A DNA stretch of 64,000 nucleotides from Auanema rhodensis (taxonomy: Eukaryota > Animalia > Nematoda): NCBI GenBank assembly GCA_964057225.1, contig OZ059899.1, forward strand, positions 12,772,001 through 12,836,000, written 5' to 3'. Below the pieces are notes generated by a model, which saw nothing but the letters and a program-made list of their open reading frames with translations, searched no databases and was not told where the DNA came from. Of the stretch, positions 1-64,000 are shown one piece after another (position 1 is the first letter of the stretch; each line of letters opens with the position of its first letter). The translations under genes and the position numbers were made by a program.

Positions 1-76
1 GAAAATACAATTGTTTCAATTATTTTAATGAATGTTGCATATTTGCTACGTATATCAATATGGAAAAAAAGCTTAC

Positions 77-1834
77 CAGATGCGTATCCTCCAGATGGGG
101 GTGGAGCTCCAGCGCTATATCCTCCAGATGGGGCTGGTGGTGGGGCACCGGCTGCGGCTCCGGCGTTATATCCTCCTGATGGGGCTGGTGGTGGGGCACC
201 GGCTCCGGCGCTATATCCTCCTGATGGGGCTGGTGGTGGGGCACCGGCTCCGGCGCTATATCCTCCTGATGGGGCTGGTGGTGGGGCACCGGCTCCGGCG
301 CTGTATCCTCCTGAAGGTGCTGGTGGTGGGGCACCGGCTCCGGCGCTGTATCCACCTGATGGGGCTGGTGGTGGGGCTGCTGCTTCAGCTCCGGCGCTGT
401 ATCCTCCTGATGGGGCTGGTGGTGGGGCACCGGCTCCGGCGCTGTATCCTCCAGATGGGGCTGGAGCTGGTGCTGGAGCTGGAGCTGGGGCTGGAGCTGG
501 GGCTGGAGCTGGGGCTGGTGCGGCGGCTCCAGCGTTGTATCCTCCGGCTGAGGCACCGGCATCTGCGCCAGCACTGGCTCCGGCGCTGTATCCTCCTGAT
601 GGTGCTGGTGGTGGGGCACCGGCTCCGGCGCTGTATCCTCCAGATGGGGCTGGAGCTGGTGCTGGAGCTGGGGCTGGAGCTGGGGCTGGAGCTGGAGCTG
701 GTGCGGCGGCTCCAGCGTTGTATCCTCCGGCTGAGGCATCGGCACCGGCACCGGCAGCTGAACCAGAATCATATCCTCCTTGAGCTCCTCCTCCCTCAGC
801 GAGAGCGGTACGTGGTGGGCATGGGCAATAAGCGGCATCTGATCCTGGGGATCCATCAGCTCCATCATCTCCTGCGGATCCAGGTCCTCCAGCTGGTCCG
901 TCATTTCCTGGTGGTCCTGGTGGTCCTGGTGGTCCTGGTGGTGGTGGTCCGGCACTGTATCCTGCTCCATCTGGTCCAGCTTCTCCTGGTGGTCCTGGAG
1001 GTCCGGCTGGTCCTGGTTGACTTGTTGATTTTGTTCCTGGGGCTCCAGCCTCTCCGTCAGATCCTGGTGCTCCTGGATTTCCATCTGGTCCTGGTGGTCC
1101 TGGTGGTCCTGATGGTCCTGGTTCTCCAGGTCCTCCGCTTCCGTCTTGTCCTGGATTTCCGTCTGGGCCTGGGTTTCCAGCAGGTCCGTCTGGTCCTGGT
1201 GGTCCTGGTGGTCCTTGAGGACACTTAACACATTCGGAAGAGGTAGAGTCTTTCTCTACTGGAGTTCCGACTTGGCCATCTTGTCCTGGTTGTCCTGGCT
1301 CTCCTGCTTCTCCATCTTCTCCGGCTTCTCCTGGTGGTCCAGGTGGTCCAGCTGGGCAACCAGAGGCAGCTGGAGCGCAAGCGCATTGTCCTCCAGCTCC
1401 TCCAGCAGCTCCTCCGCCACCGCCTTGGGCATAACCTCCAGCACCTCCAGCAGCACCTCCGGCGTTGTAGCCCTGACGACGGCTACGGACGAAGACGCTG
1501 TAAACCCTTTGGGTGTTGCCGTGAGGCTGAGTCAGCATTACATTCCATGCATCATCGGCGTATTCCTTAAAAATACAAAACTTTAATAAGCAGTAAGAAA
1601 TGAATTGTAACCTTGAATTCCTTAAGATCATGATCGACTTTTCTTTCGAATTCATCAATTTCATCAAAAAGATCATACATAGTATAAAAACAAACTCCTA
1701 ACATCATGGAGCACATGATAAATGAGCCCAAAACTCCATAATATTGTACGGTGCGCCACTGGAAAAAGAGAATTATTTAAAAATAATAGCCAACAGATAA
1801 ATTTCTTTATTTTGTTGGTTTGTTAACTTACCAT
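77..1834 (-). CDS. Nematode cuticle collagen with long repetitive C-terminal extension (3' end outside window)
   Basis: Exon 1 is ATG only (1832-1834, followed by GTAAG). Exon 2 (~1612-1758) reads [49 protein letters not shown] (Col_cuticle_N-like). Exon 3 (~77-1566) has EYADDAW, furin-type site [24 protein letters not shown], Gly-X-Y blocks, [14 protein letters not shown] and the terminal [10 protein letters not shown], then GGY/AP repeats. A GTAAG donor at 76-72 and TTGTATTTTC at the window edge indicate a further exon outside. The true frame is absent from the ORF track. Confidence 0.96.
85..790 (-). repeat. Coding tandem repeat, ~45 bp unit ([15 protein letters not shown]) plus two poly(Ala-Pro) tracts
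   Basis: Plus-strand unit tatcctcc(t/a)gatggggctggtggtggggcaccggctccggcgct is repeated about 9-10 times. (gctgga/gctggg)n tracts lie at ~460-520 and ~648-700. Confidence 0.95.
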
Positions 1835-1902
1835 GTCTTTCTGTGCCAAGTAAAGAAGAAGAAAGAACTGGGCGAAGATAGTATGCCATCAGATCCATCA
1901 GC

Positions 1903-1909
1903 TTATATA
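1903..1909 (-). promoter_or_regulatory. TATA box of collagen gene
   Basis: TATATAA on the minus strand ~70 bp upstream of the collagen ATG. GATA-like sites nearby (1925 CTATCA, 2009 TGATAA). Confidence 0.6.
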
Positions 1910-2548
1910 GTCAGCCTAGCTAAGCTATCATGTAGCAAAGCTAACTGGTTCACAATCACAGAATAAACACTAAATCTTTTCAATTACCAGTTTTACAGTT
2001 ATACTCCATGATAACAGATAGCAGATGCTATTATACTAATTCAGAATCTGGTTAATAAAAAATAATATCCACCACACTTCCTATTGGATATATGAATGTA
2101 TTGATATGCTATTGCAATCAGTCTGATCATCCGATACTTTTTATTATACTACATACTTCAGTTTAACAGTTCGTTGAGATATCTGGCTTGTTTTATTACT
2201 TTTTTTATAGCTAATACTTTGTAATTATTATAGTAATATTACTTTATTATTCTTAATTATATTATGCACAGTATACACGCCATTAATTAGCATACTACCT
2301 TGCGTGTTTTTATTTGCTCTCAGTCTGAACAATACAAAATCATTAATTTTGCAAGAACTATGGTGAACGGTTGGTTTTTGTTACGTTTTATTGTTCGACT
2401 TCAAAAAGTACATTCATTTGAGGTAAGATTTTATTATATACTCAGTATGATACATGTATAAGCTAAGTTAGAATAATATAAGTCAATAAATTATGATAAT
2501 ATATATATTGGCAATAATTTATTATTGTAAGATCCCTGCTTTAACGAT

Positions 2549-3451
2549 CTAGGCTGATCTTCCGTTGCGGATCGCATCGAATAGCATGTCACCATTTTCT
2601 TTTTTTCCATATTTTGACCAGAATGTAACTTTGGAAGCATGCTTTTGACCTCAAAATATAGATTAATATAATTGAATTATATAAATAAAGATATATAAAA
2701 AATGATTCAGACTATACTAGTCATATGATGGTTATAATTAGGTTATGCGACTTACTTGTGCGTTGATCGAATAAATGACATTCTTCGTATGCTGGTGAAT
2801 AAACGTGCAAGCTCACTGCGGTTTCGGAATGACTAGGATTCTCCATTCGATGAAGACCTAGTTGATCTAGAACATGAATTCAATATACAACAAATATTCA
2901 TCAAAATATTTTTTACCACTCATATAAGTAACTTCATTAACATCAACTCTAACTTCTCCAGTTCTGTTCAATGGGCCGATATGTTCAGAACTCTCAGGGA
3001 AAGCAAATCTAAGTGTTAGTCGTAAGGCACAGTCTATGAAAAGTATTGATGAAATACCTAGATTCCAATAAAGATCCTTGAAGCATTTTTACAAAACAAT
3101 GAGATCCAGAATGGTCATGAATACTAAGATAGGATAAATTTGAAATGATTTTAGATTTAGTATATCTTACTTAGTACCCATTCCTGGCCCCCAACACAAT
3201 ACAATAAGGTTATATCTACCATTACCAGTATCTACCAGATTACGGGTGTAGCTAAAACATAACTAATTAAATTAGATCAATACATATATACATTTATATG
3301 TATATAAACCCTACTGTCTGTCATCGAAATGGGCATATTTACCCCAGTCAGAGATGTTGCTTTTGTATGAATTGAGAACTTTCTCAACATCTTCGATGAC
3401 TACATCATCTGTACCAAAAACAATACGAAGTTCTTCAATAAGTTTATCCAT
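2549..3451 (-). CDS. cdo-1: Cysteine dioxygenase type 1
   Basis: Spliced reading: MDKLIEELR...[63 protein letters not shown]...[48 protein letters not shown]. The 3-His iron site (HDH, LHR) and the Cys-Tyr crosslink residues (SHCF, LHVYS) are present. TTTTAG lies immediately before the ATG. Confidence 0.95.
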
Positions 3452-4209
3452 CTAAAACATTGGAAATGGTAATAATGCAAACGAATAAAAAACAGAAAAA
3501 GTGTGGTTTAAAACAATGTAAACGTTTTGAATACAAAGAGAAAAGGGAAAGTTGGGGAACAGTGATGAACCTCTCGTATCAGTCGGATCAACTGAAAATA
3601 AGATAAAAGTCTCTCGCACCCAAAAGACAACATATAGATATGGATATACCCAACCCACCTACGCAGCTGTTAATCTAAACAGAAAGAAAAATGGCCAGTC
3701 TGACACATCCAGTTCGCGACTTATCTGCCACAACCCTGTCCATCCAGTTCGTCGGCTACAAAAAAGCAACGGGATTCGATAAGCATATTCCATGATCTAG
3801 GGGGAAGCTTTCTCTTCGGTCAAACACGTTCCAAAGGTTTAATCAAAGGTTTATTATCACCAAACCACAGGTATCAAGGATCGTTTAAGATGAAGAACGA
3901 TCTGCCCTGAGAAATCATTATAATCAATAAATGTTCTAGATCTCACAGATCTTCTTGAGGAACAACTTGCGGAATAATCGAAATAGAACTTCATCAGTTT
4001 TATTAAATGATTATAAGATATACAATGGGAAGTAAAATATAAGACAAATACGGCATTATGATACTGTTCTTATATAATAATCATGATGATCATGGAGAGG
4101 AGATGGAAATCTTGTGCGAATACCAAAAAAGGTATTCATAAATAGTTGTAGGAAGCATATTAAGAAACCCATAATAATTGATTACATCAATAAACTAATT
4201 TCCATAATA

Positions 4210-5599
4210 TTAACTGGTAAATCCCCAAAGACGAATAGAATCGCGATCTCTGCTTTCAGTAGACACAGACGCAAATGCAAGAATAGGTTGTTTCGGATGC
4301 CAAGCAGTTGAGAACACCTCTCCATCGACCCGTACATCAGATACTCTAAACGATTTAGCTTCTGGAGACTATATAATTCTGTTTAACATACTTTTCTCCA
4401 TCTTCAACCCAAGCTATGTCAATGCAATGATCTTCACTACCGCAAGCTATAAGGTTTCCATAAGAATTTATGGATATAGCTCGGACAGGATAATCAAGTC
4501 TGAAACATATATATCAGTTGGTCACCACGGATAGCCATCACTAATATCATTTTTTCGAACGTTTGCTGAATATAAATCTGACCTAGCTATAGTGGATTCA
4601 CAGATAAATTCATCTAAATTCCATAATGTACACAGAGCGTCATTTCCTCCGACCGCCATTCTGGAACCGTCAGCTGTTACAGATACTGATAAGCAACTTG
4701 ATTGTGTAGATAAAGCCTGAATGCTTCTCATCGGTTTTAGGTCTGGTATCCTAAAGTTAAGAAAAATAACTAAAAATTATGGGCCCTAAACCAACGAGAA
4801 AATCTCGACTTTGCCTCCACCTGTAGCCACAAACAAATATTCACCACAAGGATGGCATGTGATTTCATTAAGTTCAACTTTAATATCCATAGTCTGAACA
4901 AAATTTTTAATTGCGCATCTCAAAAACTGAAACGATCCCACTCACCTTAATTATGGACAGTGTCTGTCCATCTACAATATGAATTTTATTATCTTTATCG
5001 CCGTATATGAGATATTTTCCATTAGGAGACCATGTCACATAAAGATTGGGGGCTAAAACATAACATATTTCAAAATTTGAATTACCCGGAAGAAAACCTC
5101 TTGTACTTAATTTCCTTTGTGTTGTCTTAGTTCTCATATCCCAAATACATACTGATTTATCCAAACTAGCGGAAGCAAATATGTAGGGAGAGGAATGTTG
5201 GAATGCAACCTAACAAACAACAGACTTATAATTTTCGATCAAGAGTTCAAACCATACCTGATCAACGGAATCATCATGGCCGGCAGCTACAAAATCTAGC
5301 TTCAATCTACAGCCGGAATCAACCGCCGCAACTGCTACCCGTCTCAAACAATTTAATTTCAGAATTTCTCAAGATATTATTGATCACCTGTCATGTGATC
5401 CACAAGCAAGTTTTGTTCCGTCACAATTCCAGGATAATGAATGTACTTTCTGAACCTTTAAACAAGAGAAATGATAATCCGATTTTCATAATATCCAAAC
5501 CTGCATATCACATCCCCTGACCCTTTGATGAGAGCTAAAGTACGAAATCGCGTCTTGTTTATTGCGAATTTTGTTTTTAAAAGATCTTGACGACGCCAT
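4210..5599 (-). CDS. thoc-3: THO complex subunit 3 (TEX1-like WD40 protein)
   Basis: WD repeats KVHSLSWNCDGTKLACGSHD, DKSVCIWDMR, VTWSPNGKYLIYGDKDN, MAVGGNDALCTLWNLDEFICESTIARLDYPVRAISINSYGNLIACGSEDHCIDIA, AWHPKQPILAFA and terminal IRLWGFTS* resemble THOC3. Confidence 0.88.
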
Positions 5600-6037
5600 T
5601 AGTCTTGAATATATTGTACGCTACGAATGATCAATCAAATTTTTAAAATATTTGGTATGTCGTCTGAACAGGTGTGAACAAGAAAATCATATTAAAAAAG
5701 TTTAACTCTCCTCTACAAACGATAAAACAATCGTGCCGAGTAGCAAGAACTTTTAAGGAACTAGAGTGACTTAAGGTGTCTCACCGCAAGTACAAACCGG
5801 AAATAAAAACTAGCCAAATTCTAATCATCAACAACAGAAGTCAATCGAAAAAAAACAAATCGACAGAACTCATAAAAAAACAATACTGTTCTGAACATTC
5901 CATCAGAAAGGAATCGGATAAAATAGTATGATCAAGTTGATATCACAATTTCAAAAATGATGGATAACAAAAGTGAAAAACAAGTCTATGACAATATAGG
6001 TTACCCCTCTCTCAATATTCTCGATATTTTTCTCAAA

Positions 6038-6962
6038 TTAGAATGGCTTAGCCAAATGCTCGATAATTTCATATTTGCGGTCCTTGGTGATTTCGTTTTT
6101 AGAGATCATTCCGTCTAGGATCATATCCATGGTCATAGCACTGAAAAAGCTTTGATGTCATTTCAATTCTAGAAATAGTATCTCACCTGTGGAAGTCAAT
6201 ACCGGCTTTCTTAAGCCCAGCTGTTGCTCCTTGCTGGCGATCGAGAACAGCTACGGCATCTACAATCTAAAAAACGGTAAAATGATAAAAGAGAGGATAT
6301 ATTTATAAAAATACCTCCAAGCCTTCCTCGCGAATTCCTTCAGCTGTTTCACGAATAGATTCTCCAGTAGTAACTACGTCTTCAATAAGAATAACACGAC
6401 CTCCCTCGGTGAAGACTCCCTGAAAGCTTAATGATACATTTTTTCCGGCTTAAATGAATACCTCAATCATCTTCTTTGTTCCATAAGATTTAACCTCCTT
6501 TCTCTTCATGAGCATTGGAATATCCAAAATATCAGCAACCAACTATTTTCAAAATATAAACATTAAAACAACCCAAAAACATACAGTAGCCAAAGGAATA
6601 GCGGCATAGGGGACTCCAACAACGTAATCAATCTTCAACTGTTTAGAAGTAATAATATGACACAAGTTGTGAGCAGCCAAGCGCTGAAATTTGAAAAAAA
6701 AAACTAAATGAATTTGAAGAGGAATATACCAAAGTCTTTGGATGACTCATAATTCTTCTCAAATCAATGTAAATTGGTGTCATTTGACCAGACTTGAGGA
6801 AGAACTCTCCCATTCGGAATACCTATTTTATAAAGTATGAAGTTCCGAGTAATACTTCAAAATTACCTGCATAGAGTACAAAGCTTCAAAGAGGTGATCA
6901 GGTACATGGAAAGAATCCGATTGAGAGCTAGAGGAGATTTCAGCAACTGAATTTGCGCCCAT
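6038..6962 (-). CDS. Stand-alone orotate phosphoribosyltransferase (OPRT)
   Basis: GEFFLKSGQMTPIYIDLR, VVGVPYAAIPLAT, KRKEVKSYGTKKMIEG, PRPP-binding VILIEDVVTTGESI and VLDRQQG. The reading stops at HLAKPF* with no ODC domain. Confidence 0.93.
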
Positions 6963-7135
6963 CTAGAAAGATATAATAAACATAATACATATACACTAAA
7001 GAAAAGGTAACGAGATAGATAAGACTATGAAAAGTACACGATAGGCAAAAAGAAAGAAAATCATTTAGTCTTCGATAAACCTATATAACAATATTAACAA
7101 TAAAATAACAATATACAACTAGCTATAAAGTGAGA

Positions 7136-7804
7136 TCAAGGCCTAGGAGGAGCAATAGACCAGCTCTTGGGAATGCTCTTCCATTCCTTCTCAGTTCTCT
7201 TGTAAATCATTTGACGGGTGAAATGTCCCATCTTCTGGTTTTCACGCAGGTCTTGGACAGACTAAAATATAAAGATGTAATGTTGATAAAAAAATCTTAA
7301 AAATACCTTTCTTTCGGTAGGCGGTTTAAGCAACTCCTCCAAATTGCAATCGATAGACTGTTGAGCTTGTATTGGTACGATATCAACATGAACCTGCAAA
7401 AAAACGAAATTAAAACGAAACGTTTCGTAAGATACATACTGTATCAAGATCATTTTGGAAAATAGACTTAGTAGTTTTTTTGGCATCCATTGACATATGA
7501 GTGCGGAATAGGAAATAACTGAAAAGAGCACAATAAGATAGAGACTGAAGATATATGATAGCATACTTTGAAGAGTACACAGGCTCATTCGTTTGCTTTG
7601 TTATTCTTTTGTAAGGCAAATCTTTGTGTCCCATTGATTCTACCTTCTCTATAACTGCTCCATGATCTAATAAAGTATTTCCAGCACGTGTAAGCGTCTT
7701 AATCAGATCAGCCTGAATATATTTAGCACAGTTTTCAATATAGTAAAGTGCACTCAAACCTTAGATAAAGACCTTGTGATCAAAGTTACCTCGAACAGAG
7801 GCAT
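7136..7804 (-). CDS. mrps-6: Mitochondrial ribosomal protein S6
   Basis: MPLFEVTLITRSLSK|ADLIKTLTRAGNTLLDHGAVIEKVESMGHKDLPYKRI...YFLFRTH...NDLDT|VHVDIV...CNLEELLKPP...APPRP*, the bS6m pattern. Confidence 0.9.
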
Positions 7805-8285
7805 CTTCTATCTAAAACAAGAAGCTTGATTTTAAATATTTGTAATATTTTTAAAGAATTAAAAGTAAAAATTATAAATTTTAACTTCATTTTTCCATCC
7901 AGTTTTCATTCAACGAACATAAAAAATGGTTAAAGGTTTTCTCGCTGATTACGGTTGTTAACGGAGCGCCCCTTTGTCTTCAACAAGCCATTAAATTCTA
8001 TGGAAAATATGAAAAGGAAGGAAAACTTATAGAATTTAAAATTAAAAATGATATACAGAAGTTATTTTTGAAAAAAATGTATTTTTTGAAGGAGGTAATA
8101 TAAAACTGCTCTTTATGAATATTGTAATCTTTCATACAAAGTTTTTCATGACCTATTAATGTCCTTCTGTAAGTACGTGTTTGAAATGGCTGATTAGGAC
8201 TATTGATCAATTTCACAACGTAGTCTCTACTCTTGCTGATAATATTGTTCAAACTCGTTCATATATACCTATATTTATTACTATT

Positions 8286-9264
8286 ATGAATTGCAATGGT
8301 TTTCAATTGAAAGAAATTGGGAGAGATCTTTACATGTAAGTTTTCAATGACATAATCTTATCAGAGAGTTTTTCAAAGACATGCAAATAAGGAAGAAGAT
8401 TGTTCCCTGACGCAGCTCTTAAGAAATGCATCCACCCTTGTTATTCGTACTGTTTCGCAAAATTTCCGAATGCATAGCGTTTACTGCTACAATTTGTCTC
8501 CATTGATGGCTGGGCAAGAGATAACGTATAAGCTTCAAAAAATTAGGGATGGACGTAATATTGCCATAAGATTTGTTGAAATTAGTCAAGAAGGAAAGCC
8601 GACTCTGATTTTCGAATTTTCTTTCCAGAACGTTTGTTGAATTAAATTTTAAGCCAAATTTCTTTGGAACTATCTAGGAACTTAACTTGGAGACCACGTT
8701 GACTTATGTTCCGAAGTTTCCACGAGTCAAAGATCTTTCCACGTTTTCTCAATCAACTGGAAACCATCAAGAACAGGTATAACAGTAGAATTATTATATT
8801 GCTTTTACATTTCCTCTCAGGCTTCAAATCTTTTTGATATTCGGACTGTATCCGTTGGACCTGCAACCGTAACTCGATGGTTTAAACTACGAGGTGACAT
8901 TGCAAAGATAAGAAGATCTTTGAATAAGAAACTATTTTTTCAGAACCTGTCAGCACAGAGAACAGCAATAGCTTGCTCCTGATGCTTTCAGATTACGATC
9001 TGTTTTCAAAAGATTGTAACATGACCACAGAACACAGTGTATGGTTCCATGAAACAGGGTATGCTTTCGGTGCAAACATTTCTGTTCAAGGCAAAAGAGA
9101 ATTACAGGTTCGATGAGAAAGATTGGTTTTTGCATGAAGCTGAAATTACAAATTTACGAGGAGATAGATCTCTAATACGGGGCAGGATATGGTCTCACGG
9201 TGGTCGATTGTTGCTAAGTTTTGCGCAAGAAAAACGGAAAATATCGGAGAAAAGTAAATTGTAA
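8286..9264 (+). CDS. Peroxisomal acyl-CoA thioesterase (ACOT8/TesB-like double hotdog fold)
   Basis: Six exons reading ITYKLQKIRDGRNIAIRFVEISQEGK...FEFSFQ, RWFKLR, LLMLSDY, TTEHSVWFH, DWFLHEAE, RSLIRGRIWSHGGRLLLSFAQE, with a C-terminal SKL (PTS1). Confidence 0.88.
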
Positions 9265-9479
9265 ACCACACGCTGTAACATCAAATATATAAATGTAGAT
9301 TTATTGTAAATTATAACTAAGATTAAAAAGCATTATGTACAAAAGTTAAACCCGATTGTATAAGGAGAACTTCTATCACGAATTATATTAGACTCAAGTG
9401 TACGAAAAGTTATAAAATGAATGAGTTTTTCTGACATAAGCTCAGATAGTGAATATACAATATATACAAAGTACGATGT

Positions 9480-11397
9480 TTACTGATCTTTCTTCGTTTC
9501 ACCTGAAGAATGTTCAGCTAATCTTGCTTCCTCTTCTTCTTCGAAGTCAAAATCGAGATTTGCTGCAGTGCCATGTGGCTCATCTTCTTCCAATACTTCA
9601 AAACCATCATCAATGTCATAGTTTGGAGCACACATATCATCAAATTCTGCAAATTAAAGATTTATAATTTTCATGATCATTGTATTACTACCTTTCATTT
9701 CAATTTTTGCCTTTACACCTGTGTAAGGTTCGAATGGCGGCCAATATCTTGGTCGCTCATTAAGCTGTTCGAAAAGTGGTGGGTTAGAAGAAGGGAAAAC
9801 GCGCTAAAAGTGACCTTTGTGAAGAAAAATGAAAAGGGAAAACTAACCGTTTTTAGATCTTCACATAATTTTTCGAAAGATTCTTCCGTTTCACAGAAAA
9901 ATGCTAGAGCCAAAGAAGGGTCGACCTGGTCATAATCCATACAGAATGTCATATCACAATGATATGTTGTATCATCGATTTCACATGCATCAGCATCAGA
10001 TGCTTCTAATGGTTCTTCGATCATCTCGATCTCATTATCCTTAGCAGAACTTCCGCTTAAAGACGGTCTACAATAATGTGGATCCAAGTATATCAACTAT
10101 AAATTAGATGCAATTAAAAAATAACATATTCTTTATGATACCTTATTTCCTTGGATACCAACAAAATAAAGGGCACGATTAGGTCTACCACCAATAATTC
10201 CAACACAAGAATCCAATTGAAAATACTCCTTAAGGAATAAAACTATATTATTAGGAAAAAGACCAGAGATTTAAAACCTGAAGAGGAGGAAGATAGCATT
10301 TATTGATATTAGTAAGTCCCAAACGTAGTGGAACAAGTAGTAAAACTGGGCGCCATTTAGAAGCTGGAAAAAATCTTAATACGAAACAAAAACCTCGAAA
10401 GCTTACCTGATAATGATTCGCTTTCAGGAGATAATGCCAAATGAGATTCATCTACACAACCATCAGCTTAATAAGTTAAAAATAACCAAATATAATGAAA
10501 TTTATCATACCACTGATCAATTTAACCGCATCATGAGTAGCCATTGTTGCTACTGTAGTCACATCATTTTTTATAAGAATATTATCCAAAGCTACATGAA
10601 CAGCGACATTTGACCAAGTATCAAAAATTGCTAACTTTTTTAGAACCTATAGAGCAAACATTAGAAGAAATGTTTTAATAGACCTTATTGCACCTGTGCC
10701 GCTGTATTTGGGCCGAACCATTCTCCTACTGCTTTTCCCTCTGATACACCCATTTGCGCTTAAAGTACATGAAACTTAAACTAGTGTTTTCTATACGACA
10801 AACCTATTTGATGGATAGAATATAACGCCGTTTTTTCGTCAAAAAACATTCGAAGAATTCTTTCGTAGTCACCAGACACTTTTTCCTGTTTCCAAATATA
10901 GTGCTTACCTTTAAAATAATAAAAAAATAAAATCATAAGGCGAAAAAAAAGTCACATTAAAACATGACTCACCAAGGTGTCTCCGTAGTAAAACTTCTCC
11001 CAGTACCATTTGAGCACAACGAAGCATGCATCCCCAACCTTGATCCGACTCTGGCCCAATGCCACCTATAATTCTAACATTTATTAGGAAAAATAAATAC
11101 AATGTGATACCTATTGGAGAAAAATTCTTACGATATGTGAACCAGAACCGGGAACGAACATACTCTCTAATTTTTTCTAATCCTTCTGTTACATAGATAT
11201 AATATATATTGAAACATATAACAAGAAAAAATACCTGATTTCGAGAAATGTTTCCCTAGTAAATATACAGGATTGTCTTCGCGGTAACACGTAGCAATGT
11301 CATGATTTAAAGCGTATGCAAATGGAGGTTCAAGAGTACAACAAGTTTCAATCATCTTAGAAAATGTATTTGGTAATTCAGAAGAATAATCTTCCAT
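9480..11397 (-). CDS. atg-4: Autophagy cysteine protease ATG4
   Basis: RSRFWFTYRKNFSPIGGIGPESDQGWGCMLRCAQM (catalytic Cys), YSIHQI, EWFGPNTAAQV, WRPVLLLVPLRLG, GIIGGRPNRALYFVG, YLDPHYC (Asp/His), DPSLALAFFC and a C-terminal LIR-like DDGFEVL. Confidence 0.96.
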
Positions 11398-11665
11398 TAC
11401 ACAAGATGGCTACAAAATAAGGTTGTTAAGTAAAACATTTAAAAATTAAAGCTGAAAACAAACAAAGCAAGAACATACTTTCACAATATGGAAACGTGAA
11501 CGGAATCAGCTGATTGACTCGCAAGAATATTGGGCAGTCAAGCAAAATACTGTCCGCAATTGCGTATCTGTGAAGAACTTTCGCTATTTTTTGCATTTAC
11601 TGTTATCACATTTTATTTTATTAAATTTTAATTTTTAAATTCAGTTTTTTCACACTACTTGTAAA

Positions 11666-12232
11666 ATGGAAGTTGATCAAGCTGCTGTTGACGCTAAGAA
11701 TGAAAGTGAAAGAGGTCTTGCTAAATCTGGAAGATGGTGGAAACAAACACAAAATAATAGGTAATGATTTGGGTTCTAATTAGTATTATTGAATTCATTC
11801 CAGGCATTCTAATGTTCATAAATCCAAGCCTCTAAAGACATCTTGGCAGAAAAAAATGGATGAAAAAAATAAGTTAAAACAAGTATGAATTTAATTTTGC
11901 CACTGTTTAATTAAAATAACTATTTTCAGACCCAATTATTGCAAAAAGAAATTCGTGATAAGAAGGTTCAAGAAAAGACTGTATGTTGCATAATTACTTC
12001 ATTATATTTACTTATTTATGATTTAGGAAAGGAAAGAGCGTGCTAAAGAACAAGAAGAACGTCGTGTTGAAAATGAAAAGAAGGCTGAAGTTGTTCAAGT
12101 AAGACTTGTGTTTCATATCATATTTGCAAAAACGAATGTTCGTTTCAGGTTATTAGAAATACACAAAAGTTAAAGAAAATCAAGAAGAAGCAATTGCGTA
12201 GCATTGTTACTAGAGATACAACGAATATGTAA
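11666..12232 (+). CDS. CCDC86: CCDC86/Cgr1-like coiled-coil ribosome-biogenesis protein
   Basis: RGLAKSGRWWK, KPLKTSWQKKM, RRVENEKKAEVVQVIRNTQKLKKIKKKQLRSI; five short exons. Confidence 0.88.
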
Positions 12233-12606
12233 GATTTTTGTTATCATTCCTATGCTTGTTTCTTGTTACTTTCACATTGTTATTGTTTTTTTTTATTCTT
12301 CAAAGCGTTTATTTGTTAACGATATGAATACATTTTGAAAACATTCAGGTTTTTAAATTCTATATATGGTGAACATAATTTAAGCTTAAACAAGCTAGTT
12401 CTCTATTATACTACATATTTTGACTATTACAATATTAATAAATAAAATAAAAATAATAAGTTATTAAGATAAATTTTTGAGCAGATCGTATTGCTCAGTT
12501 GTAAATAAAAATTGGTCATAATAAATTACGAGATCTCATATAACGCAATTCAAAAATTCAAAGTGAATCCTGTAAATGAATCTAAGTTTAGAATTGATGT
12601 TTCCTC

Positions 12607-15600
12607 TTATCCTCCAGCGACTGAATCATAATTTGCTCGGAATAGTTTCTTATGTAATTCCAATTTCCATACTGCTCCAGACACAACAATGCAGAGCATT
12701 ATAAGAATGAATACTGTGATCTGAAAATTTATTTTTTTTAATCAAAATTTATTCCGTGTTTTTTCACCATAGTTGTGTTTGAGTCGTCTGGAATTGGTGC
12801 CTGAGTTGGATTCTGGAAGATGAAAGTTGGTGCAGCTGTTGTAGTCACTGGTGCGGGCTCTTCTTCATCTTCTTCTAATTCTTTGACTTCAGCCTTTTCT
12901 TCTCGATCTGAAACAACGTTTTCTTATATTTTCACTGTTGCATGCGTGAAATACCTTTCTGCGATTTACTTGGTTTACGTGGTGGTTCTTCTTCTTCGTC
13001 TTCGTCTTCCATTTCTTCCCCTTCATCTTCAAATTCGATAGCCATAGTTGGCTTTGGTCTTCTGAAATGGTACATACCATAATAATCATTTTTGCTTTTA
13101 TTCTTACACAGCTTTGCCTCGAGTTCTTGGTTCAGTGACTTGTTGGTTGGCCCTAGCTCTCTTGATGGCTGCTTTATCGTCAGTCTGAAAAAAGATAATA
13201 TCTAGCGAAATTATTAGATAATGACTATTACAACAATTTGAAAGTTTATTGAGAAAGATAGTTATGCTGTAATATAACAGTACATACCTTGAAACAAGCT
13301 TGGACTTGTAAATTCTCACTATTGAACATCGCACATCCAGTTGGGTTAAGTTCTTCAGGTAATTGGTCATCACCAGTAAAGCTGGCGCAGCCGATTGTAC
13401 TGTATTCAGTCATTGATCCTATAGTTGTCTTGATACTGGCCTTAAATTTTAAAATCAACATAATCTACAATGTATAAAGGATAATTACTTTGAAACAAAA
13501 TTCTCCAGTACAGGTAGTGTTTCGTGATGCCATCTGAAATTTGTTTTAAATTTTTAATAAAATCTTGCCGAAGCAGTAACGCACATTTGTTCCCATAAGC
13601 GTAGCTTTGACGAAAGCTTGACATTTCTGTCTCTCAGGAACGTTTGGTTTTGGTTTTTCACTGTTGCAGTAATCAGTACCACATACGCAACTTTCTGTTG
13701 ATAGTAATGCAATCGCATCCTGAAATACAGTATTGTGTGGAATTAAATCAAAAAAAAAACAAAGATAATCAATAAGCATTGTATGTACTTACCTTGGCAA
13801 CCGTATGATGCATAGCTCCTGTAATAGGTGGAATCATACAAGCGCCGACAGATCTGCGTTCTATTAATGGAACAGTAGCATTTACACATCCCTATAATGA
13901 TCAGATTCTTTATTCTTTCTTTATTTTTTAAAAATAAATATTTAGTTATAAGGTGCAACAGTAAAATTTGAATATAAGCGTCACGCCAATAAGTTTCATT
14001 TTAAATTTATTTAATAATGTGAGCGGTTGCATTTGGATCTTTTCTTTTTTTTTAAGTTTACGATACAATTTTTGTCAAATATATTCTACAACCTAGAAAT
14101 TAAAGTTATTCATTTTAGTGGTGCCGTTAATTCTGTTTGATTTTCGTATATGTATGCATACTATACATCCGTTAAAATCTTTACTGAAAGCAGGGAAAGC
14201 TGCTCTTTCTTCTATTCCCAAATGATTTATGGACATCGAACTACATGGCTATGGAGCAATTGCTGAATCTTTTCTCTTCTCAAGTATTATGTGATGATGA
14301 GAAAAGTCGATTACTTTTAGAGAAATGAGCATTTTCCTTCTTTCTTTCTTTCTCTCCCTCTTTCTCTTTTCCCTACCAATCGTTTTCAGTTATTCTCTTT
14401 TACTTTTTAAAGAACAAAACTAGATAATAATACAATACTTTCATAGTAATATTGTGACAGCAACATTGGCAAAGATAATGCACATTCTCATATATGCTGC
14501 ACATGCAACTTGAGAAGTAAAAAATATTTTTTCTTTCTTCTCTTATTTAACTCATCGATACAATGGGATTCATAAAATTCGAATAATTAGTTATAATTTG
14601 TGTCTGAATGTGATTCTGCTAATTTGAAATTATATATTCGTCACTTTTTCATTTTCCACAGTTTCAACCTGAATTGAACTCACATTCCACACGTGTATTC
14701 TGCTCATTTTTGTTAGTAAAGAGATAAATTTCAAGAAAACGGTTTTGTTTATTTGAAAATACTGAAGTAATGATTAACCTGTTCAACTTCTCTTGATTTA
14801 TGATTTACAACATAACTGCACATTTCTCCAATACATGTTGATTGTCCACGACAATGAGATCCAGAACATACACAGGTGACCTTAAAGAAATACAAAAAAT
14901 AAATAAAATTTTAATATATTATTTGATTTCATTGATTGTTTTGTTTGTTTTTAACTTATATTATGAACAAGTTATCAAATATAATTATAGTAAAAGTAGT
15001 TGATGTAGCTCAAAGCACTTCTCATTGCTATACTTTTTGAATAATTTCAAAAGAAGCGAAAGACAAGGGAACAGCTAATTGCATACTCAACATTCAAACT
15101 ATTTATCTTCTGAATATCGTTTGAAAGTCAAGTTGTTTGATTGCCGAAAGTAAGTAAAAGGGGTAAAAACTCTTTTTTTCTGTTAACTAACCAGCTCTAC
15201 TTCTTCCCGTTCTAACTTCCTGAGCGTTCGTCCTCCATTGCAATTGTCGCGGCCATTGCAGAAGCATGTGAATGGCGTCTAAAACAAATTTTTAAAATAA
15301 ATAAAATTCGATTATTAAATTTCACAAAAAGATTCAGAATATAAAGATATTTCGTTTTTGTTTCAATAGCTATAGTTCAAGCATTTGGTAGATTTTTGAT
15401 CCTCAAAAGAGCATATAATGATGGTCAAAATGAGCAATTTGTGGGCATCTCATATTTTGAATGACAGAGATTGAAGTATAGCAATTGACGTGAACATTCA
15501 GATGAGGAAAATCAGATAGATACAAGTCAAAACCTTATTCGTTCCTCTCTTTTTTCTCTACTCCATAGTATAGTAGCTGAGTATTATCTCTCTTTCTCTT

Positions 15601-18174
15601 GAACATACATATATATGTATCTTGCTTCTTATTTTTCATCAAAACAACTTAAAAGCAAAGATATAACTCTGTGGAAGTCAAGTTTTTTATGCTATATGCA
15701 TATAGTTATGCGTGCCCCCCAGAAAGCTTTATGATGACGTTTGAGTTGAGAGAGCAGCTGATTTCCCGATAAGTATGTCATGTCGTATGATCATGAGAGT
15801 TTAAAGCCATAAGAAGACAAGTCTAATCCCTGATATGAAAAATCTTTTTTTTTCCAAAATGGGAAATGCTTTGAGTTATGTGTTGAGTATAGTTCAATCT
15901 ACACCTCGTTTCTTTCAAACGAGGCAAAAAGGTTTTAAACAAGCTTTAAGTATCCATTAGCTTCTGGAGATGTTTGACAACATGCTTCAACTCTCAGAGC
16001 TCAGCATACTATTTCTTCATTTCTTACTCGGTATTCATTTGCTCTCACTAATACATGTTTCCATTTCTCTCTTTTAGTTTTCCTGTCTTCCATTCCCTCT
16101 ACGTATTATCTGTTCTTCTACTCATGTCACCTCGTCTCTCATTCCTGGCTGTTTTCATGATCCCAACTAATCATTCGCAGAAAACCTTTCTCTGACCTCA
16201 AGACCAGACTAGCTGGTGTTCCACTAATATATGATTACGAACGTAAAAGGATAATCTTCAACATTAAGGGTTTCATCACAATCTCTTCAGCTAAATCCTA
16301 TTTTCCGCTTCATTCTATGAGTTCGTTATGCAGACTAAATCTACAATCTCACTACATTTTCCAATTTTTTTTGAAATTTCAATTTTGAAAAACTTCAGCT
16401 GTCTTCTATTTCAACCTAAAAAATCAAATCTTCGCTTGCTTCAAAAAACCCTCAAAATTCTAATGGAACGCTAGCCTGGAGAGGTTATAGAAGACTTATA
16501 AGGAAGGACAATGGCACAGAATGAGGCATAGTAAGAGATAAAAGAATTGGAGAGAATATATGAGAGGGAGAGGGAATACCACGCATGGCTGTGAGCACAG
16601 AAAGGCTTTTGAAGGCGACGATGCCAACAACGTTCACTATCGGGTTACAGCTGTGGACTGCCTCGGCTTCACCAATGAGCATCAGATGTGCTACTGCCTA
16701 CATTTTCTGAAAGCTATTCTTCTCCAATAGCTACATAGCAAACATAAGAGGGATTCAATCATCGTTCGGCTTTACCCTTCTTATTAAATTCCAATTACCT
16801 TTCCTTTTCTTGAGGCTTGAAAGACGAGACTAACTATTTCAAGCAAGTATGCTGTCGCTCCCACCCAGTGAGCTCATATCACGCAACTTGAACATCAACG
16901 TTTTTAGGCTTCAGAGGAAAGAAATTAATTTTTCTTTGCCAAATATGTGAGCGATCTGATGTCGTCTTAGAGGTGTAGATAGATGCTTTCATATGGATAT
17001 TCTATATATGATATATACGAAAAGCTAACAGCGATATCAAGATCAATATATCAGGCAAAACAGCTATTAATTTGAAAAATTCTTTCTTCGTTTTCATGCT
17101 TCCTACTAACTAAGTATTTCCCGCATGTTAAAAACGTCACCGTCATCTTCTTCTTCTTCGCCATCCCAGTTTTCATATAAAATATCAAAGGCATATGCGA
17201 AGGAAGAAAAGGAAATTGTGGTGATGGTGGGGGAGGAAAAGAAATGCTTCATAAACCGAGAAAGTAAAAACCTCCAACATTTAGAATTCTTTTTGGAAAT
17301 TTTAAAATTTTAAACACATACATAGAAAGGAAAACTGGCAGAAAAACGGGGGGGGGGAGTAAGTAAGTGTGACTGAGAGAGAGAGAGAGAAAGAGAGAGA
17401 AAGAAAGAAAAAGAGTAAGAGATTACTCATAGATTCAGAAGAGCATAATGCAAAAAGGTGAAAATCAATAAACATACGTCATCAGACTCGCTGGCAACCT
17501 CGCAATGGTCGCGGATATCTTTGCGGAGCAATGTTCCATTCATACATCCCTACAAAGAAAATTATAAAAATAAGGCAGAAAACAAGAAATAATAAAAGAC
17601 ATAATACTATACTATACTATATAATATCTATATTATATATATATAGTTAGCATAAAAAATTAGCATAAATTCAAGAATAAAAATATAAATTTATAGATTT
17701 ATGTATATAATAAGTAGTGAATAAATTAAATATATACATAGTATAATACTTTTTTGATTTGAAAATTATATAATTAATGTGTTTTTAATAAAAAAATATT
17801 TTGTTTTTTTATCAAAAAATTATATAAATTATATAAATCTTTCAAAAATAATTCATATGATATGTGGTTTCATTAAAGTATTTCCTTCCTTTTTTTTTCT
17901 TTTTTTTTTCTTCCAAAATGGAAGGAGGTTATGTGAGGTATGCTACTGAAGGCTGAGAGGCCGCCTAATCATGTTGCTAACTAACCTTTACAATTATGGG
18001 ATCTCCCCAGTCTACGGTACCCCAACGTGGAGCAAATTGTGAGAAAACACAGTAATCTCCTTCACAGAAGGTTCCCATACAATCTTTTCCTTTGCAATCC
18101 AGGCATCGTACAGCTTCTGATGAATGAAGTAAGCAAGCTAGTACAGTAATGAATAATAGTAGAAGACACCTCAT
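12607..18174 (-). CDS. Type I membrane protein with tandem Cys-rich (Ly6/three-finger-like) modules
   Basis: Signal peptide MRCLLLLFITVLACLLHSSEA. Modules VRCLDCKGKDCMGTFCEGDYC...KGC...CFCNGRDNCN, VTCVCSGSHC...TCIGEKC...QGC...CVCGTDYCN and KCQAFV...TCTGEFCFK...IGC...GC. Then an acidic linker, a Thr/Pro stalk, TM ITVFILIMLCIVVSGAVW and tail KLELHKKLFRANYDSVAGG*. Exons at ~17986, 17479, 15193, 14780, 13792, 13590, 13490, 13288, 13108, 12957, 12770 and 12607 join in frame. Confidence 0.8.
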
Positions 18175-18244
18175 GTTGGATGCGTATTGTCTTGGTAAGT
18201 ACCCTGAAAATCAGTTGAATTAAGAGACACTAAGTGAGAGCGAA

Positions 18245-18247
<3 letters not shown>

Positions 18248-18297
<50 letters not shown>
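18248..18297. repeat. (GA)n microsatellite
   Basis: About 25 perfect GA units just upstream of the membrane-protein gene. Confidence 0.95.
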
Positions 18298-18303
<6 letters not shown>

Positions 18304-21300
18304 TAGTAGACAGTTCAAAAGTCAAGTTGAAAAATAGTAAAAGAACAGAAGATGAAAAGAATTTGACCGAATATTCTCAAGCCTTGTTTTGACCAACAAC
18401 AACCAAAGTTGAAGAGACAAGAAAGAACTTTGTGTTAAAAATGGGCAATGAAAAACACTAAAATGAGAAAAAAAAGACCAGATAAGATATATCAAATTTA
18501 TAAATCTTTATAAAAAAAAGTTCAAAAGAAAAAAAAATGACGAGAAACAAAACGAAAGAACATAAACAAAATGAGAAATTAACAACAAATCTGTATAATA
18601 GTTTGATTGAAATCATATTGCCAAATAGGAGCAGCATTGGGAAAACCTAGACATTTGAATGCAAGGTTTCAGATTCTCTGATGGCCATCTCTTTCTCCTC
18701 CTCTTTTTCTGGTTTTCTCTCCCTGTCTCTTCTGTCTTTTGGTCTTCTCTTCAGCTCTATACTTATCCTTCCATGTTCATTTTCTTACTTTTCGTTATTC
18801 TTTCTCTCTCTCTCTCTCAACCTCTATCGCTTTCTCTTTCTCTTTCTCTCTCAATCTCACCCTGGTCTTGTCTCTTTTTCTCAATTTCTTGCTCTCTCAA
18901 ATTTCCAATTTCTTTCTCTATATAAGCATACACACCTTTATTACTTAGTTGAGATAAACGAATGTATTTTTGGAAGCATTTATCGAATATTATTAAGTTT
19001 CAGGCATAGTTGCTTACATAGATGTCTGAAAACTACAACGTCGTATCCTAAATAAGTTTCAATCCGATTTGAAAATGTTATTAGCAGCTTGCTTCGACTA
19101 CATCGTATTCTATCAATTGGTAAAATTGGCCTGGGTGACAAGATGCAAAAAAAAACGAAGGAAATATGACAACATTGAACAGATGAGTTGACGATATTTG
19201 CGTACATTAAGTCAAATGCAAATTTGAAAAATATGAAATCAAGCCAGTTATTGAATTAACTAATGGTCTTGCGATGAAAAAGGATATTAACGACGTTATA
19301 TGAATACAAAGAAGATGAAAAAGAAGCTGAGCAGCTGGCAGGTGATGATGATGATGATGATGATGTGTGTGTGTGGGTTGGGAGGAGGGGTTTTTAACCT
19401 AGATGAATATGAATATGCTAGGATTTCGGACAGGCCACCTGTAAAAAAATAACAAAATAAACAGAAAGAGAGGGGATTCGTAGAGAGAGAACGAAGAGAC
19501 TTCTTAAATTGACGTCTGATTCTTCGGTGAGTTGCAAGTTGCCAGCTGTAGTTCTAGCTTCTTTCTTTTTATTGAACATCGTAAAGGCCGAGGAAAGGAA
19601 TTATGCGAAGCAGCATGATGGACGTCTGAATGTAGACGTTTTTAGGAGCTAAGCTGACTAAGAAAGTGGAAGAAGAGAATAGCAGAGAGAAGGAGGGAGG
19701 GAGGGAGGGAGGGAGGGAGGGAGAGAGAGAGATAGAGAGAGAGAGAGAGGGGTGAATGAGAGAGAGACAGGGGTGAATAAGGGAAGCAAACGAAAACGAA
19801 GTAGTTTGCTGGATGTAAAGAGTTGGGAGAATGTAGAGAAACAGAAAAAATATTCAAAGAGAAATGAGTTAGGGAGTGAGAAAGAGTAGTAGGGAAGTAG
19901 ACAATGAAAAGAGGAGGGCGTGGAGAAAGAGAGAGAGAAGTAGCATGCGTGAGCTAAAGCATACATGCGAAGTAACATAGGTTGGATTGGAGAGAGAAGA
20001 ATAACGCTAAAGATAGAGAAGAAAGATATATATTGGCTAAATGCCAGAACTTATGGCAGCAATGCAAAATAGTACTCAACCAGACTTGAAATGAAGGAGA
20101 ACTGAGACACATCCAAGCTTATAACTACAGCTATGCTAGTGCGCTGCTATTGCTGCTGCTACTGCTGCAGCTGCTACTGCTGCTGATGGAAAGGCTCCTG
20201 CCATACATGGAAGGAGTGAGCGGCAAGATTGTCAGTCTAGAGATGCAGACGAAAGATTGCGGAAACGAGTAAAAGAGAAACAGAAGGATGATCATGAGGA
20301 AAAGAGAGAAAGCAAAAAGATAGCAAAAATAGAGAAAAACAAAAAAGAATGGCAGAATAGAGATATATAGGGAAAAGAGGCAAATGATGCTATGACTGAA
20401 TAGAGAGAGAGTATAGGACGAGAAAAATATAGAACAGAGGGAGTAAGCTGGATCGATGAGAGCCCGAGGGGAAAGAGGAAAGCCGCGCGGAAAAATGATG
20501 GCGGTTGCTTAGTATTTCAAGAGAAATACAGAAAAAGAAGCTCTGAAAAGGAAGATAGCTTCTGAAGACGAAGGGAAAGATCGAGAGAATAGGATAGCAT
20601 CTCTGGAAAAAGGGGGGGGGGGAGGAAAAGAGATGGAGCAAGAGCATGAGAGAGTAGAGTGAGAGGGTGTGATGAGGAAGAATAGGCGGAGGATGAAGAA
20701 GAGAAACGAATACATGTCTAAGTATAGAGAGCTGACAATCCAAAAGGCTTATATAAGCATGCTGATTTGTCTATGATTATTCACTATAGAATAAGATAGG
20801 ATTTTAAAGAGGATTGAAGAGTATTGAGCATTGAGTGAAACGAATACAAAGTAGAAAAGAGTATGAGATGAATGGAGAGAAATACAGGATATGCGAACGT
20901 GAGAGAGCTACTAAGATTTGGAGGGCAAGAGGGAAAGAGAGAGAGAGAAAGATTGAAAAGAAAATGAAGATGACGAAAGACATTGGAGAGTTTCAAGTAT
21001 GAATTTTGAACGAATGAAAATTGAAGGCTGAACTTCCGATGTGCACATATACATCCATCTATCCATCTATCCATTCATCTATGAATATGGATTTTCAATT
21101 TTTTGATTTTTTCGACAAATGAACTATGACGTATAGGTTATATATATATATATTTCTTAAAAAGCATCAAGCACAAGTACATAAGGATTGAAATGAGCGA
21201 TGAGTCGAAAAAAAATCAGAAAATTCGGTGAATGATGTTCGAGATGCGAAGCGCAGTTAGTTTTGAGTCATGTCAGTAACATCTAACAAAAAAAAGTTGA

Positions 21301-23052
21301 AGAAAAAAAAATACATATATACATATATATTTGCACAAGCTATTTTCGGATGTATCCGAATATATTTTTCAATACATTTTTCTTTTTTTTTAATATTATC
21401 GTCTCATTTTGGATAGCTTACGAGGTTTGATGTTCAATAGTTAGCTAAGCTTATTCGTTTCGAAGGCTAGCTCGACGGCTGTGGTAAGCTATTACATGTT
21501 CTCGAATAATTATTGTTGAACAGAAAAATATTCAGAAAAGATCATTTGATTTCATGTCGTTGGTTATTATTAAATTACCTTGAAACATAGGTATGTGATA
21601 GATTGCTGAAAACTATTCTGACAGATGTATGCATATGTATGGCTTTGTAGGGTGGAGGGGGAGGAGAAGGAGTGAGTGAGTGTGTGTGTGCGTGTGTGTG
21701 TGTAGGTAGGTATGTAAGAGGTAGGCAATGTTTCATGTAAGGCTGAAGAAGTGCAGCGGTGCACAGCTGGATATTCAGTTGTCAGTATCAACAGTTTCTT
21801 TGAATAATCTAGTTGAATCAATATACGTGAAAAAACAATCATTAATCCTTCTTTTTATTCGTCCTCATCTGTTTTTTTTCTTTTTCTTCAAGGAAATACA
21901 TCCTTTTTTCTTCTGGCTTTTTGCGTTTGTTTGATGAGAATACGGCTTTGGATGAAAAATATTTCAATTAGAATAATCGTCATTATATCTTCCAGAAGAT
22001 TCGTCTTTTCTTGGAAGATTTATAAATACCCGAATAGACAGAAAAGGCTCTTGAATAAAGTTGGTTGCACCCAACTGTGATATATGCAGTTTCGGAAGAA
22101 ATCATCTGAGGTTGTTGAAAGTGGAAGAGGAACTTCATTATGGTTAACATCATTCTCTTTCTGTGCACTTAAGCAAGGATTAGTTGTGCATTAGCATAGT
22201 AAAAAGTGTCAATTCTCACGTGAACGTGAGCAGTTCACACGTAAAAGATAGATGGGGCGTGCTTGCAAACGTCATTTTTAAAATGTGGCAGATAATAAGC
22301 GGTTGTTTATGACGTTACATATCATCAAATTAGTTATATTAATTATATTTGTTTTTAATTAGTTTTTTTGTATATTTTACAACATAAAACTATTCAAATA
22401 TATTGTTTACATATATATATTTATATTCTATATAATTTTAATTTATTCAAAAATGAATATCTAAACATAATTAATTTTTTTTAAAAATGAAAACAAAATT
22501 GCACAATATTACGAAAACTCATCTGATAACAGTAGTATCAATTTTAGGAAGCACGTAATTTTTCGATGTTCACAAAGATCAGTTGAAGTTGAAATTGTTT
22601 TTTCATGTATCGCTATGGGGGGAGAATTAGTAAGCTTGATAAGAAACATCCGTATGATAAGATGACTACAGCGACTAGCAGTAGATTCAGAAGCATAAAA
22701 GCATGTTGAACGATCATCACACTATAGACACTTATATTTACATACATAATGTGATTTTTATTGAATTATAAAAATAGATTAAGATTATAAATTTTTATTT
22801 TTAAAACATTTTTCAATTGTTTTATATATTATATATTATATATATTTGTTCTTAAATACATAAAAGGACATACATTTTCATAATCATCAGAAGAGGCAAA
22901 AATTTGAGCAGGGTAGTAGGTAGTGTAGGTGGTGGTAGTAATAGAGTAGTAGGAAATTTGGGATGCAATTTATGCAGTATACAACAACATTAATTTTAAA
23001 GATAACATACAAATGTAGGTTCAGAAAATCATGGAAAAAATAAAACAAGAGA

Positions 23053-23095
<43 letters not shown>

Positions 23096-23555
23096 GGAGA
23101 GAAAGAGGGAGAGAAGGAGGGAGAGGACGCACAAGAGAAAGCAGGCAAGCTTAAAAGAAAAGGTATTGCTGTTAATCGAATGCAAAAATGAAACAACATT
23201 TCGAAATATGTTGAATAAATGAGTAAAAACGTATAACTATATACAGAATTATGTGAATTCAATTAACAATGTATAAAAGCTAAAAAGCTTGAGCTTGACT
23301 GATTTTTTTTTCATTTTCCACCTACAAATTTGGTGTTTGCAATCTGATAATATGCATATTATATATCAGGAAAATATAATAATATTAACAACAATAACAC
23401 ATAAAATTAATCTTCTCATTATGAGAAATAGATTTTTAAATTATTTTATACATAAAGTTTTCTTGATTTCGTTCATGTTTTTCCGCGAGAATTCATATAC
23501 ATACATACTATATAGCGAATAAAAGGCTGTTTCTTACTTCCTTTGCAAGCTTATT

Positions 23556-23589
<34 letters not shown>

Positions 23590-23753
23590 ACAACAAATTG
23601 TCTATTTCTTTCTTAATAACATGTTTTCTCTTAGATATCTCAATGAACCGAAATCTGTTTTAGTCGACCCGTAAAATGGCACATGAGTTTCAAATTTTCC
23701 AAAAGTGTTCCTTTTTTTTTTAAAAAAAAAAAAAGTTGTGAGGTGCAAATTTT

Positions 23754-26700
23754 TCATGTCACAATGACTTCAGTATCTGAATCTCCATTTGAAGCTGTAT
23801 CACTTCCTTTAATTTCCGTCACATACTCCGCTAATAATGCGTCAAATTTCAAATATTCCAGCGATGGATGAGTTCTGAAAAAAAAAAATTATTTTTTTCC
23901 ATTCAAAACCACAAAATTTTTTTTTTTAATTGGGAAAAAGAAGATATATATATATATATGTAAATTATCGATAGAATATTACTTTTATTACTGTTTTTCC
24001 AGGTGATTATAAATAAAAAAACATTATCAGATGCTTACCTCATATGACTTCGTATTCCACGTATGCTATACCCTCGATAACCACACTCTTTGCAAACATA
24101 AGCCTGGAAATTGTAGTTTCATGGAGAGATTTTCAAGAATTATTTTAAAAAATTTCCATCAAATTACGAAAAATGAAATGCTGAAGGATAAATGTTCAAC
24201 ATTCTGTAGTAATTTGACGTTAAAAGACGTTGTTGATGGAGAGAGAGAGAGAGAGACCGTACCCGAACATCGTTGTGTACATTCCGAATATGAAGTGATA
24301 GCTGGGATATAGACTGTGGCTCGTAGGAGCATTGAGAACAACGCGATGGCAACTAAATTTAATTCAATCATCTCTAAGTTCAAATACACCAAATCATATC
24401 AATTTTCAAAGAAATTCATATATTTATCTTCACATTTAGATATACATCAGATGATATTTCTTAGTATTATCAAAGTTTTCTCAAAGTTTTGAACGAAAAC
24501 AACAAAAAAAATGAAAAAGCAAATGAAAAACGAATGATGAAGTAAATATATATATATATATTTATATTCTATATATATGTATATTTAACTATATTTATAT
24601 TTATATTAAATTAGAAATCGAAAATCTTTTGGTATGTTTCATTAAAAGCTTTTCCTGAAGGTCACACCTTCCGAGTTGGTTCACGATGATCCTCAGGTCG
24701 TTCCACATGCTTACAGTAGTATTGCTTATGTGCAGTTAGATTAATGGATGATTGGAACGTCACACCACATGTACATAGAAAAGGCTTTTCAATATCCAAT
24801 TGTCCATTTGCGCCAAGAACCAGGCTTGGAGGTGTTGCTCGAGATATGGTCGGCTGAAAAGCAAGAACATTCATCTCATTCAGTATTAACCAAAAGAGAG
24901 AGAGAGAGGGGATGGCGGGAAAGTTACAGCATGCTAAGGTTGTTTTCAAAACCCACCTTTTGGAGATCTGTTGTGTTTTGAACAGTTTGTCGTAAACGTT
25001 TTTCAAAATCCAATAGAGCGGCAGATGACCGATCAGCGGGTCGTTTGAGCGTTAAGGAAGTTGGAGTTGTTGTGGTTGCTGTCGGAGTTGATGAAGTAAC
25101 AGTGGATGATGGGCTGAAGACTGATGTTGAGGTGCTTGGCCTAGAAGATGCATAACGTGAATTTTGCCGGAAAAAGAGTTACTTCTCCGAATCAAACACA
25201 AATCAATAAGCTATATAAATAGCTTAACTTAGGCTAGATAAGTATTAATTCAAGTTTGTTCAAGTTTTTAAAACTTACATATCTATATGTACCATAGGCA
25301 CTGTGACAGAGATACCGTCATGATTAAAGTTGATAGAACTTGGCGGTCTTATTGAGTTACATGCTGATTTCTAAACAAGCAACATGCTTCCTTTTTAAAA
25401 AAAACTAAATGAAAAACCTGTAAAATGAGCGAATTTGTTTTAAAATTCTGTTTTCCCACAGCAATAGGAATGAAAGTTTGAGCAGGGCCGAGAATCTGTG
25501 ATTGTATTCGGTTAATGTTTGAGTATTCTATACTTGTATGATACCTGAATGAGATCTTGCTGAGTTTCATTATGTTGGGCAACCGGTAAGAGAACTATAT
25601 TTGATGATGTTAATGGATTTGTTAGACCAAGAGGCAATAAGAATGTTGGAGATGTAGCTGGTGTCGTAGTTGATACACTTGGAATTATTCCATTTGAAAA
25701 TACTGGTATTTGAGCTTTAAGAGCTTGAGAATTTGGCAATTGATTATCTGAAATCATGAAAATATATTTATTTTCTCTCATATTCGTCCCCTTCACGTGA
25801 AGTTCACGTAAATCTCATTTATGGTATTTGCATGGAAGTAACTGGTTGCATCATTTAGCGTTAGGATCATTAATTTTCGTAAAATCTGTTCTTCTTCGAG
25901 TCAAGTCAAAGATTGAAAAGGCAAAATTTGAAAACTTTAATGTTTAGACGACTAGATGGAAGTACTCTCCAGATGGCATGAGGCGTTATCTTGATTGCTG
26001 GAACCCATGTATGCAAGCGTATACACATCAGTTGAGACAAATTGCATACATGACAAGTTAAGATGATCCTGGATATCAATATTTGACTTCAATCGAAGGA
26101 GAAGAAGAAGAAGCTTGAGAACAAACTAGGTGATGAAGAAAATGAAGAGACCTTAAGCAAGTGAATGAACTTTTTATATTTTTGAAAAATGAACTGGATG
26201 GACCCTGGGTTTTGTCCAATCTTATCTTTTTTTTCGTTCCGTAAGAGAAGAAGGAAGAAAGGGGTGCAGATGAGGAGCAATAGCACGGTTCGGTGAAGCA
26301 AAAACAGACAGATGATGAGAGTTAATGCGAAATGAAGAGACAGTAGGAGAGACAAAAGGCAAGGCGAGCCGATATGAGCAAGAGAGTTAGATCAACGAAG
26401 ATAGATAGCTAAGAGTCAGATGGAAATCTAAGATAAGGAAGATGAGGAAAGGAAAGTGAAGACAAAAGTAGCAGTTTTAAGTGTATTAACTTTCCCTCCC
26501 ACTCTTTGTTCCCAAGTCTCTCTCTCTCTATCTCTATCTCTTTCTCTCTATCTCCTTGTGTGTATATTGTCTTCTGAATTTGAGATTGAAATCAGAAAAG
26601 CTTTCAGGAATTCCGCATAGAAGCTTAGTAGCGTAATAATCATCCAGCTTGTAAGCAAAACTGGAATACTAGCAACTAATCATCTAAAGCTTTATCAGTT

Positions 26701-29700
26701 AAGCCGTTTATAAACAGATTTTCCCCACTGTATTCTCAACTGAATGTTTGCCAAAAATGGATTTGTACTGTCAATTGATAATCAAAGAAACTTACTTTCT
26801 ACTTTTTTGCAATATTGTTGTTGATGGACAATCAAGTTATCAATATTTTTGAATTTGGCCAGGCCACACTGGTCACAAGCAAAAGCTGAAATGAAAAAAT
26901 ATGTTGAAATGACAACATTGGCTTGGTGTTCGTACGTTTTTCAACTTCAATCATCTTATCGGCTGGTAGAATCGTTGGCATTGTCATCGGAATAGTTTCA
27001 GGAAGCATGGATGATGATGTAGATGACGTTACAATGGGTGTAATAAGAATTGTGGTTAAGATAGGTTCTGAATGTCTGATATCTTTTGTGATTGTCATCT
27101 GAATCTGATCCTCGCCTGAAATGACGCAAGTATTAACGAAAAAATATGAAACAATGAATGTTGTAATGAGGAAGCCATTGTATGAATGCTTATAGACAAT
27201 GAATGGACACATGCTGTTGATGTTCAATGTTGCTATTACTTATCCAAAAACACAGATGATTCACAATAGATAGATAGAGTGTTTAAGGATTTAGGATGTG
27301 AAAGCCCCTCTGTTTGCCTGTAACTTCAACTTCATATCAACCATTTTGTCTGTGTTGTCGTTGAGTTCATCATTCTTTTCTTGGACTTTTACATACTCAT
27401 GACTGCACTGCCACGTTCAAAGTTAGCTCTTATCTCTCTTTTCTCTCAACAAAGTAAATTCTCGCAATTTCCGCTTTGAACACTTCAAATGTAAATTTAA
27501 GAAATGAAACTTTTAAACAAGCCAGCTATCATTAGATAATTGATAGATTAGATGAAAAATGAAGAAAAATGTATTCATATTCATGTGACGTTTCAGAACT
27601 GATACACACACACACACACACAAGGAGAAGAAGAAATACTCAATTTCCTTTGTAGGTGTTAAAATCGGTGCAAGATTCTTATTCAAGCTTTCTACTTCAT
27701 TAGTCGATGGACTATAGATAGGTAGATAACTTGAAAGAGACAGAGAGAGAGGGAGAGAGAGAGAGAGAGATAGAGATAGAGAGAGAGAGAAAAGTCGTTT
27801 CAATGTTTGTGTTCTTTTAGTTTATCATTAAATTTGATAAGATTTTAAAAAGAAAGGGTTCCTCTCTATCATACTCTTTGAAGATCTCAAATTATGCTGC
27901 GTATCATTAGATGTAAATAACATATTATTTGTAAATAAATGAAAATTAATTTTCAAATTAAGAAATGAGGAAGATCGATAAGATGTTGAGGAAGTTACAA
28001 AGCATTTAAAACCAAATCTTATCAAGTTATATTCAAACATAATGCTGATTTTTGCATTTGTGCTAGCTTAGGTTGCTTGTTGTTATTGTGTTAGAACTTG
28101 AGAATGGTCGAATACTGCTGCTACCTTTCCTACTGATGTTCCTTTATTTCTAGTTTTCTCTCATCCTCTTCAAAGGTTATCTCTGCATACTAGGATCTCC
28201 AACTTCTTTCAAACTGACTCATCAGTATCAATACTGAAGATGTTATCGGTGAATAATTTGTAATCCAGTTGCCTGGTAATTATAATTTCATAATAACGTC
28301 ATCTTTACTCTCATTTATTCATGTTTTTCGGCAAATCGACGTCAGTAGTGTACATAAGCTGCAGATGCTTCCGTTGTCGTCGTGAGAGAGAGAGAAAGAG
28401 AGAGAGAGTGAGAGAGTGAGAGAGTTGCATAGAAGATACTTAGGACTATCTGTATAGGAAAAAGGGCAAGGGAGGTCCCAATGGCTTCATACTCATTTTC
28501 ATTTTCATATATCATATGATGATTGGGGGGGTCTTATCACCTCTATTACCTTATCATATTCTTCCTATCAACTTACAGCTATCATTATAGAAAGTGGCAG
28601 ATTTCAACAACTAACATACAAATAAAGAATGTTTGAGAAGAAAAATTAAGTTTTTCCCATTCATAGTTATGATATGAGAGCAGAATGTGCATGATCCTTT
28701 CGTAATTTGTTCTCTTTTCCGCTTATTCCTCAACATACAAAACATAAAACTTACAAACGAAGTAGGCTATGGCATTAGCTGTACGTGGATCGGAGCACGC
28801 TTTGATACGTTGAATTATTGGATCTCTATCTAATACTTCATACACGTGTAGCAAGCCCAACTGATCAATCAACTGAAATATGACACATTAACAACTTCTC
28901 TCAGCTTTTCCAATTCATTTTTTGATCAAAAAAGTCGTGGAAAACGTACGGTTATCTCGATGCCACTGCAAATCGTTCGCCTATCAGTTCTTTTCTTAAC
29001 ATGAAAAGGACCTTTCGTATCTCCAGATTGAAATTCTGTTGTCAGAGGCAATACGAGCTGATGGTGACCGCCACTATCAAATTTGGTTACATCGAGTCCT
29101 CCGGTCATTTCCAATACATGAAGAATCTGAAATCTGTGGGTATTGCACTGTTCAAGTTCATATGCTGAGAATTGAATGTTTATAGTGGGTTCGGATGAAT
29201 TTGGGTGGATGTTTTTCATTGAAACTATGTAATATTACATAGAATGAAGTGCTAACATCATATATTTACATGAGGGAAGCAAAAAAGGACGATGAACTGT
29301 GTTACTCAAATAGCAGAAGCAGCCACATCAGCAACAGCAGCAATAGGACAAATGATGAGAATGATGTTCCTTATCACACTTATACAAGAGATTTAGAATC
29401 AGATCAGATGGCAACAAGCCAATGCTCTATGCTGCGATAAAAAGAAAAACATAAAGAAGAAGAGGAGGAAGAAGAAAAAGAAGAATTAGATGAAGATGAT
29501 GAATGAAAGATATTCCTTTTGATTATGAAACCAAACACTAAAATGAATTTATTTTTACGAAAAATTAGAAAAGAAGAACATTAACTGATACGAGTGAGCC
29601 ATATTGAATTAACAGAAAAATATGTGTTAAACGGAGGTAAAACATATGAAGATTACAAAAGAAGTTAAAGATTACATAAGAAAATAATAATAAAAAGAAT

Positions 29701-29865
29701 TATAAAGAGAAAAAGAGAGAGAAAGAGAAAGAGAGAGAGAGAGGGAAGAAAGATAGAAGGAGAGAGATAATCGCAAAAAAAAAACAACAAAAATAATTTT
29801 TATTTGAAAAAAAAATAAAAAAATAATGAACATACCGTTGATAACTCTTTCGATGTTGCAGCCAT
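23754..29865 (-). CDS. PR-like domain + CCHC(FOG-type)/C2H2 zinc-finger protein, Friend-of-GATA/U-shaped-like
   Basis: About 13 exons join in frame. MAATSKELST, then a PR/SET-like region (GDTKGPFHV...IKACSDPRTANAIAYFVCEDQIQMTITKDIRHSEPIL), CCHC finger FACDQCGLAKFKNIDNLIVHQQQYC (~26800-26885), an S/T/P-rich linker, CCHC finger FLCTCGVTFQSSINLTAHKQYYC (~24715-24785), and C2H2 fingers RCSQCSYEPQSISQLSLHIRNVH and YVCKECGYRGYSIRGIRSHMRTH. Stop at 23754. Confidence 0.82.
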
Positions 29866-29939
29866 TATATATAAATTTGAATATAAGATAGAATATATTT
29901 ATTCTGGAAATGAATGGTTATATATTGAATACTGAACAG

Positions 29940-29993
29940 TTATCAGGAGAATGAAAGAAGTTCTCTTATCAAACTTTATCGAAAATCTGATAG
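29940..29993. promoter_or_regulatory. GATA-site cluster upstream of FOG-like gene
   Basis: TTATCA (29940), TTATCA (29966), TTATCG (29976) and TGATAG (29988) within 54 bp, ~75-130 bp upstream of the ATG. Confidence 0.5.
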
Positions 29994-30230
29994 GAGCCAA
30001 TAATTTTGATTAGAAGTTCTACACTAAAAGGAAGAGAAATATGTAGTTAGAATATAGATTGTATGAATAATATGTATATGAATAAAATAATAAAGTTTTA
30101 AGATTTTATATAGTTAAACTTAAAGTTTAAGTTTGAGTTGATTAAAGTTTGTCAAATTAATTATACAGGATATAAAAGACTATAAGATAATATAGTGTAG
30201 ATAAAGAGAGAATAGAGAAATAAAGAATAA

Positions 30231-30233
<3 letters not shown>

Positions 30234-30294
<61 letters not shown>

Positions 30295-30346
30295 AAGAGA
30301 GAGAGAAAGCAAGAGAGAGAAAGCAAGAGAGAGAGAAAGGGAGAGA
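30234..30346. repeat. (GA)n microsatellite, compound
   Basis: Long GA tract with interruptions. Confidence 0.95.
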
Positions 30347-31021
30347 AAGGGAGAGATGAAAATAAATTTAAATACAAAGATATAATCAGTGACATCAGGA
30401 TATGAGAGTATGAATGTTAGAATGATCTCGAGAGAATACAGATCTGTAGAAGGAGTTTAACATTACTTGAATTGATTTAAATTTCAGCGATAAACTGCCA
30501 AAAGAAGAAAAAGAGAGAGAGGGAGATTGAGAGATTGAGAGAGAGAGAGAGAGAAAGAAAGAGTGGAGGGTAGAGAAGGATTAGCATAATAATAATGATG
30601 ATGTTCTTAAAACTAAAACAAAGTTAGATATGTAATTCAAAACAAACAAAAAAATAAGTATAATATATTAACTAAATATATTATTAATATTGTTGTATGA
30701 TTAAAAAAAATATATATAAGTATTCTAGAGTGAAAACAGATACTGTTTTATGCCTATTTTTATTCTTTTGCTATCAGCTTTCTGATTAGACCTACTAAAT
30801 CTAATAGGAAAATGTTTTCCTTTGACAAAAAATTTAAAAAAATTGATTGTTAGTATTTGATGATGTAATAATGATGATGTAGGGAGTACAAAATGAAAAA
30901 GAGTAAAATAATTAGATATACAAGATAATAGATGAAGTTGAAACGAATGATGAGCTATATGAACAAGGACGACAAATGGTGAGAAGCGGTGAGGAAGTGA
31001 ACCGGAGCTAAGGAAAAATGA

Positions 31022-31055
<34 letters not shown>

Positions 31056-31706
31056 GATGATGAAACCGTTCTGAACAGCTGCACGTGCATGAAATGAATG
31101 AAATTAGCATAAACTATTGATGACGTGTACACGTGTTATTATTAATTTTCATTAAAATATAAATTAGAATAAAGTATACGTCATACTATATGGAAGTCAC
31201 ATAATATGTCTGATAACAATAAGTAAGATGAAGAATCATTTATGTGAATATATAATATAATAATTATATTATATTATATAGAAAACAATATATATTGTGT
31301 GTAATCATATGCTGCTATAAAGAGTATGTGAAATATGAAGTTCGAAAGTGATGTTTCGTTGGGAGGAGCTAGAGAAATGTATAGCATACATACATCATGA
31401 GCATGTTTTGAAAGCATTTTTTTTTTTTTGAAATGTTAATCATCTTAGAATTATATTATAACTTTATAGTTAAACAAATATATATTATATATACTTTATA
31501 GTTAAACAGATATGTTTGGTGAAGCAAAATGTATACGGAATTCTAAGAATGATAGAAAGTGGCAAAAAAGAACCGGATGAACTATCTCTCACGGAAAGCA
31601 ATTAGCTTTTATCTGAAGAACGTTGATGTAGACGTGTCGAGCCCTACTGCTGATAAGAAAATAAGAACATAACAGCGAAAGAAAAACGAAAATGGCCATA
31701 ACATAG

Positions 31707-31710
<4 letters not shown>

Positions 31711-31761
<51 letters not shown>
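31711..31761. repeat. (GA)n microsatellite
   Basis: About 25 perfect units. Confidence 0.95.
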
Positions 31762-31767
<6 letters not shown>

Positions 31768-33301
31768 AGAGGACTGTGCAGAAATCTGTAAAGTTCACGA
31801 GTTATCAAAACGAATGAAGTATTTCCGAAGAAATGGGTGTGGACTTTGTGATGAAATAAGTTTAATTCTCATTGCTGTAATGATGATGATGATGATGAGA
31901 ATGAAAAGAAGTAGTATTAGTAGTCGTGGTAGTAGTTGGATCAGATTGATAAGAAATGAATCAGCAAAGGATTGCTATCGACTATTTACTCATTGATATA
32001 ATATTGTAACGATGTCCTCAGTTTATAGATGAATCGATTGAGAAGTTATTGATAAGATTAGGAGGTAGAGGTGAAGCTTGTAAAGTTGAAAGCGAAAAAA
32101 AACAGTGCAAAAGGGGAAGAATTTGAACTATGACTTGAGTAATTGTGGCTTAATGAGAGAATTAGAGAGAAGGCAGTAGGACTCACAAGGACTCAGTTGA
32201 GCTGGTGATATGGAAGGTGATAAGAGCGCACATGCGTCTGAGAATACTTATGATCAATGCATGAACTGATGATGAGAACGAAGCGGTAGTGAGATGCAGC
32301 AACACAATGATAACGACAACGAGTAGATGTAGATGGAGTTAAAGACGACGGCAAATGGGATAGAAAATGAAGGAGGAGCCAGATGGCTGAGTAAAGATAT
32401 GTAGAAGGCATAGAGAATGCAGTGTTATTATGACTTGCCGTCGATAAGACATAGCTATAGATAAGATCTACGATCACTATACGAAGAGAAGAGGATGAAG
32501 AAGAAGAAGAAGAAGAAGAAGAAGAAGAAGAAGAAAAAGAAGAAGGAGAAGAAGGACGACAACGACGACAACGATAGAGATGTCAAGACAGATGTCAGGA
32601 CCATCCTGTCGTAACCGCGATTTGGTCAATTTTTTTGTGTTTTTTTTTTGCTGTTTGCCGGTCAGATTAACTATGCCTTATCAATCAAACATTTTTTTTT
32701 GGAAGCAGGAGGACGGAGGGAATTATGTTTATATAGTATCAGTGAATTCTCACAACAGAAAAGGAAAATGCTCTCTCTCTCATATGGAAACTACGCTAAA
32801 ATTGAGGAGGAATACCTTCACTTAGACATTTGAAGTAACCAGGCTTTAAGCTTATCAAATAAGCTTAGAATACATCTTAGGTTCAAATTGAGATGAGTTT
32901 CATAAAAATGTTGTCAAATAAATATTTTGTCTTTTCTATAGATTGTTAAGCTATACTATACGCTTGATATTACCAGAATAATGCTATTCAAATGACTATT
33001 TGGTACAGTTGGATGGTTATTCATGTTTTTAGACGTTCGATTCAAGCTGTTGAAATGCTTGAAATTGAACTTTAATGTTAAAATTGTAAAAAAAAGAATT
33101 TGTTTTAGAGATTTTTCTTGATTAAAATCGATATCTAAACATCGCTTTTAAAATTTCCTTGAGATTATATCTCTGGAATAGAGACGAGTAGTATCAAATA
33201 GAGAAATTTAAAGATTTGTGATTGAAGGAACGCCAACAAATCTTTTTAAAGCTGGACATAAGGTTCAGAGGGAAATATCTTATAGCAAACAGCATAAAGT
33301 T

Positions 33302-33303
<2 letters not shown>

Positions 33304-33353
<50 letters not shown>
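33304..33353. repeat. (GA)n microsatellite followed by poly-G
   Basis: GA tract running directly into a G11 run. Confidence 0.95.
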
Positions 33354-33355
<2 letters not shown>

Positions 33356-33612
33356 GAGCTGTAGAAGATATAAGTAATTGTCTGATGAATAAATGAAGAA
33401 ATCTATTGAAAATCTATTGAACATGGTCGAGTTATATGGATGATAGGCTATTTGTGCTAATCAGAATATCAATTGGTACGGAATTGATGATATCAGTAAC
33501 TGTAATCTATCTATCTTCTTTTATTTAGTTGAAGTAAGTTAACGAATATTACAATAAATGAAAGAAAGAATGATAGTTCGGGAGTTATTCCTTTTTGGGG
33601 TTAATAATACCT

Positions 33613-33613
<1 letters not shown>

Positions 33614-33670
<57 letters not shown>
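33614..33670. repeat. (TC)n microsatellite
   Basis: About 28 perfect units. Confidence 0.95.
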
Positions 33671-33673
<3 letters not shown>

Positions 33674-34862
33674 CTATCTATCCTTTTCTCATTTTTGGAG
33701 GATTTCTAGTAATTGTATAGACATAATGTCACATTCCTTGTGAAGGTTTCTTCTTAAATGTTGGAACATAACATCTTCAGACATAATGCGCTACTGAACT
33801 TTCTTGAAATAGCTACATACATATGGTATGATAGACTAAGGACGAAGTGTCTTTTAGAGACTAAAAGCAACTTTTTTTGTGAAGTTTGATGAATATTCAG
33901 AGCTGAAGGAGGGGGGGGGAGCAATAGAAAAAGCTTAGAAAAGAATGTTATGTATATACTACGTGTGATAGGAAAACGAGATTGGACAAAAGATAGAATC
34001 TTCAGGGGGGAAATGAGGAAAAGCTCTATTGCTCTTTGCTTTGGTTTCACCACGAATAAACGGTGAAGATGGTTGAAGGAAGAACACATAGGCATGAATA
34101 GAGAAAGAGGGATGAAGCAAGATAGAGAGGTGAAGAGAAATAGAGACGAACTGAGAGAGAGAGAGGACCATATAGATATTCGCAGAGAATTCAAAATGAG
34201 AGAACAAAATAATAGAAGAGAGGAGATCTTTGAAGAGGAAAGAAATAAAGAGAGAGAGAGAGAGAGCCAGGGAGAACTCTCCCTGTGACAGACGAAGATC
34301 TGAGTTTCTGATAAGAATGAGGAAAAAGCTGATGCCTCAAACCTCTCATACAAACATACAGGAATTTTTAGTTTTTTCTCATTTCAATTGTTCTTAAAAT
34401 AGAAAAAAGAAAGATTTGTTGTAAAAAAAAGATTTTTTGAACGTTAATCATTGATAACAGTGAGTCATTATGATATATCATTCTATTTAAAGTATGAGGG
34501 CTTCAACGGCCAGATAGATGATGTTGTTGCTGCTGCTATTGCTGCTATTGCTGGATATGAGAATGTAGATAGCTGTATTGCTCTGTATTACTAAGATATT
34601 ATGTTATTAGCTTTATTAATTATTACAATATAAATTATATAATTCATCAAATACATTTGAAAGCAGAAAGAAGATTCTGGAAGCAAAATCTTTGTTTCAG
34701 GCCAATTTACCGAGATATGTAACCGTGATAGCACTTGATATCATCTTGAGTTCTGCACGCAGTGTCATCATGTGCAAATTTTTTTTTCAAAAAAAATAAG
34801 AAAAATATAATTTTAAGCAGAAAAATTTAAAATATTATTAAAGAAAAACAGGATTTGATGGT

Positions 34863-37800
34863 CTATTTTGAATAAAATTTCCTATTTATGAAGTTTTTCA
34901 GGTTGATAATATCAAATTCAAGAATATCATCAATGTATATATGTGCTTGTACAGCTTCACGCTGTAGCAAATCCTGAAAATTGATTCAAGTTAGAAAAGA
35001 GCTTTGAGAAAGAAAATTACAAACCTGAAAATCAAGTTGCAAAGAGTTTATAACAGTCTTATTGTCTAATATAACAACTTGAAATATTCCTTTTTTACTT
35101 GTTGTATTGAAATCAACGTTCAACTTTGAAATTCTGAAAATAATAAGTTGAGATAATGCTTGACACTCAGCAGCAACAGCAGATAAAGCAAGAGATAAAG
35201 CTCGTTAAGCTGTTCCTACTGGTGCTGCTGCTCTTGTTGATGTTCCAACTTTTTCTGATAATTAGAGACGTTGAAGGTGATTACAATCTTCTTTCTTATG
35301 AGCTTTTCCATTGTAACTCGATATGTTGATAGGAGACAAAGAGAGTGACGTTCCTTCTGAATCTTTCCAGCTGTCTTCGTATCTGGTCGGAAAGACATTC
35401 GTCTAAAGTACAACTAGATGTAGATGAGAAACAACTTTAAACATTTCAACTTCATCTTATAATCCATCTTTTTTCATTTTCTTTGTCTTCTTTTTTTTAG
35501 ATTAAATAAAAAATATGAGAAGAATGTCATGTTATATTCAAATTTTTACTAAACTTTTAATATTATTTTAACTATTTTCTAATAATATTTAATTATATTA
35601 ATTATAACTTTATATTTTTACTTTATTATAGATTTAATTTCTTTTTTTATTATTATTTTAATTCATATTAGAAGAAAATTAATTTGGATAAATTCTTATA
35701 AGCTCTTTTCAAAATACTCTCTCCGAATTACTAGTCTGGTAAAGCATTTTAGTTGTAGATAGTTAGATTATTCAGTGGATAGGAATAGTAAGTTGAGATT
35801 GAAGTGAAGTGTCATCTAGAGAATCTTGAATTGATAATTCTCAAAAAAGAAAAACAACAAGAAGCTGAGGTGAATGGAGGGAAACGGTATTGAAGTATTG
35901 AATGATTTCGCCCCCCAGATATTGAATTTAGCTTACTTGGATGTTCTGCTCAGATTATCAAGACATGTTTCCAAATATTCTTCATAATGCTCAAGTTTTT
36001 GATCAAGTTCATGACGTAGCTTCTGAAAATAAAATTGATTTTAAAAATAAAAAAGTGCGTGAGGCTATACCACTAATTTTATTTCCGTTGCTGTTAAATT
36101 ACTACGAAGTTCAGCACGCTCTTTACGTCTACGAGTAGCTAATCGAATATCCTATAATATAAATTATATTAATTATACAAATTATAATTATATAAATAAT
36201 CTTTTTTACGTTAGCAATTTCAGTAACAATAGTCTGATAATCATCTGATGATTTACTTCTATTCATTTTTTCTAATTCAACTAAATTTTCCCGAACTTGT
36301 TGTTGTTTTTCTTTGATAGAACATCTAAAAATATAATTAATTATATGTATATTAATAACTTATATTACTTTTCAGAATTATAAAAATCATTATGAAGTCG
36401 GATATTCTCTTCCGTAGGTTCAGCATCAAGTAATTGTGGAATTGTAGTTCCATTCACTCCAGATAATAGTAAATCCACAATAATTTTCTTTGTTCTAATA
36501 ATAATAAGAATTATTAATATTATTATTTCTAATTATATTAATAAATAAGATTTTATTTGAATTTTTGCTCTTTATTCATTGAAACCTTTTGTAAAACTTT
36601 TAGGCTTCAAGCTTCATGTTGGATAAGCTCAAATATCAGGCTTAAGATTGATTTATGTACCTGATGAATAGCTCTTGCATGGCTGATCGTTCACTAGATA
36701 TATCCTTCATGGGATGAAGCTGAAGCCAGACCGTCTTCTCATCTGATGATCTGTCCGGAGCTGAGCAATTAGCTAAAAGGTTATGTAGCTGCATTCCAGT
36801 GCCGGGAACAATCTAAAGAATGATGAAAATTAAAAAAAGAAGTTTGATATATTCATACCACTGGAGCATTAAGCTTTAAGAACTTGAGAATGATTGTTAA
36901 CTGTTTTTCCGTTAAGCTTAAAGTTGGTTTATGAGCTGGATCGAAGTGAGTAAGCTCGTTCAATCCATAAATATCTTCCAAATTAACTTCTCGAACTTGT
37001 TTATTTATATAATTTCTATAAAAAAAATTAAATGAATTCATAAATTTACTGAAACTTACAAGAATTTTTCATTAATGATATGAATATCTTTATTCAAAAT
37101 ACTCAAAAAATACTTTGAATTACCGTACTGAAAGATGAAAAATACAATTTTCGAATGTAAAATCAATCTTACTCCACGATTCTTAATACCATAATCAATG
37201 AATTGAACAACAGCTTCAAGTAGACTACATGATGAATCCTTCAACTCAATACCAGCAGCTCGGAATACAGCTCGTCGTGAGACCAAAAATGAATGAAAAT
37301 AATTCTGAAAATGAGAATATATCAAGTCTTTCTCATCAACGATGATTAACGAACCTCAAATACAAATTCTGAGACAGTTCGAGTTAAGTCAACTCGTGAT
37401 GCTGTTGGAAAATGACGGAATAAGATGTCATCAAGATATGCTGCCAGATATATTACGCAATTTCTATTTAAAAATTTATTTAAATATTTGATTTTTCTAT
37501 TAAAATCTTACGGTAATTTATATTCTTGTATTATTTCATCAACTATTATTTCACTCCATTTAGATAAAAATGAAATGGAATCATCTAGAACCTGAAAAAG
37601 AAAAGACTTGGTTAATGCTTATCAAACTAGGCTGGAAATCATGCTGAAGATATGTACAAACCTTTTTGACCTGCGCATTAGCTAGCATTACTTCAATATC
37701 GTCTTTATCACTTCCCGGATATATAGACTGTGGATCCAAGTTAAAAACTAAATTCTCTCCGCTTTTAACGAATTCTTGAAGATGAGATTTCAATACAGTG

Positions 37801-39387
37801 CATGGATCTCGATCAGCAACATCAAACATGCTAGCAGAATAGGATAAAGCTTGAAGCTGTAAAACTCTAAAGCATACTTGCTCAGCAAAACATTCTTGAT
37901 GAAGTCCATATTCTTTGATTTTGCCAAATCTCCTGGTGTATTCAACTTTTCCACAGTTCTCATCAAAATTTCACAAAGTAATCGAATCTGAAGTGTGATT
38001 GATTGAGCCAAAAACATTAAAAGCTTAGAGAGTTACCAAAAGAAATTCTTCTCGTTTTTCCGTAATAAATCCAAAAATTGGAGCAATACAATCATTAATC
38101 AAATCAGTTCCAGCTATACTTCTACGTTCTTCTAAGTTCTCAGTATAGTTTTAATGGAAATAATCTAAATAATTCCTACCAGATTGAACAAGATTTGCCA
38201 AATAATTTGCGTCAGCTTGTAGATGATACAACAGTTGTTCTAAACCTTCTTGTTGATCTTTTGCCTAAAATAATCAAAGTTTTGGATTACCAACCATATT
38301 GCTAAAACCTTCTTTCGAATACTAGCTGGACGTTGCTTGAACTGATCATTTGCATCAGAAATTTTATTTTTCGAATCGATCACATCCTAAAAATTATATT
38401 TTTTTATATAATTTATGCTTATAAACCTGTAAATTCAGACGATTTTTGACTAATAAACCGATTTTATTATCCAAATCACGAAGTGAATCATCTAATTGTT
38501 GATTAGCTACACGTAAATGCCATACACGAGATTTGAATTGTTCTAATTCTATAATCAATAACATCTATATTATATCATATAATATATATTTTATTCATTT
38601 TGTTTTCTTTAAAAATATTTTCTTAAATAAGCCTTGAAATTCAGTACCTAAATCGTGCTCTAACTCATTCTCCTGTTGATGTAATGCTCCGACAAACTTG
38701 CGAACTAACTCAAACGATGGATTGTCAATACTTTCTGTAAAATAAGTGTTTAAGAACATGAAAAAACAACGAACAAATTATTTGAAAAGTAAATATAAAC
38801 AAGTACAAAGAGTAAATTGAAAAAAAAAATTTCAAAGATCAAAAAGGAAAAAAACGAATTGAAAGAAGTTATCCAAAGAAGATTCTTCTGCTCTTCGTCG
38901 TTGCCTATTTATCTTTGTAATTTTAAACTTACTTAATTGATTATGATCTTTTCTATCTTTATACTTTTTATAATTATTTTGAATTTTCTTAGCAGCTTCA
39001 TCTTCTTTACGTTTTTGTTGTAATTCCTCTTTTTTTCTACAAAATAAATAATATTTTATCATTTTCACAAAAAAAAAAAGAATTTAAATTTTTAAATAAT
39101 TACTTTTTATTTTCTAAATATTGACGAATTGTATCCTGCGATTTCTTGACCTTATCTTCATTACTTGCATAATGATTATCAAAATCATTATTTTCTTCAT
39201 CAATCATTGTCTAAAAAATATTATATCATATAATATATATTATTTTATATTTGATTGATTCATATACTTATTCTGAATAAAAATCACTATAAATCGAAAC
39301 TTCTCTTATTTGTTTTAGATTTATTGTCAAGTTTAAATGCGTGATAATGCATAAAGAATACACACAGCGAGGAAAACCCTACTCGGA

Positions 39388-39418
<31 letters not shown>

Positions 39419-40670
39419 GCTAGATGAACACAACCAGATCAGAAAACAATCTTAACGTAAAATAGCTTTTCACGTGAGCACTTAAGTATATTCACGTGAT
39501 ATAGTCACGTGATATAGTCACGTGATATAGTCACGTGAATATTCTAATTAGATGTTTATGATGTTTATATAATGTAATATTGATTTATACCTTAATTTCT
39601 GGCCATGTAACAGTTGATGGATCAAGTGGTTCACGTCGTACAGTTTTCTTCACATGCTCAGTTGTTTCAATGTATACTGAGCCATACATGAAATGCTCAC
39701 AAAGCCACATTTCTTGGTGAGGAAGCTAAAAATTAACTTGCAGACAATTCAACTGTTAGCATATGAAGCTTCTTACATCTTTCTTTAGCTCGTTGCGAGT
39801 AGTGCCTTCAGTTAGTAAACGTTTAATGTACCAATGCATAAGCTCATGTCGGAAATTGTTACAATCAGTAGATGATACTAAGGCTTGTAGATGTAGCCTG
39901 GTGTTACTTGAGTCATGTTGTTGCATGGCCTTGTTAAGCCTCAAAACTATAACCAGTAATTGAAAATATTTCATGAAAAACAAGTATGAATCAAGGAAGA
40001 TTACGAAAAAACTAGACGGCAAAAAGAAAGGTTTACCATTATCCCCTCGAGCAAATGCATCTAATGTGGCAGAATTGACATGCTTAAGAGCAGCCATGAC
40101 ATCATCAACTGAATTTGGCATATGGCTTTGGAAGTAGTTGAGATAATATTCTGAAGAACAATGATTCAAAATGAAAGAATTGAAGATATTGCTCAAACCA
40201 ATGTTCTCTTCCTCGTAGTCATTCGCACTGAGCAGCTTAATGATGTCTTGAGCTGCTTCACCGTCATTTCGACCCACATATCCTTTCAATTCCATAACTG
40301 AAATATAAAAAGTTTGTGTTCATTTCAATATTCTTCTAATGAAAATGCACAAGACACGTACTCGATCTATGTTCTGTGGATAAATCTTCAAACTCATAGA
40401 TAATATCCTGAAGTTCTTTCTTGCTTAAGAAGAATTCTGGAGCACATTTCTCATAAGAATATAATAATCTATATAGTTAAGTAAATAATTATATAATATT
40501 TCTTTTATATATTATACCTATTATAATATAATTTTGTATTTTCTTCTTTAAGTTTTAATTCTAAGCATGGATTCTTTAAAGTATTGAAAACGTCTGTTGA
40601 TGATCCTTGTTGTACAGCTAGCTTAACTTCAGCTAATGCATTTGCAACTGAATTAGAAAAGTAAGTGGAA

Positions 40671-40721
<51 letters not shown>

Positions 40722-41536
40722 GGGGTACATGAGTAAATGTATTTAAAAAGGCGAAAAAGCCAATTGAAACAACATACTTCTCAACGTTTCAATCACTTCG
40801 TCCCTCGTCAAATTGCCATTCTTGGCTTTTTTCTGCTCTGACAACGATGACAGATAGAGTGGTATAGCAAATTCACGTATCTAAATAGTTAATAAGAGTT
40901 AACTATGTGAATATAATCAAAGTGACAAACCTGTTCGAATTGTAAAATATCCAAGAGATACAACAATTTCTTGGAATCAATGCTATTTAGATCAGCTAAA
41001 AGCTCATTAACCTCATTCAAAGCAAAATTATCTTAAATGATATTATTGATTAAGAATGCTTTAATCATATAACTTACTATTTGTCTGTACTATTATATTC
41101 TGAATAGCATCTTTTGGTAACAACGAATTAGCTTGATTGGCTTTTTCTTCAGTCAATTTCATCAGATAATGCTGGCGTAAATCTTTTTCAACATGAAGTA
41201 TACCAGCATCAGCATCTTGTAAAGCATTAAGAAGATCATCTGAATTCTGAAAAATACATATAGATAGCATAGTTAATATTCTAATTTATATGTAAACATG
41301 TACATAGATCTATCTATAGTCATACCTGATTATCAATTTCATTATTAATCTTCTGAATAGCAATAGCTGTAGCTTTTTCATCAGTTGTCATATTGGATAA
41401 GAAGTCATGAACATCTCCGAATTCCGGCATATTGGATTCATTTACTTTCACTTTCATCTCATCTAATTCTGATTCTGTAATCATATCTATATGTGTAGGT
41501 ATTGGTATTTCATTTCATAACGCCTCTTTGCGCTCT

Positions 41537-41580
<44 letters not shown>

Positions 41581-42817
41581 CATCATTTCATTATTCATGT
41601 TCAAGTACAACTGTATTCAGAACAACAGCTTTTGCCGCCTGCTTTCAACTTTATGTCTCCAACTTGACATTCAATTTACACATTTTTTCTCCTATATTTT
41701 TGGTACAAGTTATAGAGAAGAACATACGAGTGAATACTGCTTTTCCGGCCAAATTACGGATTGGTGGAGCTTTTCGCAATCTATACAATAGTGTTGCTAA
41801 AGCATACAAACAGAAGATCGTCTGGATGTTTCTACCCTCAAAAACGTCGACAGTTTCGGGAATTACGATCTGTAATCGGATTAACCTTTACGTCTACAAC
41901 ATCTTCATGTATTCTTTCCTTCTTTTTTTGTATCCTTCTGATACTACGTCATCATAGAAAAGTAACAAGTACACACATGTTACAAAACGGTTTTTCATCT
42001 TCATTTCCTTCTATTCTTGTTATTTTTCTTTGATGAATGTTTGAGAAATAAAGAGAAAAAGAGTTTTATTACCTCTGGTAATCGTACACTTTGCATGGCT
42101 TTTCGCCAAAGCATGATGTTATCTGTATGTCTATAAACTGGAATATTTTCGTTCTGCACATATTTTTCCTGAAATAATCAGAGCAATAAATGGTGATGAT
42201 GTAAATAAAATATTTCAATTTATTCCTTTTGTCTCTCTCTCTATAATTCCTTCTGCGTCTCTCTCATTAGTCCACTAATTCCTTCAAGCCATCTCTCTGT
42301 CTCTCTCTCTCTCTCTATTTAGCTTCATCATAATCATCAACCATCAATAATATATCTATTTATTATGTAAAAATAACTGATTCACCTGATTAATATCATA
42401 GATACTCTTAACAGTCACTACATTCGGAGCAAATGAGTTCCCTAAGCGAGCAAGAACAACTCCGTTTCGAAAATTTTCTTCAAGCTCAGTAACCGACGAT
42501 ATTGAATCATCTTGTAGACATTCAGATAACCAACTAAATCATGATATTATGTATTTTATAATTAATAAAATACTCAATTAATATGGAATTAATTATAAAT
42601 TTGTTGATAAAATCAGCAAAAAAAACGATTAAGTGGTGACATATGCATGTATGCGCATAAGGAGGGAGCGAGTTGGAAAAGGAATTGTAGTAAAAGCCGC
42701 CTACTTTCTAACTTCCAATAAACGACATAGATATTCATAAGCTTTTCGATGTAATCGCTTCTCGTCGATGTCTTCTACAGATTCAGTTGTTTGATCAATA
42801 TTTTCATCGGACATCAT
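34863..42817 (-). CDS. pes-7: IQGAP (Ras GTPase-activating-like protein)
   Basis: DEKRLHRKAYEYLCRLLEVRKWLSECL, CH domain ELEENFRNGVVLARLGNSFAP...YRHTDNIMLW...PETVDVFEGRNIQTIFCLYALA, IQ-like AAKKIQNNYKKYKDRK, LDNKIGLLVKNRLNLQDV, LEQLLYHLQA, a RasGAP-like region, and RasGAP_C ending LDFQDLLQ...NFINRKFYSK*. Confidence 0.93.
39470..39538. repeat. Tandem array of palindromic TCACGTGA E-boxes (13-bp period)
   Basis: TCACGTGA at 39470, 39492, 39505, 39518 and 39531; the last four form (TCACGTGATATAG)n. Located in an IQGAP intron. Confidence 0.9.
40674..40718. repeat. (GA)n microsatellite in IQGAP intron
   Basis: About 22 units. Confidence 0.95.
41538..41577. repeat. (TC)n microsatellite in IQGAP intron
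   Basis: About 20 units. Confidence 0.95.
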
Positions 42818-44314
42818 AATCTCTATAAATGAGAAAAAACCGAATATGTTGGAACATGTTGAGCTTTAAAAGGGCAATAATCAAGACGAAATAACAATGA
42901 ATGTCATATATAAACATGAAAGGAAAGACAAAAAAAAGGAAATAAGCTGGATATGTTTGATCAGATGGATGATGATTAGGTTCAAAATAATTTTTCATAA
43001 AAATGAAGGAAAAATGAGGGTTACGCTAGAATCAAAAAGACTACATGTCACAAAACGAGGATGAGTCAACAACAGATTAACATCAAAACGACGTCCACAC
43101 GATGAAGAAGACGACGAAGACAGAGAAGAAGAAGAAGAAGAAGAAGAAGAAGAAGGGGAGGAGAAGGAGAAGAAGATGCTAGCTAAGAGGTGGGGGACAT
43201 GATGACGACGTCAAAAAAGAATTGAAATAGAGCAATGTGACAAGTTGTGAAAAAAGCATATTATAGTATAAAACAGCATAAGTTAGCTCGTAATAATATT
43301 AGTAGTAGCAGTAGCACTGGCAATGGTAATTCAAGCAAAAATAGAAGAAAAAAAAACTACAAAATACGAAAAATATATGAAACAGAGAGAGAGAGAGAGT
43401 TAGAGAAGGGAAAGTTTCTTTTCAAGGTTGATGATCGTATATTTGGCCAGAAGGAGCATAGCTAGGTTCAGTGGTTTGTTAGTAAGGTAAAGAAGAACGC
43501 TTTTGTCAAGTGGAATGTGAAAATGAATAAGTAAAATTTTAAAAAAACAAAGAGAGAGTGAGAGAAGGAGAGAGAGAGAAGGAGAGAAGAAGGGAGGGGA
43601 GCGGATTGAGAGGGGGAGGAAGCTTAATAGTGAGGGTGGTGGTAGGATGTGGAACGAAAATGAAAAAGAAAGAGACAGAGAAAGTAAGCAGGTAGGATGA
43701 ACATTGATGAAGAGTGAAGAAGAAAAAAGTAAAATCTTTAAAAAGAAAACAAGAAAAACAGGATGAAGACATAGTTAGATGTTGAAATGCTTAAGAGTAC
43801 GCTGAATAAGTGTGGAATTATTTAATAAGACAATGAAATATTGGGTGGGGGGAGGAATGAAATAGGAAAAATCAATAGATTCATTATCAAATTTATGAAT
43901 TATCGTTATTGATAAGTAGTAGGAGAAGGAAAATAATAAACATACAACATCTGCGTACTAATTTCAGTTATCTCCCAATCGTTCTAACGAACAATTTCAA
44001 ATTTTAATTTTGATTCGAAGAACAAAAAAAGTGGAAAAGATCGGTGTTGTTAAAAGAAAAAAAATTACTAAAGGAAGAGGAAGAGAGAAAGAGAGATAGA
44101 ATGTGTCAGAAAAGCTAGGCTAAATGAGAGAAGGAAGGAGAAACAGAGACCTAGAGAGCAATGGGCACTGGGCACTGGGCACTCCTTCAGACGCAAAAGC
44201 GGAACATTTAAAATAATCTCCAGAAGCAAATTCCATAGATACTGAAAAAAAGCTTTTAACTATTACGTTTTGAACAACTTCTTTGACGCCTTTCTCCCTC
44301 TCTCCCTCTCTCTT

Positions 44315-44364
<50 letters not shown>

Positions 44365-44599
44365 TCTGCTTTTGAACCATTGCTTATTTAGTTGTAGCCA
44401 CTATTTTCATATAGAGAATAGAGAAACAACAACAGAAAATGAAGAGAATTGAATGAACAACGAAAATGAGGATTCAAAGAACCAAACAATTTGGGTTTTC
44501 TTTTCATCTTTTCACAGATAGGTGTTATCATCTTTCTGGTAGAGAAGTATAGGAGCTCCAAATAAAAAGAGCAACAACTTGGATGCTGAGAGTAGTTCC

Positions 44600-44646
<47 letters not shown>

Positions 44647-47600
44647 TTGAGCAGATAGCTAACAAGCAATCTTATTTCTTTTAATTAATTAAGAAGAATT
44701 GTTTGTAAAAAAAATAAAAAAATAGGAATATTTTTATTTAAAAACTTTTGTTTAATAAGATTTCAATATATAATTAGAATGAAAGGAATTAGTTAGCTAG
44801 CTGCCCTTATGCCCATGTGAGGGTCTGTGTATGAGTGCCGGTGGTTGTGGTGTCTGTGTGTGTTGTGGTTAGAGAGGGGGAAGTGGAAAGTGGATGGTGG
44901 GGGGGGAAGTAGATGGCTATGGCTGGTAAAATGATGATGGGAGTGAGAAAAGAAGTGAGAGACAGAGAGAGGGAACATGAAAATAAAATTTCAAAATCAA
45001 CACCAAAAAGGCGAAAAGAAAATGAAAAAAAATGATAAATGATGTGTTTGTGACTTGCTGGGCAAACTATGATTCAAGGTTGAAGTTATAGAGATAGTAA
45101 ACGAATGGAAAGAAACACCATACTCACAGACACATACATACACGTACACACATACATATTGAAGACAAAAAGCTAGCTATTCACATGAATCAGAGCTTAT
45201 ACATGGGTTTCTCTTTGACCCCCGTGTCTTCATCTCGTCGTCATCGTCATCTCTTCTCTTAACTGAGATTCAATCTGATGTTGCTTCAGTTCTTTAAGAC
45301 AACGATTACTTTTTGCTCTTACCCATCTTATCAATCTTTCTTCTTTAATTGAATAGTCATTCCATGAAACGGTTTTCATGTTTTCAACTATAAAATGAGG
45401 TTAATGTCTATGAATAATCAATAGAAAATGAAAAAATAAAATAGTTTATACATAGTATATAGTAAACGAAATATAAGAATAATTAAGAATAATCTATAAG
45501 ATTATAAGATATTGATGTATATACACAACATACATATATGTATACAGACCGGAGGATACTTACTCATTTCTAGAATTTCTATTCGTTTTAACCACAAATT
45601 TTGAAACATTCTTACTCATAACAAGTTTTTTTCATATTCTTCTTTATAATGTGATTAATCATATCTTGCGTAGCCAAATATATAACATTATATTGTCTTT
45701 TCAATAACAGGCAAATGGACAGGCGAGTGAACGATTGAATGAACCAATGCTTCAACGTATCAAAGCACTTTCACGCAATTTTACGTGAGCATTTTCATTT
45801 TTAATTATTAAAATACGAAGAATCGGTTGTATGCATGGGTGTGTGTATGTGTGCATTGCACTGCACTGCACTGCACATCCATTGCACCTCATCTTATTTC
45901 ATTTTTATAATTAATAATTTCAGTTATCTATATAGTTAGTTATCTTATATATATACGAATATTAAAATATGCTGGACAAAGTTGAAGAATAGTGATGTTA
46001 AAAAGTCGAATAATCATAAAAGAATCAAGTAGGCGTAGATTACGATGTAATAGAATATATACATGTGATTACATATTGTTTTGTTTTGTTCATTTTTAGG
46101 TTTACAGGGATAAAAAGATTCAGTTTTCTTTTAAAAATTCATAGAATTTGTATATTTGAACATGACTTATAGGCTAAACTGGAAACTGAATTAGATCAAG
46201 GATTTGAGATTATTACTATTATCTCTCATAAACTTGGACAAGTATATTCAGAAAATATTTATTGAAAAAGGAACTATTTGACTTCAAAACATTTAAATTT
46301 CAAATATTTTTGTTCAAAAACTGTTTTTCGCACTAACGCATATAGCATGCGGTACAGACATTCATGACATAGATGTTTAAGAATGCTGAAGGTTCTTCTT
46401 TTCCTTTTTCATGTTTTCTTTCTATCAGTAAGTGTGTTGCAGATAGCTCGAACCTTACAAAGGTTTGAAGTTATTGATACAGCTTCTTTACTGTTATAAT
46501 GATTTAATAGGAACTTCCTATTTACATATAAACTAGATCAAATATAATTATGCTACTAGATCTGAAACATTTGAGAAGACTTGCATGTGGAGAGATCGAA
46601 AAGCTGCAAATTGTACGTAAAGAAAGTAAGGGACATACATTAATGAATTTAAAAAAAAATATTGTTGAACCCATATGATATACGAAATAGGCTAAAATAT
46701 ACGATTATGGATAATTAGATTCTCGTGTTCGATGAGTGCCATACAGCTGGAAATTATATTTATAAATAATTGTTCTAATATATGGATTGCAATATTCTCG
46801 GTCAGATCTACCTTGAAAAATCTAATAAGAGCATAAGTTCCGTTGTACTGACGATATTATGATATGACTCAATTATTTATAACGTGGACAGTTCTTTATC
46901 AATGTTTTTTTATTGATTAAAATAATTTCATATTTCATTTTTAGAAGTTTTAACGTGTTGGGCGGTTGTGTGTTTATTGCAATCTTTTGAAAAATATAGA
47001 TTTTCCCATGTTTATATACATATCCAACTTTTCAACAGATAAACCATTCATACTATGCATATATATGAACTATTTCACTTATAATTTCAACAAAAAAATC
47101 GTTAGTCTTAAAACTCTACTTTTCTAATTTTTTAATGTAGAAATCACAACGTCATACGGTGAATAATGGAGCTAATAAGAAAATTTATCATCGATGATCC
47201 GTTGGTTTAGTCCTCAAGTAATGTTTTAAAAATCATCTAAATAGCATTGTTCAATAATTCTTCCCTTTATGAATTAATTATTTATATTTTCATTTTATGT
47301 GTCTAAATAACTATGTAGAAATTAAGGTTACATTGATGAATTATATGAATAAACCAATACTTTCTTCTCGGTTCTAATAAGACGCTTCTACTTTTTGATA
47401 GCCAATAGAATGTTTGGTTCAGTTAAATTATAGTGTCATGAACTTTAAATTGTTATCAATATTTTTGATAAAAGAACACAAAATCCTGAATAATTGCGTA
47501 CTAATTGAACATTGAATGTAGTTTTCTTTATCAAATCAAAGGTTTTAAATCAACTTGGGATTGTCTTCCTTCTTTCCTTAATTCAGAAATCTCATCGAAA

Positions 47601-48346
47601 ATTCAAGAAATCGTTGAAAAACCGGATAATGTAATAATACTTGTTTTAAACAGCAAGAAAAATAAAAATAATTTTTACTGTAAAACTTTAGAAAGAAAAA
47701 CAACAACAATAAAACAAGAAATGAGCACAAGTGACTAGAAGAATAGAAGTTTGGCACAAAACAAAATCCTAAAAATTCCTAATTAGGCTGGAAAGTGTCC
47801 AGCTTGAAAGAGTCGTAATAACTTTTGCCATTTGTGCCATGCACATTAGAATTACAACTATAGATCAGGATGAAGCATGCCGATGATATACAATAGCAAG
47901 CAGAATCGATGATGAAGTTGTTAAAATTATCATAAAAACATTGAGCAAACACCGAGTTGAAAGTTTAACACAATAAGTATAGGGTACTCATGACGATAGA
48001 ATTTGGACAGAAAGACTTTGTAATTTTGAGTAAATGTTCAAGAAACATATTTTCAATTTTCTGACAACAAACATAAAAAATTCCAAATTTCCTTTCACCA
48101 TTAAAAAGAAAACTAATATATATATATTTAAAAATTCTGTGCTAATCTCTCTATGAAATATCAGTACTAAATGTCTGTTTTTGAGAAAACCAAATGTGAA
48201 AACCCAACTATAAACCCTGTGAGAACTGTAACTTTCATGCCGAGTGAAATGAGTTGCATGAAAGCTTACATAGAAATCTATTCAATCAATCTTATAGAAA
48301 TATCAGGAAGTTGAGAAGAAAATTACATCTTAGTATGAGAAAATTC

Positions 48347-49650
48347 CTATTTGTGGTGGGTGAGCAGCTCTTGGAATCCTTCGTAAGTTGTAAAGGAAAC
48401 ACCTACTGCAATTGGACCTTTGATCCAATTCATGCTTAAACCTTTGTACAAACCACGTTTCAATCCTTCTGAAATACAAATATATTCAATAAAAATACTT
48501 TTGTTGCAAACAAAAGAAGAATATAAGTACAGAAAAAACAAAATAAAACAAGAATACTATCGGTGTAACTTACCGGTTTTGTAAATGTGTTTTAACAGAC
48601 TGAAAACACCTAGGCCTGGAGGGCAACGACCTGTTTGCATTCGACGACGAACTATATCTAGAGGATATGAACTACTTTGGCCAATTAATCCGGCAAAAGC
48701 ACCTGAAAAGAAGCAAAACAATGTTATAAAGGTGAGGGTGAAGAGCGAACCGAAGAGCATTCTCCAAGGTGCCGTTACAGATTCTCCTGTTTCTTCATAA
48801 TATATTAGTTTGAGAGTTTCGTAAGTAAAGAAAGATGTTCCTGCATACGGAATTACACCTGAAAATTAAATTGTCGAGATTACGTCAACCCATTCAAACT
48901 ATAATACCAGCAACAGTTGGAAATAGTCCATGATATAGCAGTTTCAACCCTCCTTGATTATATGTTTTGTATAGAACCTGCAAAGTACAATAATAAAAAT
49001 TGGAAAACAGAAAAATCAATAAAACATACAGATCTTAAACTTCGATATTCTTTTTTACTAGTTACAGATAATCTAGCTTTTGCTGTATCTAATGGATAAG
49101 TGATTATGGTTGCTGTTGTTGCTGCTAAAGAACCTACTAACATGCGTCTAAACGGTGTTCTTGATCTGAAATCGATAGATGGTTTAGGGATGCTATATGA
49201 AAATCATTTAACACATACCCGTTATGATCAACTTGGAGAAGATGCTTATATTGCTCAAATGCAGCAAACTGTAAAGCTGCATAAGGTACAACTCTAGCCA
49301 TAGTGGCTGAGTTTCCACGATATAACGCCAATATTCCGTCTTGATTATAAGTCAATTTTACAAATTTAAGAGCGGATTTGAAAGAATATCCATGTACATT
49401 TGACACTGGAAAAAATTAAAATAAATAAAGATTTTTAAAATGAAATGTAAAGCAAAAAGAATGAAAAACAAACCTTGGAAGAATATTTTAGTTCTGTCTA
49501 GTGGCGCTATAGTAGTTTTAGCTACAGCTCCAGCGACAGCGCCTGACATTAGAGAATGAACTACATTACTTGGACTCTGGAAATTTGAAAAATTGAATAA
49601 AATTGAAAAATGTGAAGAAAACTTACTTTTTTTCCATCACTCGCTTTCAT
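48347..49650 (-). CDS. slc-25A42: Mitochondrial carrier, SLC25A42-like (CoA transporter)
   Basis: Three carrier repeats with PX[DE]XX[KR] motifs: [31 protein letters not shown] and [13 protein letters not shown]. Also [27 protein letters not shown] and [25 protein letters not shown], typical of SLC25A42. First exon MKASDGKK. Confidence 0.92.
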
Positions 49651-51030
49651 TCTCTGATCGAGGTTCAATGCCTCTTTTCAAATAAATACAAAAATTCCTA
49701 AAGAAGGCACAGGCAAACGAATTTATTTCCCTAGATAAGTATTTCACAGAGAGGAAAAACTGAAAATACTTTCTTAAGATCTCAATAAATAAATATAATA
49801 AAAATATAGAATATTTTTTTGCCCGAAAAACAAAAGTGCAACCAGTATGGAGATGGGCAGGGTTAAAAATGAACGGTTAATACAAGAAATTAGTGAGTGA
49901 TACGGAAAACACCCTCAATAGTAAATAATTGGTCGAACTTTGAATTCATGGAGCTAGACATGAGGTAACCGATGTTGTTTCATAGAACGATCGAAGTGTA
50001 AAGTGCGACAGAAAAGTTGGCGGTAGTGCTTTCGCGATAACGAATTCATTAAGTATCATGGGTTTCACTTATCAGCATATTCGTAAGCCGAAGCAAAACA
50101 AAAATAAAAATTCAATCCCACACTAACCCTGTGGTGGAAATAATAGGAGTAATAATAGTGCGTGAATTCATTAAGAAAAGTGAAGAAATCGTATACATTG
50201 TGAAAAATCATGAACATTTCAACAGTAGTTTACACTACAGAAAAGTAAAAATAGCGATGAAGTTATGAAGAAACTTGTTTTATATTGAAAACAAAAGAAA
50301 AATAATACCTAAATAATAGGAAATCTTTGAAAATAATTGCAACCTTTAGGAAGCTCCGACAGAATTGAAATCACATGGTACAAAGGACACTGACGTTAGT
50401 AACTCTTATCATTTCGAAGTCTGAGAGATTCAAATGATATAAAACAACGAGTAGCCAGTGACATCAATATCTTAGTAGGGCTATCGGTCAAAAAAGGACG
50501 AAAAACTTCATCAGAACTGAATTAGCTTGCTATTGAAGTACTACCTGAAGCTAAGTGGTTGAAACACGGCAAATGCGCATAACAGGCACGATTGGCGCAT
50601 TTCATACACATGCATATAGCATATAGCAATAGCCAATTTCTGAACTGAAAAGAACTTGGACAGTTTGAAAAGTTTGATTTGATCGTACTTTACACTGCTA
50701 ATTATTTGGCAGTCGCGTAAGTTTTTGGATTTAAAGATTAATTATAAATAAAATCAAAAGATTATACTATGAACATTCTTTGAAGTATGCTATGTATCGC
50801 TGTTACATAAAAACAGAAATAATATCGGTGTCACTTTATCATCAAGTCGTTTTCTACATTTTCCTTATCAAACTCGTGTAAAGTATTCATTTGATGTTTA
50901 ACCAGGTGGTGTTTATTAGAGAAAAAAAATATTTATATCACATGGCTTTTCGTTGTTTAATGATTAAATAACTTATTTTTTTCTTTCTATTGTATGATAT
51001 ATGCACACATTGTTCCTAGAACATTTGCAG

Positions 51031-52075
51031 GATTCTCTGCTATTTCTGAGGCTTCTCATCGTTTTTATACTTTTTTTTCGAAGAAAGCACATGATATAGC
51101 GTCAAAGTATGATTTTTCAAAATCTTAATGAACAAAAAATAAAAGATTAGAGACCTGCTAATCATTCCTTTTGTTATATACAGACATGATTGTTGTTTTC
51201 CCATTTGCTATTTTATTAGGTAGAATTCTCTTGAAAGATCTAACATCTAAGAAAACATTCTTTGGAGTTATAACAATCATTGTGATCTCGTATCTGTACT
51301 CTACACCACTTAGCTACTTTACACTTTTGAGCTCTGCTGCAAATAGGTGGATAATAAGTTTGAAATTGTGTTTGCAGCATTTTTTATCCATGGAACAAAC
51401 GAATATTACCAAGGTTTTTTAAAAAAAATTTTTCAAGTTTTCATATAATTGCAAGTTCGATTCCAAGCATGTAGGGGTTTTACTCCGCTTAGACATGTTT
51501 CTGTTATTTTTAAACATAAAAACAAGGGAGTGAATAGAAAATACTAATAAAGGGAAGTGTTTTCAAGAATTTCAGTTGTTCTTGTGCTTGTTGCAGCATC
51601 TTACGGAATGGTTTCAGCAGAGTTACAGTATATCATGGACATTCATCCACATCATGTTTCTTCTCCTGCAACAGTTTAGATGGAATCTAAATTGGGATCG
51701 TCTTGTCGTGCAGCAAAATTATGCTTTTATGTGTGATTCTATGTACTACAACCTCACATATGTGTCACAAGTCTTGTTTGGTAAATAATTTCTTTTTTGT
51801 GCACGCAGTCAAATAGATATTCATTGAAAATTGAAGGTGAAACCCAGAAATTGACACTGTTTCAATCACATGATTGCTTCTGATGATGTGACTTTCTTAA
51901 GTGGACACCGAAGCTAACATAAGCACAAAAGTTAAAATTCATGTTAAAATGCTTTTTAAGCCTAGAAACTGACGATTTCACAGTCTTTGTTTGGAGAATT
52001 ATGTTGATGAGCTTCGTTGAACTCGGACAACAGACCATAGACACTCGGGGGGCAGATTATGAAGCATCATGCTGA
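51031..52075 (+). pseudogene. Possible degenerate 7TM chemoreceptor-like gene
   Basis: Hydrophobic exon-like segments (DMIVVFPFAILLG, FFGVITIIVISYLYSTPLSYFTLLSSAANR|gt) resemble TM2-TM3 of nematode serpentine receptors. Downstream exons could not be joined into an intact 7TM frame. Confidence 0.3.
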
Positions 52076-52373
52076 AACGTTGCGGCGATTGCGAGCATAT
52101 TTAAACTTGGATAACGAGAATGTGAAAATAACAAACAATACGAAGATTATCTGTAGTAAAGAGAGTGAAACATGAAAAATGTGGAAACACACTCGAAATT
52201 CTGGCTTTGACCTGACAAAATTGTTGTTTGATGAGAAATTCGAGAAAAGATACTGTAAAACCTACATTCGCTTATAAGCTCATATGTTTTTATGCAGCAT
52301 TAATAAGCTTTAAGTACTTGTGTGAAACATCTAAAGCATAGTTCAAGGTATAGACATGAAAAGAAAAAGTGTA

Positions 52374-52374
<1 letters not shown>

Positions 52375-52444
<70 letters not shown>

Positions 52445-52510
52445 GTGAGAGAGAGAGTGAGAGAGAGTGAGTGAGATAGTAAGTAAGAGAGTGAGTAAGA
52501 GAGAGAGAGA
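52375..52510. repeat. (GA)n/(GAGT)n compound microsatellite
   Basis: About 135 bp purine-rich tract. Confidence 0.95.
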
Positions 52511-53390
52511 AGGATAGATACCCTAATGATCATCACAGTGAAACAAGCTTTCACTGATTCTAAACAGAAAAAAGTATATAATCGCTTTCATCTTGGACTG
52601 TTGTTTCTTCTCAAAGATAAGTCATCAGATGATCCATTTTTTGAAAAAGGAAAAGCCGAATAATGCTTTCGTATGTATTCAGTTGCTCTTTAATGATTCC
52701 AAGATTTTTCTAGTTTGGTCTGTTTACATTAATATTTCTCGCTTGTTTTGCGTATTTATGTTTAGAGAATTGTGATAAGCTGATTATCTGCTTGTCGACT
52801 GGACTTTTTTTGGTTGGTCTTGTGTTATTTCCAGCCTAAAGATCGTGTTTCTTCCTTCTGCGACTTTTTTTTTGGTTCAAATTTACAAAATTTTAAAAAG
52901 AAAATGGTCAAAGTAGTCACGTTGGCTTTAAGCTTCCAAAGCTTATTTGACAGCTTAACTATATGAAAACACAAATAGAAACATTTTGAAAGAGAGGTAT
53001 GGAGTTACTGGTCTTCAAAGTACTTCAAAGTAAGAAAAACAGAAAACACATGGTGTTTCTGGAGAATATGCGCAAAATGATGAATATATTCTTGAACTTG
53101 GCGTCTTCTTCAAAGTTTTCAATTAATTATTTCGTATTTAGAGAAATTTCTATTTGAACTCATGAGAAATCAGAATCAGAATTTGTCTGCACGCATGGAC
53201 AACATAGGAAGTTGTTCTATTCTTCTGTTATGTCGTGACTGCTTGACCATATAGTATCGAATGTCTTAAATGATTAAGCAACAACAATGACCATGTGATT
53301 CTCTGTTTTCTTCTTCAACACTAGTAATCAGTGGTGAGCAAGTGCTGCTGGATGAAGGAGTAGAGCTTGTGTCTTCAAGCATCTGAAACG

Positions 53391-53425
<35 letters not shown>

Positions 53426-53886
53426 TGCTTTTTCTCTGTATTGTCTCTTGTTTTCCTCTTGCTATCTCGTGAGTTCAACTTGATACTGTAGAAGCTTGCG
53501 ATCGGTTGGCGAGAAGACCAGAAACCGTCTCAGCTTACACGAGCTCTTGTCATGTAAAGTGTCATCCAGCAGAGGACTGACGAGGGCAAAGCGTGCATGC
53601 ATGAAAACGATTACCTATCCGTTCATATGACATATACTCTTTCAAACTGGAAAAAAAACACTTGAAAAACCTAAAAATAGCTGTAAAGCTTAATACTTGG
53701 CATAAAGCCAAATCACAAACATGATATCATGAAAATCCTATAATCCTTGGACATCAAGTTGTGTTTGTATGTGCATATGCTTGTCTACTATCGGTCTGTT
53801 GCTATCGGTTGTCTTCATTGAATTTCTCTATATTTCGTTAGCCACTGTATGATTGACCTCATGAGGAACCAGTTGACAAGATACCC

Positions 53887-53888
<2 letters not shown>

Positions 53889-53935
<47 letters not shown>

Positions 53936-53965
53936 TTCTCCATCTTTCTCTATCTCTCTCTCACT
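53889..53965. repeat. (TC)n microsatellite
   Basis: Pyrimidine tract upstream of the secreted glutaredoxin-fold gene. Confidence 0.9.
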
Positions 53966-54783
53966 CACATCCGTTCTTTAACCATATATGGTTTTCACAA
54001 TGTTCCATCTGAGCCGTGAGTAGACCTGTGTTTCGCACTGGTCCAATACGTTTCCTTGTTTGTCTACTGCATTTATACAAGAAAGGAGTTCTGCTCTCTA
54101 CTGCTCAGTCTTTCAATTAGCAACTGAGCCTCAGGCAATTCCCTATTACCATTCTTCTCAACCGTTTTACTTACCGTTCCCTTCCTAAACGGCTACTTCT
54201 CCATCTCCGTTCTCACTCTCTCTCTCTCTCTCTTTACCTCTATTCATTCACATTCAGTCCTACCTTTCATAGCATGTTAAAGGCTTTGACGCTTTTTTGA
54301 CCAAAGAATTTCGAAATGAAAAATGAAGAGAAAACTTTAAAAGTAACCTAATACAATCATAGAAAAAAAAATTATTGTTAACAAGGCAATTTGAGAATAT
54401 TCATGAGCAAACGGAGGAAAAACAGGATATCTTCTGAGATACTTCATGAAGCAATGAAGTTGACAAGTATGGCTCGAAGCAATGGAATCGAAGGAAAACT
54501 ATGAAAATCTTAAAATTCAAAATCAAAGAGATCAATCTCGTGTTCTCGTTATTAGAACATTGGCAATACATTTATTTAAATCATTGAAATTCTCACATTC
54601 ATGTAGACAAACTCGCAAAATGGGGTTGTATGTTACATATTTTGTGAAATTTGATGAAATCTTTAAGTTTACCAGAGGCATACAATCTAATTTCAGTTAC
54701 TATTTTTGTCTTCCTCGCTAGTTCCATGTTGAACTGGACAGATGACTCAGAAAATAAAAGAAGACAGAAAGAGACAGGCCAGT

Positions 54784-54819
<36 letters not shown>

Positions 54820-55256
54820 ATGAGAGAGACGATCTGAGGTCAACCTGCTTTCTTCAGCTTTTGTCCCCTCCCACCGCCTCAGGGGGTGTGTCTGAACAGA
54901 CTCGTTGACGAAAGATTTGGCGAATAGCTACGCACACCGAGTCAGCAACACATTAGAAAGTCACAGAGCAGCTCTGGCTAGCTAGGTGAACTGACTGACG
55001 TACGTACGTATCATCAGAGACAACGAACCCGAAGATAGTTCTTCAGAATTCCAACAATCTCATACCATTTCTACTCTTTATTCAGAAATATTCAGAGCTG
55101 AACGTCTTCTGAACAGCTTTTACGACTTATTACCCCTCGTCATCCGTCATATCAACTAATTGATATACGGTAAATCAACGATCCAACTTATAATTACTCT
55201 TTTTCTGAAGGCATATATTCAATCTTTAAACGAATATTTAGTTCAAGCCAAACAAG

Positions 55257-58200
55257 ATGATTAGGCGATCTGGATTAGTATCGCTGTTGCTACTCCTTCC
55301 GAATGTTTTTGGTAAGTTAATCACTCATTTTTTCATTTCTCATTGCCATTTAATCTAATTTTTGTACAATTTGTAAAAATAATTCTTTTTTTTTCTTAAA
55401 TCTGTCTAAAATTCTTTTTTTTTCTTTGGAAAAGCTTTACATAGAGAAAAACGTCTGAAGCTTTAAGCTTGCTATACAACTTTGTGAAAAAAAAGTTTTT
55501 TCGCTACTTTAAAACTGTTTTTCTATTGTATAAATCAATTAATTCATTCACATATATATCTATCTATCCATATCAATGTATTTCTCTTCATCTTTCGTGC
55601 TCTATTTGGATTTCTGAATAAAGCCTGTTCCGAGCTGTCATCAAGTCTGCTGTCACTTGCGTGCACAAAGCTTTATCTGCTATCGTCTGAATATTCTTTC
55701 GATAAATCCCTTATAGAACCATTTCTCTGATGAAAAGTATTCAAATATTTTGAAAAAGAAAGCTCCCTTCTCTGAGTTTATGATGAATTTCCTGCATACA
55801 GTATTCGGTAGCAGAATCTCAAATACTCTTTCAAAGAAGAAGATGGAGAAGTTTTTCATAAAACGAGCAGTTTACTTCAATTTCGCCTACAAAAATTCAA
55901 CAACGCAAAGGTGATAAAGACTTTCCGTACAAAGCCGGAGGCAATGATGAAAATGCGCTTCTGAGATGATGAGATCACAGCTTCCTCTCGTCTCTTCTCA
56001 CGCCTTCTTCCTTTTTTCGTTTCTCGTTAGCTATTCGTCTCGCATTTTACCTCATAGCTCGTTATCCGTCTCTCTAATTTGCACTCAAAACTCTTCATCA
56101 TACATTCGTTGGTCACTAAACAGGTGAGAGAGATAGATTTCGTACGTGGCTCTTGAAGTGCGCTCTCATAATCAGAAGATGTTGACCCTTATGTGTTCGT
56201 CACATTTTCTCCCTTCTCACGCTGCTTCCAATTATTTCAATTTTTATCTCAAAAAGTACCAGAAAATCTGTTTTTTTCCGTTTCTACAAAGCTAAGATAT
56301 TCTAAAGAATTTGGATAAAATTATAGAAAATGATCACAAAAAGCTTTAGCAATCATTGTGTTTGTAGGTAATGTCGTCTATCACGATTATCAGCCATCCA
56401 CTGCATATCATACTGCTGGTGAGTGCCAAAGCACTTCAGATTACACAATCCCCATTTCCAACAACCTCATTTTATATTTCATCACAGTACCCTTCCTTCC
56501 TTAGTTTTCTGCTTAACCTCTACATACCACCCACATCTCGTTTCATCTAGCACATCGTTTTCGTTCTTCTCCCTCCTTCCTGACTCATAACATATTCAAA
56601 AATATTCTTGACCAAACCGGAATCCGGTCCTAAAACCATTCATAGAGAATGTACCTGAGTTGCTAAGCTTATTGAAACAAGCTTTAGCAGTTTGTATCTA
56701 AGGTTGTTAATCTTCAAATATAATTCAAAAGGAAAAGTTTTTGACTGTCGGAAGGAAAAGGTACGGAGAATGGAAAAAGGAAAGAATAGAACGTTTTGTT
56801 CTAACTAAGAGATAAATCAAGAGGAACGATTGAACTATAAAAGAAAATAAGAAGAAGAAAAAGAAAACGAAGGAGAAGGAGAAGCTTCTCGAACGGCTTC
56901 TTTTCATCAGTTCACCTATTTTTCCCTTTAAGTTCTATGACTGCTGTTTCAAACATTTGTCCGATTGAGAGAGAGAGAGACAACTCTTGCTCATTCTTTC
57001 TGTGTTCAATTCTATCTTGACCCTTCCTTTCGTTCGTCGACATCTCGTTTTCTTAACTCGTCTCCTATTCTTCTCAATTGTTTGCTATCTTGTCTTGCAA
57101 TGTGCGAAATCGGCTCATCCGATGCTTATTTGTCCACGACAAGGCGATTGAGAATGAGAAGGTTGAAGGATGAGAAGAAGAAGAAGAAGAAGAAGACGAC
57201 GACGACGTCGACAACGATCATGATGATGATGATGAAAATGAAGAAGACCATGAGTGTGAAACGAACAACGTTTATGTCGACGTCGCTGGCCAAATTACTT
57301 CGTTCAACGTTGAAGAATAGATAAAGCTACTTTTGCTATTCCTTATCAACAGCATTGGTTTTGTCATTACCGTGTTGTCGTTATGAACGCCGTCATCAAC
57401 GTCTATAGCTCGCGAGCAGTAGTACACTACATAGACGACAACGACATCGTTCTTATTCCACAGTTCGCACCTTTCAAGAAGGTTAGCCAAACGAAAAACG
57501 ACGGCGAGCAAACGATTGTCTGAAGTTACGTCGCAGGTCATTTTTTTTCCATTTTAAGGTTAAAAGTATCGAGAGGTAGAACACCAAACTAAAAGAAAGA
57601 AAGTGAGAGAGGAAGAGAGAGAGAGAGGGAGAGAGAGAAAGAGATCGAAAAGATGAAAGTGAACGACAAAGATTCAATTAAGGTAAAAACACATTTAAAA
57701 AAAAAGCTTATCGATCTGCTTCTGCTTAAATCAACAGTACTGTCGGATGTCTCGTTCTCGTGGACATTGTGAAGTTAACGTTTCAACTTGTCTATCATCA
57801 TTCATCTCTCACTGTTCATCAAATTCATCATACTTGCTCATCTGAAAATAGAATTTGTGATGAATACAAACGATTCTGATTGAAAAAAAGGAAGAAAAAA
57901 AGCAATTAATGTCAATATGTGAGAACGTTTCGAGAATGGATAGAGACAGCGACTGTCTGAAGCACGATTTGCAATGTTTTTTCTCATCACATTTCTTGAA
58001 TGATGTAAACTGATTGATGATCATTTGGAAATGATTATTTAGACATTCAAATAATAGACGACGTGAAAATATTTTCGGAAGGGAATTGATGACAATGAAA
58101 TGACATTCTGACAAACTAATCTGTTCGATTGTCACAATTTCGATATCAAAATGCTTTTATTTTGAAAAAATAAAATGTTTGTAAAACATTAAAAGAACAC

Positions 58201-59698
58201 AAAAAAATATTTTTAATAGTTTTGAGAATAATTAGCATATTATGTGAATAATTAGAATAATAAGTTAATGGCCAAGACTCACTAAGCTCACGTGAGACAA
58301 CGTGACTTCACGCAATACCAGCACGTATTAACTATTTCATACATTTTATTATTTCTCTCCCTCACAGACATTGATCAGTTGCATTTCTCCTGATAGCTTT
58401 TCTTAAGTTCAAATTACATTTTGTTGCCATTTCAGAATCAGCAGCTGCTTTACCATTCTCATTCAAGACATCAAGCGGTGAATTACCATTTACCTTTTCA
58501 TTCAATCCAACTGATGCTCAATCATCTCAATCTCAACAACATCAGCAACAACAACAACAGCCAATTACGTTCCATTCATACGGCTCTCAGCCACAAGTTC
58601 AATATCAACAACAAGCTGATTACAACTTCTATCCCAATCAGGTGGGTATCATATTCGTTTTACATTTTTTTTTAAATTCACATCTTATGTGTGTTTCATT
58701 CACGTTTGTAATGCTTAGGCAGCAGCCACGGCTACAGCTACGGCATATGCTGCCAATGCTGCTCAATTTGCTTCACAATTCGCTAGCCAACAGGCACAAG
58801 CTTCTGCTGCACCTACAGCTCAGATAGATCAGGCTAATTTAGCGAAGTACAGCCAATATTTGGAAATACTTCAGAAGGTAACAGACAATTTAAGCTAAAT
58901 TTTTATTTTTATTTACTAACTATGACGCCAAAGCTTATTCACGTAACCAATATCAATATACACTCGCTAAATATTTTTTTTCAGGCTTACGGCATCCAAC
59001 TTCCAGGACAACTCAGTCAGAAACCTCAACCTGCTTATCAACAGTCTAGCTATCCATCAGCTACCGCAACCAGCTATCAGGTGAGCAAACACAGTGAAAC
59101 GATCACATAACATATCATCTCTAGGGAGGAGCTGCTGCTAATTTGTATCCTTCTTTCGCTGGCCAGCCACAAACCACCTACTCTCAAACGGTCACTGATC
59201 AAACTTATGCTCAACAAGCTGCTGCCAATTCTCAAGCATATGCTCAACAGACAGCTAATGCTCAGGTATACGGGCAGGCTGCTGGAGCTCAAGCATATTC
59301 CCAACAAGCTGCTGGAACTCAAACGTATGCTCCACAAACCGCTGGAGCACAAACATATGTTCCCCAAGCTGCTTCTGCTCAGACGTATGGTCAAAATTCA
59401 GGAGCTGCTTCTTACGCACAAAATGGATATACTCAACAAAATGGAGGCTATATACAAACTACTGTACCTGCAGCTACCGCTGTATACGGTCAGAGTGCTT
59501 CTGCTGCTAGTCAAGGACAAGCTCAAGCCAATGCATACGGTCAATATGCTGGACAACAAGTGAGCCAAGCTGCAAATCAGGCTACATATGGTCAGACTTA
59601 TCCCGGCTATCAGCCAAACCCTGCTGTACAGCCAGCACAAACTGCCCAACCTGCACAACCTGGATATCCTTCAACTTATTATGGCCAACAAACTCAGC

Positions 59699-59739
<41 letters not shown>

Positions 59740-61800
59740 GCTGGAGCTCAACCAACTCAAACATATCCTACTGCTGCCCAAACAACCTATCCCGGTTTGT
59801 TATCATCCTAATGGTCATTTATTCGTTATAATATTTTCAGGACAACCAGCCCAACCAGCCTACCCACAGGCTCCAGCTCAACCAGCATACCCACCAGCCA
59901 ACTCAGGATATTCATCCAACACTTATTCCCAGGGACAAACTTATGTTCCACCAGCGACCTCTGCTTCAAGCAATCAACCTGCATATCCACAATCTGGTTA
60001 TCCATCCCAGGCTCAAACTTCATATGGACAAGCTGAAATATCTGGAAGTCACCTCTCATCCGGCCAAGGACAAGTTCCTCCAACTGCTGGACTTCCAGCA
60101 CAGCCAGCACAACCAGCTCAACCACAATCAAATTATCAAAATGCAGCATTGTCTCAAGTTTACAGTTCATACTCCCAAGGACAAGCTACACCACCACCCA
60201 AACCTCAGGTACTACATTCTTCAAATTCAGTTTGTTGTTTTCCCCGTTCATTCAAGTTAACAAGTCTTTTACCGTTATTTCACCTTGTTAAATCTAACAG
60301 AATGTTGTTTGATGTGATCCTATCCTTCAGGTTGTCACCTATAGTGGGCCAGGCAGCTGGGGAACTACTGCAGCTCCTACTCCAGTACAAGCTGCTGTAC
60401 ATCCACATCAACCAGTTCAACAGGGTGTTCAACCTCATCCTTCCGCTCAAACTGGTCTTCAACCACATCCATCCGCTTCCAGCTATTCATCAGGCCTTCC
60501 ACAGAATATGCGTCCAGCCGTAGAGGCTGTACGTCCACAATCCTCTTACAGCACTCATGTTGCTCAACCAGCATTTCCAAGTCCTGGCGCCTCATCTGAA
60601 CTTGATCGCAACAGCATTGGAGAATCTGGAGGATTTGTCAGTGGAGGAGATCAGGTAGGGTATTATCTCCAATATTGTGTATGCGTTCAAACCTTGTATT
60701 GCTCCAATTTGTTCCCTTGGGATTGCTCGTTGTCATGCATTTTCGACCCCCCGGGCAGTATATTAGACTTCCCCAAAGACAAAAAAAACTGGAAAGCAGT
60801 TTACATCTCAACTTAAAAATTCCATTTTCTGAGAAAAAACAACAATAACACTAATGGGATTAATGTTCTCAGCAACTTATAGACTGAAAATGAATATGGA
60901 TATGAAACATTTGGATCTGTGGCTACCAATCCACCACCAGTGTACACAGCTCCACCAACCACACGTCCATCTCCAAAACCCACCCGCCCACCAACCAGGT
61001 AAGCTTTAGTTTAAGGACTTATTTGAATATATCGGTGATGTATTAGACCTCCTACCACAACTACTCCTCGTCCAAGTACTCCTCGTCCTACTAAGGCACC
61101 AAATGCAGCAGCAGGCACTTCTGTTCAAGCACTAACCCAACAAGTTTGTGTTAAAAACTGCTCATCATTTTATGATTTTAATAATTCTTAGGTTAAAAAA
61201 CTTCCTGCCGTATTATATATCGATTCCCGCAATCCAAAGGCTAAGGAAACCGAAACTTTATTAAGAGATACATACGGATTACCCTTAGTAGCATTCTATG
61301 TCGATAAGGTAAATATGATAAAGCACGATACAGTCGCCTCATTGGCTCAGGGGCAGAGCGTCTGTCTAGTAAACAGAAGGTCGCTGGTTCGATTCCAGCA
61401 TGAGGCATTCTTTTTTCTGCGCAAAGTTTATTTTGAAACTAGAAAAACAGCTTGCTAAACAGCACGACAGGACAAAGTCTATTGAAATTGAATGATTTTT
61501 ATTTTCTTTCTAATAAACTTTTATTTATTTAACAGATTGAACGTCCGAAGATTGTTGAGAGACATCTACAGCAGTTGACTGCCCACAAGGGACTTCCATA
61601 TTTGTTCATTTGTGGAACTTTCATCGGAGGTACTTTACTATCAAGCTGACTTTAAACAGTACGCTTATTACAACCTCAATTTAGGCGATCAGCACATTGA
61701 GAATTATCACAAGAACGGTCAAATTCCACAACTTGTTGAGTACGTGTGTGGTGATGAGAAGAAAAAGAAGAAAACGAATGTACGAACCCTACATAACTAA
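55257..61800 (+). CDS. Secreted Q/P/A/Y-rich protein with C-terminal glutaredoxin-like domain lacking CxxC
   Basis: Signal-peptide exon MIRRSGLVSLLLLLPNVF (55257-55311) splices in phase to ESAAALPFSFK (58437). Long AQxY/QPAYP low-complexity exons with polyQ (59695-59739) and a T/P-rich stalk follow. C-terminus: LPAVLYIDSRNPKAKETETLLRDTYGLPLVAFYVDKIERPKIVERHLQQLTAHKGLPYLFICGTFIGGDQHIENYHKNGQIPQLVEYVC, a glutaredoxin pattern. Confidence 0.8.
61336..61407 (+). tRNA. tRNA-Thr(AGT), intronic
   Basis: Full cloverleaf: GCCTCAT/ATGAGGC acceptor stem, GCTC/GAGC D-stem, TCTGT-CTAGTAA-ACAGA anticodon arm, GCTGG-TTCGATT-CCAGC T-arm, discriminator A. Confidence 0.97.
61411..61416 (+). terminator. Pol III terminator of tRNA-Thr
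   Basis: T6 run 4 nt after the tRNA 3' end. Confidence 0.8.
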
Positions 61801-63100
61801 AGGAAATTGATAACAACAATCATCATTTTTTTTGTCTTTTCTCCCTCATAACTTCCCATTTGTTTTATTTATTTTTTTTGGAAGAAACACATATTAACTC
61901 GTAAGTAATCAGAGGCAAGAAGGTAACACAGCTTGATGTTGGAGATAGAAAGGAATCGAAGTATTATCATTCCTCTCCAGTAGTTGTTGCTTCTCCTTTT
62001 CCATTCTTTCTGGCCTGTCCTTCTTGATTGCTTCCATCTCTACTGTCTCTCTCTCACTCTCTCTCTCTATGGTGAACCTGTCGTTTCATGCTCAAAAGAT
62101 TCATATTTCGTTTTTTTTTCCAAGCTTCTGGTTCCTTACTTATAATACATATAGAGCATATAATATAGTCTATATTATGCGTTATAGTTTGAATGATCAG
62201 ATATTATTTATAATTATTTATTTATTTAAAAGAATTATAAGAAAAAAACGATGTTTTCAACATATTTACTATATATATATACATATATATATATATATAG
62301 AAAGATAGATAGATCTAGTTATCTATCTATATTATGCCACATTCGAATATTATATGATTTTTTTCTTATATAATATAATATAAGATTATATATTGAAAAA
62401 GGGAATTTTGTTTATTCTGTTTATGTATCTGTTGCGTGACAAACTAGCTAGGGCTATGCCTATAGGCTTCTCTTCCCGTTCATCGACTTCTAGATTCGTC
62501 TGACACATCCTTATTCTCTTCTTCTTCACCCCTTTTTCAATATTTTGTCTTTCATTTCATCCGTCTTTTCCGTCTTCATCTTCTTCTTCTTTTTGTCCAT
62601 TTCTATTCATCTTATATACTATATGTATAATGTCTAGTTAATATGTGTATAGTTAATGATATATTTTATTTTAAAAATATATATACATATAATTGATTGA
62701 CATAATAAGTTAGTTATGTATATTTGAATAGTTAACGTTTAAATATTTCTTTATATCATCATTCATATATGATCTGCTGAATATTGTTGTCTCAAAGAGA
62801 TGTTGAAATAAATTATTTCAAATATTATTTTATTTTAAACTATTATTATTATTATCTGGAATTATATTTTCTATAATATTTCTACATATACTTCAATCTA
62901 TTCACCTATTTTGCTATTTACTTTATAATTTCTTCACTTTACTACTATATGATGTGACTAACTTCATAGATTATACTCTTTACTTTCGCTCATTCACCCC
63001 CCCCCCTTCTCTCTCCCCCACTTCAACCAGTTACATCTGCTTTTTCTCATTTCTCTCTGTATTCCTGCTTCATATCGCACTATCGCAAAGTCAAATCGAA

Positions 63101-63341
63101 TCACACAGAGAGACATACACAGATAGAGCGAGAGAGAATGTTCATTTTGATTATAATCCCAATGGTTCTGCCCGAATATGGCTCAGCTAATGCTGCTGAT
63201 GGTGTGAAGGCCATGTTGGTCATGAACACAGAGTTCAACGAGTCATCATAATACCGTCTCGCCTGGCTGCAGCTACGGGGTGCCTCGGACATGCCACCTG
63301 CTCTGCGACATCGAACATGAGGATAATCCGTCTTTTCACTA
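63101..63341 (-). other. Probable terminal exon of a gene extending beyond the right edge
   Basis: GC-rich island in very AT-rich surroundings, preceded on the minus strand by ...atattAG. It is open in at least one frame (CEKTDYPHVRCRRAGGMSEAPRSCSQARRYYDDSLNSVFMTNMAF...). Product not recognised. Confidence 0.35.
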
Positions 63342-64000
63342 CTAATATGTTTCTGATCATTATCTTGTTAGTAAAACTAACAACTTATTGATGATATAAG
63401 CTTTTGCCTTTAATTTGTATGAAAGAAAGAAGAAAAAGAATAGTGATTATAGCAAAATCTTCATGTTGCAAGTACATATTTATATTTTTGTAAATGATAA
63501 TTATTTTATATTATTGAATAACTTGCTAATTTTATTCAAGTATAATATAATATATATATTATTTAATTTTTATATATTATTTATATAATATTAGTAAATC
63601 AATTTAAACGGTGATACATATGTTTTTTTTTCTTCTTAAAAAACAATTTATTAGAAAGTAAAGACATATTATTAATAATTTCTAATATATTATATAATAT
63701 AATTATAATTATAATTATATATCTACGTATATATATATTATATATAGTTTGCAAATGTATTATAATGCACAATGAGCACAGCCTCTCTCTCTCTCTCTTA
63801 TACAACCGTTTGGAAATACGTTTGATTTGAATTCACGCGTGAGCTGCAAATGTACGTGAAACACGAGTTTATGCTAATCCAGTTAATTCTCATTCCTTTT
63901 TCTTGTTTTTTTCCTTTGACAACTAAAAATAATGAGAATAGGTTTACAACGTCATTCAGAAGAATCTATCTTGTTTTGTTAAAAAATATTTTGTTTTGAA

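Follow-up and report, generated by a model that had tools for sequence, protein, structure and literature searches.

The minus strand of a 64,000-nt stretch of Auanema rhodensis DNA (hereafter the window) carries a real, single-copy, multi-exon nematode gene. Its predicted product is a nuclear 'multitype' zinc-finger protein of roughly 500 residues, and we tentatively read it as a highly diverged, compact Friend-of-GATA (FOG)-like cofactor, the most likely of the readings considered below, if held at somewhat less than an even chance. To our knowledge nematodes are usually treated as lacking Friend-of-GATA, and the literature that we searched holds no description of a nematode FOG or of a C. 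elegans orthologue of this gene.

The gene model is coherent and GT-AG spliced, spanning 23754-29219 and perhaps extending up to 29865, with GT-AG sites and consistent phases at the exon joins and with the proposed frame scoring best of the three by codon usage for exons a to g. The predicted protein runs from an orphan N-terminal region (~190 residues) through CCHC finger 1, a Ser/Thr/Pro-rich linker (~200 residues) and CCHC finger 2 to two classical C2H2 fingers. The features are as follows, in the order of the coding strand:

29836-29865, minus strand: possible first coding exon (MAATSKELST), doubtful and without independent support; ATG at 29865-29863, then GTATGT.
28950-29219, minus strand: exon a, N-terminal orphan region, containing FQSGDTKGPF; alternative start ATG at 29219; frame open from 29234; donor GTACGT after 28950; single copy.
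28755-28872, minus strand: exon b, LIDQLGLLHVYEVLDRDPIIQRIKACSDPRTANAIAYFV; acceptor tatttcag, donor GTAAGT, end phase 1; codon score best in this frame.
26936-27115, minus strand: exon c, EDQIQMTITKDIRHSEPIL then a Ser/Thr/Pro-rich stretch; acceptor catttcag; phase 1 to 1, fitting exons b and d; codon score best in this frame.
26796-26885, minus strand: exon d, CCHC finger 1 (ligands within 26809-26877), C-x2-C-x13-H-x4-C.
25545-25747, minus strand: exon e, low-complexity linker (NQLPNSQALKAQIP...); acceptor gatttcag, in phase with exon d; donor GTATCA; codon score supports the frame.
25279-25495, minus strand: zone with one or two small linker exons, model ambiguous (candidates 25418-25495 and 25279-25370).
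24957-25140, minus strand: exon f, Ser/Thr-rich linker including LLDFEK.
24668-24853, minus strand: exon g, CCHC finger 2 (24713-24775), FLCTCGVTFQSSINLTAHKQYYCKH; single copy.
24263-24352, minus strand: exon h, C2H2 finger 3; Pfam zf-H2C2_5, E 1.5e-5.
24039-24103, minus strand: exon i, start of C2H2 finger 4 (AYVCKECGYRGYSIRGIRSHM); ends in phase 2 at GTAAGC.
23754-23874, minus strand: exon j, end of finger 4 (R-TH), acidic C-terminal tail and stop TGA (23754-23756); acceptor tttttcag; split codon AG+A = Arg.

Two parts of this model are less sharply defined. The preliminary description had opened the gene with a first exon at ATG 29865, whose phase is compatible with an acceptor at 29128 (atttcag, then ATT); this exon is one of several possible 5' ends, the ATG at 29219 being equally possible. 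Between exon e, which ends in phase 0, and exon f, which requires phase 2, enumeration of the zone 25279-25495 yields 75 open GT-AG chains.

The finger strings quoted in the preliminary description are all present on the minus strand, where the four fingers comprise two of CCHC and two of C2H2 type. Finger 1 (FACDQCGLAKFKNIDNLIVHQQQYC, 26809-26877) is spaced C-x2-C-x13-H-x4-C and finger 2 (FLCTCGVTFQSSINLTAHKQYYC, 24713-24775) C-x1-C-x12-H-x4-C, confirming the atypical spacings noted earlier. Neither is the FOG consensus (C-x2-C-x12-H-x4-C), yet both CCHC fingers end in the H-x-x-(Y)-Y-C tail. They are 52% identical to each other, with 14 invariant positions in common (F.C..CG...F....NL..H.Q.YCK.VE). 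Finger 3 (CSQCSYEPQSISQLSLHIRNVH, 24275-24340), whose nearest PDB fingers come from ZFP64, ZFAT and CTCF, is joined through a canonical 7-residue linker to finger 4 (CKECGYRGYSIRGIRSHMR, then TH; 23868-24094), which is interrupted by an intron. The cluster is more than chance: the finger regex matches four times in the whole window, three of these matches falling in the gene, as against a mean of 0.3 and a maximum of 3 in 50 Markov shuffles of the window, and three intact motifs plus the intron-split one are packed within 3 kb. A search for further fingers in the introns and upstream of the gene found none.

The resemblance of the CCHC fingers to FOG centers on finger 1 of Drosophila U-shaped, a finger whose structure bound to the GATA-1 N-finger is known. 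A phmmer search of the PDB with finger 2 alone gives E 3.7e-4 for U-shaped finger 1 (1fv5/1y0j) and E 0.0023 for U-shaped 1fu9; the multi-finger proteins that rank above U-shaped do so only by adding up weak domains. Finger 2 and U-shaped finger 1 are identical at 13 of 27 positions, extending beyond the zinc ligands (CG, F.SS, L.AH, YYC.H). A profile built from fingers 1 and 2 gives U-shaped finger 1 a score of 30.4 bits (E 3e-6), the match covering positions 3-29 through the final Cys, while classical fingers among the matches listed reach at most 16 bits per domain and end at position 23-24. With either query no single finger among the PDB matches listed scores better than U-shaped finger 1. 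When the same profile is run on the 181-Mb Auanema rhodensis genome the best other finger scores 24.8 bits over positions 1-23. The comparison covered solved structures together with the genome of the worm; in it U-shaped finger 1 is the closest relative of the two CCHC fingers among the matches listed and outscores the other fingers detected in the genome, supporting the FOG-type nature first ascribed to them.

The curated Pfam model of the FOG finger is less generous. Fingers 1 and 2 score 14.2 bits (E 0.041) and 13.9 bits (E 0.052) on PF25445 (CCHC_ZFPM2), about 14 bits where the cut-off is 27; a classical blmp-1 finger scores 15.9 bits, above both. CCHC_ZFPM2 is the sole Pfam family matched by finger 2, and finger 1 matches zf-C2H2 (E 0.011) as well. 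In a PF25445 scan of the whole worm genome everything falls below the cut-off, with no canonical FOG elsewhere. The best match (C6:15462463, 22 bits) is a lone CCHC finger of a large, unrelated gene and the remainder are noise or classical fingers, so the idea that another locus offers a better FOG candidate was rejected.

A plausible partner is encoded in the same genome. The Auanema rhodensis ELT-1-like protein is a two-finger GATA factor whose N-finger looks FOG-competent, being identical to that of human GATA-1 at 42 of 50 positions and keeping the FOG-contact Val of CVNCG. GATA-1, GATA-4 and Serpent bind FOG proteins via this N-finger residue, and ELT-1 is the one nematode GATA factor with a vertebrate-like N-finger; the GATA N-finger is conserved also for reasons other than FOG binding. 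The Val of CVNCG is needed for FOG binding (PMC8844375). Binding to GATA, a possible role in repression and an origin within the FOG lineage are inferred: in the FOG-like reading it is through its CCHC fingers that the protein would bind the N-terminal zinc finger of the ELT-1-type factor, while the C2H2 pair and the N-terminal region may contact DNA or other proteins.

The strongest competing explanation, unlikely but to be taken seriously, is a lineage-specific, fast-evolving zinc-finger transcription factor that has no GATA interaction and whose likeness to FOG reflects convergence or a shared ancient finger type. The FOG-type evidence rests on ~27 residues and the spacing of the CCHC fingers is off consensus, both consistent with such a factor, as is the lack of co-repressor motifs. 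Neither RRKQ (NuRD) nor PxDLS (CtBP) occurs in any minus-strand frame of 20000-36000, in agreement with the missing NuRD motif of the preliminary description; LLDFEK is indeed present in exon f in place of a true PxDLS CtBP site. Homologue searches point the same way for exon a, which in an exhaustive comparison with 1.84 billion representative proteins matched nothing but two repeat proteins, taken on their sequences to be spurious, and in the ESM Atlas gave no usable match and a low recognition score (1322). With the finger-2 exon, a word search returned no candidates, a metagenome scan gave 597 pattern matches of which 0 were confirmed, and the ESM Atlas returned generic C2H2 clusters only; exon-level searches with these two exons thus found no orthologue. 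A finger exon might have reached orthologues in the 1.84-billion-protein search, at the risk of flooding by multi-finger proteins. Against a lineage-specific origin, the resemblance to U-shaped finger 1 extends past the zinc ligands and is closer than that shown by any other finger found in the genome, and the same tail is kept in two fingers, suggesting constraint.

A second alternative concerns the N-terminal region. The preliminary description had called this region PR/SET-like and taken a PR domain with CCHC fingers as a hallmark of the family, but the PR half is detected by no tool: there is no match with Pfam, PDB or the Atlas, nor in six-frame scans with PF21549 and PF21182, and a motif-level resemblance is all that remains. 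PF21182 (FOG1-like PR) found no match in the six-frame genome scan, a scan made less sensitive by the distribution of the region over three exons. AF2 modeling of exon a alone gave a pLDDT of 47, uninformative as to fold. The PR-like motifs do occur in the right order (GxxxGPF, NAIAYF, then DIRHSEPIL 12 residues on), and the NAIAYF-to-DIRHSEPIL spacing equals that of NVIAFQ...PIEKEEEIL in the worm's own set-17-like gene. These three motifs favor a diverged PRDM8/PRDM13-class or orphan PRDM factor with a decayed PR domain, one atypical finger, a long linker and three DNA-binding terminal fingers, and with no dedicated link to GATA, an explanation that we consider improbable overall. Such a layout fits the architecture about as well as FOG does. 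With finger 1 directly after exon c and fingers 2-4 spread over the last four exons, the arrangement is 1 + 3, like that of PRDM13, for which 'terminal three zinc fingers' are described (PMC5576485), and the canonical linker between fingers 3 and 4 counts in the same direction. So do the ancestral presence of Prdm8 and Prdm13 in nematodes (PMC4760075) and the PF21549 scan of the genome, which matched only the blmp-1-like and set-17-like genes and therefore offers no other Prdm8/13 candidate. Against a PRDM8/13 assignment, exons a to c have no Pfam, PDB PR-domain or PF21549 match, while single PR exons of blmp-1 and set-17 reach 27-46 bits on PF21549, and pairwise alignment of the N-terminal exons to these PR exons of the worm is not significant. 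The second CCHC finger, moreover, sits within the terminal cluster, where PRDM13 has classical C2H2 fingers. Loss of Prdm13 outside Trichinella is also reported (PMC4760075).

Finally, the ambiguous 5' end, the ambiguous exons at 25279-25495 and the unusual C-x1-C knuckle of finger 2 might suggest a pseudogene in decay or open frames arranged by chance, but this is very improbable given zinc ligands intact in four of four fingers, proposed exons free of frame-breaking stops, canonical splice sites with matching phases, and codon-usage scores that favor the proposed frame from exon a through exon g.

The compact four-finger nematode FOG of the preliminary description survives in part: the four fingers stand, the FOG type of two of them is supported and the genome encodes a GATA factor with a conserved N-finger, whereas no PR domain is detected and the PF25445 cut-off is missed. 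A broader proposal, possible though doubtful, is that nematodes keep a cryptic, miniaturized, fast-evolving FOG with two CCHC fingers, which would be the missing partner of the strongly conserved ELT-1 N-finger and would work without the NuRD and CtBP motifs on which fly and vertebrate FOGs draw. The candidate gene offers a direct test of why that N-finger is conserved. If the protein binds the ELT-1 N-finger and its loss resembles an N-finger mutation, it would illustrate to what extent a cofactor may become smaller and diverge with its docking finger kept; otherwise the gene is one more lineage-specific zinc-finger factor.

Compared with known systems, the worm protein shares with the FOG family (ZFPM1/FOG1, ZFPM2/FOG2 and U-shaped) Cys-terminated CCHC fingers ending in H-x-x-Y-Y-C, mixed with classical C2H2 fingers. 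It differs in length (~500 residues as against ~1000-1200), in having two CCHC fingers with spacings x13 and C-x1-C, and in lacking a NuRD motif, a CtBP motif and a FOG1-like PR match. Ush and FOG have five CCHC fingers, and canonical FOGs nine fingers in all. The FOG1-like PR domain is found in vertebrate FOG1/2 and reported absent from U-shaped (PMC4146578). With PRDM8 and PRDM13 (and ZNF488) the worm protein shares the succession of N-terminal domain, immediate finger, long low-complexity linker and terminal finger cluster, but its terminal fingers, apart from the 3-4 pair, lack the classical tandem TGEKP-type organization. PRDM8, too, has a first finger that ends in Cys. The blmp-1-like (C7:13.674 Mb) and set-17-like (C7:14.0987 Mb) genes lie on the same chromosome-scale contig as the gene described here and resemble it weakly at the level of motifs (GPF/GPY, N.IA[FY], E..IL), although they match PF21549 at 27-46 bits per exon and it does not match at all.

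The minus-strand finger gene at window positions 23754-29219 is real. Within the AT-rich (~33% GC), eukaryotic DNA of the 64-kb window, C7:12772001-12836000, the finger regular expression matched four times, three of them inside the gene, against a mean of 0.3 in 50 Markov shuffles, so the finger cluster is real. The strings quoted in the preliminary description (FACDQCGLAKFKNIDNLIVHQQQYC, FLCTCGVTFQSSINLTAHKQYYC, CSQCSYEPQSISQLSLHIRNVH and LLDFEK) were all recovered on the minus strand in a six-frame reading of 23000-30500; CKECGYRGYSIRGIRSHMR is likewise present on that strand, where a TH after an intron completes finger 4. The A. rhodensis genome (181 Mb, 112 contigs) has one copy of the gene, and further fingers sought in the gene's introns and upstream were not found. 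Exons were derived from sequence by canonical GT-AG sites and matching phases:

Exons of the finger gene (window coordinates)
Exon a: up to 28950, with an ATG at 29219, or joined from the previously proposed ATG at 29865; minus strand; N-terminal region
Exon b: 28755-28872; minus strand; N-terminal region
Exon c: 26936-27115; minus strand; N-terminal region, then Ser/Thr/Pro-rich
Exon d: 26796-26885; minus strand; finger 1
Exon e: 25545-25747; minus strand; linker
Small exon(s): within 25279-25495; minus strand; linker, 75 open chains possible
Exon f: 24957-25140; minus strand; Ser/Thr-rich linker
Exon g: 24668-24853; minus strand; finger 2
Exon h: 24263-24352; minus strand; finger 3
Exon i: 24039-24103; minus strand; finger 4, first part
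Exon j: 23754-23874; minus strand; end of finger 4 and stop codon

Upstream of exon a, an open stretch at 29331-29426 (minus strand; LPSDLILNLLYKCDKEHHSHHLSYCCCC) is Cys/His-rich without recognisable finger spacing and is a candidate 5' exon. On both sides of the gene (18600-21100 and 30100-34400) lie long (GA)n/(CT)n-rich tracts whose GC skew is strong, reaching 0.49, and which read as runs of LSLSLS in several reading frames; short tracts of this kind also lie in its introns (e.g. 27700-27800 and 28390-28440). The first 1700 positions of the window are GC-rich (55%), with a cuticle-collagen-like open frame of Gly-X-Y repeats on the minus strand and a proline/glycine/alanine repeat on the plus strand.

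All homology, fold and alignment tests of the gene were run on separate exons. In Pfam the finger 1 exon matches zf-C2H2 (E 0.011) and the FOG-finger model CCHC_ZFPM2 (PF25445; E 0.041, 14.2 bits), and PF25445 is the sole family matched by the finger 2 exon (E 0.052, 13.9 bits). Both scores fall far under the 27-bit cut-off of PF25445, so the FOG profile does not bear out the earlier assignment, and the same model gives a classical blmp-1 finger 15.9 bits, above either of them; Pfam alone is therefore little informative on these fingers. Among solved structures, finger 2 alone matches Drosophila U-shaped at E 3.7e-4 in its finger 1 (1fv5, and likewise in 1y0j and 2l6z), with 13 of 27 residues identical in an alignment that extends through AH..YYC.H, and at E 0.0023 in the U-shaped entry 1fu9; other proteins rank above U-shaped only through the added scores of many weak classical fingers. 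Identity between fingers 1 and 2 is 52%, with the shared pattern F.C..CG...F....NL..H.Q.YCK.VE, and a profile of the two finds U-shaped finger 1 among solved structures at 30.4 bits (E 3e-6, positions 3-29), whereas in the four alignments displayed every classical finger ends at position 23-24 and none exceeds 16 bits per domain. Over the A. rhodensis genome this profile scores fingers 1 and 2 themselves at 77 and 74 bits and the next-best match at 24.8 bits (positions 1-23). The fly FOG finger is therefore nearer than any other worm finger found, and the FOG-type character ascribed to fingers 1 and 2 holds up. The best-supported reading, adopted tentatively and somewhat short of probable, is a multitype zinc-finger protein, FOG-like but compact and strongly diverged, with putative docking on an ELT-1-type N-finger. 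That the gene instead encodes a lineage-specific zinc-finger factor whose Cys-terminated fingers are convergent is a possible, if unlikely, account of the same resemblance.

Nowhere in the A. rhodensis genome does PF25445 reach its cut-off. Its best match, at 22 bits, lies on contig C6 at 15462463-15462546 (plus strand; CRNLFRSVPNFLTHKRTYC; loci L001, L017 and L018) and was rejected as a better FOG candidate, since it is a lone CCHC finger and the large gene around it is unrelated; all other matches were rejected as noise or classical fingers. CRNLFRSVPNFLTHKRTYC is a finger tail of the canonical form C-x12-H-x4-C, with the first Cys apparently in the preceding exon, and the surrounding gene also has atypical fingers such as LKCTLCGAGSFFCTDMRSHLMERFC. 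A word search with the finger 2 exon was blank and a metagenome scan with it confirmed no relative; since the word index does not retrieve full-length proteins from single-exon queries, the blank searches are uninformative on C. elegans and other nematodes. No description of a nematode FOG was found in the literature searched, which is weak evidence of absence.

Between the two C2H2 fingers runs a linker of canonical length, 7 residues. Finger 3 has a Pfam match to zf-H2C2_5 (E 1.5e-5) and is similar to fingers in ZFP64, ZFAT and CTCF, finger 4 is C2H2 of a generic kind, and on sequence neither indicates a particular family.

The PR/SET-like character proposed earlier for the N-terminus, a region of about 190 residues, was not confirmed. 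For exons a, b and c Pfam gives no match even at E 10, the PDB nothing meaningful and the ESM Atlas no match (recognition 1322). Searched against 1.84 billion representative proteins, exon a found no relative, its two matches being repeat proteins, and modelled alone by AF2 it reaches a pLDDT of 47. In six-frame genome scans PF21549 (PRDM2_PR) picked out two genes and no others, one blmp-1-like (C7:13.674 Mb) and one set-17-like (C7:14.0987 Mb), with 27-46 bits for each exon, and PF21182 (FOG1-like PR) picked out nothing; pairwise alignments of exons a to c with the PR exons of both genes were not significant. By eye, FQSGDTKGPF resembles LQRGTVFGPY of the set-17-like gene, and NAIAYF, 12 residues, DIRHSEPIL resembles its NVIAFQ, 12 residues, PIEKEEEIL; these possible PR-like motifs are a lead only, not a test. 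The set-17-like gene (C7:14098630-14099009, minus strand; locus L016) is a PRDM9-type SET gene with a clear PR/SET domain and a zinc knuckle (CDKCERFFRGACKDH), without a zinc-finger array, 1.3 Mb away on the same contig; the blmp-1-like gene (locus L006) has five classical fingers.

A PRDM8/13-like factor is a decidedly doubtful alternative. The first finger of PRDM8 ends in Cys. In favour of a PRDM8/13-like factor, the 1 + 3 finger layout of the gene matches (PMC5576485), and Prdm8 and Prdm13 are ancestral in nematodes (PMC4760075). U-shaped is reported to have no PR domain (PMC4146578), so a protostome FOG needs none. A pseudogene is hardly credible; the proposed frame has the top codon-usage score in exons a to g.

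On the FOG-like reading, fingers 1 and 2 would dock on the N-finger of an ELT-1-type GATA factor. A two-finger, ELT-1-like factor is encoded at C4:7410028-7411432 (minus strand; loci L008 and L009). Its N-finger, at C4:7411331-7411432, is identical to that of human GATA-1 at 42 of 50 residues, matches the GATA-1 N-finger chain of 1y0j, a deposit that pairs this finger with U-shaped finger 1, at E 5e-22, and retains the valine of the FOG contact, on which FOG binding depends in both vertebrates and flies (PMC8844375). Such conservation fits a FOG-like partner without requiring one. Five more GATA-finger matches lie at C4:7.011 Mb, C1:7.281 Mb, C6:10.795 Mb, C7:6.578 Mb and C5:14.373 Mb, in three of which an intron cuts the finger after position 24.

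RRKQ-type and PxDLS-type motifs are absent from every minus-strand frame of window 20-36 kb, in agreement with the lack of NuRD and CtBP motifs noted before, and the off-consensus spacing claimed for the CCHC fingers was also borne out, with x13 in finger 1 and a C-x1-C knuckle in finger 2 in place of the canonical FOG spacing. Because the curated profile, the spacing and the co-repressor motifs all speak against it, FOG family membership cannot be claimed, and of the compact 4-finger nematode FOG first proposed it is the FOG-type CCHC fingers that stand. Judged from sequence, the gene is an interesting, unproven candidate nematode FOG.
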